Source of the DNA: Armatimonadota bacterium
GTDB lineage: Bacteria > Armatimonadota > Fimbriimonadia > Fimbriimonadales > GBS-DC
Length of the DNA: 64,000 bases
Assembly: GCA_037445735.1 (NCBI GenBank)
Contig: JBBIJY010000004.1
Coordinates: 32,001 to 96,000, forward strand
Direction of reading: 5' to 3'
A model generated the notes under the pieces. It had not been told where the DNA came from and searched no databases. It worked only from the letters and a program-made list of their open reading frames with translations. Position numbers and translations under genes: made by a program. This document shows positions 1 through 64,000 of this stretch, one piece after another (position 1 is the first letter of the stretch; the number at the start of each line of letters is the position of its first letter).

Positions 1-854
1 GGGAACACTATCGCATCCCGCGCCGATACGCCTCCTATGACGCCCTGCTGAATGACCCCGAAGTGGAGATTGTGTATATCGCCACGCCGCACACCCTGCA
101 CGCCGAGAACACGCGCGCCGCGCTGGAGGCGGGCAAGCATGTACTGTGCGAGAAGCCGTTCACGCTGAACGCGCGTCAGGCGGAGCCGCTCGTCGCGCTC
201 GCCCGCCAGAAGGGGCTGTTCCTGATGGAGGGCATGTGGACGCGCTGCTTCCCGCTCATACGCGAGATTGTCGCTCGCGTGGGGGCTGGCGAGATCGGAG
301 CTATCCGCATGATTCAGGCGGACTTCGGCTTCCGTGCGCCGTTTAACCCGTCGGGGCGACTGCTGAACCCTGCGCTGGGCGGCGGCGCGCTGCTCGATGT
401 GGGCGTGTACCCCGTCATGCTGGCGTTCCTGTTTCTGGGCGAGCCTGTGCGCATCCACTCTGCCGCCGCCATCGGCGCAACAGGCGTGGACGAGCAGTGC
501 GCGATCCTGTTCGAATATGCGGATGGCGCACTCGCGCTACTGGGCGCCGCCATCCAGACCGACACGCCCAAAGAGGCGACGATTTGCGGCACAGACGGGC
601 GAATCCGTATTCACACGCCGTGGTGGAAGCCGTCGGAGGCGACGCTCACCCGCGCCGACGGCAGCGAGGAGCCAATCCGCCACCCCTACACGGGCGACGG
701 ACTGCAGTTCGAAATCCGCCATGTGCATGACTGCCTGCGGGCAGGGCGCATCGAGAGCGGCTGGATGCCTCTGGACGAAACGCTCCGCATCCTGCGCGTG
801 CTGGATACCATTCGCGCCCGGTGGGGGCTGATCTATCCCGACGAGAGGGAGTGA
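1..854 (+). CDS. Gfo/Idh/MocA family oxidoreductase (5'-partial)
   Basis: Frame is open from the window edge (EHYRIPRRYASYDALLNDPEV..); motifs VYIATP..H, HVLCEKP and GGALLDVGVY. Confidence 0.9.
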   Translation, partial: EHYRIPRRYASYDALLNDPEVEIVYIATPHTLHAENTRAALEAGKHVLCEKPFTLNARQAEPLVALARQKGLFLMEGMWTRCFPLIREIVARVGAGEIGAIRMIQADFGFRAPFNPSGRLLNPALGGGALLDVGVYPVMLAFLFLGEPVRIHSAAAIGATGVDEQCAILFEYADGALALLGAAIQTDTPKEATICGTDGRIRIHTPWWKPSEATLTRADGSEEPIRHPYTGDGLQFEIRHVHDCLRAGRIESGWMPLDETLRILRVLDTIRARWGLIYPDERE

Positions 855-860
855 GCGCGT

Positions 861-2705
861 ATGAGAGGGAGCGCCTTCGGATGGCTGATTGTGCTGCCCA
901 TCTTCGCGCTGGCGATAGGGCTGCGACTCTACAGCCTCGATGCTGACCCCGACTGGCGGCTCGACTGGAACCCCGGCCTGCTCACCGATGAGGCGTTCTA
1001 CATGCACAACGCCCGCAATCAGGTGCTGTTCGGGCAGGCGAATCTGGATGAGTTCAACAATGCGGTGCTGAGTCCGCTGGTTCACTGGCTGCATGTGTGG
1101 GTGTTCTCGCATTTTGGGGTGGGCTATGTGCAGGGTCGGCTGGTGTCGGTGGCGCTGGGACTGCTCGGTGTGATGCTGTTTGCCCGTCTGTTATGGATTG
1201 CGTTTCGGGGTGCGGGCGTGGCGCAGCGGGCAGTGCCCTCGGCAGCGGCTCTGGCGTGGCTGGGCGCGGCATGGCTGGCGTATGAGCATCTCTATCTGCT
1301 GTATAACCGCACCGCGTTGCTGGAGACGCCCGCTGCGTTCTTCTGTCTGTTGAGCCTCTGGCTGTTCGCGGAGGCGACGGTCAGCTCGCGGTGGTGGGGC
1401 GCGCTCGTCTGGGGCGGGCTGTCGGGCATAGCGGCATTACTGGCGCTGGCAACCAAGTTGACCACACTGCCGTTCGTGATGGCGCTGATGGCGGTGGCGC
1501 TGCTCACACCGCTTCTGGATCGCGAATCGGCGGCGTCGGGGCGCGTTATCGGGCGGGCGGTGCTGACAGGCATGCTCATAGCCGGTGCGCTCTGGCTCTT
1601 CCTGTGGCTGATGCCCCACTGGGAGACATGGAGCCGCATGCAGGCGTTCTATCTGCGCGTGCAGGGTCGCCCGCACAGCTGGGCGGAGGCGTGGCGGGCG
1701 GTTCAGACCGCGCTGATCGGCGAGCGCTACGGGCTGATGCAGTTCCTGTTCCTGCACGCGCCGCTCGCGTGGCTGGGCAGCCTGCTTATGCTGGTGGGCG
1801 TGGCGCGCTCCGTGCGCCTGCGCGCCGCACTGACGCCGATTGAGTGGGTACTGATTGGCTGGGTCGCGCTGAGCTGGTTGCAGATGGCGCTGATGCGGAT
1901 CGCTCCCACGCGCTACACAGCGGGGTTCATACCCGCAATGGTCGCTTTGCTATGGATTGCGATTGCCCGCTTCGAGCATCTGCGCTGGCTGCTCACCGAT
2001 GCAGGTTTCAAAAGCTGGCTGGCGCGGCTGCTAATTGGCGCGGGTGTGGTCTATTTCCTGCTGTTGCTGGCGTTGCCCGGTGTGGAGTGGCGCACGATGG
2101 AGTTTCCTGTGCTGGACAATCGCCTGCGTGCGCGATTGCTGGTGGTGGCGTTTGTGGCGGCAGGCTGTCTCGCCTGGCTGCTGCCGTGCGTGGCAGGGCG
2201 TTTCGCCCTGCGTGCCTCACCTGCCCTCGCCACGCTCATGATGGTGGTCGGGCTACTGCTGAACACGCCGTGGTACATCAGCTACTTTGCCGGGCGCACC
2301 TATCAGCTCAGGGAGTTCAATCAGCAGTTGACTCGCGCGTTGCCGGAGGGGTCGGTGCTGGTGGGCGTGGCGTTTGAGACGCCGTTCCGCTACTTTTTCG
2401 TGTTTCGCGGGCTGTGCAACGACCGTCAGTCGCCGCAGGCGATGGGCGCCACGCACCTGCTGGTGGTCGGCTCCGAAGAGACGCTGATTCGGTTCTGGAC
2501 ATCGGGTGCTGATCTGAGCCGCTGGTACACGGTGTCGGATCGGGTGGAGCCGGCGGCGCACCCGATGCTGCGCGGGCGCGTGGGACCCTATCGCCTGCTG
2601 GTGTACGAGCTGCCCCGTATCGACGCGCTCGGCTGGCGCGAATCGTCGCTCGTGCCCCGCCCGCGCATGGCGCCCAGCGCGATTCTGAAACCCCCTGCAC
2701 CCTGA
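861..2705 (+). CDS. ArnT/PMT (GT39/GT-C) family membrane glycosyltransferase
   Basis: N-terminal TM followed by the DE motif (TDEAFY), YNRTALLE, K in LATKLT; many hydrophobic helices. Confidence 0.75.
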   Translation: MRGSAFGWLIVLPIFALAIGLRLYSLDADPDWRLDWNPGLLTDEAFYMHNARNQVLFGQANLDEFNNAVLSPLVHWLHVWVFSHFGVGYVQGRLVSVALGLLGVMLFARLLWIAFRGAGVAQRAVPSAAALAWLGAAWLAYEHLYLLYNRTALLETPAAFFCLLSLWLFAEATVSSRWWGALVWGGLSGIAALLALATKLTTLPFVMALMAVALLTPLLDRESAASGRVIGRAVLTGMLIAGALWLFLWLMPHWETWSRMQAFYLRVQGRPHSWAEAWRAVQTALIGERYGLMQFLFLHAPLAWLGSLLMLVGVARSVRLRAALTPIEWVLIGWVALSWLQMALMRIAPTRYTAGFIPAMVALLWIAIARFEHLRWLLTDAGFKSWLARLLIGAGVVYFLLLLALPGVEWRTMEFPVLDNRLRARLLVVAFVAAGCLAWLLPCVAGRFALRASPALATLMMVVGLLLNTPWYISYFAGRTYQLREFNQQLTRALPEGSVLVGVAFETPFRYFFVFRGLCNDRQSPQAMGATHLLVVGSEETLIRFWTSGADLSRWYTVSDRVEPAAHPMLRGRVGPYRLLVYELPRIDALGWRESSLVPRPRMAPSAILKPPAP

Positions 2706-2823
2706 ACAACAGAATCGGGTATACTCTGACGGGTTGCAGCAGGTCGGCACGGAGTGGGAGTTCTATAACCCCACTCTTTTCTTTAAAAGACCGAATCCAT
2801 GCTGCGCCGAAGGGGGTATCGGA

Positions 2824-3939
2824 ATGCACTGTGAAGAGATCATCGAGGCTTTACGACAACTGGAGCGGGAGCGCCATATCCCGTTTGAGGAGCTGATGGC
2901 GACCCTTGAAGGAGCGTTCGCCAACGCCTATCGGCGGCAGACGCACCTGCCTTCCAGCGCGCGCGTGCAGGCAAAGTTCAACCCCGCAGCCCCCCACTGC
3001 TTCTGCGTCATCGCAGAAAAAGAGGTGGTTGGTCTCGTAACCGACGAACACACCCAGATCAGCGTCGAAGATGCCCGCAAAATCAAACCCGACGCCGAAG
3101 TTGGCGAGATTATCCAGGTGGAGTTGCCCGTCGAAGAGTTCGGGCGTGTGGCGGTTCAGAACGCGTTTCAACTCCTTGTGCAGCGACTGCGTGAACTGGA
3201 ACGCGAGCATACGGTCAGAGATCTGCTCACCCGCAAAAAAGAGGTCATTCCCGCGCGGGTGGAACGATTTATCGGTCCGAAGGTTCTGCTCTCATACGGA
3301 CGCCTGGAGGTAATCCTGCCCGAAAAGCATCAAAGCCCGCGCGATGTGTATGAGATTGGCGATACCATCAAGGTGTATGTGCTGGAGGTGCGCACGCCGC
3401 CCGCCGAGCCAGGGCGCGAGCCGCGCCTGCGCGATGTGAAGGTCATCGCCTCGCGCACCGACCCGATGCTGGTGGCGCACCTGCTCAAACAGGAGGTGCC
3501 CGAAGTCGCCAGCGGCGATGTGGAGATCAAAGCGATTGCTCGCGAGGCGGGCGAACGCACCAAAATCGCCGTCACCTCCAAAAACCCACTGATTGACCCT
3601 GTGGGCGCGTGTCTCGGCTCGCGCGGCATGCGCATTCAGGCAATCAGCAACGAGCTGTTCAACGAACCCATCGATGTGGTCAAATGGAGTCGCGACCCGG
3701 AGCAGTTCATTCGCGAAGCGCTCAGTCCCGCCCGCGTGAACCGCGTGATTCTCAACGCTGACAAGCGCGAGGCGCTCGTTGTAGTGCCGAACCATCAGAT
3801 GCGTCAGGCGGTGGGGCGTGGTGGCGTGAATGTGCGCCTCGCTGAACAGCTCACCGGCTGGCGGCTCGATGTGCGCTCCGAAGGCGAGATAGCACGCGGC
3901 GAGGTCAACGGCGGTATCCCCTCCGCCCGACGCCCATGA
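2824..3939 (+). CDS. nusA: Transcription termination/antitermination factor NusA
   Basis: FGRVAVQ, S1 domain, IAREAGERTKIAV, DPVGACLGSRGMRI, AVGRGGVNVRLAEQLTGW; ATG start at 2824 chosen. Confidence 0.93.
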   Translation: MHCEEIIEALRQLERERHIPFEELMATLEGAFANAYRRQTHLPSSARVQAKFNPAAPHCFCVIAEKEVVGLVTDEHTQISVEDARKIKPDAEVGEIIQVELPVEEFGRVAVQNAFQLLVQRLRELEREHTVRDLLTRKKEVIPARVERFIGPKVLLSYGRLEVILPEKHQSPRDVYEIGDTIKVYVLEVRTPPAEPGREPRLRDVKVIASRTDPMLVAHLLKQEVPEVASGDVEIKAIAREAGERTKIAVTSKNPLIDPVGACLGSRGMRIQAISNELFNEPIDVVKWSRDPEQFIREALSPARVNRVILNADKREALVVVPNHQMRQAVGRGGVNVRLAEQLTGWRLDVRSEGEIARGEVNGGIPSARRP

Positions 3940-4196
3940 AGCGCGAACCCGTTCGGCGGTGCGCCAGCTGCCGGCGCACCGCCCCCAAAAAGGAACTCCT
4001 CCGTTTCGCCCGCCTGAAAGAGCGCGAGGGCTGGCGCATCGTGCTGGATCAGGCACAGAACCTGCCCGGACGCGGCGCGTACCTGTGCCCCCAGCGCGAA
4101 TGCATTCGTCAGGCGCTCAAAAAGCGCGCTCTGGACAAAGCCCTCCGCGCGCCCGTACCCCGCGAACTGCTGGAACAGCTGATGGCAGACCTCTAA
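3936..4196 (+). CDS. ylxR: YlxR/DUF448 RNA-binding protein
   Basis: PVRRCASC...KELLR...GRGAYLC...C; 4-nt overlap with nusA. Confidence 0.9.
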   Translation: MKREPVRRCASCRRTAPKKELLRFARLKEREGWRIVLDQAQNLPGRGAYLCPQRECIRQALKKRALDKALRAPVPRELLEQLMADL

Positions 4197-4264
4197 TGGT
4201 CAGATTCAAAGCAGGAATCCCGTCTCCGCTGGCGAATCGGTCATCTGCCACAGGAGGAATGGGC

Positions 4265-7200
4265 ATGGAAGCCAGGTTCGTTCATCTGCATCTGCACACG
4301 GAGTACAGCCTGCTGGACGGGGCGATTCGAATCCCCGAACTGGTCAAAACGGTCGCGCACTATGAGATGCCCGCCGTGGCAATCTCTGACCACGGCGTGA
4401 TGTACGGCGTGATCGACTTCTACAACGCCTGCACAGAGGCGGGCATTAAACCGATTATCGGCTGCGAACTCTATCTGGCGCCGCGCCGCATGCGCGACCG
4501 CACCCGCCAGGATCAGACCAGCTACCACCTGCTCATGCTGGCAAAAGATGAACGCGGTTATCGCAACCTGCTGCGACTCAGCACGATTGCCCATCTGGAA
4601 GGCTTCTACTACAAGCCGCGCGTGGACAAGGAGGTGCTGCGTCAGCATGCCGAAGGGCTGATTGCCACCTCCTCCTGCCTTGCAGGCGAGATACCCGACG
4701 CCCTGCTCAAGGGCAACTATGAACGCGCCCGCGCCCTCGTGCAGGAATATTGCGAGATTTTCGGACGCGAGAATTTCTATATCGAACTGCAGGATCACGG
4801 TCTGTCTGAACAGCGCACGGTGAACGAGGGACTGCTGAAGCTGGCGGAGGAGTTTCGCCTGCCCCTGCTGGTCACCAACGACGCGCACTATCTTAATCGC
4901 GAGGACGCCGAGATTCACGATGTGCTGCTGTGCGTGCAGACCAACTCGCGCATCGATGATCCGAAGCGGCTCCGATTTGGCACGCAGGAGTTCTATCTCA
5001 AGTCGCCGCAGGAGATGGCAGAGCTGTTTGCCCGCCATCCCGACGCGCTGGCGAACACGCTGGAGGTCGCCGAACGCTGCAATCTGGCTCTGGAGTTCGG
5101 TCGCGCTCAGCTGCCTGCGCCCGACCTGCCGGAAGGCAAGACGCCGATGGCGCACCTGCGCGACCTGTGCTACGATGCCCTGCCGCGCCTTGTGCCCAAC
5201 ACGCCTGACACCTATCTCCAGCGGCTGGAGTACGAGCTGTCGGTCATCGATAAGACGGGCTTCGCGCCCTACTTTTTGATTGTGCGCGACTTCGCCCAGT
5301 TCGCCCGTCAGCAGGGCATCTATTTTGGCGTGCGCGGCTCCGCCGCAGGCAGCCTCGTCTCCTACTGCCTCGGCATCACCGATATCGACCCCATCGAATA
5401 TGACCTCACCTTCGAACGCTTCCTGAACATCGAGCGCATCCAGATGCCCGATATCGACATGGACTTTGAGGACGCGCGACGCGATCTGGTGATCCGTTAT
5501 GTGCGCCAGAAGTACGGGGAGGAGCGCGTGGCGCAGATTATCACCTTCGGCACGCTGGCAGCGAAAGCCGCCCTGCGCGATGTGGGACGCGCCCTGAACA
5601 TCAACAGTGCCCTCATCGACCGCATCACCAGAGCCATCCCCAGTATGCCTGGCATGACCATCGAGCGCGCGCTGAGAGAATCGCCCGAGTTCCGCCAGGA
5701 GTACGAGCGCACGCCCGAAGTGCGGCGGCTGGTCGATCTGGCGCGGCGGCTGGAGGGCATCACGCGCAACGCCAGCGTGCATGCGGCGGGCGTGGTGATT
5801 GCCAGCGAGCCGCTGGTGGAGCGCGTGCCGCTCGCCCGCAGCGCCGACGGCGAACTCATCACTCAGTTCCATATGGGCAATCTGGAGCAGATTGGACTGC
5901 TCAAGATGGACTTTCTGGGACTGATGAACCTCTCCGTGCTGGCGAAAGCCGTGCAGAACATCGAACGCTCGCGCGGCGTTCGCATCAACCTGCGCGAGAT
6001 ACCGTTCAACGATGCGAAAACTTACGAGATGCTGGGGCGCGGCGAGACCACAGGCGTATTCCAGTTAGAGAGCGCGGGTATGCGCCGCTACATCCAGCAA
6101 CTGAAGCCCCAGAATGTGCGCGAACTCGCCGCGATGGTCGCCCTCTATCGCCCCGGACCGATGGAGCATATCCCTACCTACATCGCCCGCAAGCACGGAC
6201 GCGAACCCGTTACCTATCCGCATCCCCTGCTGGAGCCGATTCTCAAGGAGACCTACGGCGTGATTGTGTATCAGGATCAGGTGCTGAAGTGCGTGCAGGC
6301 GCTGGCGGGCTTCTCGCTGGGTAAGGCGGACATCCTGCGCCGTGCGATGGGCAAAAAGAAGCCCGAAGAGATGCGCCGCATGCGCTCCGAGTTCGTCAAA
6401 GGCGCCGCCGAAAGAGGCATCGACGAAGCGGAAGCCAACCGCCTGTTCGATCTGATCGAGCCGTTCGCTGGCTACGCCTTCAACAAGGCGCACGCCGTCT
6501 GCTACGCCCACATCGCCTATCAGACCGCCTACCTGAAGGCGAACTACCCCGTGGAGTATATGGCGGCGCTGATGGCGGTCTACAAGGAGAAGACCGATAA
6601 GATTGCCAGCTGCATCGAGGAGTGCCAGTCGCTGGGGATTGCGGTGCTGCCGCCGGATATTAACCGCAGTGAGGCGGTTTTCACGGTGGAGCCAGTCGAA
6701 TCGGCGCCTGGCTCCTCTCAAGCCTATGCGATTCGTTTCGGGCTGGGCGCGATCAAAAATGTGGGCGAGTCGGCATTAGAGGCGATTCTGCAGGCGCGGG
6801 CGGATGGAGGCGCGTTCGAAGATGTGTTCGACTTCGCTGTGCGGCTGCACGAGCGGGGCGGGCTGAACCGCGCCACTTTAGAAGCGCTCATTCAGGCGGG
6901 CGCTTTCGAATCGCTCCATCCCAATCGCGCTCAGCTGCTCGCCGGGCTGGACACGATTCTCAACTATGCGCAGTCGGTGGCGCGGGCGCGCGCGGCGGGG
7001 CAAAACTCGCTGTTTGAGGGCGGACAGGAGGTGCATATCCCGAAGCCCGCTCTGCCTGCCATCGACGATATGGGCACGCCCGAAAAGCTGGCGCTGGAGC
7101 GGGAGCTGTTAGGGGTCTATCTGTCGGCGCACCCGGTGCGCCCCTACGCCCGCGCGCTGGCGAAGGTCGCCACGCCCATCGCCCACGCCCGCGAGCGCGA

Positions 7201-7741
7201 ATCGGGCGCCTCCGTCACCGTCGGCGGCATCATCACCAGCCTGCGCACGCGCACCACGCGCCAGAGCGGCGCCCGCATGGCGGCGCTCGTGCTGGAAGAC
7301 CTCACAGGCAGCATCCCCGTCACGGTGTTCCCGCAAACTTACGAGGCATGCAAAGGCGCCCTCATCAAAGACCGTGTGGTGCTGGTTCGCGGCAGGCTCC
7401 AATCGCGCGAGAACGGCGACCGCAACGGCAACGGCGAGGGGAACGGGCTGGAGCTGATTGCTGAGCATGTGGAGCTGTTCGAACCGCCCGCTGACGGAGA
7501 GGAGGCGCTGCAGGATGGCGGTTCCTGCCTGCAGATTCGCCTGCGCCGTTGCCAGCCTGACCAGTTGAGCCACCTGCGCCAGTTGCTGGAGCGCCATCCG
7601 GGGGAGGCGATTGTGCGCTTCGGCGTGGGTACAAATGGCACAACACGCTGGGTGCAGGTGCCCCAGCGCGTCGCGCTCACGCCGCAGGTGCTGGACGCCC
7701 TGCGGCAGATGCTACCCGACGCCGAGATTTACGCCTTATAA
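4265..7741 (+). CDS. dnaE: DNA polymerase III alpha subunit
   Basis: PHP domain FVHLHLHTEYSLLDG, RGSAAGS, PDIDMD, GYAFNKAHA, OB fold; SD AGGAGG at 4252-4257. Confidence 0.97.
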   Translation: MEARFVHLHLHTEYSLLDGAIRIPELVKTVAHYEMPAVAISDHGVMYGVIDFYNACTEAGIKPIIGCELYLAPRRMRDRTRQDQTSYHLLMLAKDERGYRNLLRLSTIAHLEGFYYKPRVDKEVLRQHAEGLIATSSCLAGEIPDALLKGNYERARALVQEYCEIFGRENFYIELQDHGLSEQRTVNEGLLKLAEEFRLPLLVTNDAHYLNREDAEIHDVLLCVQTNSRIDDPKRLRFGTQEFYLKSPQEMAELFARHPDALANTLEVAERCNLALEFGRAQLPAPDLPEGKTPMAHLRDLCYDALPRLVPNTPDTYLQRLEYELSVIDKTGFAPYFLIVRDFAQFARQQGIYFGVRGSAAGSLVSYCLGITDIDPIEYDLTFERFLNIERIQMPDIDMDFEDARRDLVIRYVRQKYGEERVAQIITFGTLAAKAALRDVGRALNINSALIDRITRAIPSMPGMTIERALRESPEFRQEYERTPEVRRLVDLARRLEGITRNASVHAAGVVIASEPLVERVPLARSADGELITQFHMGNLEQIGLLKMDFLGLMNLSVLAKAVQNIERSRGVRINLREIPFNDAKTYEMLGRGETTGVFQLESAGMRRYIQQLKPQNVRELAAMVALYRPGPMEHIPTYIARKHGREPVTYPHPLLEPILKETYGVIVYQDQVLKCVQALAGFSLGKADILRRAMGKKKPEEMRRMRSEFVKGAAERGIDEAEANRLFDLIEPFAGYAFNKAHAVCYAHIAYQTAYLKANYPVEYMAALMAVYKEKTDKIASCIEECQSLGIAVLPPDINRSEAVFTVEPVESAPGSSQAYAIRFGLGAIKNVGESALEAILQARADGGAFEDVFDFAVRLHERGGLNRATLEALIQAGAFESLHPNRAQLLAGLDTILNYAQSVARARAAGQNSLFEGGQEVHIPKPALPAIDDMGTPEKLALERELLGVYLSAHPVRPYARALAKVATPIAHARERESGASVTVGGIITSLRTRTTRQSGARMAALVLEDLTGSIPVTVFPQTYEACKGALIKDRVVLVRGRLQSRENGDRNGNGEGNGLELIAEHVELFEPPADGEEALQDGGSCLQIRLRRCQPDQLSHLRQLLERHPGEAIVRFGVGTNGTTRWVQVPQRVALTPQVLDALRQMLPDAEIYAL

Positions 7742-7783
7742 GCCCTGCGACGACAGGCGACGGGTATAGTGAAGGGCAGGGCG

Positions 7784-8635
7784 ATGGGACACATTTTGCT
7801 GGTTTATAACGCGGGCAAGGCGGCGGCGGTGCGTCAGGCGCAGGAGGTCGCCCGCTGGCTGCGAGCGCGCGGCTATGAGGTGGTGCTGGCGGACCAGCAG
7901 ACGGCGATGGCGTGGGAGAGCCTGCCCGACCCGAACATCGCGCTGGTGGTCACCCTGGGGGGCGATGGCACGCTGTTGACGGCGGCGCATTTAGCCGCGC
8001 CAGCTGGCGTGCCGATTCTGGGCGTGCATCTGGGACGGTTCGGCTTCATTGCGCAGGTGGAACCTGACGAGTTGCAGGGCGCGCTGGAGCGGTGGCAGGC
8101 GGGCGACTGCACGGTGCAGGAGCGACTGATGGTGCAGGCGCGGGTGGCGGGCGAGGTGCGCCTCGCGTGGGCGCTAAACGAAATCGCGCTGCTGCGCCAT
8201 CCCACCTCGCCGATGCTCAACTTCGGCATCGCGATTAATGGGCTGCCGCTGACCACCTATCCCGCGGACGGCTCACTGGTGGCGACGCCGACCGGCTCCA
8301 CCGCCTACGCGCTGTCGGCAGGCGCACCCGTGATGCATCCCGCGACCGAGGCGCTGATTCTGACGCCCATCTCGCCCCACACGCTGGGCGCACGCCCACT
8401 GGTGCTGCCGCCCGACGCCCGCATCGACATCACCGTCGGTTGTGAGGCGACAGGCGACCCCGAAGTGCAGGTGCTGATCACCGCCGACGGACGCCGCCAC
8501 CAGTGGTTGACCGTCGGTCAAACGGTGAGCATCTCCGCTGCCCCCTTCCGCGCCAGGCTGCTCGTTTTTAACGAGAGTGAGTTCTTTGAGAAACTGCGCG
8601 ACCGCCTGCTGTGGGGCGCACGCGTGAATGAGTAG
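7784..8635 (+). CDS. nadK: NAD(+) kinase
   Basis: GGDGT motif, ALNE, ATPTGSTAYALSAG. Confidence 0.95.
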   Translation: MGHILLVYNAGKAAAVRQAQEVARWLRARGYEVVLADQQTAMAWESLPDPNIALVVTLGGDGTLLTAAHLAAPAGVPILGVHLGRFGFIAQVEPDELQGALERWQAGDCTVQERLMVQARVAGEVRLAWALNEIALLRHPTSPMLNFGIAINGLPLTTYPADGSLVATPTGSTAYALSAGAPVMHPATEALILTPISPHTLGARPLVLPPDARIDITVGCEATGDPEVQVLITADGRRHQWLTVGQTVSISAAPFRARLLVFNESEFFEKLRDRLLWGARVNE

Positions 8636-8645
8636 CTTGCGAAAA

Positions 8646-8802
8646 CCCCTCTCCTCCGCCTGCGGGGGAGAGGATGCGGGTGAGGGAGCTGACTCCACCT
8701 GCAAGCGGATGCAACCCCTCACCCCAACCCTCTCCCCAGAGGGGAGAGGGAGAAGTTAGCCCCTCTCCCCCGCCTGCGGGGGAGAGGGTACGGGTGAGGG
8801 GG
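8646..8802. repeat. Cluster of three REP-like palindromes (CCCTCACCC..CCCTCTCCCC..GGGGAGAGGG family)
   Basis: Units at about 8647-8686, 8715-8750 and 8761-8802, between convergent nadK and the desulfurase; the same family occurs at 22465-22671, 32574-32660 and 34262-34300. Confidence 0.85.
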
Positions 8803-8809
8803 CATAACT

Positions 8810-9985
8810 TCAGCGCGGCGAAGAGACCCTGCCCGGTATTCGGTGAGTCGCGCGAATGCGAGCAACCTCTCTCTCCAGCACTTCCACCGCGCAGGTGAGG
8901 TCGTCGCGTGTGGTGTGGCGTCCCAGCGAGAAGCGGATGCCCTGCTGGGCGGCGTCTTCGTCCCAGCCGAGCGCGAGCAGCACATGGGAGGGTTCCAGCG
9001 AGCCAGCGCTGCACGCCGCGCCACTGCTCGCGGCAATCCCTGCCCTGTCGAGCGCAATCAGCAAGCTGTCGGACGGCACACCTGCGAACCGAAAGTGGGC
9101 GTTGCCAGGCAACCGCTGATGGGGATGCCCCGTGAGGGTGGCGTCGGGCACACGCTCCAGAACCTGCTGGATGAACTCGTCGCGCAGGGCGGTCAGCCGC
9201 AGGGATTCCGATTCGCGCACCAATTCGGCAATCGCGGTCGCCTTCGCGAAGCCGACGATGCCTGCCACATTTTCGGTGCCCGCGCGTCGCTCCCGCTCCT
9301 GACCACCCCCGACCATCAGCGGCTGCAACGGCGTGCCCGCGCGAACATAGAGCGCGCCCACACCCTTCGGTCCATAAATCTTGTGCGCCGAGATACTTAA
9401 CAGATCGCAGCCGATGGTCTCCACCTTCACAGGCAACAGCCCGAAGGTCTGAACGGCATCCACATGGAACAGCACGCCCCGCTCGCGGCAGACCGCGCCG
9501 ATTGCCTCCACGGGCTGAATCGTGCCGATCTCGTTATTCGCGTGCATCACCGACACCAGCCATGTGTCAGGGCGGATTCGGCGACGCACCTCGTTGGGGT
9601 CGACCTGCCCGAAAGAATCCACAGGGATCAGCTCCAGCTCGTAGCCGAAGGGGCGAAGCCACTCGGCGGCGTTCAGCACGGCGTGATGCTCAACGGCGGA
9701 GACGAGCAGGTGGCGGCGGTGGGGAGGCGCCTTGAGTGACGCGCCGATAATCGCCAGATTGCACGATTCGGTGCCCGACGAGACGAAGCAGATTTCAGCG
9801 GGGTCGCAGCCGAGCGCCTGCGCCAGCATCTCCCGTGCCTCGTCGATTGCCAGCCGCGCCTCACGACCCCAGCGGTGCAGGCTGGACGGATTGCCGAAGG
9901 CATCCGTCAGAAACGGCTCCATCGCCTGCTTCACCTGCGGATCTAACGGCGTGGTGGCAGCGTGATCGAGATAGACACGACGCAT
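8810..9985 (-). CDS. iscS: Cysteine desulfurase (IscS/NifS family)
   Basis: VYLDHAATT, GNPSSLH, SAHKIYGPKG (PLP lysine), SSGAACSAGS. Confidence 0.93.
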   Translation of the reverse strand: MRRVYLDHAATTPLDPQVKQAMEPFLTDAFGNPSSLHRWGREARLAIDEAREMLAQALGCDPAEICFVSSGTESCNLAIIGASLKAPPHRRHLLVSAVEHHAVLNAAEWLRPFGYELELIPVDSFGQVDPNEVRRRIRPDTWLVSVMHANNEIGTIQPVEAIGAVCRERGVLFHVDAVQTFGLLPVKVETIGCDLLSISAHKIYGPKGVGALYVRAGTPLQPLMVGGGQERERRAGTENVAGIVGFAKATAIAELVRESESLRLTALRDEFIQQVLERVPDATLTGHPHQRLPGNAHFRFAGVPSDSLLIALDRAGIAASSGAACSAGSLEPSHVLLALGWDEDAAQQGIRFSLGRHTTRDDLTCAVEVLEREVARIRATHRIPGRVSSPR

Positions 9986-10045
9986 CTCTTCAAAGTGTAC
10001 CCCATATCCGGGGTATAATCTGCAGAATGCAGGAGGCGAGTGGGT

Positions 10046-10336
10046 ATGGCGCTGACGATTGAGCAGATGCGGCATGTGGCGAAGCTGGCGCGACTGGAAC
10101 TGCCCGACGAGAAACTGCAACAGTTGATGGGGCACATCAACGCCCTGATGGCGCACTTTGAGCGGCTGCAGTCGCTGCCCACCGAGACGGTGGAACCGAC
10201 CTCGCACTCGATCCCCGTCTATAACGCCTTTCGGGAGGATGTGCCGGGCACACCACTGCCGCGCGAGGACGCCTTAGCCAACGCCCCGCAAGCCCGCGAT
10301 GGGCTGTTTATCGTGCCCCGCATCGTGGAGGAGTAG
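10046..10336 (+). CDS. gatC: Asp/Glu-tRNA amidotransferase subunit C
   Basis: HVAKLARLEL...REDVP...LANAP...FIVPRIV; SD AGGAGG; directly upstream of gatA. Confidence 0.93.
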   Translation: MALTIEQMRHVAKLARLELPDEKLQQLMGHINALMAHFERLQSLPTETVEPTSHSIPVYNAFREDVPGTPLPREDALANAPQARDGLFIVPRIVEE

Positions 10337-11812
10337 ATGGAACTGATTACGCGCAGCCTGTCGGAGCTGAGCGAGCTGCTGCGTCGGCGCGAAATCTCCG
10401 CGATGGAGCTGACCGACGCCGTGATTCAACAGATTGATCGGCTGGAGCCGACCATTCAGGCTTACATCACGCTTGTGCCCGAACAGGCGCGCGCGATGGC
10501 GCGTCAGGCGCAGGCGCGACTGGATGCAGGCGAATGGAACCCGCTGTTGGGCATCCCTGTTGCGATAAAAGACAACATCAGCACGCGCGGCATCCGCACC
10601 ACCTGCGCCTCGCGCATTCTGCACAACTATGTGCCACCCTATGACGCCACCGTCACGGCGCGGCTGAAGGCGGCAGGCGCCGTGATTCTGGGCAAGACCA
10701 ATATGGACGAGTTCGCGATGGGCAGCTCCACTGAGTACTCGGCGTTCCATCCGACGCGCAACCCGTGGGATTTATCGCGTGTGCCCGGCGGCTCGTCGGG
10801 CGGTTCGGCAGCGGCAGTCGTTGCGCAGATGGCGGTCGCCGCGCTCGGCTCCGACACGGGCGGCTCCATTCGTCAGCCTGCCGCCTACTGCGGCGCAGTC
10901 GGACTGAAACCGACCTATGGGCGCGTCAGTCGCTACGGTCTGATCGCCTACGCCTCCTCACTGGATCAGATTGGTCCCATCACGCGAACCGTCGCCGACT
11001 GCGCCCTGATGATGAATGTGATTGCGGGCAAGGATCCGCTGGACGCCACCAGCGTGGATGTGCCCGTGCCCGATTATCGGGAGGCGTTGCGCCCTGAAGT
11101 GAAGGGCATGCGGTTGGGCGTGCCGTGCGAGTTCTTCGCGCAGGGCGTTCAGTTAGAGGTCGCGCAGGTGGTGCGTGCGGCTATCGATCGGCTCGCCGAT
11201 GAAGGCGCAATAGTGGAGGAGACCTCCATCCCGATGGTGGAATATGGGCTGCCCACCTACTACATTCTCGCGCCAGCTGAATGCTCTTCGAATCTGGCAC
11301 GGTACGATGGCGTGCGCTACGGGCTGCGCGAGGGCGCGGAGCGGGGGCATGTCGGCATGATGGAGCGCACCCGCGCCGCCGGCTTCGGCGACGAGGTTAT
11401 CCAGCGCATTATCATCGGCACTTACGCGCTCTCCGCCGGCTACTACGATGCCTACTATCTCAAGGCGCAGAAGGCGCGCACCCTGCTGCGCCAGGAGTTT
11501 GACCGCGCGATGGCACAATTTGATGCGCTGCTGTGCCCCACCGCGCCGACGCCCGCCTTCAAAATCGGCGAGCTGGTGAGCGACCCACTCGCCATGAAAC
11601 TGATGGATGTGCTGACCATCCCCATCAATCTCACGGGCGTGCCCGCGCTCTCGGTGCCATGCGGCTTCGTGGACGGTCTGCCCGTCGGACTGCAGATTAT
11701 CGGTAAGCCGTTCGATGAAATGACCGTGCTGCGCATCGGCTACGCCTGGGAGCAGATGGCGAACCTGCAGGAGCCGTTGCGTACTCCGCGCGGCTTGCAG
11801 ACCATCGCCTGA
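10337..11812 (+). CDS. gatA: Asp/Glu-tRNA amidotransferase subunit A
   Basis: Amidase signature GGSSGGS, GSDTGGSIRQPA, SSNLARYDG, GTYALSAGYYDAYY. Confidence 0.96.
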   Translation: MELITRSLSELSELLRRREISAMELTDAVIQQIDRLEPTIQAYITLVPEQARAMARQAQARLDAGEWNPLLGIPVAIKDNISTRGIRTTCASRILHNYVPPYDATVTARLKAAGAVILGKTNMDEFAMGSSTEYSAFHPTRNPWDLSRVPGGSSGGSAAAVVAQMAVAALGSDTGGSIRQPAAYCGAVGLKPTYGRVSRYGLIAYASSLDQIGPITRTVADCALMMNVIAGKDPLDATSVDVPVPDYREALRPEVKGMRLGVPCEFFAQGVQLEVAQVVRAAIDRLADEGAIVEETSIPMVEYGLPTYYILAPAECSSNLARYDGVRYGLREGAERGHVGMMERTRAAGFGDEVIQRIIIGTYALSAGYYDAYYLKAQKARTLLRQEFDRAMAQFDALLCPTAPTPAFKIGELVSDPLAMKLMDVLTIPINLTGVPALSVPCGFVDGLPVGLQIIGKPFDEMTVLRIGYAWEQMANLQEPLRTPRGLQTIA

Positions 11813-11817
11813 ACCGT

Positions 11818-13662
11818 TCAGCAGCCGCCACCGAAATCAAACAGCACCATCAACAGGTCCGCATCGTCCACAGCGCCGTCCCAGTTCAGATCGGTCTGGC
11901 GGTAGCCAGTGCCGCCGAAGTTGAACAGCACCATTAGCAAATCGGCGTCATCCACGCAGCCATCGCGGTTCGCATCGCCCTGCAGGCGTCGCTCCCAGCG
12001 ATAGTCGTTTCCCATCGCCTCACGCCAGTCCTGAATCGTGTTCCATTTGCCCTGGATGTAGTAGCCATCGTACGGCGGCCAGCGATAAAGGCACAGCGCG
12101 CGAATCACCGGATTGCCCACCACGCGGTTCCAATCGTTGATCTCGCGATAGGCGTTTTTGATCCAGCCGTTGTTCACATCGGGCCATGGCTCGCCCATGT
12201 TGCTCTCGGTGATGAACACGGGCAGATGGCGCAGCGACGGCGGGATGCGACTGAGCAGATTGCGATACACACGAAAGTGGAAATAGACCTCCTCATAGGG
12301 CGGATCCATGCGTTGCTCGCTGAAGATGAGATTGGGGTCGGAGCCGTGTGTGTAGGCGTGCAGGATGAAGCCATCCTGCTCGCTGCCCAGCGCCTGAACC
12401 ACCTGCGCCCAGTAGTCCAGAAAGCCAGGGATGCCATATTCGGGGAAGGGCGGGGCATAGGGCGCCACTGGCGCCGCGCACACGATGTCATCTTCGTGCC
12501 CCGGTACCGATTTGATGGCGTTGCGGCACAGGCGAAACGCCTGCACATAGCGCTCGACGGTAATCGGCTCGCCGCTCTGACCGCCTGGCCATTCCGGAGG
12601 GATGTTCGGTTCGTTGCCAATAATCCAGATGTGGGGTGCGCCCTGTGAGGCGCGCACGAAGTTCGCCACACGCTGCGCGAAGTTTGCGTACTCCGCGTGG
12701 GGTGGCAGCGTGCCGAGAGGGTAATAGCCGTAATTAAGGCGCACAATCACGCCGTGCCCCGCGCTCGTCCACGCACGATAGTCGCCCCCACGCTGATCGC
12801 TGGGATCGCTGCCCAGCCCCTCCGTGAACAGGATCCAGATACGCTTGCCAGCCGATTCGGCAACGAACTCGCCGCCTGGCTCATGCATCCCGAATATCCA
12901 GGGCGGATCCACCGGGTCGGTGGGCAGTGGCACAATCTGCACATCGTCAATATAGACCACATAGGGGCGGTTATCGGCGGGATTGACAGGCGTGAACGCC
13001 AGATGTTCCAGCGTGCCTGTGCGCCCATCCAGCGTGCCGTTTGCCGATGCGCCGGCAAAGGGACGCACTGGCTCACTCAGGGGGTCAAACACCACCCGCA
13101 CCCAGCGGTCTTTCTCGGTGATCAGCTTGCCGATAGGTGGATTGTTCATATCGCCCGATGTGGCACCAATCCATTCGATTCCGCCTGTTGTGCCGCCGTT
13201 CGCGCCGTAGGCGGCTCTGGTGCCCGTTTCCCGCACGCCCAGCGTCAGATAGAAATCGGGCGTGCCCGACGGCACATAGAGCCACACCGCTATCGGGCGG
13301 CGGAAGCTGACGGTGGGGTTCGCATAGTGCAGGGTGTTGAAGGTGGTCAATCGCAGCCATGCGCGCGCGTTGCCGTTGAACTGCCACATCACCTTCAACG
13401 ATTGGGTGCCGCCGGGTGTATGGTTCTGCTCGCTGGTGGTCAGGGCGCAGTTCGGTCCTGCACCACATGAGCCTGTGTAAGCCAGAAAACCGCTGGTGGA
13501 CCCCGAAAAGCTCGGCTGGCGGAACATCACCGCCCCATTCAGGTTCGCTGCGAAGCCCTCAAAGTCCGTGATTCGCCCCTGCGCGTGCGCGATGCAGACA
13601 AGCCCTGCGCCCATCAGCATTAGCAACGCCCGTATCCCACGCTGATTGTTTCCCTTTCGCAT
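11818..13662 (-). CDS. Secreted glycoside-hydrolase-like (clan GH-A) protein with C-terminal dockerin/EF-hand-like duplication
   Basis: Signal peptide (AHA); beta-rich N-domain; WIIGNEPN acid/base and VFITE nucleophile motifs; two DxNxDGxVDDADLLMVLFxFG repeats. Confidence 0.7.
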   Translation of the reverse strand: MRKGNNQRGIRALLMLMGAGLVCIAHAQGRITDFEGFAANLNGAVMFRQPSFSGSTSGFLAYTGSCGAGPNCALTTSEQNHTPGGTQSLKVMWQFNGNARAWLRLTTFNTLHYANPTVSFRRPIAVWLYVPSGTPDFYLTLGVRETGTRAAYGANGGTTGGIEWIGATSGDMNNPPIGKLITEKDRWVRVVFDPLSEPVRPFAGASANGTLDGRTGTLEHLAFTPVNPADNRPYVVYIDDVQIVPLPTDPVDPPWIFGMHEPGGEFVAESAGKRIWILFTEGLGSDPSDQRGGDYRAWTSAGHGVIVRLNYGYYPLGTLPPHAEYANFAQRVANFVRASQGAPHIWIIGNEPNIPPEWPGGQSGEPITVERYVQAFRLCRNAIKSVPGHEDDIVCAAPVAPYAPPFPEYGIPGFLDYWAQVVQALGSEQDGFILHAYTHGSDPNLIFSEQRMDPPYEEVYFHFRVYRNLLSRIPPSLRHLPVFITESNMGEPWPDVNNGWIKNAYREINDWNRVVGNPVIRALCLYRWPPYDGYYIQGKWNTIQDWREAMGNDYRWERRLQGDANRDGCVDDADLLMVLFNFGGTGYRQTDLNWDGAVDDADLLMVLFDFGGGC

Positions 13663-13827
13663 CTTATGCGCTCCCTGTGGTTAATCCATACGCATTGTCA
13701 CCAGCGTTCTCCTGCCAGCCATCAAAGGGGGAAAGAATGTCGGGGCTTTCCCATCACGGGGTATCGCTTTCGAATCTGCTCACGCAGGCAAATGGCGATT
13801 GGTAGATAGCTTTGGGCGGTTCCGTCA

Positions 13828-14697
13828 TCAGCGCTGGCGGAACTCGATAACTCCTCGCGAGATCTCGCCTTTGAGTATCCATTCGACGCTGTTTTGTTCG
13901 GCGAGCCGTTTGGTGGTTGCTGTTGCCCACACTTCGCCAATCACAACTGGAATGGCGTCTACACCCGCACGGCGCAGAGTGTCGGCACGCTGGCGTGCGC
14001 GCAACACATCACGGCGATTGACCTTGAGGGCGACCTCCACCACGGCGACCCGATCCTGCTTCCACCAGATGAGGTCTGCCAGCGTGGGGTCGCTTTCCTC
14101 ATCGGGATAGCCATCCTCTTCGGGTGGCAGGCGCTGGAGCCACTCCCGCAATCGTTGCTTTACATGCGGATCGTCCGTCTGTCCGCCGTCACCACCGTTC
14201 AGCAGGCGCACGGCGCGTTTGGCAATCTGTCTTTCGAATCGTTCGCCCGCGCGGCGTCCCTCCTCGCCCTCGCGCCACTTCCGCATCTCTTCAAAGTCGC
14301 GCTCCAGCCGCTCCTGCGACGCCATGACTCGGTTCAGCAGCTCATCGTGGCGCTGGAGCAATTCATCGTGGCGCTGGAGCAGTTCCGCAAATCGCCGCTG
14401 CTCGGCTATCATCTGCTGGAGCAGCTCATCGTGGTGTTGCAATCGTTCATCGTGGCGCTGGAGCAGTTCCGCAAATCGCCGCTGCTCGGCTGCCAGCTCG
14501 TGAACCAGCGCGGGCAGCTGGAGCAGTTCATCCTGCAGGATGAGGCGACGCGCCGCGTCACGCAGCTCCGCCCGCTGCTCCAGCAGGCGAATCAGCGTTC
14601 GCTCATTGACCAGTCGCTCCTGCAACGCCTCTGCCCACTCTGGATGCTCATCCAGCAGGCGAATAAGGCTTTCCAGATCAGCAACGGAAAGTGGCAT
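13828..14697 (-). CDS. Coiled-coil heptad-repeat protein with C-terminal PD-(D/E)XK-like domain
   Basis: LLQRHDE repeats; E..E, AD(LIW), VVEVALK, DVLRA..RA..L motifs. Confidence 0.65.
   Translation of the reverse strand: MPLSVADLESLIRLLDEHPEWAEALQERLVNERTLIRLLEQRAELRDAARRLILQDELLQLPALVHELAAEQRRFAELLQRHDERLQHHDELLQQMIAEQRRFAELLQRHDELLQRHDELLNRVMASQERLERDFEEMRKWREGEEGRRAGERFERQIAKRAVRLLNGGDGGQTDDPHVKQRLREWLQRLPPEEDGYPDEESDPTLADLIWWKQDRVAVVEVALKVNRRDVLRARQRADTLRRAGVDAIPVVIGEVWATATTKRLAEQNSVEWILKGEISRGVIEFRQR
14341..14491. repeat. Intragenic 21-bp-based tandem repeats
   Basis: Exact 46-bp direct repeat at 14362-14407 and 14446-14491 (offset 84 nt); further TCATCGTGG.G.TG units. Confidence 0.85.
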
Positions 14698-14733
14698 GCC
14701 TTGCCCAAATTATACCATGGGATGGTGTGATAG

Positions 14734-14758
14734 TGGGGACGCGACGGTCGCGTCCCCA
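14734..14758. repeat. Perfect inverted repeat downstream of rsr (REP-like or terminator-like hairpin)
   Basis: TGGGGACGCGAC-G-GTCGCGTCCCCA; no U-tract. Confidence 0.6.
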
Positions 14759-14769
14759 TGTGGATGGGT

Positions 14770-16353
14770 TCACAGGTTGCCCTGCACGAACTCGGCGATT
14801 GCGTTTGGCGTGCTGGGGTCGAACCCCACCACATCGAGCATGCCGGCGTCGCTGGGGTCGGCGATAGTGAACGGGTTCGCCAGCATGCCGACCACCACCA
14901 GTCGGGCAGGGATACCTGTTGCCCCGCGATACATGCGCAGCGCTTCGACGGGATGCACTGCACCGTACCAGGTCTCCGAGTCGGTGTAGATGATGAAGGC
15001 GTCCGCCTCCACCCCGCGCTCGAGCGCCCAGAGCATCGGCAGGGCGCAGTCGGTTGCGCCAAACGGCAGGCTGGCAAGGTAACCCATCGCCTGCTCCAGC
15101 GGCATCTCAGGGGTCAGCTCCAGCGGAATCAGCTGGTGCGAGAAACCGACCACCTGGGCGCCCGTCTCCACATTCAGCGTGACGAGCGCGAGGGCTGCAC
15201 TGGCAGCACGCGGGGTCAGCCCAACGATGCCGCCCACATGACCCCAGCCCATCGAGCCAGAGATGTCAAGCGCCAGCACGAGCCGCTTGCCGGTGGGCAC
15301 CACATTTTCGAAGGTGGCGTAGAACGCCCTGTTGAGTGCCTTCACGATGGCGGGCACTGGCTGCCATGCACCACTGCCGCGTCCGCCGTAGCCGCGCTCA
15401 TAGGTCACCAGTGCAGTTAGTACCTGCAGCGGGTGAACCCGTGCCTGGCGCAGGCGCGCGCGGTCGTTGAGCTGCTTCACCACGAAGCGTGCGGCGTCGC
15501 TACCCTTTGTGAGCAGTCCCACGCGCGTCATCGTGGCGAGGTTGCGAATCATCGCCGTCATCGGCATCGCGGGCAGCAGCGCATCCCACACCGCCGCCGA
15601 GGTCAGCAGGTGGGTGGGCACAACCTCGCGCGGCAGCGCGTGATCACGAATCAGTCGCACCGCCTCCTGTAGCGGCAGATCGGGCTGATTCAGCCACTCG
15701 ACCGCCTCCAGGTACGCGCCGACCTCCGCAGGCAGCTCGGCTGCCACCTCGCGCGTGAGGATGTAGCGATAGAGCGCGTTGCGCCCGGCGGTGTCTGCCT
15801 TCGGGTGCGCCAGACGCAACAGGTCGCGGTGCGACCAGCCGTAGCGCTGGCGATACTTGGTGACCTGATAAGCCAGCTCGCGCAGCTCCCGTGTCTGATA
15901 CCAGCGTGCCACTGCGCGGCGCAACGCCCGCCCCCAGCCGCGCAGCTGCGTCAGGTAATCGATGAGGGTGAACAGATGGGTTCCTGTGCGCACGATGCGC
16001 GGCATCGCCTCAAGCGCGAGCGCGCGAACCTCGTCGCGCCCCGACGCTAGGGCGAGCGCCAGCACGAACAGCGCAGGATCGTTCTTGTAGGCGCGACCCT
16101 GCTCGCTGATCTCGGCAGTGCGCGCCAGCACATATGCCGGCTCGCGATAGAGCAGCTCCAGCACCGCCTTCGCGTTATCCAGCGTCAGGCGCTGCTCCGA
16201 CACATAGTAGGTTCCGCCCTCTGTGCCGAGAATAAGGAACCTGTCCAGCTGCTGGCGCGGCTCCAGCGGATAGGCAAAGCCACCCGCATAGTTGCGCACC
16301 TGCCCTGTCAGTGCCACGCGCTGCGTGCGCGAAAGAGACCCTGGGATTCGCAT
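14770..16353 (-). CDS. rsr: Ro60/Rsr TROVE-vWA RNA-binding protein
   Basis: NYAGGFAY, LDRFLILGTEGGTYY, RTGTHLF, KYRQRYGWSHRDLLRLAHPK, vWA MIDAS DISGSM, TDSETW, DVVGFD; SD GGGGGAG before ATG at 16353. Confidence 0.96.
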   Translation of the reverse strand: MRIPGSLSRTQRVALTGQVRNYAGGFAYPLEPRQQLDRFLILGTEGGTYYVSEQRLTLDNAKAVLELLYREPAYVLARTAEISEQGRAYKNDPALFVLALALASGRDEVRALALEAMPRIVRTGTHLFTLIDYLTQLRGWGRALRRAVARWYQTRELRELAYQVTKYRQRYGWSHRDLLRLAHPKADTAGRNALYRYILTREVAAELPAEVGAYLEAVEWLNQPDLPLQEAVRLIRDHALPREVVPTHLLTSAAVWDALLPAMPMTAMIRNLATMTRVGLLTKGSDAARFVVKQLNDRARLRQARVHPLQVLTALVTYERGYGGRGSGAWQPVPAIVKALNRAFYATFENVVPTGKRLVLALDISGSMGWGHVGGIVGLTPRAASAALALVTLNVETGAQVVGFSHQLIPLELTPEMPLEQAMGYLASLPFGATDCALPMLWALERGVEADAFIIYTDSETWYGAVHPVEALRMYRGATGIPARLVVVGMLANPFTIADPSDAGMLDVVGFDPSTPNAIAEFVQGNL

Positions 16354-16387
16354 AGTATCTACTCCCCCTGAGCTCTGGTTTTTAGAG

Positions 16388-16569
16388 CGGGAGGCGGGCG
16401 GGGGGAGGTCGAACCCCCCAACAGCCAGCAGGCTGGGCGACCGATAACCATCTCCGTCCGACCCGGCGGATAAAGAGGCGGCAGACGGGGGCAGCGCGTC
16501 CTCAACGCGATAACCATCTGCCTTCGACCCGCTGGATAAATAGGTGGAGACGGCAAACCCGCACTCCCG
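16388..16569 (-). ncRNA. Y RNA (YrlA-like) with two Ro-binding motifs and a T-arm
   Basis: Immediately 5' of rsr; two copies of GGGUCG(A/G)A..GG(C)AGAUGGUUAUCG; T-arm GGGGGG-UUCGACCU-CCCCCC at 16419-16400; the ends are complementary. Confidence 0.8.
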
Positions 16570-16663
16570 TTTCCCCTGCAACGGCAGAGGAACAGGCATT
16601 TTTAACGGCATCTTGCGCCAGAAAGTTCCCGCCATGCCCGCAGTGGGTATCCTTTACACCGTC

Positions 16664-18703
16664 ATGCCAGAGCCAGTGGAGTGTCATCCCTCGGTAGAAA
16701 GCGTGCTGGAGCAGCTGGAGCGGATTGCGCCGGGCGTGCCGCTGCTGGCGCTGGGTCAAACGGTGTTCTGGGACGAGCCGACCAAGAGCGGACTGCTGCT
16801 GTTGATGGCGGCGTGTGGACGCACGCGCCCCTTCTTCTTTGGCGTGCATGACACTGACTATTTCGGTCGCCTGCACACGAAGCGCCTGCCCAAAGAGAGT
16901 GTGCCCCCACCCGTCCCCGCTTCCCCAAAGCGGGAGGGTGCCGACTGGCTGCTGATGTTGCCGCATAATGATGGCTCCACGCGCGGGCTATGGTCGGCGG
17001 CGGGCGAAATCTCGTGCCTGTTCGGCAGCGAGACGGTTCCGACGCGCGCTCGCTATGCGGAGGCGGGCGCCCAGCTGGAGAAGGTCGCCCGTCGCCATCC
17101 GCTGGGGCGCGAGGCGTTTCTTGACGCGATCACCGAAGCGTGGGGCTGGCGCGGGCTGGTGGCAACCGACAGCGTGGCGCGCCCCGTGTATGAGATGTCT
17201 GTCCGCGAGGTGCTGCCCGCCCTCGACGCACTGCTCCAGTGGGGCTTCGAAAACACCCTCGAATGCCTAGCAGACCCCGACCAGCGCGATCGCGCCCGCC
17301 AGCGTGCTGACGCCATCCGTCAGCGCGTTCACGAGCTGGCGAGCCTCGCCGAATCGCTCTCGCTGGCAGACCTCTATCGCTACCTCTATCGCGATTTTCT
17401 CGTGTGGCTGATCGGCGAGGTGCCGGAGATGGTGGGCTTCACGCGCACGACGGAGCTGCTGCGCTTCGCACCTGACACCGCACACCTGCCGCGATTCCAG
17501 CTGCTGCAACGGTTTCTGGACCCGCGCACGCGCCCTATCTGTGAACGCGCCTACAACGATGCGGTTGCCGGCACCGATATCTATGCCCTGCGCGAGTTCG
17601 GCGAGGGCGCACTGCCGTTCGATCTGCTCATCCCCCGACGCGGGCGCGGCACGCTGATGCTCACCGAGCGATACCTCACCGTGCTGACGCCTGAACCCGC
17701 TGTGGTTCGGCTGGCGGAACCCGTGCAGAGCGTTGACGCGCTGGCGCGCGTGATCGCGGAGGCGTTCGGCGAGGGTGTCACGCTGATTGGCAAAGCGCTC
17801 ACTCTGGTGCCGATGCTGGCGCACGAGTTCATCTGTGTCTTCAACGAGCGTGGCTCGCCCTACTTGAGCCAGAGCGCTCGCATGCTGGATCAGATTCAGC
17901 GCGACGGCGTGGCGATAAACCTTCACCCGCTGTTGCGCCTGCGCTACGCGACATGGGACACGATGGGCGCGGAATGCATCCAGTTGCGTTTGCCAGAGCA
18001 TCTCGCGGCGGCGTTTGGCGAGCGCGAGCTGTGTTCGGAACGGTTCGCGCGGCGCTGGCGGGCGGTGGTGCAGGCGCAGCGCGAGCGGTTGCACGAGCTG
18101 CGCCGATGTCGCAGCCCACGCGAGCTGATGCGCTACCTGGCAGCGCATCTGAGCGAGGAGTGGCGCGACAAAGCCCGCGAGTATGAACAGCTGCACGCGC
18201 GATTACAGCAGGTCGGCGAGCAGGCGGCTTATCTGCGCCAGCAGGCGCACGCCCTGCACGCCGAACGCCGCGCCCTGCAGAGCGAACGCATCCGTCTGGA
18301 ACGCGAGAAAGGCGAGCTGTTCCGACAAGCCCGGCAGAACCCGTCGACGCGAGGCGCCTGCCTTGCCCAGCGCGAAGCGTGCGAGGCTCGCCTGCAAGCC
18401 CTCTCCGCACGATTGCGGGCGATCCGTCAGCAGCTCAGGGCGTTGCTGGCTCAACGGCTCCAGATCGGGCGCACGCCGGAGCTGACCGCCATCCGCGAGC
18501 GCGTGCAAACGCTGGAGTACGAAGCCGAACTGACGCGCGTGGAGCTGGTTCGAACTGCCATTCTGACCGCCGACGGGCTGGTTCACACCAGTGCCCGCCC
18601 CGCCGCATGGTGGTTCCTGCTGCTGTCGGAGCGATGGTTCCGCGCCAATATCCAGCAAACGGAACTCTATTTAGAGTGGCTTACTGGGGAGCGCAGTAAG
18701 TGA
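16664..18703 (+). CDS. Hypothetical protein with C-terminal coiled coil
   Basis: Long ORF with host-like codon usage; GGTATCCT 10 nt before ATG 16664; no family recognised. Confidence 0.75.
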   Translation: MPEPVECHPSVESVLEQLERIAPGVPLLALGQTVFWDEPTKSGLLLLMAACGRTRPFFFGVHDTDYFGRLHTKRLPKESVPPPVPASPKREGADWLLMLPHNDGSTRGLWSAAGEISCLFGSETVPTRARYAEAGAQLEKVARRHPLGREAFLDAITEAWGWRGLVATDSVARPVYEMSVREVLPALDALLQWGFENTLECLADPDQRDRARQRADAIRQRVHELASLAESLSLADLYRYLYRDFLVWLIGEVPEMVGFTRTTELLRFAPDTAHLPRFQLLQRFLDPRTRPICERAYNDAVAGTDIYALREFGEGALPFDLLIPRRGRGTLMLTERYLTVLTPEPAVVRLAEPVQSVDALARVIAEAFGEGVTLIGKALTLVPMLAHEFICVFNERGSPYLSQSARMLDQIQRDGVAINLHPLLRLRYATWDTMGAECIQLRLPEHLAAAFGERELCSERFARRWRAVVQAQRERLHELRRCRSPRELMRYLAAHLSEEWRDKAREYEQLHARLQQVGEQAAYLRQQAHALHAERRALQSERIRLEREKGELFRQARQNPSTRGACLAQREACEARLQALSARLRAIRQQLRALLAQRLQIGRTPELTAIRERVQTLEYEAELTRVELVRTAILTADGLVHTSARPAAWWFLLLSERWFRANIQQTELYLEWLTGERSK

Positions 18704-19484
18704 TTTGCACGAACTCTTCGGCGTCCAAGCTGGCACCGCCGACCAGCACGCCATCAATCTCAGGCTGATGCAGTAGCCCGCGCGCGTTCGACGCCGTCAC
18801 GCTGCCGCCATACAGCACGCGCACATAGTTGCCCAGCTCTGGCTCGTACAGCTCGCGCAGTTGCTGGCGAATGAAGGCGCAGATGCGGTTCGCTTCGGGC
18901 GCATCGCACACCTGCCCGGTGCCGATTGCCCACACCGGCTCGTAGGCAATCACCAGCTCGTACAGCTCGTCCGCCTCCAGCCCCTGCAACGCGCCCCTCA
19001 ATTGCTGCTGAATGACCCTCTCGGTCTGGCTCGCCTGACGCTCCTGCAGGGTCTCGCCGACGCACAAAATCGGCTTCAGCCCGTGCGGCAGCACCGCTTT
19101 GAGCTTGAGGTTCACCGTGGCGTCGTTCTCGCCGAAGTAGCGCAGGTGCGCTTCCGTGAGGCTGGGGTCGGGCTTTCCGAACCGTCCGCGCGTCTCCGAG
19201 TGCCCGATAATCACATATTCGCAGCCGACGGCGACCAGCATCGGGGGCGATACCTGTCCCGTGTAGGCACCCGAATCGCTCCAGAACACCGTCTGCGCGC
19301 CCAGTTTCAATCCGCTGCCCCGAATCGCCTCGGCGACAGCTGGCAGCGCGACAAATGCGGGGCACAGCACCACCTCCACATTCAGGCGCGTGCCGATACG
19401 CTGGCGCAGCGTGTTCGCAAGAGCCGCCCCCTCCGCAGGGGTCAGATTCATCTTCCAGTTGCCTGCAATCAAACAGGTGCGCAT
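18681..19484 (-). CDS. tpiA: Triosephosphate isomerase
   Basis: IAGNWKMN, GHSE, AYEPVWAIGTG, LYGGSV, LVGGASL. Confidence 0.96.
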   Translation of the reverse strand: MRTCLIAGNWKMNLTPAEGAALANTLRQRIGTRLNVEVVLCPAFVALPAVAEAIRGSGLKLGAQTVFWSDSGAYTGQVSPPMLVAVGCEYVIIGHSETRGRFGKPDPSLTEAHLRYFGENDATVNLKLKAVLPHGLKPILCVGETLQERQASQTERVIQQQLRGALQGLEADELYELVIAYEPVWAIGTGQVCDAPEANRICAFIRQQLRELYEPELGNYVRVLYGGSVTASNARGLLHQPEIDGVLVGGASLDAEEFVQITYCAPQ

Positions 19485-19568
19485 GATTCCACCATCTGAA
19501 TCGCTTCGACGCTGGCGCCACTTTTCCTGCATAGCGGGTATTATAGAGGATGCAGGAGGGAAAACAGT

Positions 19569-19949
19569 ATGAAACGATGGATCGCAACGCTGATTTGCGG
19601 TGGACTGATGGCAGTGTGGGCGCAGAACTATATCGATATCGCGCTCGGTGGGGAGTTCATTCTGCGCCTGCGCACAGGCTCCAGCGGCTACTCGCTGGAA
19701 GAGCGGGCACGCATCGTGGAAGAGCGACTGGTCAATGTGTTGGGCACGCCGCTGCAGCCCAGCGACATCCGGCTGAAAGAAGTCAAGCCCAACGCTCAAT
19801 ATGAGATTTATGTGCGCCAGAAGCTGCTGCTGACGGTGACACCTGAGGATGCGAAGGCGGCGCAGATGAGCATCAAGCAACTGGCGCAGCACTGGCTTCG
19901 TGCGCTTCGAACCAAATTGCCTGAGCTGAGCGCGCATCCGCAACCGTAG
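19569..19949 (+). CDS. Small secreted hypothetical protein
   Basis: SD AGGAGG; signal peptide ending VWA; LLTVTPEDA..LAQHW motif. Confidence 0.7.
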   Translation: MKRWIATLICGGLMAVWAQNYIDIALGGEFILRLRTGSSGYSLEERARIVEERLVNVLGTPLQPSDIRLKEVKPNAQYEIYVRQKLLLTVTPEDAKAAQMSIKQLAQHWLRALRTKLPELSAHPQP

Positions 19950-20061
19950 CGCGATGCCAGAAAAGGGGTGGCGGCGAAATGTATCAGGCTGCTACCCCTT
20001 GTTGCTCAATGGGGTGCGCATCAGCAGGAATCGGGTGGCAGATGTCGTAGAGGGCGGATTA

Positions 20062-20343
20062 ATGGCTGGAGGGAGACGACTGGGCTGGTTATGGCTGTGG
20101 GTGCTGACGGCGCTGATGGGCATCGGGCTGGCGCCGCGCTCGGTTCGCATCTATGCCCGGTGGTGGCAGACCCGTCAGGAGGTTCAATCGCTGGAAGCGC
20201 AGGCGCAGGCGTTGCGACAGGAGCAGGCGGAACTGCGCCAGCAGCTGCAGCGGCTCTCCACCCCGGCGGGCAAAGAGGCGCTCGCCCGCGAGAAAGGCTG
20301 GCTCAAACGCGGTGAAAAGCCCCTGCACATCGTGCCCCGATAG
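20062..20343 (+). CDS. FtsB/DivIC-like septum formation initiator
   Basis: TM helix, coiled coil, E.LAREKGWLKRGEK. Confidence 0.8.
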   Translation: MAGGRRLGWLWLWVLTALMGIGLAPRSVRIYARWWQTRQEVQSLEAQAQALRQEQAELRQQLQRLSTPAGKEALAREKGWLKRGEKPLHIVPR

Positions 20344-20405
20344 GTGATTCACCCCGCAAAAATACCTGTTTTTGCCCGAATCGCCCGAAAAAATGCCCCG
20401 CCCCC

Positions 20406-20435
20406 TTGACATGAGGGGGCAAGATGTGCTATAAT
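20406..20435 (+). promoter_or_regulatory. Sigma70-type promoter of the PEP-CTERM gene
   Basis: TTGACA-18 nt-TATAAT with extended -10 TG. Confidence 0.8.
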
Positions 20436-20496
20436 AGGAACCGACAGGCTGGTATGCCCGCCAGCCGACAAATCCGGCACACCCGGAAAGGAGGAT

Positions 20497-21078
20497 ATGA
20501 TGATGGTATTGAAACGACTGGCTGGAGTGGCACTTGGTGCCCTGTTGGCTGTGAATGCGTTCGCGCTCTTTAGCGAGACGGAACCGAACAACACGCGCGC
20601 CACATTCGACCCGAATGTGTTTGCACCGCCTGCTTACAATGTGCCGTGGTCCGATGTCGGCGTTCTGAGCCTGACCACCAACGACTCCGACTTCTTCAAA
20701 ATCCGGCTTAACGCTGGGGACTGGCTGACCGCCATTACCTTCCCCATCAGCAACGGGAATACCGATCCCGATACCGTGATGGCGCTCTTTGACGCCACTG
20801 GTAACACGGCGCTTGTCTTCAACGACGACGCCGGGTCTATCAGTGGGCTTGGCTCCGCCATCCGCTGGCAGGCGACAACTTCGGGCGACTACTACCTGGC
20901 TATCACAGGCTTTCACGGCTTTGCTAATCAAGACGACCTCAGCTACTATGAAGGCGCCACCCATACCGCAACCGGCTCCTACATCCTGACCCTCAGTGTG
21001 GTGCCGGAGCCTGCCAGCATGATTGCGCTGGGCACGGGTCTGGTGGGTCTGCTGGCGCTGCGCCGACGCCGCCGCTAA
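20497..21078 (+). CDS. PEP-CTERM surface protein (PPC-like domain)
   Basis: Signal peptide, ETEPNN, DTVMALFD, FNDDAG, YYLAITG; C-terminal VPEP-TM-RRRRR. Confidence 0.9.
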   Translation: MMMVLKRLAGVALGALLAVNAFALFSETEPNNTRATFDPNVFAPPAYNVPWSDVGVLSLTTNDSDFFKIRLNAGDWLTAITFPISNGNTDPDTVMALFDATGNTALVFNDDAGSISGLGSAIRWQATTSGDYYLAITGFHGFANQDDLSYYEGATHTATGSYILTLSVVPEPASMIALGTGLVGLLALRRRRR

Positions 21079-21110
21079 ACTGTCAGCAAACAGGGACACC
21101 TTTTATTGCA

Positions 21111-21140
21111 GGGAGGTGCGCGGGGTGCACCTCCCGTTTT
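21111..21140 (+). terminator. Putative intrinsic terminator
   Basis: GGGAGGTGCGC-GGG-GTGCACCTCCC followed by GTTTT, between convergent genes. Confidence 0.65.
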
Positions 21141-21144
21141 CGAT

Positions 21145-24100
21145 TCAGGCAATCGGCTCCACGATGAACTCCTGCGCTTCCATCGCCTGCAGCAGCGCCC
21201 ACGCCGTATCCAGCGCGGTCAGGCAGGGGATTCCGTGTTCGACAGCAGCGCGACGGATGATTAACCCCTGCTGTTCCGCCTTGCGGTCAGGGCTGGGCGT
21301 GTTGATGAGCAGCTGCACATGCTTATGCGTGATGTAATCCAGCAGATCGGGCTTGCCCTGCCCCATTTTGGGCACAATCTGCGCGGGCAGCCCTGCTTTT
21401 TGCAGGGCGCGGGCAGTGCCGTGCGTGGCGTAGAGCCTGAACCCGCGCCGATGGAACGCCTTCGCCAGCTCCACACCCTCCGCCTTGTCTTTATCAGCAA
21501 GGGTCAGCAGCACACTCCCCCTGCGCGGAATATGAATGCCGGCGGCGACCATCGCCTTGTAAAGCGCGTTCGCGTAGGTGCGGTCGATGCCCATGACCTC
21601 GCCTGTGGAGCGCATTTCAGGTCCGAGCGCCACCTCCACACGCCGCAGCTTCAGGCTGGAGAAGACGGGCGCCTTGACCGCCACGCGCGATAACCCCTTA
21701 CCCATACCCCTGCAAGCGGCAGATTCGGAGGGAAGCGGCTGACCCACTTGCGCGGACACCGCCAGCTTCACCATCGGCACGCCCGTAATCTTGGAGAGGT
21801 AGGGCACGGTGCGGCTCGCCCGCGGGTTAACCTCGATTACAAACACCTGCTCGCCGTCGATAACGAACTGCACATTCATCAGCCCGCACACTTTGAGCGC
21901 GCGCGCCAGTCGCAGCGAATAGTCGGTAATCTGCGCCTGCACCTCTGGGCTGAGCGTCTGGGGCGGCACGACGGTCATGCTATCGCCCGAATGCACACCC
22001 GCCCGTTCAATATGCTCCATAATCGCGGGAATGACGAACCGTTCCCCATCGCCGATCAGATCCACTTCCGCCTCTTTGCCCTCGATATATTTATCGACCA
22101 GCACGGGCGCGTCGGGGAACGCCAGAATGGCGGAGCGCCAGAAGGTTTCCAGCTCCTTATCGTTGCGCACGATCTCCATCGCTCGCCCGCCCAGCACATA
22201 GGAGGGGCGCACCAGCACAGGGTAGCCCACCGCGCTGGCGATCGCCTTCGCCTCCTCGAGGCTCCGCACCGCCCGCCCGTGCGGGCGCGGAATGCCCAGC
22301 TGCTCCAGCAGCGCGTCGAACCGCCGACGGTCTTCCGCGATGTCTATCGATTCGGGCGGCGTGCCCAGAATCGGCACGCCGAACGCCTGCAGCTGTTTGA
22401 CCAGATTAATCGCCGTCTGCCCGCCGAACTGCACCAGCACAGGGATCGAGCGCTGGCAGGAAGCCCCCTCACCCGTACCCTCTCCCCGCTGGAGAGAGGG
22501 TTGGGGTGAGGGGCTATCCACAGGCGCGGGGCGAGCTACCCCCTCACCCGTACCCTCTCCCCCGTAAACGGGGGAGAGGGACTTAGATACTCCCTCTCCC
22601 CGCTGGGGAGCGGGCTGGGGTGAGGGGTTACTCCCCTCTCCCCCAGCGGGGGAGAGGGGCAGGGGGTGAGGGCTACCCTCATACTCCAGCAGGTTCAGCA
22701 CATCCTCCAGCGTGATGGGGTCAAAGTAAAGCGCGTCGGAAATGTCGAAATCGGTGGACACCGTTTCGGGGTTATTGTTCAGAATCAGCGCGCAGTAGCC
22801 CAGCTCGCGCAGGGTCTTGACCGCATGCACTGCCGAGTAGTCGAACTCTATTCCCTGCCCGATGCGGATGGGTCCGGAGCCAAGCACCAGTACCTTGCGC
22901 GGGTGGCGGGCGGGCGGGCGGTCATGCTCGCCGTGATAGGTGCTGTAGAAATAGGGCGTTTGCGCCTCGAACTCGCCCGCGCAGGTGTCCACCATCTTGT
23001 AGGCGGGGCGGATGCCCAGCGCGTGGCGTGCCCTGCGCACCTGCGCCTCGCTCAAGCCCGTGATCTGGGCGATGAACCTGTCGGGGAACTGCCACTGCTT
23101 CGCCTGACGCAGGAGTGTCAGTGCCTCCCCGCGCTTTTCGCCCATCAGCAGCACCCGCAACTCACTGCTACGGGCTATCAGCTCCTGCTCCAGCTCCACC
23201 AGTTTCTGAATCTTGTGCAGGAACCAGGGGTCAATCTGGCTCAGGTCATGCACCTCTTCCACCAGCCAGCCGCGTCGGAACGCTTCGGCGATATAAAACA
23301 GGCGCATGTCGTTCGGGGTGGCAATCAGCATTTCCAGCTCCATCGGGCTGAGATGCGCTGCGGGCGGATAGCGCAGGTCGCTGACGCCCACCTCCAGCCC
23401 GCGCACCGCCTTCATCAGTGCGCCCTCGAAGGTGCGGTCGATCGCCATCACCTCGCCGGTGGCTTTCATCTGCGTGCCCAGCGTGCGGTCGCCCGTCGGG
23501 AACTTATCGAACGGGAAGCGCGGGATTTTCACCACGCAGTAATCGAGCGCGGGTTCGAACGCCGCCGAGGTGCCCGTGATGGGGTTTTTGATTTCGTCCA
23601 GTCGCAGCCCAATCGCGATTTTGGCGGCGATTCGGGCGATGGGGTAGCCAGTGGCTTTGGAGGCGAGCGCGCTGGAGCGGCTCACGCGCGGGTTCACCTC
23701 AATCACATAGTAGTCGCTGCCGTTCGGGTTCAGCGCGAACTGCACATTGCAGCCGCCCTGAATGCCCAGCGCGCGGATAATCTTGAGCGACGCGGTGCGC
23801 AACAGCTGATACTCGAAATCGCTCAGCGTCTGCGACGGCGCGACCACCATCGAATCGCCCGTATGCACGCCCATCGGGTCGATGTTTTCCATATTGCAGA
23901 CGATGATGGCATTATCGGCGCTGTCGCGCATCACCTCATACTCAATCTCTTTCCAGCCGAGCAGGGAGCGCTCCACCAGTATCTGGTGGCGCATGGAGAG
24001 TTGCAGTCCGCGCGCACCGATTTCGAGCAGTTCATCGGGGTTGTGGGCGATGCCGCCGCCCGTGCCGCCCAGCGTGTAGGCAGGGCGCACGATGCAGGGA

Positions 24101-24591
24101 TAGGGCACGATTCGGGCGATGCGGCGCAGCTCACCCATGCTCTCCACAATCCACGATTCGGGCACGGGTTCCCCAATCTGGCGCATCAGCTCGCGGAACC
24201 TTTCGCGATCCTCGGCTGCCTGAATGGCGGAGAGCGGCGTGCCCAGCAACCGCACGCCATACTTATCCAGAATGCCACGCAACGCCAGCTCGGTCGCCAG
24301 ATTCAGCCCCGTCTGACCGCCCAGTGTGGGCAGTAAGCCGTCGGGACGCTCCTGCGCAATCACCCGCTCCGCGAACTCCACCGTGAGCGGCTCGATATAG
24401 ACGCGATCCGCCATATCGGGGTCGGTCATAATGGTGGCGGGATTGGAGTTGATCAGCACGACCTGCAGACCTTCCTCTCGCAGGGAGCGACATGCCTGGG
24501 AGCCAGAATAGTCAAACTCGGCTGCCTGTCCGATCACGATCGGACCCGAGCCAATCACCATCACCTTCCGTAGCGACCTGTCAATCGGCAT
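21145..24591 (-). CDS. carB: Carbamoyl-phosphate synthase large subunit carrying an in-frame repeat insertion
   Basis: [17 protein letters not shown], two ATP-grasp domains ([20 protein letters not shown]), MGS domain. Confidence 0.97.
22465..22671. repeat. Four REP-like palindromes within carB
   Basis: Units at about 22465-22513, 22539-22580, 22592-22627 and 22634-22671 match the intergenic copies. Confidence 0.88.
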
Positions 24592-24739
24592 CCTATCCTC
24601 CCTTGTCGCCTCACCGGGCAGACTTAAAGGGTGTGAAGAGGAGTATACCCGATGGTGGCTTGCGAAGAGCGCCTTTGCACTTCAACCGTTCACACCCACC
24701 CATGGAGGTATACTCGCCATTAAGATAGGTGATGGGCAG

Positions 24740-25198
24740 ATGGGCTATTCGGAGTATGACTTCAAGTTTGCAAAGACGATCCTGCACCAGCATTTTCCGC
24801 AACAGATGCAGGAGATACTCGGTGCTATTGCGCAGCTGCAAGTACCTCTGGGGCGCGGCGTTCGCCCGACACCTGCACAGCAGCTGGAAACTTTGCTGGC
24901 AAGCCTGGGCTGGCAACGCCAGCAACTCGTGACGCCCAACCACACGCACCTGCGCTTTGATCTCAAAAAGGATAAGGTGGCAGTTGAAATCCAGCTTTCC
25001 GACCCTGCCGACTGCTACAACGATTTTCTTAAGTTTTTGCTGGCTTACAATCTGGAAGTCATCGATGTGGCAGTGGAGATTTTTTACGATGATAGCGTTC
25101 AGGGCAGGAATCTGCCTCATTTGAGCAAGGTTCAGCGCGATCTGGAGGTTTATCGGCGCGTTCTTCCTTGCCCGATATGGGTCATCGGGCTTCGGTAA
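24740..25198 (+). CDS. BglII/BstYI-family restriction-endonuclease-like protein
   Basis: RFDLKKDKVAVEIQL (D..K..E-x-Q), YNDFLKF, C-terminal PIWVIG. Confidence 0.65.
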   Translation: MGYSEYDFKFAKTILHQHFPQQMQEILGAIAQLQVPLGRGVRPTPAQQLETLLASLGWQRQQLVTPNHTHLRFDLKKDKVAVEIQLSDPADCYNDFLKFLLAYNLEVIDVAVEIFYDDSVQGRNLPHLSKVQRDLEVYRRVLPCPIWVIGLR

Positions 25199-25245
25199 AA
25201 AATACTTTTCTCTTGATGTCCTGATGGCGGTGAAGAGGTCATTTT

Positions 25246-26568
25246 TTACAGACGCTTCGCTGGGGCAGGGGCGAAACGGGTGTGGCGGGTGCGTTCGAGC
25301 CAGAGCTTGACCTGCTGGGCGCAGCGGCGAGCAGCGCCCTGATGGCGGGCAATCAGCTCGCGTGCGCTTTTTTCGATTTGCTGGCGGGCTTTCTCGTCGC
25401 GCAGCAGGCGCAGGATGCCCTCCGCCAGTTCGGCTGCGGTGCGCACTTCGAAGCCGACGCCTGCCTCCTTCGCCAGTTGCGCAATATCGCGGAAGTTGTG
25501 CGTGTGGGGCCCGAAAAACACGGGCTTGCCGTGCGCCAGCGGCTGGAAGAGGTTCTGCCCGCCCAGCGGTGCGAACGCGCCCCCGACCACCGCCACATCC
25601 GCCACCGAATAGATGGCTGAGAGTTCGCCGAAGGTATCGACCAGCACCACCTGCGTGGTCTGACCGTCGGGCAGTGGCAGTTGCGTGCGGCGTATGGGGT
25701 TCAGCCCCCTCTCGCGCATGAGGTTCTCCACTTCGGGCACGCGCTCCAGGTGGCGCGGCGCCAGCACCAGGCAGACGGCGGGCAGTGCCGCGCGCACGAG
25801 GCAGCAGGCTTCTATCACGAGCTGCTCCTCTTCGGCTGTGCGCGTGCTGCCCACCACAATCACGGGCGCACCGGTCGGCAACGACAGGCGCGCCCGCCAC
25901 TCATCGGGCGAGGCGTCCGCCGACTCCAGCGCCTGATCGAACTTGGTGTTGCCCATCACCTCCACCCGTGCAGGCGACAGTCCCAGCTCCACGAAGCGCA
26001 GCGCGTCTGTTGGCGACTGAACACAGGCGCAATCGACACAGCGCAGAATCGAGCGATAGAACATGCGCAGCGCCCGCGCCCGCCGAAACGAGCGATCGCT
26101 CAGCCGTCCGTTCAGCACCATCACCAGCCCGCCCCGCCGACGCTGCGCCGCAACCAGATTGAGCCACAGCTCTGTCTCGAACAGGATCAGCGCGTCGGGC
26201 TGGATGCGCGAGAGGGCACGGTTCACCGCGAAGGGCACATCCAGCGGGAAGTAGGCGATATAGTCCACCCAGTTGCGGGCAGTATCGTGCGCCGTGCGTT
26301 GACCTGTGGGTGTGGTGGTGGTCAGCACGATTTCGTAGTCGGGCAGCGCCTTGCGCAGCGCTTTCAGCACGGGCAGCGCTGCCAGCGTCTCGCCGACCGA
26401 CACACAGTGAACCCACAGCCGGCGCCTGTTAGCGAGCGGTGGGATCGGCACGAAGCCGAACCGCTCCCACCACCGCTCGCGCCATGAGCCGCCCACGATG
26501 CGCGTTAGCACATAGCTCATCCACAGCGGCGCGGTCAACAGCAACAGCAGGTTATAGAGCGCTCTCAT
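25246..26568 (-). CDS. kdtA: 3-deoxy-D-manno-octulosonic acid transferase
   Basis: WVHCVSVGE, FETELW, GNTKFD, LAPRHLER, DTFGEL, GGQN..QP. Confidence 0.92.
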   Translation of the reverse strand: MRALYNLLLLLTAPLWMSYVLTRIVGGSWRERWWERFGFVPIPPLANRRRLWVHCVSVGETLAALPVLKALRKALPDYEIVLTTTTPTGQRTAHDTARNWVDYIAYFPLDVPFAVNRALSRIQPDALILFETELWLNLVAAQRRRGGLVMVLNGRLSDRSFRRARALRMFYRSILRCVDCACVQSPTDALRFVELGLSPARVEVMGNTKFDQALESADASPDEWRARLSLPTGAPVIVVGSTRTAEEEQLVIEACCLVRAALPAVCLVLAPRHLERVPEVENLMRERGLNPIRRTQLPLPDGQTTQVVLVDTFGELSAIYSVADVAVVGGAFAPLGGQNLFQPLAHGKPVFFGPHTHNFRDIAQLAKEAGVGFEVRTAAELAEGILRLLRDEKARQQIEKSARELIARHQGAARRCAQQVKLWLERTRHTRFAPAPAKRL

Positions 26569-27254
26569 CGGGCGTCACCTCCGCGTCGACCGCAGGCGAG
26601 CTGTTCCGCGCGCGACTCCAGCGCATTAATTGCTGCCTCCACCACCTCGGCGAGCTGGGAGAAAGCATCTTTATCGGCGTCAGGCGGCACATGGATGGGT
26701 TCCCCAATCAAAAACACGGCGCGGGCGAACGGCAGGGGGATCAGATAGCGATCCCATGTGGGCAGCAGAATGCGCGGGCATGCGGAGATGCCGGCGGGGT
26801 AGATGGGCACGCCCGCCTTCTGGGCAATCAGCAGGGCGCCAGGTTGACATTTGCGACTTGGACCGCGCGGTCCGTCGGGTGTGAAGGCGAGAATCCCGCC
26901 TGCCTGCACCACGCGCGCCGCCTCCAGCGCCGCCCGCAAGCCGCCCCGACTGGTCGAACCGCGCAGAATCTGGAAGCCGAACCGCCGAAAAATCTCCGCC
27001 TGAACCTCGCCATCCCGTGAGAGCGAGATGATAGTCCAGAAGCCTTTATCTTTCATATAGTTGGCGGGTATGAAGGTGCGCCCGTGCCAGGTGACCATCA
27101 CAGCGCCTGTGCCCTCGCGCAGGTGGCGTTCAATCGGTTCCCAGCCCTCCACATGGAGGCGCAGGGTTGTGCCGATACTGCGTGCCAGAGCATAGATCAG
27201 TCGTCCCAGCCGTCTGGCTCGCCGCCGATTGGGTTCCGATGGCTGTTGCTCCAC
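26565..27254 (-). CDS. DUF374 lysophospholipid acyltransferase-family protein
   Basis: WHGR, SLSRDGE, RGSTSRGG, TPDGPRGP, WDRYLIPLPF; coupled to kdtA. Confidence 0.88.
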   Translation of the reverse strand: MEQQPSEPNRRRARRLGRLIYALARSIGTTLRLHVEGWEPIERHLREGTGAVMVTWHGRTFIPANYMKDKGFWTIISLSRDGEVQAEIFRRFGFQILRGSTSRGGLRAALEAARVVQAGGILAFTPDGPRGPSRKCQPGALLIAQKAGVPIYPAGISACPRILLPTWDRYLIPLPFARAVFLIGEPIHVPPDADKDAFSQLAEVVEAAINALESRAEQLACGRRGGDAR

Positions 27255-27262
27255 GCTTCCGA

Positions 27263-27859
27263 TTATACCGCGCTACCCTCTTCGGGCAGGCGCACCACCA
27301 TGCGTTTGCCAGGCACATCCACCTGCAGGATGAACTGGCGATGCGCGGGGATCAGATGGCGCCCGACCTCGTAGAAGTCGTAGGCGGCGCCTGCAATCAC
27401 ACGCTTCAGGATGCCCAGTCGTTCGCCCGATTCGGTGTAGACCGTCATGCCGATGAGGTCGTCCAAGTAGTACTCATCGTCGGGCAGGGGCATGCGCTCT
27501 TCGGGCGGGATCATCAGTCGTGCGCCGTGCAGCCGCTCGGCGTCCTCTCTCGTGTCGATGCCTTCGAGTTTGACAATCAGCCACTGCCCGTGCCAGCGTA
27601 CCGATTCGACGAAGCATTCCTGGGGTTGCATTGTGCGCGGGGGGCGCTTGCTGCGCGAGGGGTTTGTGGGCGTTTCATCGGGCGCAAGTGGCGGTTCAGG
27701 TGGGCGCCACCAGTAGAGGCGCGCACCCACGCGAAACCGCTCTTGCGGGAAAGCGGTCTCCGGTCGCACCTTCAACTCGCCCCGTATGCCGAACGGTCGC
27801 ACGATAATGCCGACCGTGACCCAGCGCCTGACTATCTTGGGCACATGGCGTTCGGGCAT
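27263..27859 (-). CDS. rimM: Ribosome maturation factor RimM
   Basis: VGIIVRPFGIRGELKV, DEYYLDDLIGM, HLIPA; follows rpsP-khpA. Confidence 0.9.
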   Translation of the reverse strand: MPERHVPKIVRRWVTVGIIVRPFGIRGELKVRPETAFPQERFRVGARLYWWRPPEPPLAPDETPTNPSRSKRPPRTMQPQECFVESVRWHGQWLIVKLEGIDTREDAERLHGARLMIPPEERMPLPDDEYYLDDLIGMTVYTESGERLGILKRVIAGAAYDFYEVGRHLIPAHRQFILQVDVPGKRMVVRLPEEGSAV

Positions 27860-27862
27860 AGG

Positions 27863-28135
27863 CTACGCTTCGGGTTCATTCTCCGATGCTGGCGTGCCTT
27901 CATCCGTAATGACCAGAATCTGCACGCGCACGCGGTTCTTGCTGCCGACCGCCTGACCGACGGTGCGCAGGGCGTTGATGATGCGCCCGTTCTTGCCGAT
28001 CACACGCCCGCGGTCCGATTCGGCGACCCGAATGCGATAGCGCAGCAGTGAACCGTTGCGCTCCTCCTCGATCTGGATCGAGTTCTGGTCATCGACCAGT
28101 GCCCGCACCGAGGCTTCCAGGAACTCTCTGAGCAT
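27863..28135 (-). CDS. khpA: KH-domain RNA-binding protein KhpA
   Basis: DRGRVIGKNGRIINALRT; between rpsP and rimM. Confidence 0.9.
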   Translation of the reverse strand: MLREFLEASVRALVDDQNSIQIEEERNGSLLRYRIRVAESDRGRVIGKNGRIINALRTVGQAVGSKNRVRVQILVITDEGTPASENEPEA

Positions 28136-28164
28136 GGTTTATCCCCTTCCTTAAGGTGTGTGGT

Positions 28165-28455
28165 TCAGGAGGTCGGGCTCGTTTCGGATTGAGTCCCTTC
28201 CCGCCCTGAAAACTTTTGCCAGACGCCTGTCAGGGTCAGCAGGCGCTGCACGGTCTCCGTCGGCTGCGCTCCGACACGCAGCCAGTACAGCACGCGCTCC
28301 TCGTCGAGTTGAATCTGCGCCGGGTTCGGCAGCGGGTTATAGTACCCGACGACCTCCACGCACCGGCCCGAGCGCGGGTTCTGGCTCGGCGCCACCACAA
28401 CCCTGTAAAACGGCTTCTTCTTTTTGCCCATGCGCATCAATCGTATCCTTAACAT
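28165..28455 (-). CDS. rpsP: 30S ribosomal protein S16
   Basis: MLRIRLMRMGKKKKPFYRVVV...GAQPTETV. Confidence 0.97.
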   Translation of the reverse strand: MLRIRLMRMGKKKKPFYRVVVAPSQNPRSGRCVEVVGYYNPLPNPAQIQLDEERVLYWLRVGAQPTETVQRLLTLTGVWQKFSGREGTQSETSPTS

Positions 28456-28557
28456 TCGCGATGCCTCCGTTCTCTCCTGCTCTCAGGCGAGATATTATAC
28501 CCCATTCCCACCGGCGATGGTGTGGGGGTATAATCCTCTCCAGTTGAGGAGCAGAGG

Positions 28558-30072
28558 ATGGCAGATCCACAGAAGGTATATCGGCAGCTGGAGGTGTGGT
28601 CGCGGGAGACCGCGCTGTTGAGTTCAGCGATAGGCGTGCTGGGCTGGGATCAGCGCGTGATGATGCCGCCCCGTGTTGCCCCGCACCGCGCGAACCAGAT
28701 CGCGCTGCTGGCGGGTATGGTTCATCAGCGGTTGACCGACCCGCGCATCGGCGAGTGGCTCGCCACGCTCGAAAAGAGCGATCTCGTCGCTGATCCCGAA
28801 AGCGTCGAGGCGGTCAACATCCGTCAGTGGCGGCGCACTTACGACCGCATGACCAGGCTGCCCCACAAGCTGGTGGTGGAGTTCGCGCGCATCACCTCGC
28901 TGGCGGAAAAGGCATGGGAGGAGGCACGCGCTCAGTCGAACTACGCGCTGTTCAAGCCCTATCTGGAGCAGATTGTTCAGCTCAGCCGCGAAATCGCCGA
29001 GCGATTGGGCTACGAATCGGAGCCGTACGACGCCCTGCTGGACGAATATGAGCAGGGTATGACGGCGCAGCAGGTGGAGCGCCTGTTTACGCCGTTGCGC
29101 GAGCGCACGCCGGAGCTGATTCAGCGCCTGCAGAGCGCACCGCGCCAGCCCAACAGCGCGATCCTGCACCGCCACTACCCCCGACCTCAGCAGGAAGCGT
29201 TCTGCCGTCTGATCGCCGAGCAGCTCACCTTCGACTGGCAGAGCGGGCGGTTGGACCCCACCGTGCATCCGTTTGCTACACGGCTTGGTCCGGGTGATGT
29301 GCGCATCACCACCCGCTACTACGAGGATTTCCTCTGCCCCGCGCTGTTCGGCACAATCCACGAGCTGGGGCACGCCCTCTATGAGCTGGGACTGCCCGAA
29401 GAGCATTTCGGCACGCCGATGGGCGAATCGGTCTCGCTCGGTGTCCATGAATCGCAATCGCGCATGTGGGAGAACTTCGTGGGGCGTAGCCGCGCCTTCT
29501 GGGAACATTTCTACCCCATCGCCCAGCAGTATTTCACCGCGCTGCAGGATGTGAGCCTCGACGAGTTCGTGTTCGCCATCAACGAGGTCAAGCCGTCGCC
29601 CATCCGTGTGGAAGCGGACGAGGTGACCTACAACCTGCATATCCTGCTGCGCTTCGAGCTGGAGCTGGCGCTGATGCGGGGTCAGTTGCAGGTGGATGAC
29701 CTGCCTGATGCATGGAACGAGCGGTTCGAGTCGTATCTGGGCTTCCGCCCTGCGAACGATGCCGAAGGCGTGCTGCAGGATGTCCACTGGTCGGGCGGGT
29801 TAATCGGCTACTTTCCGACCTACACGCTGGGCAATCTGTACGCGGCGCAGCTGTTCGAGGCGGCGGCGCGCGATCTGGGCGATTTGCCCGCGATGTTCCG
29901 CAAGGGCGAGTTCGTGCCCCTGCTGGAATGGCTGCGCGAAAAGGTGCATCGGCAGGGCAAGCGCTACGCGCCAGCCGACCTGATCCAGCGTATCACGGGT
30001 CAGCCGCCCAGCGCCGAGCCGCTCCTGCGCTACTTCGAACACAAGTTCAACGAACTCTATTTCGCGAGTTGA
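28558..30072 (+). CDS. Carboxypeptidase M32 (Taq-like)
   Basis: HPF, DVRITTRY, HELGHALYE, HESQS, IRVEADE, QDVHW, YFPTYTLG. Confidence 0.95.
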   Translation: MADPQKVYRQLEVWSRETALLSSAIGVLGWDQRVMMPPRVAPHRANQIALLAGMVHQRLTDPRIGEWLATLEKSDLVADPESVEAVNIRQWRRTYDRMTRLPHKLVVEFARITSLAEKAWEEARAQSNYALFKPYLEQIVQLSREIAERLGYESEPYDALLDEYEQGMTAQQVERLFTPLRERTPELIQRLQSAPRQPNSAILHRHYPRPQQEAFCRLIAEQLTFDWQSGRLDPTVHPFATRLGPGDVRITTRYYEDFLCPALFGTIHELGHALYELGLPEEHFGTPMGESVSLGVHESQSRMWENFVGRSRAFWEHFYPIAQQYFTALQDVSLDEFVFAINEVKPSPIRVEADEVTYNLHILLRFELELALMRGQLQVDDLPDAWNERFESYLGFRPANDAEGVLQDVHWSGGLIGYFPTYTLGNLYAAQLFEAAARDLGDLPAMFRKGEFVPLLEWLREKVHRQGKRYAPADLIQRITGQPPSAEPLLRYFEHKFNELYFAS

Positions 30073-30081
30073 GGCGGTTGC

Positions 30082-30987
30082 TTGAGAAGCGAGACATGGC
30101 TGGTGAATCTGGACGCCTATCTCCAGCCGCGCCTGCAGGCGATTGAGCGGGCGCTGGACGAGTGGCTACCCGCGTCTGGCGAGCGCCCGCGCATCCTGCC
30201 AGAAGCGATGCGCTACATGACGCTGGATGGGGGCAAGCGGCTGCGCCCGATTCTGTGCATCGCGGCGGCGGAGGCGGTCGGCGGCACGCTCGCACAGGTT
30301 CTGCCCACCGCCTGCGCCCTTGAACTCATTCACACCTTCAGTCTCATTCACGACGACCTGCCCGCGCTGGACAACGACACCCTGCGGCGCGGCAAGCCCA
30401 CCTGCCATGTGCAGTTCGGCGAGGCGATGGCGATTCTAACAGGCGACGCGCTGTTCGCCCACGCCTTCGGTCTGATCGCCCGTCAGGCGGAGATCAGTCC
30501 GCCCGAACGGGTGGTGCGCGTGCTCAAACTGATTGCCGATGCGGTTGGCGTGGACGGCATGGTGGGCGGGCAGGTGGAAGATATTCTTTCTGAAGGGGAG
30601 CCAGTAACCCCGGCACAGCTCGCCTATATCCATTCGTGCAAGACGGGCGCGCTCATTCGCGCGGCGGTGCTTTCGGGCGCGATCCTCTGTGGCGCCGATG
30701 CGGACGCCGAGCGCGCGCTGGACGCCTACAGCCGTGCGCTGGGGCTGGCGTTCCAGATTGTGGACGATATTCTGAACGAGACGGGCGACCCCGCACGACT
30801 GGGCAAGGCGACGGGCACCGACAGGTCGCGCCAGAAGGCGACCTATCCGCGCCTGTACGGGCTGGACGCCGCTCGCCAGCGCGCCCAGCAGGAACTACAA
30901 ACCGCCCTCGATGCCCTCCAGCCTTTCCGCACCGAAGCAGACCCCCTTCGCTGGTTAGCTCACTATGTCATCACCCGCGAACGATAG
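30082..30987 (+). CDS. ispA: Polyprenyl (farnesyl/geranylgeranyl) diphosphate synthase
   Basis: GGKRLRP, IHDDLPALD..RRG, KTGAL, FQIVDD; start may be GTG at 30103. Confidence 0.92.
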   Translation: MRSETWLVNLDAYLQPRLQAIERALDEWLPASGERPRILPEAMRYMTLDGGKRLRPILCIAAAEAVGGTLAQVLPTACALELIHTFSLIHDDLPALDNDTLRRGKPTCHVQFGEAMAILTGDALFAHAFGLIARQAEISPPERVVRVLKLIADAVGVDGMVGGQVEDILSEGEPVTPAQLAYIHSCKTGALIRAAVLSGAILCGADADAERALDAYSRALGLAFQIVDDILNETGDPARLGKATGTDRSRQKATYPRLYGLDAARQRAQQELQTALDALQPFRTEADPLRWLAHYVITRER

Positions 30988-31034
30988 CGTGATCCTGAGC
31001 AGGCAGGTCCCTAATCAGGTAAAATAGCCCGCGT

Positions 31035-32531
31035 ATGCAGGAGCCGCTGCACCCGATTGAAGAGGAGAACCAGCTGGTTCAGGTCCGACTGGAGAAGCTC
31101 CAGCAGCTGCGCGCGCAGGGGCTGGACCCCTTCGCCATCGAACGCTACCCCATCACGCACACCCTCCAGCAGGTGCATGAGCAGTACGAGCCGCTGGAGG
31201 GTCAGACGGTGGTCGTCGCGGGGCGAATCTTCTCTATTCGCCCGATGGGACGCGCCACCTTCGCCCACCTGATGGACAGCACGGGCAAACTGCAAATCTA
31301 TCTCAAAGCCGATGAGCTGGGCGAGCGCTATGCGCTGATCGACCTGTGGGATATCGGCGACTATCTGGGCGTGAAAGGCGTCGTGTTCAAAACGCGCACG
31401 GGCGAAATCACCGTGCATGTGCAGGAGTTCGCTCTGCTGGCGAAGGCGATTCGACCTGTGCCGTTCCCCAAAGAGAAGGGCGAGCAGCGCTGGTACGGTC
31501 TGCACGATGTGGAGCTGCGCCATCGCCAGCGCTATCTGGACCTGCTGGTGAACCCCGATTCGCGACGGCGATTGATTGCCCGCTGCCGCATGGTGTCCGC
31601 CATTCGCCGATTTCTGGAGGCGGAGGGCTTTCTGGAGGTGGAGACGCCCGTGCTTCAGCCGCTGGCGGGCGGTGCGGCGGCACGCCCCTTCATCACCTAT
31701 CACAACGCGCTGGATCGCACCTTCCAGCTGCGAATCGCGCTCGAACTCCATCTCAAGCGGCTGCTAATTGGCGGCATCGATAAGGTGTTCGAGATCGGGC
31801 GCGTGTTCCGCAACGAGGGCATCTCCACCCGCCATAACCCCGAGTTCACCATGCTGGAACTCTATCAGGCGTACGCCAACCTGGAAGACATCATGGCGCT
31901 GGTGGAGCGGCTCTTTCGGCATGTGGCGCAGACGGTGTTCGGCACGACCGTGTTTGAACGGGAGGGCGTGCAGGTCGACTTCAGCCAGCCGTGGCGGCGC
32001 GTGCGCCTGATGGAGGCGATTCGGGAGCATACGGGGCTGACGGAAGCCGATTTTGAGACGCTGGAGCGGGCAACGCAGGCTGCCGGGCGGCTGGGCATCC
32101 ATATCGAGCGCAAAGACACCATCGGCGGCATCATCGAGAAGGTGCTGGAGAAGTGCGTGGCGCATCACCTCCAGCAGCCGACCTTTGTTTATGGCTTCCC
32201 GCTGGACACCTCGCCGCTGGCGAAGCGCGAACCCGACAACCCGCGCTTCACCCGCCGCTTTGAGGGCTACATCTTCGGGCAGGAGGTGGCGAACGCCTTC
32301 TCGGAGCTGAACGACCCGCTGGAACAGCGGGAGCGGTTCCTGGCACAGCAGGCGCTGCGCGAGGCGGGCGACGAGGAAGCGCACCCGTTTGACGAAGATT
32401 TCATCCGCGCGATGGAGTATGGCATGCCCCCCGCAGGCGGGCTGGGCATCGGCATCGACCGCATGGCGATGCTGCTCACGGGCGCCGACTCGATCCGCGA
32501 GGTCATCTTCTTCCCGCAGCTGCGCGAGTAG
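31035..32531 (+). CDS. lysS: Lysine--tRNA ligase (class II)
   Basis: RQRYLDL, GGAAARPF, FRNEGISTRHNPEF, EYGMPPAGGLGIGIDR. Confidence 0.97.
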   Translation: MQEPLHPIEEENQLVQVRLEKLQQLRAQGLDPFAIERYPITHTLQQVHEQYEPLEGQTVVVAGRIFSIRPMGRATFAHLMDSTGKLQIYLKADELGERYALIDLWDIGDYLGVKGVVFKTRTGEITVHVQEFALLAKAIRPVPFPKEKGEQRWYGLHDVELRHRQRYLDLLVNPDSRRRLIARCRMVSAIRRFLEAEGFLEVETPVLQPLAGGAAARPFITYHNALDRTFQLRIALELHLKRLLIGGIDKVFEIGRVFRNEGISTRHNPEFTMLELYQAYANLEDIMALVERLFRHVAQTVFGTTVFEREGVQVDFSQPWRRVRLMEAIREHTGLTEADFETLERATQAAGRLGIHIERKDTIGGIIEKVLEKCVAHHLQQPTFVYGFPLDTSPLAKREPDNPRFTRRFEGYIFGQEVANAFSELNDPLEQRERFLAQQALREAGDEEAHPFDEDFIRAMEYGMPPAGGLGIGIDRMAMLLTGADSIREVIFFPQLRE

Positions 32532-32573
32532 AGACCACTCCCTCCCGGCTTTCGGGAGAGTTACGGGAGGATG

Positions 32574-32660
32574 CCCCTCACCCCAACCCTCTCCCCAGCG
32601 GGGAGAGGGAGAAACTAAATCCCTCTCCCCCAGCGGGGGAGAGGGTACGGGTGAGGGGGC
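32574..32660. repeat. Paired REP-like palindromes (BIME-like unit)
   Basis: CCCCTCACCCCAACCCTCTCCCCAGCGGGGAGAGGG-agaaactaaat-CCCTCTCCCCCAGCGGGGGAGAGGGTACGGGTGAGGGG. Confidence 0.85.
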
Positions 32661-32776
32661 TACAAGACCTGTGCCGAGAGAATTCCCCGGCGATCGCGTA
32701 TAGCTCTCCCGGCTTTGCGGAGAGTTCTCCAGCGTCGATGGGGGGTTCCCTGGGCAGAGGCGGTATAATCCCTGCC

Positions 32777-34255
32777 ATGGACGGCAAGCTGACACGCAGG
32801 GAGCTGCTTCGGTGGGGCATCGCGGGCGTGGCAGGTCTCGCGCTTGCACCCTCAATAGCCCCCCAGCGTCGGGCGCGCGGGCGCGTGCGCAACATCATCT
32901 TCATGGTGGCGGATGGCATGAGCGCGGGCGTGCCCTCGCTCGCCGATGCGTTCGGCAAACTGGTGCGCGGCAAAGGCTCCTTCTGGCATCAACTGCTCCA
33001 GAACCCCGAAGCCACGCTCGGCTTTTTCGATATGGCGTCGCTCGATTCGCTGGTGACCGATTCCTCGTCGGCGTCGTCGGCGTGGGGCAGTGGCAGCCGA
33101 ATCTTCAACGGCTGGGTCAATATGCTGCCCGACAGCACGCGCCTGACCCCGATTGCGCAGATTGTGAAGGCGGCGGGCAAAAAGGTGGGGCTGGTGACCA
33201 CCACGCGCATCACGCACGCGACGCCCGCCGGCTTCGCCGCGGTGCAACGCAGTCGCGACGCCGAAGATGAGATTGCCCCGCAATATCTGGATGTGGTCGA
33301 TGTGCTGATGGGGGGCGGCTTGCGCCACTATGATCCGCGCCTGCGAGCCGATAAGCGCGACCTCATCAGCGAATACACGCGCAAGGGCTACACCTTCTGG
33401 AACCGTCGCGAGCAGGTCATCAGCGACGAGCGCCCCGATAAGGTGCTGGGGCTGTTTTACAACAGCCATCTGCCCTACACCGTGGATCACATCCACTCGG
33501 AGGAGCTGAAGCGCACGGTGCCCACTTTAGCGGAGATGACGCGCAAGGCACTGGAGATTTTGAGTCGCTCCCGCGAGGGCTTCCTGCTGCAGGTGGAGGG
33601 TGGGCGCGTGGATCACGCCGCCCATTCGAACGACGCTGCCGCACTGATGTGGGACCAGCTCGCCTTCGACGATGCCATCGAGGTGGTCTACAACTTCGCC
33701 GCCCGCCGCGACGACACGCTGGTGATTATCACCAGCGATCACGGCAACTCCAATCCGGGCTTGAACGGGATGGGGATCGAATATCGCCAGAGCAACGCCT
33801 GCTTTGAGCGGCTCGCGCTGGCGAAATGCTCCTTTGAGCAGCTGCCCCGCCACCTTCAGCAAGCCACACCCGACTCGGTTCGCGAGGTCATCAGGGCGCA
33901 GCTGGGCATCGAGATCAATCGCGAGGAAGCGGAGGCGCTGTCCAGCGCGGTGGCGAACCGCATGCCGACGGTGTGGAACCGCCAGCACCAGAACCTCAAC
34001 GGTCTACTGGGCGAGATTCTGAGCAACTACAACGGCATCGGCTGGACAGGCACCAGCCACACCGCCGACTATGTGTGGCTGACCGCGATTGGCGTCGGGC
34101 GCGAGGAGTTCCACGGGCTGGTTCGCAACACCGATGCCTTCTACAAGATGCTCAAGCTGTTCGGGCTGTCGCACAAGAACCCGTCGATGAGTCCGCAGGA
34201 GGCTCGCAAGTACCTCTCACGCGCCGCCGCGCCGACGCAACCCCACTGGGTGTGA
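32777..34255 (+). CDS. phoA: Tat-exported alkaline phosphatase
   Basis: LTRRELL Tat motif, IFMVADGM, VTDSSS, THATPA, EGGRVDHAAH, TSDHG. Confidence 0.9.
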   Translation: MDGKLTRRELLRWGIAGVAGLALAPSIAPQRRARGRVRNIIFMVADGMSAGVPSLADAFGKLVRGKGSFWHQLLQNPEATLGFFDMASLDSLVTDSSSASSAWGSGSRIFNGWVNMLPDSTRLTPIAQIVKAAGKKVGLVTTTRITHATPAGFAAVQRSRDAEDEIAPQYLDVVDVLMGGGLRHYDPRLRADKRDLISEYTRKGYTFWNRREQVISDERPDKVLGLFYNSHLPYTVDHIHSEELKRTVPTLAEMTRKALEILSRSREGFLLQVEGGRVDHAAHSNDAAALMWDQLAFDDAIEVVYNFAARRDDTLVIITSDHGNSNPGLNGMGIEYRQSNACFERLALAKCSFEQLPRHLQQATPDSVREVIRAQLGIEINREEAEALSSAVANRMPTVWNRQHQNLNGLLGEILSNYNGIGWTGTSHTADYVWLTAIGVGREEFHGLVRNTDAFYKMLKLFGLSHKNPSMSPQEARKYLSRAAAPTQPHWV

Positions 34256-34261
34256 ACCTGA

Positions 34262-34300
34262 CCCCTCTCCCACAGCGGGGAGAGGGGCACGGGGTGAGGG
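34262..34300. repeat. Single REP-like palindrome
   Basis: CCCCTCTCCCACAGCGGGGAGAGGGGCACGGGGTGAGGGG just after the phoA stop. Confidence 0.8.
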
Positions 34301-34364
34301 CAACCTGATTCCCTGTTGGTCTTCTGAGCCGCGGATGTGGAAAAACTGCCTCTGGTGAACGACG

Positions 34365-34841
34365 GTGGCAGAGAAGAAGGCAGGTAGCAGCAAGGGCAAG
34401 GAGCCGAAGTCGAAGGGCGGCATGCCCATCGTGCTGGTGATAGCGGTGCTGGTGGCGGGGCTGATGGGCGGCGCCTTCGCGGGCAAGATGCTGTTCGCGG
34501 GCAAGGGCGCGAAGGAACCCGAAAAGCCTAAAGTCGGGCACACGCTCGACCTCGGCGAGTTCCTGGTCAATCTGGACAGCGAGCATTATCTGAAGGCGGG
34601 CGTCGCGCTCGGTCTCAAAGAGGGCATCCCCGCTGAAAAGCTCAAGGAGGAGACCGCGCCCCTGCGCGACGCGGTGCTGATGGCGCTTGTTAGCAGCGGA
34701 CGCGCCGAACTCAACACCTACGAGGGCAAACAGAAAATCAAGGAGCGCATCCGCGAGCGGGTCAACGAAGTGCTGCACGAGAAGACGCGCGAGAAGGAGA
34801 GCGTGCTGGAGGTCTATTTCACCACCTTTGTGACGCAGTAG
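34365..34841 (+). CDS. fliL: Flagellar basal body-associated FliL family protein
   Basis: N-terminal TM, LGEFLVNL, LRDAV, EGKQKIK, VYFTTFVTQ. Confidence 0.88.
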   Translation: MAEKKAGSSKGKEPKSKGGMPIVLVIAVLVAGLMGGAFAGKMLFAGKGAKEPEKPKVGHTLDLGEFLVNLDSEHYLKAGVALGLKEGIPAEKLKEETAPLRDAVLMALVSSGRAELNTYEGKQKIKERIRERVNEVLHEKTREKESVLEVYFTTFVTQ

Positions 34842-34846
34842 GTGGC

Positions 34847-35884
34847 TTACACGCTCAGGTTCGCGACGGCGGTCTCGATCAGCACGCGGCTGGGCGCCCG
34901 ACTGCGCAGGTGATACTCGCACATTCGGAACGGATAGAGCAGGCGGTCATAGCGCGGGTCGGGCAGGCTCAGCGGGCGCGTCTCCTGCAGCAGCCAGGCG
35001 GAGATGGTATCCACCAGCTCCAGCGTCTGCGGTGTGGGCGACATCTCCACGCGCACCAGCCCGTAGGTCGGCGCGGCGCCCTCCTGCCAGCGCAGGCGCA
35101 GATACCAGCTGTAGACCTCCTCCACCTGCGGGCGGCGCGGGCGAAACACACTGCTCCTGTAGCCAGTGGGCATGTTCAGCACCTGCAGCATCCAGTCGGG
35201 GCGCAGATAGGAGGTGCGATGCGATTTGGAGACGCCCACCACCCGCAGGAATCGGCGCGTCTGCTGCTCCCGCATCAGGTCCGAAATGGAGCCGTCCACC
35301 AGCAGCCAGCAATTGGGGCTGTCGCCGTAGCGTTCGATCCAGCGCATCGCCATCTCGCGCTCCAGCTGGTCGCGCATGCGGGCGACGGTCGCCCCCGCCT
35401 TCTGCAGCATGCTGGCGAACGAGGCGGTCTCCACCTCCGCACGCTCGTAGGTGTCGTGGATGATGATGCCGTGCTTCTGGAAGGTGCGCGGGTTGATGAG
35501 TCGGGCAGGCAGGTAGAGCGCTTCCTCGTCGGCGTGCAGTTGCGGGCAGGGATGGAGCGTGCGCTCGCGCCGCTCCAGCACCATCGCCGCGATGTAGCCG
35601 TAGACCACGGGCAGGAACGCCTGCTCCACACAGAGATAATAGAGCAGTTGTGAGTGCTGGATGCCATCGATGAAGTGGGTGAAGGCGGTGGGCTGATTGC
35701 CGCGCGGCACTTCGAAGATGCCGAACTCCTTGCGGTCGGGTTCGGGCACCAGCAGCGCGTCGCCTGACCAGCCCTCTTCTTCAGGCACTTCGATGATGTC
35801 CTCGCTGGTGAGTCGTCGCACCACGCGCACCCCATCGGGGTTCTCGCGCAGGAACTCCACCACTTTGCGCAAAAACGGCGTCAT
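34847..35884 (-). CDS. NurA-like (RNase H fold) nuclease
   Basis: FIDG, LLVDGSI, VGVSKSH, YSWYLRL, GLVRVE, DPR..LYP..E. Confidence 0.65.
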   Translation of the reverse strand: MTPFLRKVVEFLRENPDGVRVVRRLTSEDIIEVPEEEGWSGDALLVPEPDRKEFGIFEVPRGNQPTAFTHFIDGIQHSQLLYYLCVEQAFLPVVYGYIAAMVLERRERTLHPCPQLHADEEALYLPARLINPRTFQKHGIIIHDTYERAEVETASFASMLQKAGATVARMRDQLEREMAMRWIERYGDSPNCWLLVDGSISDLMREQQTRRFLRVVGVSKSHRTSYLRPDWMLQVLNMPTGYRSSVFRPRRPQVEEVYSWYLRLRWQEGAAPTYGLVRVEMSPTPQTLELVDTISAWLLQETRPLSLPDPRYDRLLYPFRMCEYHLRSRAPSRVLIETAVANLSV

Positions 35885-35951
35885 CGCCGATTCTATTCGC
35901 CGCGCTCGCGCCCTCTCCTGCTCTACACTCTACAGATACGGAAATGCCGAT

Positions 35952-36386
35952 TCAGGTGGTGGGGGCGATGCCAATTCCCCCAGTTGGGTGCCCCTGGCAG
36001 GGATGACCCTGACAGTCTGTACCTGTTGTTTCGCGCTCACGAACATCTTTGATGCATGTAGCCTCCCTGCACGGATTACCATTTCTATCCTTACAAGCCA
36101 GTACCCGTATGGTGTACTCCCATATGATACGCTCCGTACATGGACCAGCCCCTGGATTGTGATTGGGGCATCTGGGCGACTTCTTGGAACAAAAAGCGCT
36201 TGCATAATGTATTTCTGCTACGAGTTTCCAAACACATGGCTTGCCATCACGACACCTGCCCGACGATTCTGGTCGCGGTGCACTATCACAGTTGGGTCTC
36301 GGCCTCTGACACTCATGGGCCTGAACCAGCAGAGCCGTCAACAGAAGCGAACCGATTACCGCCATCACGCATCGTTTCACCAGCAT
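35952..36386 (-). CDS. Small secreted cysteine-rich protein
   Basis: SD GGAGGTGA; signal peptide ending VQA; 12 Cys in the mature part. Confidence 0.7.
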   Translation of the reverse strand: MLVKRCVMAVIGSLLLTALLVQAHECQRPRPNCDSAPRPESSGRCRDGKPCVWKLVAEIHYASAFCSKKSPRCPNHNPGAGPCTERIIWEYTIRVLACKDRNGNPCREATCIKDVRERETTGTDCQGHPCQGHPTGGIGIAPTT

Positions 36387-37090
36387 TCTGAATCACCTCC
36401 TTGCTTTATTGCCCCCTCCCAGGCTTTGACCATCTCATAGGGCAGAGGTGTGCCCCCAAACTTTTTGGAGGGATCAAAGCCCGAGCGAAATACCCATTCT
36501 CGATTGATAATCTCCGACAGTAAGAGGTCGTGGTAATAGCCCACACATCCATAGAAGTTCACACCGAGAAAGCGATGATCTTTGATACGAACACGCTCCG
36601 AGAAAACGGGATACCACCATTCACCGCTCCAATCCCATCTAACCACCTCCTTCTCGAGCCATGGAGCGTAACAGCAATTGCACTGTAGCATTGGGTGATA
36701 GGGATACTGCTTCAGCAGTGTTGTAATGAACCGCTGCCATTCATGCCGCCTGTGTGGTGCATCGTAGTCAGCGGGTATGGTGCCATCGGCATTGAATTGA
36801 GGGAGATACGCGGCATAATAGCGGTATGGTTCCCCATTAATGGGGCATCGGGGTTCAATGCCTGCCCGTTTCGCCAGAGCTTCAAACTCCTCCTGCGTTA
36901 TGGGCAGCGAACCTGTCCGACTGTACTCCTGAACCAGCCAAGCACCCAGCGTCGCTATCCGAGTCTTACAATCCGCCCGCTTCGCCGCCATCCGCACCCG
37001 AAGACCTATCGGCAAGAGCAGCGCCACCAGCGCCACCATAATCGCCACCACTATCAGCAACTCTTTCAGACTCCAGCCTCCGCGTACCAT
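36377..37090 (-). CDS. Prepilin/pseudopilin-like protein
   Basis: MVRGG|WSLKELLIVVAIMVALVALLLP class III signal; AKRADC; CPINGEPY. Confidence 0.8.
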   Translation of the reverse strand: MVRGGWSLKELLIVVAIMVALVALLLPIGLRVRMAAKRADCKTRIATLGAWLVQEYSRTGSLPITQEEFEALAKRAGIEPRCPINGEPYRYYAAYLPQFNADGTIPADYDAPHRRHEWQRFITTLLKQYPYHPMLQCNCCYAPWLEKEVVRWDWSGEWWYPVFSERVRIKDHRFLGVNFYGCVGYYHDLLLSEIINREWVFRSGFDPSKKFGGTPLPYEMVKAWEGAIKQGGDSECW

Positions 37091-37137
37091 CACCGCCTCG
37101 CCTCCCTCTGCGATCTTGCAAATCCCCGCAGTAATTT

Positions 37138-37734
37138 TCAATAGCCCTTCGATACATCGGGAAACCACCGCGGGTCAGGACATCGATCATTCTCTTTAGG
37201 CCAAATAATCTCGCCGGTGGAAAGCCTTTTGGTGTACACTGTAAAGCCATATTCCATCTTGCCATCCCCAATGTCCAGCACCAATAATGCGCAGGCTCCT
37301 CCTACATAGGGTCTGCCACAACGCGGACGCGGCGGGCGTGTATGACAGGGGCACCACGCTACCAGATTCTCACGGAGATAGAGCCCAAAATCACCTTCTA
37401 GGACCTTAGATATTAGATTGCTGCTATCCCAATACCTATTAGCAACCGGAACGTCGTAATTCTCACCACTGAGAGGACAGAAAAAGATATTTAAACCTTC
37501 TTGTCTGTGGAGCCATTGGTTCAGCTCGCGTGCCAAAGCACGGTTCCATCGCCCACCATTCTCCTGTTTCATCAGTTTGTACTTAGTATAGATTGTCCAC
37601 AAATTGGTGCGGCACTTAGCCTCCAGCACACGATAGCGCACAATCTGAAACACAGGAAATACCAGCACCATCAGCGCCGCCATAATCACCAGTACCACCA
37701 ACAACTGTTTCAGCGTCCAACCCCGACAACTCAT
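37138..37734 (-). CDS. Prepilin/pseudopilin-like protein (Q at +5)
   Basis: MSCRG|WTLKQLLVVLVIMAALMVLVFPVF; EAKCRTNL; CPLSGENY. Confidence 0.78.
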   Translation of the reverse strand: MSCRGWTLKQLLVVLVIMAALMVLVFPVFQIVRYRVLEAKCRTNLWTIYTKYKLMKQENGGRWNRALARELNQWLHRQEGLNIFFCPLSGENYDVPVANRYWDSSNLISKVLEGDFGLYLRENLVAWCPCHTRPPRPRCGRPYVGGACALLVLDIGDGKMEYGFTVYTKRLSTGEIIWPKENDRCPDPRWFPDVSKGY

Positions 37735-38003
37735 TGCCGTCCCTCCGTATCGGACTGACGCCCTCGTTGAGTCTGCAACCGATTCTGTTTCAGTTGCTTC
37801 CGAATAGCTGCTTCAGAGAGATTCCCCTGATTTTGGCGACATCCTGCTTCCTCCGTACTCTGCCAAGCGGAGGGAAGAGGAGCTATACTCCATAGCGGCA
37901 AGCGGACTTCAGGGCGACCATACAGCCACGCTATCGCCAGAAGGTAGAGCATAGCCCCCGCAATAATAATTCCTATTCGGACAAGGCGTTGCCACCTAGT
38001 CAT
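37731..38003 (-). CDS. Small membrane protein, possibly a degenerate pilin
   Basis: TM helix followed by EAGCRQN; 4-nt overlap with the next gene; purine-rich SD. Confidence 0.5.
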   Translation of the reverse strand: MTRWQRLVRIGIIIAGAMLYLLAIAWLYGRPEVRLPLWSIAPLPSAWQSTEEAGCRQNQGNLSEAAIRKQLKQNRLQTQRGRQSDTEGRQ

Positions 38004-38022
38004 CGTTCTCCCTCTTCCTCTG

Positions 38023-38181
38023 CTATGGAATTATGGGCGTAACTGGATATGGTGTGGGAGTCCCAGGCTGTCTTGGGTCACACGGCCAAGCTAACAGAGC
38101 AGCTGTTGTTAACAGGACTCCGACAATTATTGTGCTCATCACGATTGTAAGGTTTCGCCAGTCAAACTGTTTTCGTCTCAT
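38023..38181 (-). CDS. 52-aa secreted/membrane peptide (absent from the ORF track)
   Basis: MRRKQFDWRNLTIVMSTIIVGVLLTTAALLAWPCDPRQPGTPTPYPVTPIIP; SD GGAGGTGA 6 nt before ATG; promoter directly upstream. Confidence 0.72.
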   Translation of the reverse strand: MRRKQFDWRNLTIVMSTIIVGVLLTTAALLAWPCDPRQPGTPTPYPVTPIIP

Positions 38182-38205
38182 TGTCTGTCACCTCCATACG
38201 CCCCT

Positions 38206-38235
38206 ATAATAGCACATAATCCCTCTGCTTGTCAA
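38206..38235 (-). promoter_or_regulatory. Sigma70-type promoter of the peptide/prepilin operon
   Basis: TTGACA-18 nt-TATTAT with extended -10 TG; A9 tract (UP-like) at 38250-38258. Confidence 0.75.
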
Positions 38236-38284
38236 GGCCAAAAGGACGATTTTTTTTTGCAACCTTCGTGCCAGCAGGACACCC

Positions 38285-38626
38285 TCAGTGTAGACCGAAT
38301 CTCCCCCAGTGAACCCCAAACCATTCACGAGCCGTTAACTCAGCAACATCCTCGGGAGCCTGAAGAAATCTAATCCGTGCAAGTTTTTCGCGAAGGTCCC
38401 GATGATACTCGAGCAATCTATCCAGCTCATCTTGTGATAAAGACTGTGTACGCTGCCATATTAATCGCGCCTGATCGAGCACTAAATCTCTTAGCGTGCG
38501 GCGATTGCCAATATAAGCAAAGCTCCCGTAAGTGGCAGCCAACTTATCCAGACTATCGCTAACCATGCGCTCTGGCGATATGCGCAAGGCGTCACAGATA
38601 GAGACAAACAGCCTAAAAATTCCCAC
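38285..38626 (-). CDS. Hypothetical protein coupled to the methyltransferase (possible restriction-gene remnant)
   Basis: AAGGAG-7 nt-GTG overlapping the MTase end; 113 aa; no catalytic motif recognised. Confidence 0.4.
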   Translation of the reverse strand: MGIFRLFVSICDALRISPERMVSDSLDKLAATYGSFAYIGNRRTLRDLVLDQARLIWQRTQSLSQDELDRLLEYHRDLREKLARIRFLQAPEDVAELTAREWFGVHWGRFGLH

Positions 38627-39527
38627 AGTTGTACTCCTTGCGAGTCTCAAATAGAGTCATCTGCTGGTCTGAACCCGTCCATTCCAGCGAGCCTGTAGGC
38701 CAGATAGCCTCCAGGTTCGGTGTGAAGCGATAGTAGTGGCGAAGGGGCTGAACGGAATCGGCACTGCGCTTCACCCTCAGTCGCCAGCGAATCAGCTCCA
38801 CATTTTTGGGGTCGATTTCAATGCCAACCGAGGATCTGTTCAACTGCTCGGCAACAACCAGCGTGGTGCCCGTGCCTGCAAAGGGATCCAGCACCAGATC
38901 GCCAGGATCGGTGGAGGAGAGGATAATCCGCAACAAAAGCGCGACGGGTGACTGCTGTTTGTGGAACCGTTCCCCGCCTGGTAGTCGAAGCGCTTCTTCT
39001 CCTGCGAAGTAGCCCGAAGTCAGCTCCCGAATGTCGTCCCACACATCGGTGAGATACATTCCGTTCTCACGCTCATATCTGTATTCGGGGCGCAGGGGCG
39101 CATCAACACGCAACCGATGAAACACGCGCGGCTTGCGCCCCTTCGTCGCAAAGGCGATAATCTGATATTGCTTGCCGAAACGCCAGATGCCTGGCACAGC
39201 GGAAGTGCGCTTTGTCCAGATGATCAGGTTCTGAAGCGTCCAGCCTGTCTCACGCAGGCAACGCAGCACATACTCCGTGTTCTTCTCGCGCTGCATGAAG
39301 TAGATGGCGCCGCCGTCGGCGGTCAGCGCATACACACGCTGGCAGACCTGCACCATCCAGCGCCAGTATTCCTGCTGCGGCAGGCTGTCTTCAAAGAAGT
39401 CATACTCCTTGCCCTGATTGAACGGCGGATCCAGGAAGGTAAGGCAAATTTCGCCCTTAATCCCTGCCTGCTCCAGAACTGCCCGCTGCAGCAGTTCCAG
39501 ACAATCGCCCTGCAGAACCTGCGTCAT
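38613..39527 (-). CDS. Site-specific DNA methyltransferase (N4/N6, beta class)
   Basis: GDCLE, DPPF (motif IV) before VLDPFAGTGTT (motif I), H..Q.P..LL.RII; SD GGAGG. Confidence 0.92.
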   Translation of the reverse strand: MTQVLQGDCLELLQRAVLEQAGIKGEICLTFLDPPFNQGKEYDFFEDSLPQQEYWRWMVQVCQRVYALTADGGAIYFMQREKNTEYVLRCLRETGWTLQNLIIWTKRTSAVPGIWRFGKQYQIIAFATKGRKPRVFHRLRVDAPLRPEYRYERENGMYLTDVWDDIRELTSGYFAGEEALRLPGGERFHKQQSPVALLLRIILSSTDPGDLVLDPFAGTGTTLVVAEQLNRSSVGIEIDPKNVELIRWRLRVKRSADSVQPLRHYYRFTPNLEAIWPTGSLEWTGSDQQMTLFETRKEYNCGNF

Positions 39528-39641
39528 TTTTCTCAACCTCCCCATGCGGTACTGTGGTGTGGAAACAGTTGACCCGCACCACCCGCTGCGGTTCCAGCAG
39601 GGATTGTACCCGTCGGGGGGCTTCGGGTACAATCTCGCGCG

Positions 39642-40808
39642 ATGGCGTTTCGGGTCTTTTGCGGGCAGCTCATCACCGATGGGCAACTCTATCGGGATGT
39701 GGCGCTGCTCATCGATAAAGGGCGTGTGGTAGCGTGGGAATCCTTTAATAATAAGGGCGACCTGCGCATCGAGCCGCCCGATGTGGATGCGCGTGCCTGC
39801 GCCGTATTGCCAGGCATGATCGATATTCACATTCATGGTGGGGGTGGGCGCGACCTGATGGAGGGCACTGTCGAAGCGGTGCAGGCGGTCGCCCGCCATC
39901 TTGCCCGCCACGGCGTGACGGGCTTTCTGGTGACGCCGCTGACGGGTCCGTGGGAGGCGATTCGGGCGACGATTCGCGCCGCGCAGCAGGTACGCCAGCA
40001 CGGTTCCGACGGCGCTCAGGTGCTGGGCTGCCATCTGGAGGGTCCCTTTATCAATCCTGTGCGAGCGGGCGCTCAGCCGCCCGAATATATTCGCCCTGCC
40101 AGTGTTGCTGAGCTGGAACGCGAGCTGGGTCCGCTGCTGGAGGAGGTGCGCATCGTGACGCTGGCGCCCGAGATCGAAGGCGGCTACGAGCTGACTCGCT
40201 ACCTGGCGAATCAGGGCGTGATTGTGTCCATCGGGCACACCGACGCCCGCTATGAAGAGGTCACCCGCGCGATTGATCTGGGCGCCCGCCACGCCACGCA
40301 CTGCTATAACGCCATGCGCCCGTTCCAGCATCGGGAGCCGGGCACGGTGGGCGCAGTGCTGGCGCATCCCGAGCTGAAAGCTGAACTCATCTGGGACAAC
40401 ATCCACACGCATCCTGCCGCCGCCCGCCTGCTGGTTCAGGCGAAGGGCGTGGAGGGCGTCATCTGCATCTCGGATGGCACCACGGGCGTCGGCATGCCCG
40501 ACGGCTATCGGTTCGAGCTGTGGGGGCATGCGGCGGTGGTTCAGGCGGGCGCGGCACGCCTTGTCGAGAACGGCTCGCTGGCAGGCAGCGCGATTGCGAT
40601 GGATGCCTGCCTGCGTCATTGCGCCCACACTTTTAGCCTTGCTGCCGCCTCCATGCTCTGCTGTGCGAACCCTGCGCGGGCGCTGGGGCTGGAAGGGCGC
40701 AAGGGCACGCTGCGCCCGGGCGCCGACGCCGACCTCGTCCTCTGGAACCCCGAACGCCAGCAGGTGGAAAGCACCTACATCAGCGGGCAACGGCAGGAAT
40801 CTCCATGA
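39642..40808 (+). CDS. nagA: N-acetylglucosamine-6-phosphate deacetylase
   Basis: PGMIDIHIHG, HLEGPF, TLAPE, GHT, THCYNAM, SDG, LAGS. Confidence 0.94.
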   Translation: MAFRVFCGQLITDGQLYRDVALLIDKGRVVAWESFNNKGDLRIEPPDVDARACAVLPGMIDIHIHGGGGRDLMEGTVEAVQAVARHLARHGVTGFLVTPLTGPWEAIRATIRAAQQVRQHGSDGAQVLGCHLEGPFINPVRAGAQPPEYIRPASVAELERELGPLLEEVRIVTLAPEIEGGYELTRYLANQGVIVSIGHTDARYEEVTRAIDLGARHATHCYNAMRPFQHREPGTVGAVLAHPELKAELIWDNIHTHPAAARLLVQAKGVEGVICISDGTTGVGMPDGYRFELWGHAAVVQAGAARLVENGSLAGSAIAMDACLRHCAHTFSLAAASMLCCANPARALGLEGRKGTLRPGADADLVLWNPERQQVESTYISGQRQESP

Positions 40809-40992
40809 AAGTGTCGAATAACCTGATAGGGCAGATTATCGAGCGGTTCAACTGGGCTGACATGCCGCTCGCCAGGGGAGAAGAGCCTCTCCCGTGCGTG
40901 CGCGTTTGGTCGGCAGCTGCCCCAAATGGCAGGAATCGCTACGAGCATAGCGAATCTTGTTCGAATGCACTCTACGAGGAGGTTATAGAGCG

Positions 40993-42483
40993 ATGTGGTA
41001 CGACGAGCCAGTAGACGAGCAACGACCGGACACGACCAGTACCGACGGGTATCCAGAACCGGGTGATACGGACGCGACGAACACGCCAGAGGGTGCGGCG
41101 AGCGAGGCACCTGCGGACCGCCTCGCCGAATCGCCAGCCCCAGCAGCAACCAGCGAGCAAGAGGTCTCGATGGAGGAAGCCCTCGAACAGAGCTTTCGCT
41201 CGTTTGAACAGGGCGAGATCGTGCGCGCGACGGTGGTGCAGGTCGACCGCGAGGGCGCATTAGTCGATGTCGGCACCAAGACGGAGGTCAAAATCCCGCT
41301 GTCGGAGCTGTCGGGCGAGCGTGTCAGCTCCGCTGAAGAGGTGGTGCAGGTTGGTGACGAGATCGAAGTGATGGTGGTGCGCCCGCGCGGTGAAGAGGGT
41401 GCACCCGTGCTGTCTAAACGACTCGCCGACTTCGAACGCCTCTGGCAGAGCATCGTGGACGCCTATGAGAAGGGAGAAACACTGGAAGCGATGGTTACCG
41501 AGCGGGTCAAAGGCGGTGTGGTGGTCGATATCGGCGTGCGCTGCTTTGTGCCTGCCAGCCTGATCGCTCGCAAGCTGCCACCGCAGCAACTGGATCGGCT
41601 CATCGGCGAGACCCTGCCCATTAAGATTATCGATCTGGACCATGAGCGTCGGAAGGCGGTGGCATCGAATGTGGCGGCGGAGGAAGAGCGGCGGCGCCAG
41701 CGCGAAGCCGAGGAGCGTGCCCGCCGGGAGCAGATTTTCAGCCAGCTGCAGGTCGGACAGCGGCTCAAAGGCAGGGTCAAGCGGTTCACCGGCTACGGTG
41801 CCTTCGTGGACATCGGCGGCTACGAAGGGCTGCTGCATGTGAGCGAAATCAGCTGGACGCGCATCGAGAACCCGCGCGACGCGCTCAAAATCGGCGAGGA
41901 GCTCGAAGTGGTGGTGATTCGGCTGGAGCCGGAGCGGGGCAAAGTGGCGCTCAGCCGCCGCCAGCTGCTGCCCGATCCGTGGACGGAAGTCGCCCAGCGC
42001 TATCGCGTGGGTGAGGTGCTGGAGCTGCCCATCTCGCGCGTGGAGCGCACAGGCGCCTTTGTGAGACTGCCCGAAGGCGTGGAAGGGTTCATTCCGCTCT
42101 CCGAGCTGACCAGCAAGCGGGGCGTGCGCAGCGCCCAGGAGGTGACATCGGTCGGGGAAACCGTCAAAGCGCGTATCACGGAGATCGATCCGCGCCGACG
42201 GCGCATGGTGCTGAGCGTGCGTAATGCCGAAGAGCAGGCAGCCGTGCAGGAACATGCCCGCCAGCGCGCCGCGCAACCCGCCCGAACCGGCGGCTTCACC
42301 ATCGGGCAACGCCTCCAGTCACAACTGCAGGAACTGCAGCAGAGCCTTGCGCCTTCCGAAGACAGCGAGCAGGCAAACGCCGAATCGCCCGTTGCTACCG
42401 ATGAACCCTCCGAGCAGGAACCGTCCAGCGATGCAGGAACTTCAGAGGCAGCCGACGAACAGGAATCGGCGAAGACGGAATGA
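40993..42483 (+). CDS. rpsA: 30S ribosomal protein S1
   Basis: Four S1 domains (VKGG, FVPAS, GAFVDIGG..GLLHVSEISW, GAFV.L.EGVEG), acidic tails; SD GAGGAGG. Confidence 0.9.
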   Translation: MWYDEPVDEQRPDTTSTDGYPEPGDTDATNTPEGAASEAPADRLAESPAPAATSEQEVSMEEALEQSFRSFEQGEIVRATVVQVDREGALVDVGTKTEVKIPLSELSGERVSSAEEVVQVGDEIEVMVVRPRGEEGAPVLSKRLADFERLWQSIVDAYEKGETLEAMVTERVKGGVVVDIGVRCFVPASLIARKLPPQQLDRLIGETLPIKIIDLDHERRKAVASNVAAEEERRRQREAEERARREQIFSQLQVGQRLKGRVKRFTGYGAFVDIGGYEGLLHVSEISWTRIENPRDALKIGEELEVVVIRLEPERGKVALSRRQLLPDPWTEVAQRYRVGEVLELPISRVERTGAFVRLPEGVEGFIPLSELTSKRGVRSAQEVTSVGETVKARITEIDPRRRRMVLSVRNAEEQAAVQEHARQRAAQPARTGGFTIGQRLQSQLQELQQSLAPSEDSEQANAESPVATDEPSEQEPSSDAGTSEAADEQESAKTE

Positions 42484-43181
42484 ATCGCTCATCCGTCGTG
42501 GCGCAGCCCACCAGCAGCGGTCAATCGCCGTTGCGGATCGCCATCACGGGCGGCATCGCCGAGGGCAAAACGACCGTTTTGAACCTGTTTGGCGCGCTGG
42601 GCGGGCAAACCATCAGCAGTGACGGGATTGTCGCAACGCTGTTACGTCCAGGGACGGACCTATGGCACGCGCTTATCAGGGAATTTGGGGAGACAGTATG
42701 CACATCGGCGGGCGAGCTGAACCGCGAGCGGCTCGCCGCGCTCGCTTTTGGCGACCCGCGCCAGCGCCGACGCCTCAACCAGCTGCTGCACCCAGCGGTG
42801 GTGCAGGCAATCGAAGAATCGATTGCCCGCAGCGACAGGGATGTGCCGCTGTTTATCGAAGTGCCGTTGCTGATCGAGGTGGGCTTGCAGGGGCTGTTCG
42901 ATCGGGTGATCGTGGTTCAGGCGACGCCTGCTCTTCAGCGGCAACGATTGCTCATGCGGGGCGTCTCGCCGGCGCTGGCGCGCCAGATGCTGCGCTCGCA
43001 GCTGCCTACCCGCGCCAAAGTGCCCTTCGCCGACTGGATTGTGCGCACCCAGCGCTCGCTCGCCGAAGTGGAGCAACAGGTGCGCCGAATCTGGCAATCG
43101 TTGCCGAGGGGCAGGGTATACTTATCTGCCCTCGAAGAGGGACGCGCTTCGTCTCGAAGCGCAACCATTCGGGGCGATTAG
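42480..43181 (+). CDS. coaE: Dephospho-CoA kinase
   Basis: ITGGIAEGKTT, LNRERLA, LLHP, EVPLLIE; follows rpsA. Confidence 0.9.
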   Translation: MNRSSVVAQPTSSGQSPLRIAITGGIAEGKTTVLNLFGALGGQTISSDGIVATLLRPGTDLWHALIREFGETVCTSAGELNRERLAALAFGDPRQRRRLNQLLHPAVVQAIEESIARSDRDVPLFIEVPLLIEVGLQGLFDRVIVVQATPALQRQRLLMRGVSPALARQMLRSQLPTRAKVPFADWIVRTQRSLAEVEQQVRRIWQSLPRGRVYLSALEEGRASSRSATIRGD

Positions 43182-43256
43182 CCGTCAAAAAAGCAGGCAG
43201 GAATAGGGGAACGCCTGCCGAACCAATTGGACGCAGAAGAGGAGGTTTAGTCAACA

Positions 43257-46200
43257 GTGGCTAAGCGATGGTGGCTGATTCTGACGGCACTGATCATCGG
43301 GAGCGTTGCTTTTGGGCAGAACACGGCAAGCGAGCGTCCGTGGGAGGAGGTGTACCGCAACCGTCCCAATCGGCACGTGCTGCCGAACGCGCGTCCGCGC
43401 ACGATTCCACGCCAGAACTATCGGGAGGTGCCGCCCTTCCCCCGCTGGCAGGGGAGCCTTCAATGGCAAAAGGGCGGACTGTTCGATCCGCAGCGATTCC
43501 ATCAACAGCGGCAGTCTCAACAGCAGCGTTCGCGCGCGCCGCGCTGGGATCGCGACCTGACCAACGCGCCCACCGACGAGCTGCATCCTGTCTATGCATC
43601 GCGTGCTACCCGCATGTTCTTTGCCAGCAACGCCACCGCCGTCGTGGATGGACGCCTGGCAAACCCCGGTCCCTATTATCATATCTGGCGCGGCGACCTG
43701 GACGACGGCAGCAACCCCGACCTGGGGCAGCTGACCAACTACACCCAGATCACGGGCGATACTCCCGATGAGCAGTTCTCGTCCCAGATTCAGCCCAGCA
43801 CCAACGCGAACGGGCACCTCCTCGCCTATGCCTCCCGCTCCGCTGCCGGGAGCTATAACATCATCATTCGGAACCTGACCACCAACCAGCGGGTGATTCT
43901 CACCACCGACAACAACGGCGTGACGCAGAACCTGCGTCCAACGCTGGATCCGGGCGGAGGGCTGGTTATTTTCTCTTCGAATCGGCTGGAGGCAGGCGAG
44001 ACGGAAGCCGACCGCCGATTTCGGCTCTACATGGCACGCGCGGATGGGCGTCCCTTCGATGACGGGCTCTTCCTGAAACGCCTCACGACCCCTGCCCCTG
44101 GCGAGAACGACATCGAACCGGCATGGTCGCCCGATGGCAGTCGGGTGGCGTTCGTGCGAACCTTTGCGGACGGCAGCAGCTACATCTTTATGCTGGATGT
44201 GCGCAACCTCAATATCGGGCAATGGACGAACTTCGTGGATAACAACAATAACCGTCCGCAAGATCGCCAGCCTGCGTGGACCATCGACACCGACGGCTCC
44301 CTGCATCTGGTGTTTGCCTCCACGCGCAAGTCGCTCGATAATCAGGGGCGCCACCAGCGACAGCAGCCGTCGAACAGCGTGGACACCACCAATCGGATTT
44401 TCGATATCTATGAGATTGGCACCGACATCCCTGAGGAGCTGGGCGCCGTTGTACGCTCCATCACCGCCGATCCCAGCACGCCCGCACTGGCACGCCCCAA
44501 CTACCCGGGCGACACCGAGCAGCTGGCAGGCGCCCTGTATCCGACGGGCGCCTTCCGCGAGCGCAACCGCGTCGCCTATCAGTCCACTCGCCTCAACGAA
44601 CAACAAAACCAGGGCCCACACGACCTCTGGGAGACCTTCCGAACCGACACTATCCCACCCGTAATGGAGTTACTGCCCGTCGTCAACCCGAAAGAGGTCT
44701 ATCCGCCCGGCTCGAATGTGACTATCCGCATCCGCGTGGTGGACTTCCAGAGCGGAGTTCAGTTCGTGCGCATCCAGATCAAAGACCCCGATAGCGCCGA
44801 ACAGGACGAGGAAGGGCTGGAACATAAAATTTATCTTTTCTCGACAGAGGTGGTTGATACCCAAAATATTATTATTCCGGTATTTATCGAGATCGGTCAG
44901 CAGGCGATTCACCCGGAGACCTATGAGTATAAAGACCCCTATGTGCTGGCGCCGCTGGGCTTCAATGGTCGCTTGGAAGACACACTGGCATTGCGGTATG
45001 TGCCCGATGATCCGAACAACCCTGATCCCACCCAATCGGGCTGGTGGGAGGTCACCTGGCGCACGCCCGATGTCGCCAGCGATTTCTACATCGATGTTAT
45101 CGTGCGCGACAATGCGGGGAATGAGTTCCTCTACGACAATATCTCCGGCTTCACCACGAAGATATTCACGGGTGGCAACCGCATCCTGCTGGTGTCGGAC
45201 TATGCGGCGGGACAGATGTTCGTGCAGAACCGAATCGGTGTGGTGGGCAACTCGGTGGGACGCCCGACCTGGCTCCCTGTGGAAAGCTACTGGACTGATA
45301 ACCCGACAGGCAAGCCACCGTTTGATATTGCCATTAGTCCAGCTGGTGTGCCTATCATCGGGGACGGAGCCATTCCCAGCCCCACGGTACCGTTCCAATT
45401 CATTCGCTCCGACACGCTGGGGAGCAACACGACCTACGGTAACCTGTACGAGATCTGGCGGGTGCAGTGTCGGAACCCGATCTCGCCCTCGGTGCTGGCA
45501 GGCTATCTACCCCGCTATGAGCGGGAGCCAACCGATTTGCAGGGTGGATTCCGCACCAAGTTGCATGCCGAGCGTATTGTGGTATGGGCAAGCCCCTACA
45601 CGGGTGACCTGTGGGCAGGAGCAGGGCATCTGCTGGATCCTGAAGTCCAGACACTATTGCGGAACTTCCTGGCAGGAGCGGGTCGCCTGGTGGTCAGTGG
45701 TCAGGATGTCGCCTGGGCGCTGACCCTCGCAGGTGGTACTGCCAACGAGTTCCTCCAGCAGATTTTGCAGGCACAGTTCGACACCGACACAGCCGAAGAT
45801 GTGTTCCTGCCCATCCCGTTCGCTCGCCTGCGCCACCAGCTCGACTCCAGCGGGCTGGAAACCAACCCCGATAATAACGATCCGAACCCGATTGCCTTCA
45901 ACCCCGGCGGAATGCCCATCTGGTTCATCGTGGACGGTGGGGTTCAAGCCTCACCAGAAAATCTGCAAATCGCTGACCCCGCCACGATGTTGCCCAGTAG
46001 TGCGATCCTGCGTATCATACCGCCAACCGCACTTAACGGCATCAACAGCGACGGCGCCTGGAACCAGATCTGGCTTGACACGATCTTCACCAATCCGAAC
46101 GAACGAGCGCCCTACAAGTACACCAACCCTGGCATCACGAACGATGCTCAGCGCCAGCGTGCGGGTACCTACTACGAGAACACAGCCAACAAATCCAAAA

Positions 46201-48722
46201 TCCTCTACCTTGCTTTCGGGCTGGAAGGTGTCGACTCGGGCTACGAGGAGATTGCTGGCGTCATCTGGTGCAGCGCCTTCCGCAATAAGGTGTTGCATAA
46301 CGCCTTCGGCTGGATGACGCACAGCGTGCTGCGCGGCGTCGTGCGCGAGTACGATCCCGAAACCCGCACCTATCAACCGCTGCCGCGTGCCTTCGTGCGG
46401 GTCACGGGCATTCTGCCGAACAGTGTCAACGGTGTGGAGGTGGGCTACGCCATCACCGACTCGGCAGGTGAATACACCATCTTCGGAATAGAGGCGGGGC
46501 TTTACCTGGTGGACGCCATTCGCCCTGGCTATCGTGTGCAGCACCCGGAGACCGTGATTTTAGTCGCGCAGGAGTTTGAGCTGAATCTGGTGATGCTGAA
46601 GGTGCCGCCCGGGCAAATCAGCGGGCGGGTCATCGATATTAACAATCAGCCCGTGCGCTATGCCCTGGTACGAGCCACCAATGTGGACGACCCAACCCTC
46701 ACCATCGAGGTGTTGAGCGATCCCGACGGCAACTTCCTGATGCCACGCGTGCCAGTGGGTACCTGGAATGTGGCCGTGGTCTCGCTGGCGCTGGGTGGCT
46801 ACACACTACCGCCTGTTCGCCCGCAGCCCGACGGCGTGTTCCGCAATGTGCAGGTGCAAGCAGGTCAGACCACGCAACTACCCGAACCCTTCGTGCTGGA
46901 GCCACTGCCCGGCACCATTCGCGGGCAGGTCACCCGCGCCGATAACGGGCAGCCAATTCAGGGCGCGCGCGTGGTCGCCATCGCCAATAATGTGGAGCGC
47001 GGCTCCGCCACCACCGACGCCAGCGGCAACTACAGCTTCCAGGTGCCCGGCGGCGAATACCAGGTGACGGCGACGGCGCCCGGCTTCGCACCCAGCACCC
47101 AAACCGTCACCGTGCCCCGCGAAGGCGAAGTGGTGGTGAACTTCCAGCTGGCGAAACTGCCACCAGGGCGCGTGACGGGGCGCGTGGTGCGCAAGTTCGG
47201 CGGCGCACCCGAGCCCGGTGTCACGATCGAACTGCTCTTTGGCAACACAGCAGTGTATCGCACGCAAACCGATTCGAGCGGAACCTATACGCTCAATAGC
47301 GTGGAGCCGGGCGACTATGTGGTGCGCCCGACCAAGACAGGCTTCACCTTCGAGCCGCCTACACGCACCATCACGGTTCAACCGAACCAGACGACCACCG
47401 TAGGCGACTTCAAGTCGCAGCCGTTGCGCACCTTCTTCCGCGGGCGCAGCCTGGTGTCGGCGCCCTTCGATTACAGTCAGGATATTGCCGACCTGCTCGA
47501 TGTGCCACCCGACCAGCGGCGCTTCCCTGACTTCCGATTCTTCACCTGGGACACGGTGAACAGCCGCTACATCTTCTATCCCGACGCGCCCGCCAACCGC
47601 TTCGCGCTCGGACGCGGCTACTTCATCGAGACCACGCAGGACCTGCCGCTGGCAACCGAAGGCACACCCGCCGACGAGAATCAGAGCTTCCCGATACCTC
47701 TGCGACGCGGCTGGAACCTGATTGGCACGCCGTTCCGATTCGACATCGACTGGGAACAGACCCAGGTGATTGACCCCGACACCAACACGCCCATCTCCAA
47801 CGCGACGGCGGTCGGCAAGCAGATTATCGCGAATGCGCTGTGGGGCTATGCGTTCGGCACCTACAACGCCACCCGCCGCATGAAAATCTGGGAGGGCTAC
47901 TGGGTCTACGCCTATAAGGACACCACGCTGCTGATCCCGCCCACAGCGCGGGCGCGCTCGGCGGTCAGTCGCAGTGTGGACGCACCGACGCCTGCTGGCT
48001 GGACGCTCGCGCTGCAGGTGCAATCGGGCGAGCTGATGGATCAGGCGTACATCGGTGTCTCGCGTGGCGCATCGCCGGGCTATGACGCCGCGCACGACCT
48101 GCTCAAGCCGCCGCCCGTCGGGCGCGACTATGTGTATATCAGCATGCCGCGCCTGAACTGGGGCGCGCAGAGCGGTATGTACGGCGTGGATGTGCAGGCG
48201 CCCTCGCGCAGCGCGAGCTGGGAGTTCACCGTCGAGACCACCCAGCCCAATCGCGAAATCACCCTGCGCTGGCCCAACATCCACCTGCTGCCCCGCTCGG
48301 CGAACCTGGTGCTGGTGGACCTGCAGACGGGCGCCCGCCGCTACCTGCGCACCACCGGCTCCTACACCTTCCGCAGCCCGCAAAACGGTGTCAGCCGATT
48401 CCGAATCGAGCTGGCGTCCAGTGCAGGGCTGTTGCGCATCGGCAATGTGCAGGTTACAGGTGGGCGTGGCAACCAGCGCACCATCACCTTCACCCTGACG
48501 GGCGAGGCGAGCGTGGAGGTCAGCGTGCTGGCAGGCGGCAGAGTGGTGCGCCAGCTGCTGACCAGTGCCGGACGCAGCGCGGGCGTGCAACAGGTCAGCT
48601 GGGATGGGCGCGACCAGAACGGCATCGCGCTACCACCTGGCACCTACACCGTCGAAATTCGAGCGGTGAGCGAGGATGGGCAGGTGGCACGCGCCGCCAC
48701 CACCATCATCCTCACCCGATAA
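43257..48722 (+). CDS. Large secreted protein: PD40/TolB-like propeller, four carboxypeptidase-regulatory-like repeats, C-terminal module with FlgD-Ig
   Basis: Signal peptide (AFG), PAWSPDG repeats, GxIxGxV..TD..G.Y repeats, WDGRDQNG..LPPGTY. Confidence 0.85.
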   Translation: MAKRWWLILTALIIGSVAFGQNTASERPWEEVYRNRPNRHVLPNARPRTIPRQNYREVPPFPRWQGSLQWQKGGLFDPQRFHQQRQSQQQRSRAPRWDRDLTNAPTDELHPVYASRATRMFFASNATAVVDGRLANPGPYYHIWRGDLDDGSNPDLGQLTNYTQITGDTPDEQFSSQIQPSTNANGHLLAYASRSAAGSYNIIIRNLTTNQRVILTTDNNGVTQNLRPTLDPGGGLVIFSSNRLEAGETEADRRFRLYMARADGRPFDDGLFLKRLTTPAPGENDIEPAWSPDGSRVAFVRTFADGSSYIFMLDVRNLNIGQWTNFVDNNNNRPQDRQPAWTIDTDGSLHLVFASTRKSLDNQGRHQRQQPSNSVDTTNRIFDIYEIGTDIPEELGAVVRSITADPSTPALARPNYPGDTEQLAGALYPTGAFRERNRVAYQSTRLNEQQNQGPHDLWETFRTDTIPPVMELLPVVNPKEVYPPGSNVTIRIRVVDFQSGVQFVRIQIKDPDSAEQDEEGLEHKIYLFSTEVVDTQNIIIPVFIEIGQQAIHPETYEYKDPYVLAPLGFNGRLEDTLALRYVPDDPNNPDPTQSGWWEVTWRTPDVASDFYIDVIVRDNAGNEFLYDNISGFTTKIFTGGNRILLVSDYAAGQMFVQNRIGVVGNSVGRPTWLPVESYWTDNPTGKPPFDIAISPAGVPIIGDGAIPSPTVPFQFIRSDTLGSNTTYGNLYEIWRVQCRNPISPSVLAGYLPRYEREPTDLQGGFRTKLHAERIVVWASPYTGDLWAGAGHLLDPEVQTLLRNFLAGAGRLVVSGQDVAWALTLAGGTANEFLQQILQAQFDTDTAEDVFLPIPFARLRHQLDSSGLETNPDNNDPNPIAFNPGGMPIWFIVDGGVQASPENLQIADPATMLPSSAILRIIPPTALNGINSDGAWNQIWLDTIFTNPNERAPYKYTNPGITNDAQRQRAGTYYENTANKSKILYLAFGLEGVDSGYEEIAGVIWCSAFRNKVLHNAFGWMTHSVLRGVVREYDPETRTYQPLPRAFVRVTGILPNSVNGVEVGYAITDSAGEYTIFGIEAGLYLVDAIRPGYRVQHPETVILVAQEFELNLVMLKVPPGQISGRVIDINNQPVRYALVRATNVDDPTLTIEVLSDPDGNFLMPRVPVGTWNVAVVSLALGGYTLPPVRPQPDGVFRNVQVQAGQTTQLPEPFVLEPLPGTIRGQVTRADNGQPIQGARVVAIANNVERGSATTDASGNYSFQVPGGEYQVTATAPGFAPSTQTVTVPREGEVVVNFQLAKLPPGRVTGRVVRKFGGAPEPGVTIELLFGNTAVYRTQTDSSGTYTLNSVEPGDYVVRPTKTGFTFEPPTRTITVQPNQTTTVGDFKSQPLRTFFRGRSLVSAPFDYSQDIADLLDVPPDQRRFPDFRFFTWDTVNSRYIFYPDAPANRFALGRGYFIETTQDLPLATEGTPADENQSFPIPLRRGWNLIGTPFRFDIDWEQTQVIDPDTNTPISNATAVGKQIIANALWGYAFGTYNATRRMKIWEGYWVYAYKDTTLLIPPTARARSAVSRSVDAPTPAGWTLALQVQSGELMDQAYIGVSRGASPGYDAAHDLLKPPPVGRDYVYISMPRLNWGAQSGMYGVDVQAPSRSASWEFTVETTQPNREITLRWPNIHLLPRSANLVLVDLQTGARRYLRTTGSYTFRSPQNGVSRFRIELASSAGLLRIGNVQVTGGRGNQRTITFTLTGEASVEVSVLAGGRVVRQLLTSAGRSAGVQQVSWDGRDQNGIALPPGTYTVEIRAVSEDGQVARAATTIILTR

Positions 48723-48810
48723 CGCTTTCGCCCGTTCCCCCGCGCGGGGAACGGGCAGGAAGCAAGCCGTTCACAAAGAAAATAGACAACGGTAAGGAGG
48801 AACGACCAGA

Positions 48811-50616
48811 GTGAAAACACGGAGGCGACGAATCTGGGCAAAACGCTGGAGCCTGGTGGGCGTCGTCAGCATGCTGCTGATGTGGCTGCTGACGCCGTTT
48901 GGCATACCACCTGCACGGGCACAGCTGGTGCAACTGCCGCGCATTGCGGTTATCGATTTCCAGAACAAAAGCGGCTACGGCGGTGCCAGCATCGCGCGCG
49001 CCGCCACCGACGCCGTTGCCAGCGAGTTCCAGAAAACGGGGCGCTACGAGGTGCTGGCGCGGGGCGAGATCGAACAGCAGCTCAAAGACCTCGATTTAGC
49101 TCCCCCGCTGAGCAAAACGGGCTACCTGCGACTGGGACGCGCCCTCCAGCTCGAATCGATTGTGGCGGGCGATGTGGAAGCCGTCACCTTCACTGGCTCC
49201 CCGAAGCAGGCACAGGTAACCCTCACGGTCAAGGTGATCGATGTGGCATCGGGTGAGCCGGTGAACGGCGCGGTCGTGACAGGCTCCAGCAACCCGCGCC
49301 CGGGCTACAGCGGCGACGACGATACCCTGGTGCTGGAGGCTGTGCGCAACGCCGCCTTCGAAGCGGTACGCACCATTCAGACCTACACCATCCCGGAAGC
49401 GACCGTGCTGACCACCCGCGCGGGCAAGGAGGTGCTGCTCAATCGTGGCATTCGCGGCGGGCTGAAGCCCGGCATGGAAATGATTGTTATCCGCAACGGC
49501 GAGGAAGTCGGGCGCATCCGCATCACCGAAGTGTCCGATAGCGACGCCGTGGGCGTGATCATCCAGTCGCTGCGCGGCATCCAGACCGAAGACAAAGCGC
49601 GTGCCGTGTTCGAAATACCCTCAGTCAAAATCAAAGCGGGCAAAGTGATCAAAGAGGAGCCACGCAGTCGCACGGAGCGCAATCGGGCGCTCAAAGCGCT
49701 GGGTCCAATCCTTGTGCTGGGGCTGATTGCGTTCGGCGTCGCACGCGCGGCATCAGGCGGCAACACACCCGTGCAGGATGTCATCGCCGAAGCGGGTGCC
49801 GACGGCAACTTCGAACCCTTCGTGCGGATCTCATGGAAGACCACCCTCTTCGCCAAGAGCAACCGCGACCAGATCCAGTGGCAAATCTACCGCTCCGACT
49901 TCATCGACATCGACGGCAACGGCAATATGATCCCGGTGGGTGTGGTGCCGGGCAATCAGCACTCCTTTATTGACACCACTGTGCCGCGCGTGGTGAACTA
50001 CGCCAGCCTGCCACGCGAGGGCAGTGAGGACCTGGGTCTGGAAGAGGTCGATACCGCGCCAGGCGTCGCGCCAGGACGATCCTACACTTACCAGCTGGCT
50101 CTGGTCTATCGTGAGGTGCGTGATGTGGCAGGTGGTGGCACGGGAGGCGGTGGCGGGCAGCAGCAGCAGGTAATCTTCCTGATGTCGGATCGGGTGCGTT
50201 CCGGGCAGGCGACCGTCATTCAGCCCGTGCAGCTGCTGACCCCTGTCCAGCGCAGCGAGGATGTGGACCCGAAAGACATCCTTTTCAGCTGGCTGGCGTC
50301 GGAGGGTGCCAACGCCTACCGCATCGAGGTCTCCACCGATCCCACCTTCCGCGACCGTAGCCGAACCTTCGTCTCGGCGGAGATCCTTTCCACAGCGGTG
50401 GGCGGTAGCCCCGTTAGCCCACCAGACCGAATCAATATTGAATCGGCGCTGCTGCAGCGGCTGGGGCTGGTGGGTCGGCGCGTCACGCTCTACTGGCGCG
50501 TGGGCGCCCGCAACCTGAACGATAACCCCGGTCCCATAGCGGGTCCAGGTGGTCTGCGCTATGTGTGGAGCCGACCGTTCGAGTTCACCACGCAGGAGCT
50601 GCCGCCACCACCCTGA
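48811..50616 (+). CDS. CsgG/HfaB-like domain protein with FlgT-C-like and fibronectin-like domains
   Basis: Signal peptide; IAVIDFQN..DAV..EF.KTGRYEV..R; LNRG..GLKPG..VGRIRITEV; internal hydrophobic helix. Confidence 0.7.
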   Translation: MKTRRRRIWAKRWSLVGVVSMLLMWLLTPFGIPPARAQLVQLPRIAVIDFQNKSGYGGASIARAATDAVASEFQKTGRYEVLARGEIEQQLKDLDLAPPLSKTGYLRLGRALQLESIVAGDVEAVTFTGSPKQAQVTLTVKVIDVASGEPVNGAVVTGSSNPRPGYSGDDDTLVLEAVRNAAFEAVRTIQTYTIPEATVLTTRAGKEVLLNRGIRGGLKPGMEMIVIRNGEEVGRIRITEVSDSDAVGVIIQSLRGIQTEDKARAVFEIPSVKIKAGKVIKEEPRSRTERNRALKALGPILVLGLIAFGVARAASGGNTPVQDVIAEAGADGNFEPFVRISWKTTLFAKSNRDQIQWQIYRSDFIDIDGNGNMIPVGVVPGNQHSFIDTTVPRVVNYASLPREGSEDLGLEEVDTAPGVAPGRSYTYQLALVYREVRDVAGGGTGGGGGQQQQVIFLMSDRVRSGQATVIQPVQLLTPVQRSEDVDPKDILFSWLASEGANAYRIEVSTDPTFRDRSRTFVSAEILSTAVGGSPVSPPDRINIESALLQRLGLVGRRVTLYWRVGARNLNDNPGPIAGPGGLRYVWSRPFEFTTQELPPPP

Positions 50617-50729
50617 GCGCAGTACGATTCTCAAGCCGTTTCGGGAGGTCTCTCCCGAAACGGCATACCCGTTTGAGCGTCAGAACAGATGAGAGTGCGA
50701 TTGGGAACCAATCGGGAGGGAAGCAACCG

Positions 50730-53669
50730 ATGAGATGGATGTGGCGACTGTGGCTTGGATGGGTGCTGATCGTGGGCTGCGCGGCAGCCCAGACGCTGAC
50801 ACCCAACGATGTGGTGCCTGGCGAGATTCTGCTGACGATGCGCGCGGGCAGCCCGATTGAGAAGGTGCGTGCGCTGGCAAACAGTGTGAATGCCGATTTG
50901 CGCCCGATCCGTGTGCCCGCCACCTATGTACTGCGCCTGCGCGACCAGCAGGGCGTAACGGACGCCGTGCTGCTGGAGCGGGTTCAGCGCGCAGTGGATC
51001 AGCTTAAACAGGATGCGGATGTGTTGTATGTCCGCCCGAACTACATCCGCCGACCTGCCGATATACCGAACGACCCGCGCTTTGGCGAGCAGTGGGCGCT
51101 CACTCTGATTCGGGCACCCGAAGCCTGGGATCAGGAGAAGGGGCAGGCGGGTGTTCGGCTCGCCATCATCGACACGAACTTTGACCGCAATCATCCCGAT
51201 TTGACCGCGCGTTTTGACCCCCTCTCGCGCAACTTTGTGGCAGACCCTCCCGATGACAATATTGGTCCTGATCCAGGGGTCTCTTTTTCTCATGGCACAG
51301 CGGTTATGGGTGTTGCGGCTGCCAGCACCAACAACGGGGTTGGCATTGCGGGGCTATGCTGGCAAGGGGTTACAGTCGTCGCCCTAACCACTACCAAGCA
51401 AGACACATTTCTACCGCTGGACAATATTCTGGAAGCCATGCAGCATGTGATCGACAATGCACGCGACAGTAGCGGCAATCAACAAATTCATGTGGTGAAC
51501 ATGAGTTTTGGCAGCTCCTTCCCTGACCCGCAGGAAAACAGCCTGATCCAGCAGATGTATCAGCGCGGGGTGGTGCCGGTCGCTGCTGCAGGGAATGAAA
51601 ACTCTTCCTCGCCGCTCTATCCTTCTGACTACGAGAACGTGATCAGGGTGTCCGCAGTTGGTCCATCCGGTCTGAAGGCATCCTACTCGAACTATGACCG
51701 CATCGATCTGGCTGCACCCGGCGGCGATTTCCAAACAAGTTTGCGTGACGGGATTCTCAGTACGGAAGTCGGCGGGCGTTATGAGTATAATGTGGGTACC
51801 TCCCTTGCCTCACCGTATGTGGCAGCAGCGGTGGCATTGTTGATCTCGGCTGGCGCGCCTGTGCATGACCCCAATCGGGACCCCATCCCCCCTGCCCAGG
51901 AGGCGCTGCAGGAGACTGCCAATACGATGCAGCGCACAGTGCCCGATCCCGAGCTGGGCTGGGGCATCATTGATGTGGGTTCCGCTATTCGGGGCTTCGG
52001 CGGCGCCAGCGTCACGATTGTAAGCCCCGCGAACAACACCTTCACCGACACCCGACGCATGCGAATCAATGTGGTTGTGCGTCGCAGCACGCTGCCCCAG
52101 ATTCGCCTCTTCTTCATGGGCGAGGAAATCCCGCGCTCGCAGTGGGAGCCGTTCGCAGGTGTCTCCAGCGATGGCAAAACCATCACCATTTCTGGCTATG
52201 AGCTGGTCGCGCCGGGTGAGGGGCGCTTCGAATTCACCGTAACAGCAGTGGGACAGGACGGCAATCCCGTGAGTGCGACCTCCACAATTACTGTGCGTTC
52301 CCGCCAGCAGCCAGCAGGTCTGGCGATGTTCGCCACACCCTATCGTGTGAGCGGGACACCCGAAGAGATTTTCGGCGCGGATGCGATTCTGGCGCGCTAC
52401 CTGCCGTCGCAGGGTCGCTACGCGCGCTACTCTGGCAGCGGCACACGCGAGCCGGAAGCGAGCTTCAATCCGCCGGGTGCGCGCGTGCGCCCTGAAGGGA
52501 GCGCGATTCCCACCCCGCCACGCGGACTGGGCTACTTCCTGCGCACGAACAGCCCCGCCTTCATTCTGGGTGACGAGTTCATCGATCCGAACACCGCCTA
52601 CCTGATCCCGCTGGAACCGGGCTGGAACATGATTGGCAACCCGTTCCCATTCCCGGTACCCTGGAGCGCGTGCGAGATTGAGGTGGAAGGGCAGGCAGGC
52701 GTGCGCCAGCGGTTCAGCATTCTGGAGGCTGCTGACAAAGAATATATTCGCCCGCAAATCTATCGCTATATCACGCTCACGGGCGAATACACATGGCGCA
52801 CGGCGCCGCTGGGCGAGCTGCTGCCCTGGCAGGCGCACTGGGTGCGGGCACTCAAACCCTGCACGCTGATTGTGCCGCCGCTGGGCACAACCCGCAGCCG
52901 TGACGAGTCAGCCTCCGGTAACCCGCGCGTTACACCGGACACGCGCGACGGCTGGCTGATCCGCCTCATCGCCCGCAGCGGCGATCGGGAAGACGCCAAC
53001 AACTTCATCGGAGTCAGCCTGCGCGCCCGCGACGAGATGGGCAGCGAAGATGTGGAGAAGCCACCGCTGTTCCAGTCATATGTGCAGCTGCGTGTAATCG
53101 AACCGCGCAGCCGCGCTGCGCTCGCGCAGGACCTGCGACGGGCTGCTAAACGCCGAATGCGCTGGGAACTGGAAATCACCACCGACAAGCCCAACGCGGA
53201 GGTCACACTCCGCTGGCAACAGGAGGTGCCGCTGCCAACCAGTATGCGACTGACGCTGGTGGATAGCCTCACAGGGCAGCGCATCTCGATGAATCGCCAG
53301 AGCGCGTACACCTTCCGCACCGATGAGAACAGCCGCCGGCGGTTTATTGTCGAGGCACACCCTGCACGCCTGAGCCAGCTGCGCATCACGAACTTCACCG
53401 TCGCCCGCACGCGCGGCAACCAGGTCACCATCCAGTACGCGCTGAACGCGGCCGCCAGCGTGCAGGTGCTGGTTCAGGATTCGGCGGGGCGAACGATTGC
53501 GCGTCTAACAGGCGGCACCCGCTCGGCAGGGCTGAACAGTGTTACCTGGACAGGGCGCACCGATTCGGGTATCGCCGTGCCACCAGGCACTTATCAGATT
53601 CAGATTATCGCGACGGGCGAGGAGGGCGACACAGCCCGCGCCGTGCGCCCGCTCGTCATGACCCGCTAA
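50730..53669 (+). CDS. Secreted S8 subtilisin-family protease with C-terminal FlgD-Ig module
   Basis: Catalytic triad IIDT, HGT, GTSLASP; oxyanion AAGN; WTGRTDSG..VPPGTY. Confidence 0.9.
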   Translation: MRWMWRLWLGWVLIVGCAAAQTLTPNDVVPGEILLTMRAGSPIEKVRALANSVNADLRPIRVPATYVLRLRDQQGVTDAVLLERVQRAVDQLKQDADVLYVRPNYIRRPADIPNDPRFGEQWALTLIRAPEAWDQEKGQAGVRLAIIDTNFDRNHPDLTARFDPLSRNFVADPPDDNIGPDPGVSFSHGTAVMGVAAASTNNGVGIAGLCWQGVTVVALTTTKQDTFLPLDNILEAMQHVIDNARDSSGNQQIHVVNMSFGSSFPDPQENSLIQQMYQRGVVPVAAAGNENSSSPLYPSDYENVIRVSAVGPSGLKASYSNYDRIDLAAPGGDFQTSLRDGILSTEVGGRYEYNVGTSLASPYVAAAVALLISAGAPVHDPNRDPIPPAQEALQETANTMQRTVPDPELGWGIIDVGSAIRGFGGASVTIVSPANNTFTDTRRMRINVVVRRSTLPQIRLFFMGEEIPRSQWEPFAGVSSDGKTITISGYELVAPGEGRFEFTVTAVGQDGNPVSATSTITVRSRQQPAGLAMFATPYRVSGTPEEIFGADAILARYLPSQGRYARYSGSGTREPEASFNPPGARVRPEGSAIPTPPRGLGYFLRTNSPAFILGDEFIDPNTAYLIPLEPGWNMIGNPFPFPVPWSACEIEVEGQAGVRQRFSILEAADKEYIRPQIYRYITLTGEYTWRTAPLGELLPWQAHWVRALKPCTLIVPPLGTTRSRDESASGNPRVTPDTRDGWLIRLIARSGDREDANNFIGVSLRARDEMGSEDVEKPPLFQSYVQLRVIEPRSRAALAQDLRRAAKRRMRWELEITTDKPNAEVTLRWQQEVPLPTSMRLTLVDSLTGQRISMNRQSAYTFRTDENSRRRFIVEAHPARLSQLRITNFTVARTRGNQVTIQYALNAAASVQVLVQDSAGRTIARLTGGTRSAGLNSVTWTGRTDSGIAVPPGTYQIQIIATGEEGDTARAVRPLVMTR

Positions 53670-53682
53670 TGGAGGAAAGACT

Positions 53683-56415
53683 ATGAGGCGGTTCTGCATA
53701 TCGGAATGGGTTTTAAGCGTTATGCTGGTCGTCATGAGCCTGACGCCTTTATGGGGGCAGCGCGTGTACGATCCCTTCAGCCTTGCAGGTTGCTGCTGCC
53801 CCACCGATCAGGGCACCTGCGTCGAGAGACCAGTCAGTGATGATTACTTCGATATCAGTGTAACAAATGGCGTGCTGGGTGCCACTTTGGGGATAGATGG
53901 AACAGTTCAGTGGAATACAGCTTGCTTCCCGATGACCAATACGCGGTGCATCACGCTGCAGGCAGAGGGCAGTATCCAGCTTGGAACCGCTGGCGGGACC
54001 AGCCTGCTGCGCAGTAATGATGATAATATCGCGATGACCTCTGGCTACCCATGGGCAGTCTATCCTGGTGGAATTTATATCAGCATGCAGGAACGGCGTG
54101 GGAACCAGACGCGCACCTTCGTGTGGGGACGCGAACAGGGCGCTCCCAGCCTGATTTTCGATCGTGCCTGGCCGGGCGCCAGCGGTGTCTATATTCGCCG
54201 CCAGTGGTATGTGGAAGGCTGGAACACCGACATGCGTATCGAGCTGATTCAGTCGGTGGCGCGAATCGAGCTGCGCGTGCGCAACACTGGCACCGAATCG
54301 GCGTCGCTAGCGCTGCGTATGGCGTCCGATGTGGAGGTGGGTGTCGAGGAAGGCGTGGACCCGAACGGCGCGTCGCGACCCCCCTATGTCTATGTGCAGG
54401 GTCAGCGCCCCATCAGGGTAGATACCGATCTGCGCGGCGTGCAGGTGCCGCCTGCGGTGGAGTTCTATCTCTCACGCGGCGATCTCAACGGCGCATCACG
54501 CTACATCCTGCGCCCGATGCCTGGCTTCGAAGATGCCACCCCCATCGACCGTCTGGTGTTCGGCGAGTGGTTCTTCATTCAGGCAACCACCAACTGGGAG
54601 CCGGTGCTGTTCCCCGACAGCTTTATCAGCGATGTGGCGATTAACATGTTTGTGAATCCGCGCAACTTCGCGCCGGGTCAAGAGCGTGTCTATGTGTTCT
54701 ATGTGATGCTGACCCCTGTGGATATCGATGTGCAGCCGCCCCTGGCGGTGGGTGTGGAAACCTTACCCGTGATTGAGCCGAATGAGCGCGACCTGTCCCA
54801 GCTGGCTAATGGAGGCGTGTTCGATGTGAATGTCTCGGTCACCAACATGTTCCATGTGGTGAACAAAGAGGTTGATCTCCGAAATGTGGCTGTCGATATT
54901 GCGCTGCCTTCAGGTTTGAGCCTTGCCCCGGGTGAAACGCGCACCAGGATTATTCCCAGCATTCCATCCGAGGCGACCCGACCCGTGAGCTGGCGGGTAA
55001 TTGCTGACCCGAAGGCGGTGGGCTTTGCCACCATTCGTGTCTCGGTGAATGCGCCGCCCGCGCCGCCCAAGACGGTCAGTCGCACCATCCTGATTTCCGC
55101 CACAGCGCGCCGCGAGCTGAAACGCGGATTCCAGATTATTTCTATCCCATTCACAACCACGGCGCCGCTGGTCGATGTGCTGGGTCTGCCAGAAGGCACT
55201 TACCTTGCCAAACGCTGGAACCCCAATCGGGAAGTGTACGAGACGGTGGATGTCCTGCAGCCTGGCATCGGCTTCTGGCTCTACCTGCCCAACGAGGGCA
55301 CGACCATCACCATGAACAATGTATCTTTCTCTTCCAGCATGGCTTTCACCACCGGCGTGCCCATCCGCCTCAGCCGCGGATGGAACCAGATTGGCAATCC
55401 CTACCCGTATCCGCTGGTGCTGGGGCAGATTGTGGTGGTGAGCGCGAGCGATCCACGCACCAGCCTCAGCTTCTTCGAAGCTGCCCAGCGTGGGGTCATT
55501 CGCGGCGTCATTTACTACTGGGACGAGTTCTCTGCCGAATATAAGTTCACTTCCGACCCCAACACACCCCTGATTCCGCACAGGGGCTACTGGATCAAGT
55601 GCAACGATGATATCGATCTGGTGTTCCCGCCGGTGTTCCTGCCGGGCACGGGGTTTGGCAGGTTGCCGAATCGGTCGGTCGATTCAGCGAATCGCCCCAA
55701 CGAGTGGCGTCTGCAGCTGATTGCCCGCACCGAGCGCGGCGAGGATAGTCAGAACTATATCGGCATCACCAGCGGTCGCTCGACGGGTGAGGTGGAGGAG
55801 CCGCCAGCACCATTAGCCGAGGTGCCCGTGCGCCTGACCATTCTCAAATCGGGCACGAACACGCCGCTGATGCAGGATGTGCGTCCTGCCTCCGCCACAC
55901 GCCACACCTTCGAACTGCTGGTGGAGGCGCCCGCGGGCACAGAAGTGAGCCTGCGTGCGCCCAATGTGCGCACCGTGCCGCGCACCTACCGCCTGCGCCT
56001 GACCGATCAAAGCACAGGGCGCACGGTCGACCTGCGCAACACGCCCGAATATCGCTTTACCTCCAGCGGGCGCAACCGATTCACGCTGAGTGTGGAGCGC
56101 GGCGTGCGCGGTAGCGCGCTTATCACCAGCATCAGCGTGGGCGCAGTGGGGCGCGGCGCGAACAGCGTCAGCATCTCCTATGTGCTGGCGCAGGACGCCC
56201 AGACCAATGTGCAGATTCTGGGCGCGGATGGACGCCTCATCGCCAGCCTGCAACAGGGACGCGCCGCCACACGCGGCGTGAACACTGTCGTCTGGAACCT
56301 GCGCGATAACGCCGGACGCGCGGTGCCACCCGGCACCTATCGCGTGCAGATCGAAGCCCGCGACTCCGACGGGCAAATCGCACGCGCGGTACGACCGCTG
56401 ATCGTAACGCGCTAA
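53683..56415 (+). CDS. Secreted beta-rich protein with C-terminal FlgD-Ig module
   Basis: Signal peptide; SD GGAGG; GWNQIGNPY; WNLRDNAGR.VPPGTY. Confidence 0.8.
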   Translation: MRRFCISEWVLSVMLVVMSLTPLWGQRVYDPFSLAGCCCPTDQGTCVERPVSDDYFDISVTNGVLGATLGIDGTVQWNTACFPMTNTRCITLQAEGSIQLGTAGGTSLLRSNDDNIAMTSGYPWAVYPGGIYISMQERRGNQTRTFVWGREQGAPSLIFDRAWPGASGVYIRRQWYVEGWNTDMRIELIQSVARIELRVRNTGTESASLALRMASDVEVGVEEGVDPNGASRPPYVYVQGQRPIRVDTDLRGVQVPPAVEFYLSRGDLNGASRYILRPMPGFEDATPIDRLVFGEWFFIQATTNWEPVLFPDSFISDVAINMFVNPRNFAPGQERVYVFYVMLTPVDIDVQPPLAVGVETLPVIEPNERDLSQLANGGVFDVNVSVTNMFHVVNKEVDLRNVAVDIALPSGLSLAPGETRTRIIPSIPSEATRPVSWRVIADPKAVGFATIRVSVNAPPAPPKTVSRTILISATARRELKRGFQIISIPFTTTAPLVDVLGLPEGTYLAKRWNPNREVYETVDVLQPGIGFWLYLPNEGTTITMNNVSFSSSMAFTTGVPIRLSRGWNQIGNPYPYPLVLGQIVVVSASDPRTSLSFFEAAQRGVIRGVIYYWDEFSAEYKFTSDPNTPLIPHRGYWIKCNDDIDLVFPPVFLPGTGFGRLPNRSVDSANRPNEWRLQLIARTERGEDSQNYIGITSGRSTGEVEEPPAPLAEVPVRLTILKSGTNTPLMQDVRPASATRHTFELLVEAPAGTEVSLRAPNVRTVPRTYRLRLTDQSTGRTVDLRNTPEYRFTSSGRNRFTLSVERGVRGSALITSISVGAVGRGANSVSISYVLAQDAQTNVQILGADGRLIASLQQGRAATRGVNTVVWNLRDNAGRAVPPGTYRVQIEARDSDGQIARAVRPLIVTR

Positions 56416-56470
56416 AGTTGACGGGGGTAGCCGTCAAAGCTGCCCCCAAACCGAACAGGGAGGCAAATCG

Positions 56471-57157
56471 GTGAAACGGACTGTTCTGACCGGGGCACTC
56501 ATGATTCTGCTGCTCGCATGCGCGTTCGCCAGCACGCGCGAGCTGGTCATCTTCCCCTTCGGCATGAGCAGCGGCGTGCAGCAGCCGCAGGATTTCAACC
56601 TGAATACGGAGCTGACGAACGCGCTCTACGCCCAGCTGAAGGCGATCCCTGACCTGTATGTGATGCGCTTCAAGGAGACGAACCCCGCGGTGCGCCGTGC
56701 GCTGGATGAGAACCGCCTGCGCCGCGACCGTCTGAACCCGCCCTTTAATGTGCGTGAGGCGGACGGCACATGGCGCTCCGCCCGAATCGGGCAGATTCTG
56801 GGTGTGACCTACGCGCTGGCAGGCACCATCGAAGAGTTCCGCTATGACCCCAATACCCGAACGGCAACCATCACGGTGAGCCTGGACCTGGTGCAGGTGT
56901 CGGACGGCGCCGTGCTGGTCTCACTGGCGGAGACGGGTCAGGGACGCCTGAGCGGCGATGACCCGAACACTGCCTATATAGCCGCGATTGCCGATGTCGC
57001 TAAGAAGCTGGGTGCGTCGTTGCAGCAGCGGTTGACCCCACCGGCGCCTGCCGAGCCACCCAGAACACCGAAAGCGTCCACCCGTCGCACGGAACGAGCC
57101 GCTGCTGCCCTTTTCGGATTGCTGATCTTGGTGGGGTTACGGCTCACCGTTTTCTAA
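56471..57157 (+). CDS. CsgG/TolB-N-like domain protein with C-terminal hydrophobic anchor
   Basis: Signal peptide (AFA); LVIFPF..RIGQILGV.YALAGTIEEF..ITVSLDLVQVSDG. Confidence 0.6.
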   Translation: MKRTVLTGALMILLLACAFASTRELVIFPFGMSSGVQQPQDFNLNTELTNALYAQLKAIPDLYVMRFKETNPAVRRALDENRLRRDRLNPPFNVREADGTWRSARIGQILGVTYALAGTIEEFRYDPNTRTATITVSLDLVQVSDGAVLVSLAETGQGRLSGDDPNTAYIAAIADVAKKLGASLQQRLTPPAPAEPPRTPKASTRRTERAAAALFGLLILVGLRLTVF

Positions 57158-57160
57158 CGC

Positions 57161-59107
57161 ATGCGAATCGGGTTGTTGTGCAGGGCGCGTTTGAGCTGGG
57201 CAGGGAGTCTATGGCTGGCTCTCTGCCTGCTTGCTCATGGCGGTTCAGGCACCATTCGGCTCACGGCATATCCCACCGCGCTCGTGGCGGATGGGGCATC
57301 GTCCATCACGCTGACAGCCGAGGTACGCACCGCGCAGGGCAAACCGGTGCCTGACGGCACCCAGATCACTTTCAGCACCACGCTGGGCACGCTGCGCGAA
57401 TCGGTGGTTCCTACTGAAGGCGGTGTGGCGCGCGCGACGCTGATTGCCAGCCAGCTGCCCGGCGTCGCGCTTGTCACCGCCACCGCGCTGGGGCAGGGGC
57501 TTGTGGCGCAAACGCAGGTGATGATGGTGCGCGACGCCAGCGAACTGCGCACCGCCACCGACTATGTGCAGGTGACCGCCCCCGACTATCTGGCTTACGC
57601 GAACGAACAGCGCGTGATTGCCGCCAGCGGGCGCGACAAAGGCGCAACCATCCAGTACGGCTTCATCCGAATCGAAGCCGACGACCTGCAACTGCTGGTG
57701 GACGACCTGCAGGTGAAAGCCCGCAACGCGGCGCTCCAGTATGGACCTGCCGCGCTCAGCTTCGATGAGCTTGCCTTCAACCTGCGCACGGGCGACGGTT
57801 ATGGAACGGTTCAGCAGGAGGGGCGATGGCAGGTGATGCGCGTTCAGGGCGCTCAGGCGACCCCTGTGCAGGCGCCGCTTCCACCAGAGATGTTTCGCTT
57901 CGAGGACATCTCCCAATCGGAGATGGTCATCAAGGCGGAGCAGATATGGTTCTATCCGGGCGAGCGACTGCAGTTCCATCGTGCCGATTTTTATGTGGGT
58001 GCAGTGCGGGTGATGAGCCTGCCGCTCTATTCGCACAGCCTGTGGGGGGGCGGTGTGGGCACCGATACCCTGATTGGCGTGCAGGGCGGTCAGCTCTATC
58101 TCGATCTGCCGTATTACTATGCGCTCAAGCCGGGTCAGGTAGGCGCGTTGCGGTTGCGCACGGCGCAGCGGGGCGGTCGCGGCGTCAGCAGCGCGCGCGG
58201 GCTGTTCCTGGATCTGGAGCATGAGTACCGTTTCGGGCTGGGCAGGGGGAGTTTCACGCTGTCCAGCCTTGCCCGTGAGGATTGGGGCGTCAGCTGGCGC
58301 CACTATCAGCCGCTGGGCGCGTCGATGCGCCTGAACCTGTGGCTCGACTCGCCCGCGCACAGGGGTCTGTTCGCCTCCGCGCAGCTGTCGCATCAGGGCA
58401 GGGGCTACTCCACCGGGCTGACGCTCGCGGGCAGCACCTTCTGGGAGGGCACTCGCGCCCGCACCCTGCGCACCGAGTTCTATGTGGAGAGCAACCCGCG
58501 CAAGGTGACTAACTGGCCGCTGCGCCAGAGCGTCTCGCTGAATCTCAGCTCCGCGCGCACGCACCTGAGCGGTTCATCGGGCACGCGGCGCGACGGGGTG
58601 GGACTGCGCGCCCGCTGGACGCTCGTGCCGCTCGATCTGGACAGCCGTACCACACTGACAGGCGGGTTGAGCATCGGGCGCTTTCTGGGCAACCTGCCGA
58701 ACGCAGGCTGGGAACTGCTCGGCTCGCTGGGCATCTCGCATACGCTGGGCAGCGGCGCCCTCACGCTCACCTACGACTACGCGCAGGACCCGCTCGGCAT
58801 CAACCTGCTGGGACAGCACCGGCTGTCGGGCAGCCTCAACTGGGCAATTGGCGACCGCCTCTACGCCACCGCCTATGGCAGCCGCTCACTCGATCGGGAC
58901 GCCACCAGCCTCATCGCCGACCTCTCATGGCGGCTGGGCACACGCTGGCGCATCGGCACGGGCATCACCTGGCAGCAGTTTCACGGCTCCGCTTTCCGCG
59001 ACCAGACCTACACCATCGCCTATCGGCTCGGATTCCGCGAACTCGCGCTCACATGGTCCACTTTTAGCCGCCGCTGGAGCTTTGATCTGCTGACCGTTTT
59101 TTATTGA
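57161..59107 (+). CDS. Ig-like (Big_1/invasin) domain fused to a LptD-like jelly-roll and putative outer-membrane beta-barrel
   Basis: ADG.S.ITLTA.V...GKPVPDGT.I.FSTTLG..GVARATL; alternating amphipathic strands; aromatic C-terminus. Confidence 0.62.
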   Translation: MRIGLLCRARLSWAGSLWLALCLLAHGGSGTIRLTAYPTALVADGASSITLTAEVRTAQGKPVPDGTQITFSTTLGTLRESVVPTEGGVARATLIASQLPGVALVTATALGQGLVAQTQVMMVRDASELRTATDYVQVTAPDYLAYANEQRVIAASGRDKGATIQYGFIRIEADDLQLLVDDLQVKARNAALQYGPAALSFDELAFNLRTGDGYGTVQQEGRWQVMRVQGAQATPVQAPLPPEMFRFEDISQSEMVIKAEQIWFYPGERLQFHRADFYVGAVRVMSLPLYSHSLWGGGVGTDTLIGVQGGQLYLDLPYYYALKPGQVGALRLRTAQRGGRGVSSARGLFLDLEHEYRFGLGRGSFTLSSLAREDWGVSWRHYQPLGASMRLNLWLDSPAHRGLFASAQLSHQGRGYSTGLTLAGSTFWEGTRARTLRTEFYVESNPRKVTNWPLRQSVSLNLSSARTHLSGSSGTRRDGVGLRARWTLVPLDLDSRTTLTGGLSIGRFLGNLPNAGWELLGSLGISHTLGSGALTLTYDYAQDPLGINLLGQHRLSGSLNWAIGDRLYATAYGSRSLDRDATSLIADLSWRLGTRWRIGTGITWQQFHGSAFRDQTYTIAYRLGFRELALTWSTFSRRWSFDLLTVFY

Positions 59108-59123
59108 CGGGAGGGACTGCCCT

Positions 59124-59561
59124 GTGCGTTCGTCAACGGTCGCTGTATGGGTGTTGCGATTGCTCGGCGTGGGCTTTCTGGTATTCGGGCTGCTGTTCGC
59201 CTTCGCGCCGGCGGGCACCCTCGAATATTTTAACCGCTGGGGTCAGGCGCTGGGCTGGCAGGAGCCGATGCCCCTCGATGAGGGCGGACTCTGGCGGGTG
59301 CTGGCGGTTGCCTTCATGGTGATGGTGACGGTGCTGGCGTTCTGGGGCGCACAGCCGACTCCGGCGCGTCCCGCCCTGCTGATGGTGCTGACCCTCGGCA
59401 AGCTCAGTTCCTCCCTGCTGGCGCTGCTGTTCTACTGGCTGGTTGCTCCCCACTTTATCTACCTGCTCAACTTTGCGGTGGATGGCTCCATCGCGCTGAT
59501 CGTGTTCTGGTGTCGGCAAGTGTTGCGAGGCGCCGATTCGGCGGGAGGGATTGCCCAATGA
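59124..59561 (+). CDS. Small 4-TM membrane protein
   Basis: Four hydrophobic segments; SD GGAGGG; overlaps the next gene by 4 nt. Confidence 0.7.
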   Translation: MRSSTVAVWVLRLLGVGFLVFGLLFAFAPAGTLEYFNRWGQALGWQEPMPLDEGGLWRVLAVAFMVMVTVLAFWGAQPTPARPALLMVLTLGKLSSSLLALLFYWLVAPHFIYLLNFAVDGSIALIVFWCRQVLRGADSAGGIAQ

Positions 59562-60637
59562 GCGGTCCCGAACTGGGCGATCCGCTGCTATGGAACCGTC
59601 CGCGCTGGTATGGGCAGTCGCCCTTCTACGAGGTCTACTTTCTCAAACTGAACCTGCCTGCAACGGGAAGCGGCACGGAACACGCCGACTGGCGCCATGC
59701 CCTCTGGATACGCTACACGCTGACCGCCACGAAGGGCGAGCCACCGACTGGCGAGGTGTGGGCGTTCATCTTCGATGCCCAGACGCCCGAATGCAATCAG
59801 GGTGCAAAGGGAGCAGCATCCCCTGCGGATGTGCGCTGGCAGGCGGAGTTCCCCATCCGGATCGGCGCGATAGGAGAACTGACGCACACAGGCGCCACAG
59901 GCACGCTGCTCGTGGGTGGGCAACCCCTGCAGTGGACGCTTCACTGGGAGCCTGCGCGGTCGGCAATCGGGCTGTTCCCGATGCGTTGGATGTATGGAGC
60001 GCGGTTTCCCCGTACTAAATATGTGTCGCCGCACTGGGATGTGCGCGTCAGCGGCATGCTTCGCTGGGGCGACCAGAGCTGGCAGGTTCGGGACGCGCCC
60101 GCTCAGCAGGCGCATATCTGGGGTACCCGCTACGCCGAACGCTGGGTGTGGGCGCACTGCAACACCTTTGTCGACGCGCCCGATGCCGTCTTCGAAGGGC
60201 TGGAGGTGCAGGTGCAGCTGGGGCGATGGCGAACGCCGCCGATGCGCATGCTCTACCTGCGCACCAGCGAAATCCAGTTTTTCACCCGCCGCTGGCGAAC
60301 CATCATCCAGAGGCGTGGCGGTCCTTCGCAAGTCTGGACTGCTGAAGCGCAGCTTCAGCAGTCCATAGGTCGATGGCGATTCGATGCCATAGAGGGCAAT
60401 CTGCGCCTGACAGGTGAGCTGGATGCCGAACCGTTCCAGATTCTGGGCGCGTGCTACACCGACCCTGACGGCTCGCGCCGATGGTGCCATAACACCAAAA
60501 TCGGGCGTGCAACGCTTCAGCTCTTTCGGCGAGTGGGCAGCGGCTGGCAGATGGTTCGGAGCCTGCACGCGCAAAACAGCTGCGCGATTGAATGGGTGGA
60601 ACCCGCGCCCGATGCGCGAATCGAGAAGTGGGTCTGA
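59558..60637 (+). CDS. Tocopherol-cyclase/AttH-like hypothetical protein
   Basis: FYEVYF, LWIRYT, AHIWG..AERWVWAHCN, YTDPDG..CHN. Confidence 0.55.
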   Translation: MSGPELGDPLLWNRPRWYGQSPFYEVYFLKLNLPATGSGTEHADWRHALWIRYTLTATKGEPPTGEVWAFIFDAQTPECNQGAKGAASPADVRWQAEFPIRIGAIGELTHTGATGTLLVGGQPLQWTLHWEPARSAIGLFPMRWMYGARFPRTKYVSPHWDVRVSGMLRWGDQSWQVRDAPAQQAHIWGTRYAERWVWAHCNTFVDAPDAVFEGLEVQVQLGRWRTPPMRMLYLRTSEIQFFTRRWRTIIQRRGGPSQVWTAEAQLQQSIGRWRFDAIEGNLRLTGELDAEPFQILGACYTDPDGSRRWCHNTKIGRATLQLFRRVGSGWQMVRSLHAQNSCAIEWVEPAPDARIEKWV

Positions 60638-60640
60638 ACG

Positions 60641-62521
60641 ATGACGGATATCCATCCTGTGCTGACGCGACTGGGACAGCATCTGTTCGGGCGGGACGGG
60701 CAGCTCGATTCAGAGGCGTGCGCAATATTCGGTCAGTGGCTGGCTCAGCTGGAGCCGGCGGTACGGCGGATGCTGACCGCCCTAATGGTTGCCTGCGATG
60801 CCCTGCCACTCATCTCGCCGTGCTGGAAGCCGCTGCGCTGGCTTTCGGACGAGGCGCTGACGCGCTTCGTGCAGGGAGTGCGCGATCCCTATCGCCTGCT
60901 GATCCTGCGGCTGGTGAAGGGGTTGTGTGGGGTGGCGTATCTTTCGGCGGAGGCGTTGAGCGAGCGTCTGGGTTATGGTGTCCAGCCTTACAAACAGCCG
61001 TATGCGCCGTTGCCGCCGGAGCTGCCCCTGCGTGTGGAGGTGCCTTCGGGTGGGTTCGAGGCGCGTTATGATGTGGTGATTGTGGGCACGGGCGCAGGCG
61101 GGGCAACGGTTGCCCGCCGTCTCTCGGAGGCGGGGTTGAACGTCGCGCTGGTGGAGGAGGGCGAGTTAGCCACCCGCGCCCATACCCGGCTCCCTTTGCT
61201 GGAGCGGGCACGCCGCTTCTATCGCCAGAACGGCTTCACCGTTGCGCTGGGCATGCCACCCATCATCATGCCGATGGGACGCACGGTAGGCGGCACAACA
61301 GTGGTCAACTCTGGCACTTGCTTTCGCACGCCGCGCTTCGTGCTGGAACGCTGGCAAAAGGAGTTCGGCGTTCAGGGGCTGGAGCCAGCGGTGCTGGAAC
61401 CCCTCTTTGAGTGGATCGAGCAGGAGCTTCGGATCGCGCCTGTTGCCGACGAGGTGCTGGGCGGGAACGGGCAGGTGGTTCGGCGGGGAGCGGAGCGGCT
61501 GAAGGTGCGCCATCAGCCGCTGAATCGCCCGCAGCGCGACTGTCATGGCACGGGCGTGTGCGCCCTTATCTGCCCGCGCGACGCGAAGCTCGACATGCGC
61601 TTCAGCATGCTGCTGCCCGCCCAGCAACACGGCGCCACCATCTTCGCCAGCTGTCACGTGGAGCGCGTGCTGTTTGACGGCGAGCGCGCGGTGGGGGTGG
61701 AGGGAACGGTGCTGAACGGCAACGGACGCTTCCAGATATGGGCGAAGGAGGTGGTGCTGTGTGCGGGCGCGATCCACACGCCCTGGCTGCTCCATCGGTC
61801 AGGGGTTCACCACCCGCGCATCGGGCATAACCTGCACATCCACCCTTCGGCGAGCGTGTTTGCCCGCATGCCAGAGCCTGTCAGGGCGTGGAGCGGCGTG
61901 ATGCAGTCATACGGCGTCACGGAATGGATAGAGCAGGGCACGCTGATCGAGGCGACTTTTCCACCGCTGGCGATTGGCTACGGTCTTCATCCGCTGCCCT
62001 TCTGGGGTTCGGAACATCGCCGCCTGCTGGAGGATGTCGCGCATCTGACGGGGGTCGGCGTGCTGACGGCAGACGAGCGGAGTGAGGGGCGCGTGCTGCA
62101 CCTGCCAGGCGCCAGTGAACCCGTGATTGTGTATCGCTTGCATCGGGCAGACGCCCAGCGTATACTGGAAGGGATGACGCGCGCGGCGCAGGTCTTCTTT
62201 GCGGGCGGCGCGGAGCGCGTCTACACCGATTTGCCCGGCGCGGAACAGCTCCGCACACCCGACGAGCTGGATTGCCTGCTGAAGAGCAACGCCCGTTTGC
62301 TGAACCTGAGCGCGTACCATCCCGGCGGTACATGCTGTATGGGTGAGGACGAGCGGCGCTGCCCGGTGGACAGCTTCGGGCGTGTGCGTGGGCGCACCCA
62401 TCTGTGGGTTGCCGACGCCTCGCTGATCCCCACACCGACGGTGGTCAACCCGCAAATTACCATCATGATGCTGGCGGCGCGAGTGGCAGATGCTCTCGTA
62501 GCACGGGCATCCTGCCTGTGA
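60641..62521 (+). CDS. GMC family oxidoreductase
   Basis: DVVIVGTGAGG, VGGTTVVN, CAGAIHTP, HPGGTC.MG, DAS..P..VNPQ. Confidence 0.92.
   Translation: MTDIHPVLTRLGQHLFGRDGQLDSEACAIFGQWLAQLEPAVRRMLTALMVACDALPLISPCWKPLRWLSDEALTRFVQGVRDPYRLLILRLVKGLCGVAYLSAEALSERLGYGVQPYKQPYAPLPPELPLRVEVPSGGFEARYDVVIVGTGAGGATVARRLSEAGLNVALVEEGELATRAHTRLPLLERARRFYRQNGFTVALGMPPIIMPMGRTVGGTTVVNSGTCFRTPRFVLERWQKEFGVQGLEPAVLEPLFEWIEQELRIAPVADEVLGGNGQVVRRGAERLKVRHQPLNRPQRDCHGTGVCALICPRDAKLDMRFSMLLPAQQHGATIFASCHVERVLFDGERAVGVEGTVLNGNGRFQIWAKEVVLCAGAIHTPWLLHRSGVHHPRIGHNLHIHPSASVFARMPEPVRAWSGVMQSYGVTEWIEQGTLIEATFPPLAIGYGLHPLPFWGSEHRRLLEDVAHLTGVGVLTADERSEGRVLHLPGASEPVIVYRLHRADAQRILEGMTRAAQVFFAGGAERVYTDLPGAEQLRTPDELDCLLKSNARLLNLSAYHPGGTCCMGEDERRCPVDSFGRVRGRTHLWVADASLIPTPTVVNPQITIMMLAARVADALVARASCL
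62498..62520 (+). repeat. GTAG-type REP-like palindrome overlapping the GMC stop codon
   Basis: GTAG-CACGGGCA-TCC-TGCCTGTG; only one copy in the window. Confidence 0.5.
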
Positions 62522-62530
62522 GCATCGGGT

Positions 62531-63363
<833 letters not shown>

Positions 63364-63378
63364 CGGTGCCTCTCCGAT

Positions 63379-64000
63379 TCAGGCTCGCAAAATGAGCAGG
63401 TTATACGACTCGGCGGTGGCGAAGTGGTGGGAGATGCTGCCGAGCGTGAGGCGTTCCAGCAGGCTGTGCCCCTTCGCGCCAAGAATGAGCAGCTGGGCGC
63501 CGGTGTCGGTCAGCACCGTGCGCAGGGCGGGGATGGTCGCGCCCTCCACCACCAGCGATTCACAGCCCGCGCCTAACGGACGCAACTGCTCGCATAGCTC
63601 GCGATTGCGCTCATGCAGCTGTTCGATAACCCATTCGTTGCCCGCCTCTTTGAGCGCGGGTGTGGTGCGGGCTAAAATCTCCAGCATCTCGCTGTCCAGT
63701 TCGAAGGCGGTGGTCAGCAGCAGTTTCTGGATGCCTGCGGGCGCGAACGCCAGCAACTTTTGCAGGCAGCGGCGATTGTACTCTGAGTGGTCCGTCGCGA
63801 CGACCGCCTGCAGGGGCTTCTCGCTGATGGGTGGCTGATGGGCAATCAGCACGCTCTGGTGGGCGTGCGTGACGGCGGCGCGTCCTGTGCTACCGAGCAG
63901 CCATGCTCGCCAGCCGCGCCGACCTTTGCTGCCCAGCGCAATCAGCTCGACGCCGTTCTCGTCGGCGGCACGCAGCAGCTCGGTGCTGGCATGCCCGCGC
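63379..64000 (-). CDS. Universal stress protein (5'-partial)
   Basis: VVATDHS, LILGAKG...LGSISHH; a second USP motif (LGSTG) near the window edge. Confidence 0.85.
   Translation of the reverse strand, partial: RGHASTELLRAADENGVELIALGSKGRRGWRAWLLGSTGRAAVTHAHQSVLIAHQPPISEKPLQAVVATDHSEYNRRCLQKLLAFAPAGIQKLLLTTAFELDSEMLEILARTTPALKEAGNEWVIEQLHERNRELCEQLRPLGAGCESLVVEGATIPALRTVLTDTGAQLLILGAKGHSLLERLTLGSISHHFATAESYNLLILRA

Follow-up and report, generated by a model that had tools for sequence, protein, structure and literature searches.

Characterised Y RNAs are 80–130 nt long and carry one Ro60 site, as described in the main text of Chen 2014 (PMC4201824). According to the same text, the characterised species each have a simple hairpin Y RNA besides a tRNA-like one, and the two types come from a common precursor. 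In the tRNA-like type, YrlA, the motif GNCGAAN0-1G lies near the 5' end and is followed by YUAY, the V and T arms, a closed acceptor-like stem-loop, the D arm and the 3' strand (Chen 2014, main text), and the text of a preprint (Wang et al. 2018; 10.1101/312249) compares the whole with a tRNA that is circularly permuted and whose acceptor stem is closed. The Y RNAs upstream of rsr in M. smegmatis are processed from a precursor and bound by Rsr, and RNase P cleaves its YrlA within the acceptor loop, so that this RNA exists as two halves (Chen 2014, main text).

Full-text literature searches, which covered Chen 2014 in its main text, gave no report of a Y RNA with two Ro sites, and a dimeric Ro60 assembly has so far been reported in them only for a phage Ro60 (PMC12135203). 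The sections of that paper on the complex describe phiRo60-Yrl2 of Thermus phage phiLo, a precedent for paired rings, as a C2-symmetric assembly of two Ro60 rings on Y-like RNA resolved by cryo-EM. It contains two proteins and two RNAs with one CGAA motif per RNA and dimerises via protein contacts, whereas at the locus presented here both candidate sites lie on one RNA. phiLo Yrl1 was also considered as a precedent for two motifs per RNA and was rejected, since the methods of PMC12135203 give two CGAA motifs in total, one per RNA.

Here, we analysed positions 16388–16569, minus strand, of the window (the whole stretch of 64,000 nucleotides under study). This segment corresponds to a noncoding RNA of about 180 bases (182 nt in the window) that is predicted to fold into a rod with a tRNA-like end, and its 3' end stops 34 nt short of the ATG of rsr on the same strand. 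The rsr gene (14770..16353, minus; ATG at 16353, stop at 14770) encodes a Ro60 orthologue of 527 aa with the Pfam domains TROVE (9e-44) and vWA_Ro60 (4.7e-62), and its closest solved structures are D. radiodurans Rsr (2NVO, E 4e-125) and Xenopus Ro60 (1YVP, E 2e-116). An in-frame upstream ATG makes a spurious ORF of 621 aa (14770..16635) that covers the RNA. The stretch is nevertheless non-coding, because the Rsr homologues of 527–529 aa align from residue 1 and the lengths of the RNA in the window and four homologues (182, 183, 181, 186 and 186 nt) differ by numbers that are not multiples of three. On the plus strand, a divergent gene with its probable start ATG at 16634 leaves an intergenic space of 280 bp, which is thus almost filled by the RNA and a promoter-like element.

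The initial annotation had proposed a double-headed Y RNA upstream of rsr. An RNA at this place is real and conserved, and its outline had been read correctly. All coordinates agree with the minus-strand sequence, both for the helix strands CCGUCUCC (16553–16546), GGAGAUGG (16455–16448), GGCAGAUGG (16522–16514) and CCGUCUGCC (16488–16480), and for the cap hairpin (16509–16495), the CAGCC/GGCUG hairpin (16435–16422), the T arm (16419–16400) and the terminal stem (16569–16557 with 16399–16388). We interpret it as probably one Y RNA, ~180 nt long and expressed along with rsr, that combines two Ro(Rsr)-binding modules with a reduced tRNA-like module. As read from the sequence, two Ro modules in one Y RNA rod would be the new element, a layout undescribed in the literature searched.

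The minimum free energy predicted by RNAfold for 16388–16569 is -96.1 kcal/mol (z -4.57), and none of 200 shuffled sequences was as stable. Separate dinucleotide shuffles gave z -4.12 for the window sequence and -4.3 to -5.7 for the four homologues, again with 0 of 200 shuffles as stable in each case. Unguided, RNAfold produced the rod with the two repeated units (A and B) paired across each other, the two hairpins and the terminal stem, just as had been proposed from the letters, and the predicted structure was unchanged when the leader and the start of rsr were included (context fold). The five sequences each fold alone into one architecture, and RNAalifold, also unguided, gives the cross-paired rod. 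The shared layout consists of a terminal stem (6 bp, a one-nt bulge and 5–7 bp), a linker of 2–4 nt, a rod of ~108 nt, a linker starting with UUAUCG, a short hairpin and a T arm.

In the window, the 5' strand of the terminal, acceptor-like stem (16557..16569, minus; 6 bp, bulge U16563, then 5–6 bp) pairs with 16388–16399, and 5 of its 12 pairs are changed on both sides among the five sequences. The 3' strand (16388..16399, minus) is defined by the folds and pair counts of all five sequences. The rod begins with the partner strand of an outer Ro module (16534..16554, minus), made of GCCGUCUCC (16554–16546), the loop ACCUAUUU (16545–16538) and AUCC (16537–16534), which pairs with 16464–16448. 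Then comes an inner Ro module (16466..16532, minus) of the simple-hairpin Y RNA kind, in which GCGGGU, CGAA (16526–16523), GGCAGAUGG, UUAUCG with the cap hairpin (16513–16489), CCGUCUGCC, GCCUCUUU and AUCCGC follow one another. The motif strand of the outer module (16442..16464, minus) closes the rod and continues into the linker, with GGGU (16464–16461), CGGAC (16460–16456), GGAGAUGG and UUAUCG (16447–16442). Along the rod, the outer helix (16553–16546/16455–16448) is followed by an internal loop, a central duplex of AUCC-A-GCGGGU with AUCCGC-C-GGGU, a second internal loop, the inner helix (16522–16514/16488–16480) and the cap hairpin, which begins with UUAUCG.

The tRNA-like end is formed by a short hairpin, CAGCC/UGCU/GGCUG (16422..16435, minus), and a T arm (16400..16419, minus). 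The hairpin stands at the position of the YrlA V arm and is predicted in all five sequences, with 80% of cells paired and 2 of 6 pairs changed on both sides. The T arm has a G-rich stem and a UUCGACC loop, with no spacer before the 3' strand of the terminal stem; it occurs in 5 of 5 sequences with a stem of 5–6 bp (5 bp in the homologues) and a 7-nt UUCRANN loop. The weak Rfam match to tRNA-Sec over 16393–16462, the best at this locus, reaches 15.2 bits (E 7.4) with a threshold of 47. No Rfam family, including Y_RNA, sbRNA and the tRNA families, matched at the gathering threshold anywhere in the window, and ARAGORN called no tRNA at the RNA locus in the window, L001, L002, L003 or L005.

A genome scan supplied 80 rsr loci, from 109 confirmed, with 808,664 bases in the model search and 1.6 Mb when both strands are counted. 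The relatives of this Rsr form a tight group at 74–86% identity, labelled Armatimonadota or Fimbriimonadales, and then fall to 59% or less. The homologue set comprises the window and the four of five close loci with complete upstream DNA. L004, the fifth, is left out of all counts; its contig ends 102 nt upstream of rsr, and the remainder has no model match at E<=10 and no recognisable T loop. Rsr clusters at 74–82% identity known only from JGI or Logan (P0003, P0005–P0007) are outside the counts as well. In all 4 of the 4 related loci with complete upstream DNA the RNA was found (L001:4783-4965, L005:1637-1817, L002:950-1135 and L003:3998-4183), always on the strand of rsr, and its distance to rsr in the five sequences is 24–116 nt.

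In the model-fitted alignment of the five sequences, 93.4% of 288 cells are paired for the whole structure, compared with 39–57% when the partners are slid. Ten pairs are changed on both sides, a number equalled in 0 of 500 shuffles, and with five of them the terminal stem sets the limits of the element. Compensatory change is thin for the rod alone, where 48 of 500 shuffles equal the covariation observed in these five sequences from one clade. A covariance model built from the five sequences scores them at 157–176 bits, while the best other match in 808,664 bases is no higher than 29.2 bits. The full two-module architecture was found only in this Armatimonadota/Fimbriimonadales clade, in the window and 4 of the 80 loci.

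Each module is built from a GNCGRA motif strand, a helix and UUAUCG, with YUU-AYCC on the opposite strand, and in the predicted cross-paired structure the motif of both modules sits on the 5' strand of a bulged helix. The module segments are 82–100% identical among the five sequences, both modules equally, and UUAUCG is 100% identical in both; linkers, cap and variable loop halves have an identity of 30–64%. This difference indicates that both modules are under selection. The consensus GNCGAAN0-1G is matched exactly by the inner module of the window (GUCGAAG), and the outer module carries GUCGGACG with one deviation, G for the first A.

At most one module per genome has the exact GNCGAA: the inner one in the window and L005, the outer one in L001, and neither in L002 and L003, whose modules carry GNCGGA variants only. 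One could therefore suppose that only one module binds Rsr and that the other is a structural spacer or a site for a different protein, which would make the RNA monovalent, and the close spacing of the two sites would fit such an arrangement. Set against it are the equal conservation of both modules and the fact that GNCGGA is a common form in the rsr-adjacent Y RNAs of other taxa, for which reason the variant is no sign of decay. We consider a single functional site unlikely, and keep to the reading with two Ro modules in what follows.

A scan with the loose motif GNCGRAN0-1G alone was abandoned, as it gave too many matches in GC-rich DNA, and was replaced by the composite signature of GNCGRA, 6–16 nt and GYUAYC. 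In the 80 loci, Y RNAs upstream of rsr can be recognised by this signature, and a locus often has several of them. A crude partner-strand test was likewise discarded: it placed the partner downstream for 56 and upstream for 6 of the 103 motif instances and left 41 ambiguous, which is too noisy in GC-rich sequence for a classification of the outer module of this clade.

The known Y RNAs close to the RNA of the window include YrlA, as that RNA is described for S. Typhimurium, M. smegmatis and more than 250 species in the texts of PMC4201824 and 10.1101/312249. Both lie next to rsr on its strand, and in both a bulged helix bears a motif of the GNCGAA type on its 5' strand; YUAY, a V hairpin and a T arm whose loop is tRNA-like come after it. 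In these descriptions the termini of YrlA are part of the Ro-binding stem, its acceptor stem-loop is closed, its D arm is nearly invariant, and it has one Ro module and a length of ~110–150 nt, whereas the present RNA has its termini in the acceptor-like stem, 2–4 nt in place of the D arm, a second module closing the Ro stem, and 181–186 nt. The order of the outer module is thus motif-UUAU-V-T, with the acceptor-like stem open at the termini and the end normally open closed by the inner module. The folds of the five sequences and the module alignments support the proposal that the acceptor stem is terminal, that no D arm lies inside and that a mini Y RNA is nested where the termini usually are.

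The inner module (16532–16466) shares its end helix, CGAA loop, helix and small cap with simple hairpins such as YrlB of S. Typhimurium and M. smegmatis and Yrn2 of D. radiodurans, going by their description in the main text of Chen 2014, but it has no free ends, and its end helix runs on into the outer module. Yrn1 of D. radiodurans, which we could compare through its description in that text, resembles the RNA of the window in the natural tRNA order, the T arm beside the 3' strand of the terminal stem, the lack of a full D arm and a short hairpin before the T arm; unlike here, the terminal stem of Yrn1 itself carries the single Ro site.

Other rsr loci contain Y RNAs of several kinds. At L009, whose Rsr is 58% identical, a single Y RNA of the simple type, with a U-run, scores above the threshold for the nematode stem-bulge RNA family (sbRNA). 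Apart from this match and a tRNA in L008, an Rfam search of 13 loci gave nothing at threshold, and no Rfam YrlA family matched at any locus searched, loci with canonical YrlA included. In L007 (Rsr 59% identical) two hairpins stand separately in tandem, and canonical YrlA, permuted and with its D arm, is present at the Trueperaceae loci L008 and L006. RNAs of ~105–120 nt occur at several loci from Gemmatimonadota and Chloroflexota; their acceptor-like stem is terminal, and a short hairpin closes their only Ro module. Examples without a D arm are L044:4668-4778, L046:2428-2529 and L037:4395-4503; others (L029 ~873–985, L020 and L027) have a D arm and form a full cloverleaf with the Ro module at the anticodon-arm position. 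These single-module relatives follow the order of the outer module (terminal stem, partner strand, closed end, motif strand, UUAUC, V and T), but their Ro module is closed by a hairpin of 4–7 bp with a loop of 4–5 nt, where the RNA of the window is closed by a second module. The literature examined, with Chen 2014 represented by its main text, yielded no description of this single-module class with a terminal acceptor-like stem. The terminal placement of the acceptor stem therefore holds here without being unique, and what distinguishes the RNA is its second module.

The inner module together with the central duplex (model positions ~34–105 of R1) aligns, both by sequence and by structure, to free-standing hairpins at L033:4523-4588, L075:6826-6897, L007:2974-3051 and L011:4731-4802. 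This homology, and the tandem hairpins of L007, would also suit a precursor that is cut into an inner YrlB-like hairpin and outer halves that pair as a two-piece YrlA-like RNA, with one Rsr site each. Such a fate has parallels in the common precursor of tRNA-like and simple Y RNAs in characterised bacteria and in the two RNase P halves of M. smegmatis YrlA (both from the main text of Chen 2014). The structure argues otherwise, since no single-stranded spacer separates the modules, a junction duplex of 10–11 bp is present in 5 of 5 sequences, and a cut at the junction would leave the outer module with an end helix of only 4 bp. We rate this kind of processing as quite unlikely, and a single uncut rod as more probable.

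Upstream of the RNA, by ~35 nt, lies a promoter-like GGAACTT-N16-CCGTT (16604..16629, minus; GGAAC 16629–16625, CGTT 16607–16604), which we take to resemble the consensus of ECF-sigma promoters. It is kept at the same distance in L001, L002 and L005, with a CCGTA variant in L003, and it also stands directly before the simple Y RNA of L009; a loose form of the pattern has 31 matches in 1.6 Mb, both strands counted. A sigma-54 reading of the leader was dismissed, as the spacing is wrong by eye. Neither a sigma-70 promoter nor a terminator was found within 16200–16800, and the RNA is therefore likely to be transcribed as one unit with rsr and processed afterwards. The context fold predicts a conserved leader hairpin, UUCCUCUGC/CGUU/GCAGGGGAA (16571..16592, minus), immediately before the terminal stem, and the counterpart of this hairpin in L005, read by eye, is changed on both strands.

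As read from the folds, the T stem and the inner part of the terminal stem add up to 11–12 bp in all five sequences and are followed by the one-nt bulge. In tRNA, RNase P measures a helix of this length, made up of acceptor and T stems, which suggests that cleavage may occur at the bulge.

The same layout could serve a cis-acting 5' leader of rsr, where Rsr would bind its own mRNA leader at one site or at both and feed back on translation or stability without any stable free RNA: 34 nt lie between the RNA and the start codon, no terminator intervenes, and a single promoter-like element precedes both. We judge this highly unlikely. A closed terminal stem that stacks on a canonical T arm is a typical feature of RNAs that are processed and stable, the Y RNAs upstream of rsr in M. 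smegmatis are processed and Rsr-bound (Chen 2014, main text), and in L003 the RNA lies 116 nt from rsr with an unrelated insertion, so that the spacing to the ribosome site is not conserved. A free Y RNA released from the transcript remains our preferred reading.

The initial annotation had also held that the two units pair better with each other than with themselves, and the energies bear this out. In the window, the outer helix has -12.4 kcal/mol across the units and -8.6 within one, and the inner helix -15.3 and -8.7; over the five sequences 10 of 10 duplex comparisons favour the cross form, and in 5 of 5 the rod gains 11–19 kcal/mol over a fold into three separate hairpins. The central duplex, 10–11 bp, is continuous with at most one mismatch and paired throughout in all five sequences. 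With the cross model 98.0% of 148 cells are paired, while the self model has 92.5% of 120 cells paired and no pair changed on both sides; its pair 95:124 is a purine-purine clash in 5 of 5 sequences and its pair 23:52 is broken in 3 of 5. The sole robust compensatory pair of the rod, 23:124 of alignment A4 (U-A, U-G or C-G), is a cross pair. The spacer between AYCC and GGGU is 2–3 nt per unit (2 nt in unit A of L002 and L003), too short for a unit to close on itself; self-closed single modules in other taxa have loops of at least 4 nt (4–5 nt) on extended stems, and the doubled signature occurs only in the five sequences.

Self-paired units, giving a multi-branched RNA with two closed modules side by side or a switch between the two forms, would keep the local module geometry unchanged and pair 92.5% of cells with self duplexes of -6.4 to -10.4 kcal/mol, but their cost of 11–19 kcal/mol, the clash at 95:124, the lack of covariation, the cross pair 23:124 and the need for loops of 2–3 nt, impossible in L002 and L003 unless the closing pair opens, leave them only a very slight chance against the cross-paired rod.

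One detail of the original pairing scheme did not hold. Pairing of ACCU and GCCU with GGGU can be drawn in the window, but it is absent from the minimum free energy structure, and 75% of its cells are paired against 100% for AYCC:GGGU. At the ACCU site the homologues read ACAG, GCUU, ACAA or ACAU, and the true partner of GGGU is AYCC. The pyrimidine-purine pairs between YUU and CGRA (31:119 and 47:103) were also rejected as covariation: they are canonical in 9 of 10 modules of the clade, but the closed modules of other taxa mostly have C with A.

In the model that we favour, transcription would start at the conserved ECF-type promoter ~35 nt upstream, and the RNA would be freed from the rsr leader by tRNA-type processing. 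In the computed structure, the GC-rich terminal stem stacks on the canonical T arm, and the rod of ~108 nt emerges from the junction. The partner strand of the outer module pairs with the motif strand 90 nt downstream, and the inner module, a complete hairpin of the simple type, closes the outer one at the end that holds the termini in an ordinary Y RNA. Both modules contribute a GGGU:AYCC end helix, and these fuse into the central duplex of 10–11 bp, making the rod pseudo-twofold. Each module may take one Rsr ring, which would give two rings or two alternative sites for one ring, and the tRNA-like end may stabilise the RNA or offer a handle to a partner, for example PNPase.

It is plausible that one RNA would hold two Rsr rings at once. 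As the GGGU elements lie at opposite ends of one duplex of 10–11 bp, within one helical turn, two 60-kDa rings would touch or might clash. A more far-reaching version, which we offer tentatively and hold to be possible but doubtful, treats the rod as a bivalent scaffold: two Rsr rings would sit in pseudo-twofold positions, and the tRNA-like end would recruit an exoribonuclease or a tRNA-binding partner, forming a double-ring surveillance particle. Such an RNA would have arisen from a simple Y RNA enclosed by a YrlA-type RNA with an opened acceptor, and might toggle between the rod and a two-hairpin form with occupancy. Toggling is conceivable because the two rod helices are nearly identical; the self arrangement costs only 1–2 pairs per helix. 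The route to the nested form could be either a hairpin Y RNA expanded or inserted at the closing loop of a single-module RNA, or the truncation of a YrlA-YrlB-YrlA array.

If the reading is right, a natural Y RNA with two conserved sites in a rigid rod would make it possible to test directly if Ro rings act in pairs. It would also be a compact RNA for structural work on the recognition of Y RNA by bacterial Rsr, and we know of no solved bacterial Rsr-Y RNA complex. Together with the relatives described above, the tRNA-like part of bacterial Y RNAs is seen in at least three topologies, namely the permuted YrlA, the unpermuted form with a closed Ro module and the nested form presented here, and this variety matters for the proposal that Y RNAs originated from tRNA transcripts.

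The divergent plus-strand gene belongs to no known family and is 71% identical to its counterpart in L005. A blastn search of the RNA against phages gave no match, and tblastn with Rsr retrieved 367 phage records, all below 60% identity. On the rsr strand of the window, the composite signature occurs at 16528 and 16462 within the two modules, and once more at 13826, away from the RNA.

Y RNAs with the natural tRNA topology are found at rsr loci of other phyla: in L029 (873-985), L020 (~4200-4337) and L027 (~4081-4210), where they include a D arm, and in L044 (4668-4778), L037 (4395-4503) and L046, which contains two of them (2428-2529 and ~2056-2169). A terminal acceptor stem and a T arm are common to the Y RNAs of these loci, and the anticodon-arm position is occupied by one Ro module, closed by a short hairpin. 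YrlA, the known tRNA-like bacterial Y RNA, appears in the accounts of Chen 2014 (PMC4201824) and Wang 2018 (10.1101/312249), as far as these were available, only in a permuted form, in which the acceptor stem is closed instead of terminal.

Inside the Ro modules of the two-module RNA, R of CGRA and Y of the opposite YUU may form a pair, at columns 31:119 (window 16539/16457) and 47:103 (window 16524/16473) of A4, the alignment of the window RNA with four close relatives. Of the clade's 10 modules, 9 have U-A, U-G or C-G here. However, C stands opposite A in most closed modules of other phyla, so this pair is regarded as only putative.

The nearest outgroup, L007, whose Rsr is 59% identical, has two hairpin Y RNAs in tandem upstream of rsr (~2971-3051 and ~3057-3128). 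They are independent of each other, both contain GGUUAUCG, and such an arrangement may have preceded the nested two-module form. The bacterial simple Y RNA of L009 (Rsr 58% identical; 2708-2776) matches the nematode stem-bulge RNA family RF01656 in Rfam at 42.8 bits, above the gathering threshold of 38 bits. Bacterial Y RNA families gave zero matches across all Rfam searches (the window and 13 loci).

A conserved GGAACTT-N16-CCGT(T/A) element, putatively ECF-sigma-like by its consensus, keeps a constant spacing from the Y RNA that follows it, both in the window (16604-16629, minus strand) and in the relatives (L001:4724, L002:891, L005:1580 and L003 ~3938). It is likewise present in front of the simple Y RNA of L009 (2673), which is unrelated, and this conservation suggests that a stress sigma factor controls the Y RNA-rsr unit in this phylum. 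Between the element and the terminal stem there is a predicted leader hairpin (16571-16592, minus strand), which has a counterpart in the homologues, with both strands altered in L005.

An upstream in-frame ATG gives a 621-aa ORF (14770-16635, minus strand) in which the entire RNA region is joined to rsr, an annotation trap comparable to the one that Chen 2014 (PMC4201824) records for M. smegmatis. The divergent gene (16634-18703, plus strand; ~690 aa) has no Pfam or NCBIfam family, and its sole similarity is a weak, coiled-coil-type one to SMC. Its counterpart in L005 is 71% identical, and it is missing beside the RNA in L001, L002 and L003.

Large tRNA gene arrays adjoin rsr in L020 (32 tRNAs; 553-4119), L030 (24; 3610-9486) and L043 (16; 1634-6012), and tRNA genes near rsr also occur in L017, L024, L027, L044 and L046. 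In 7 of the 19 loci scanned, L030 among them, a tRNA-His(GUG) gene is found upstream of both rsr and the Y RNAs.
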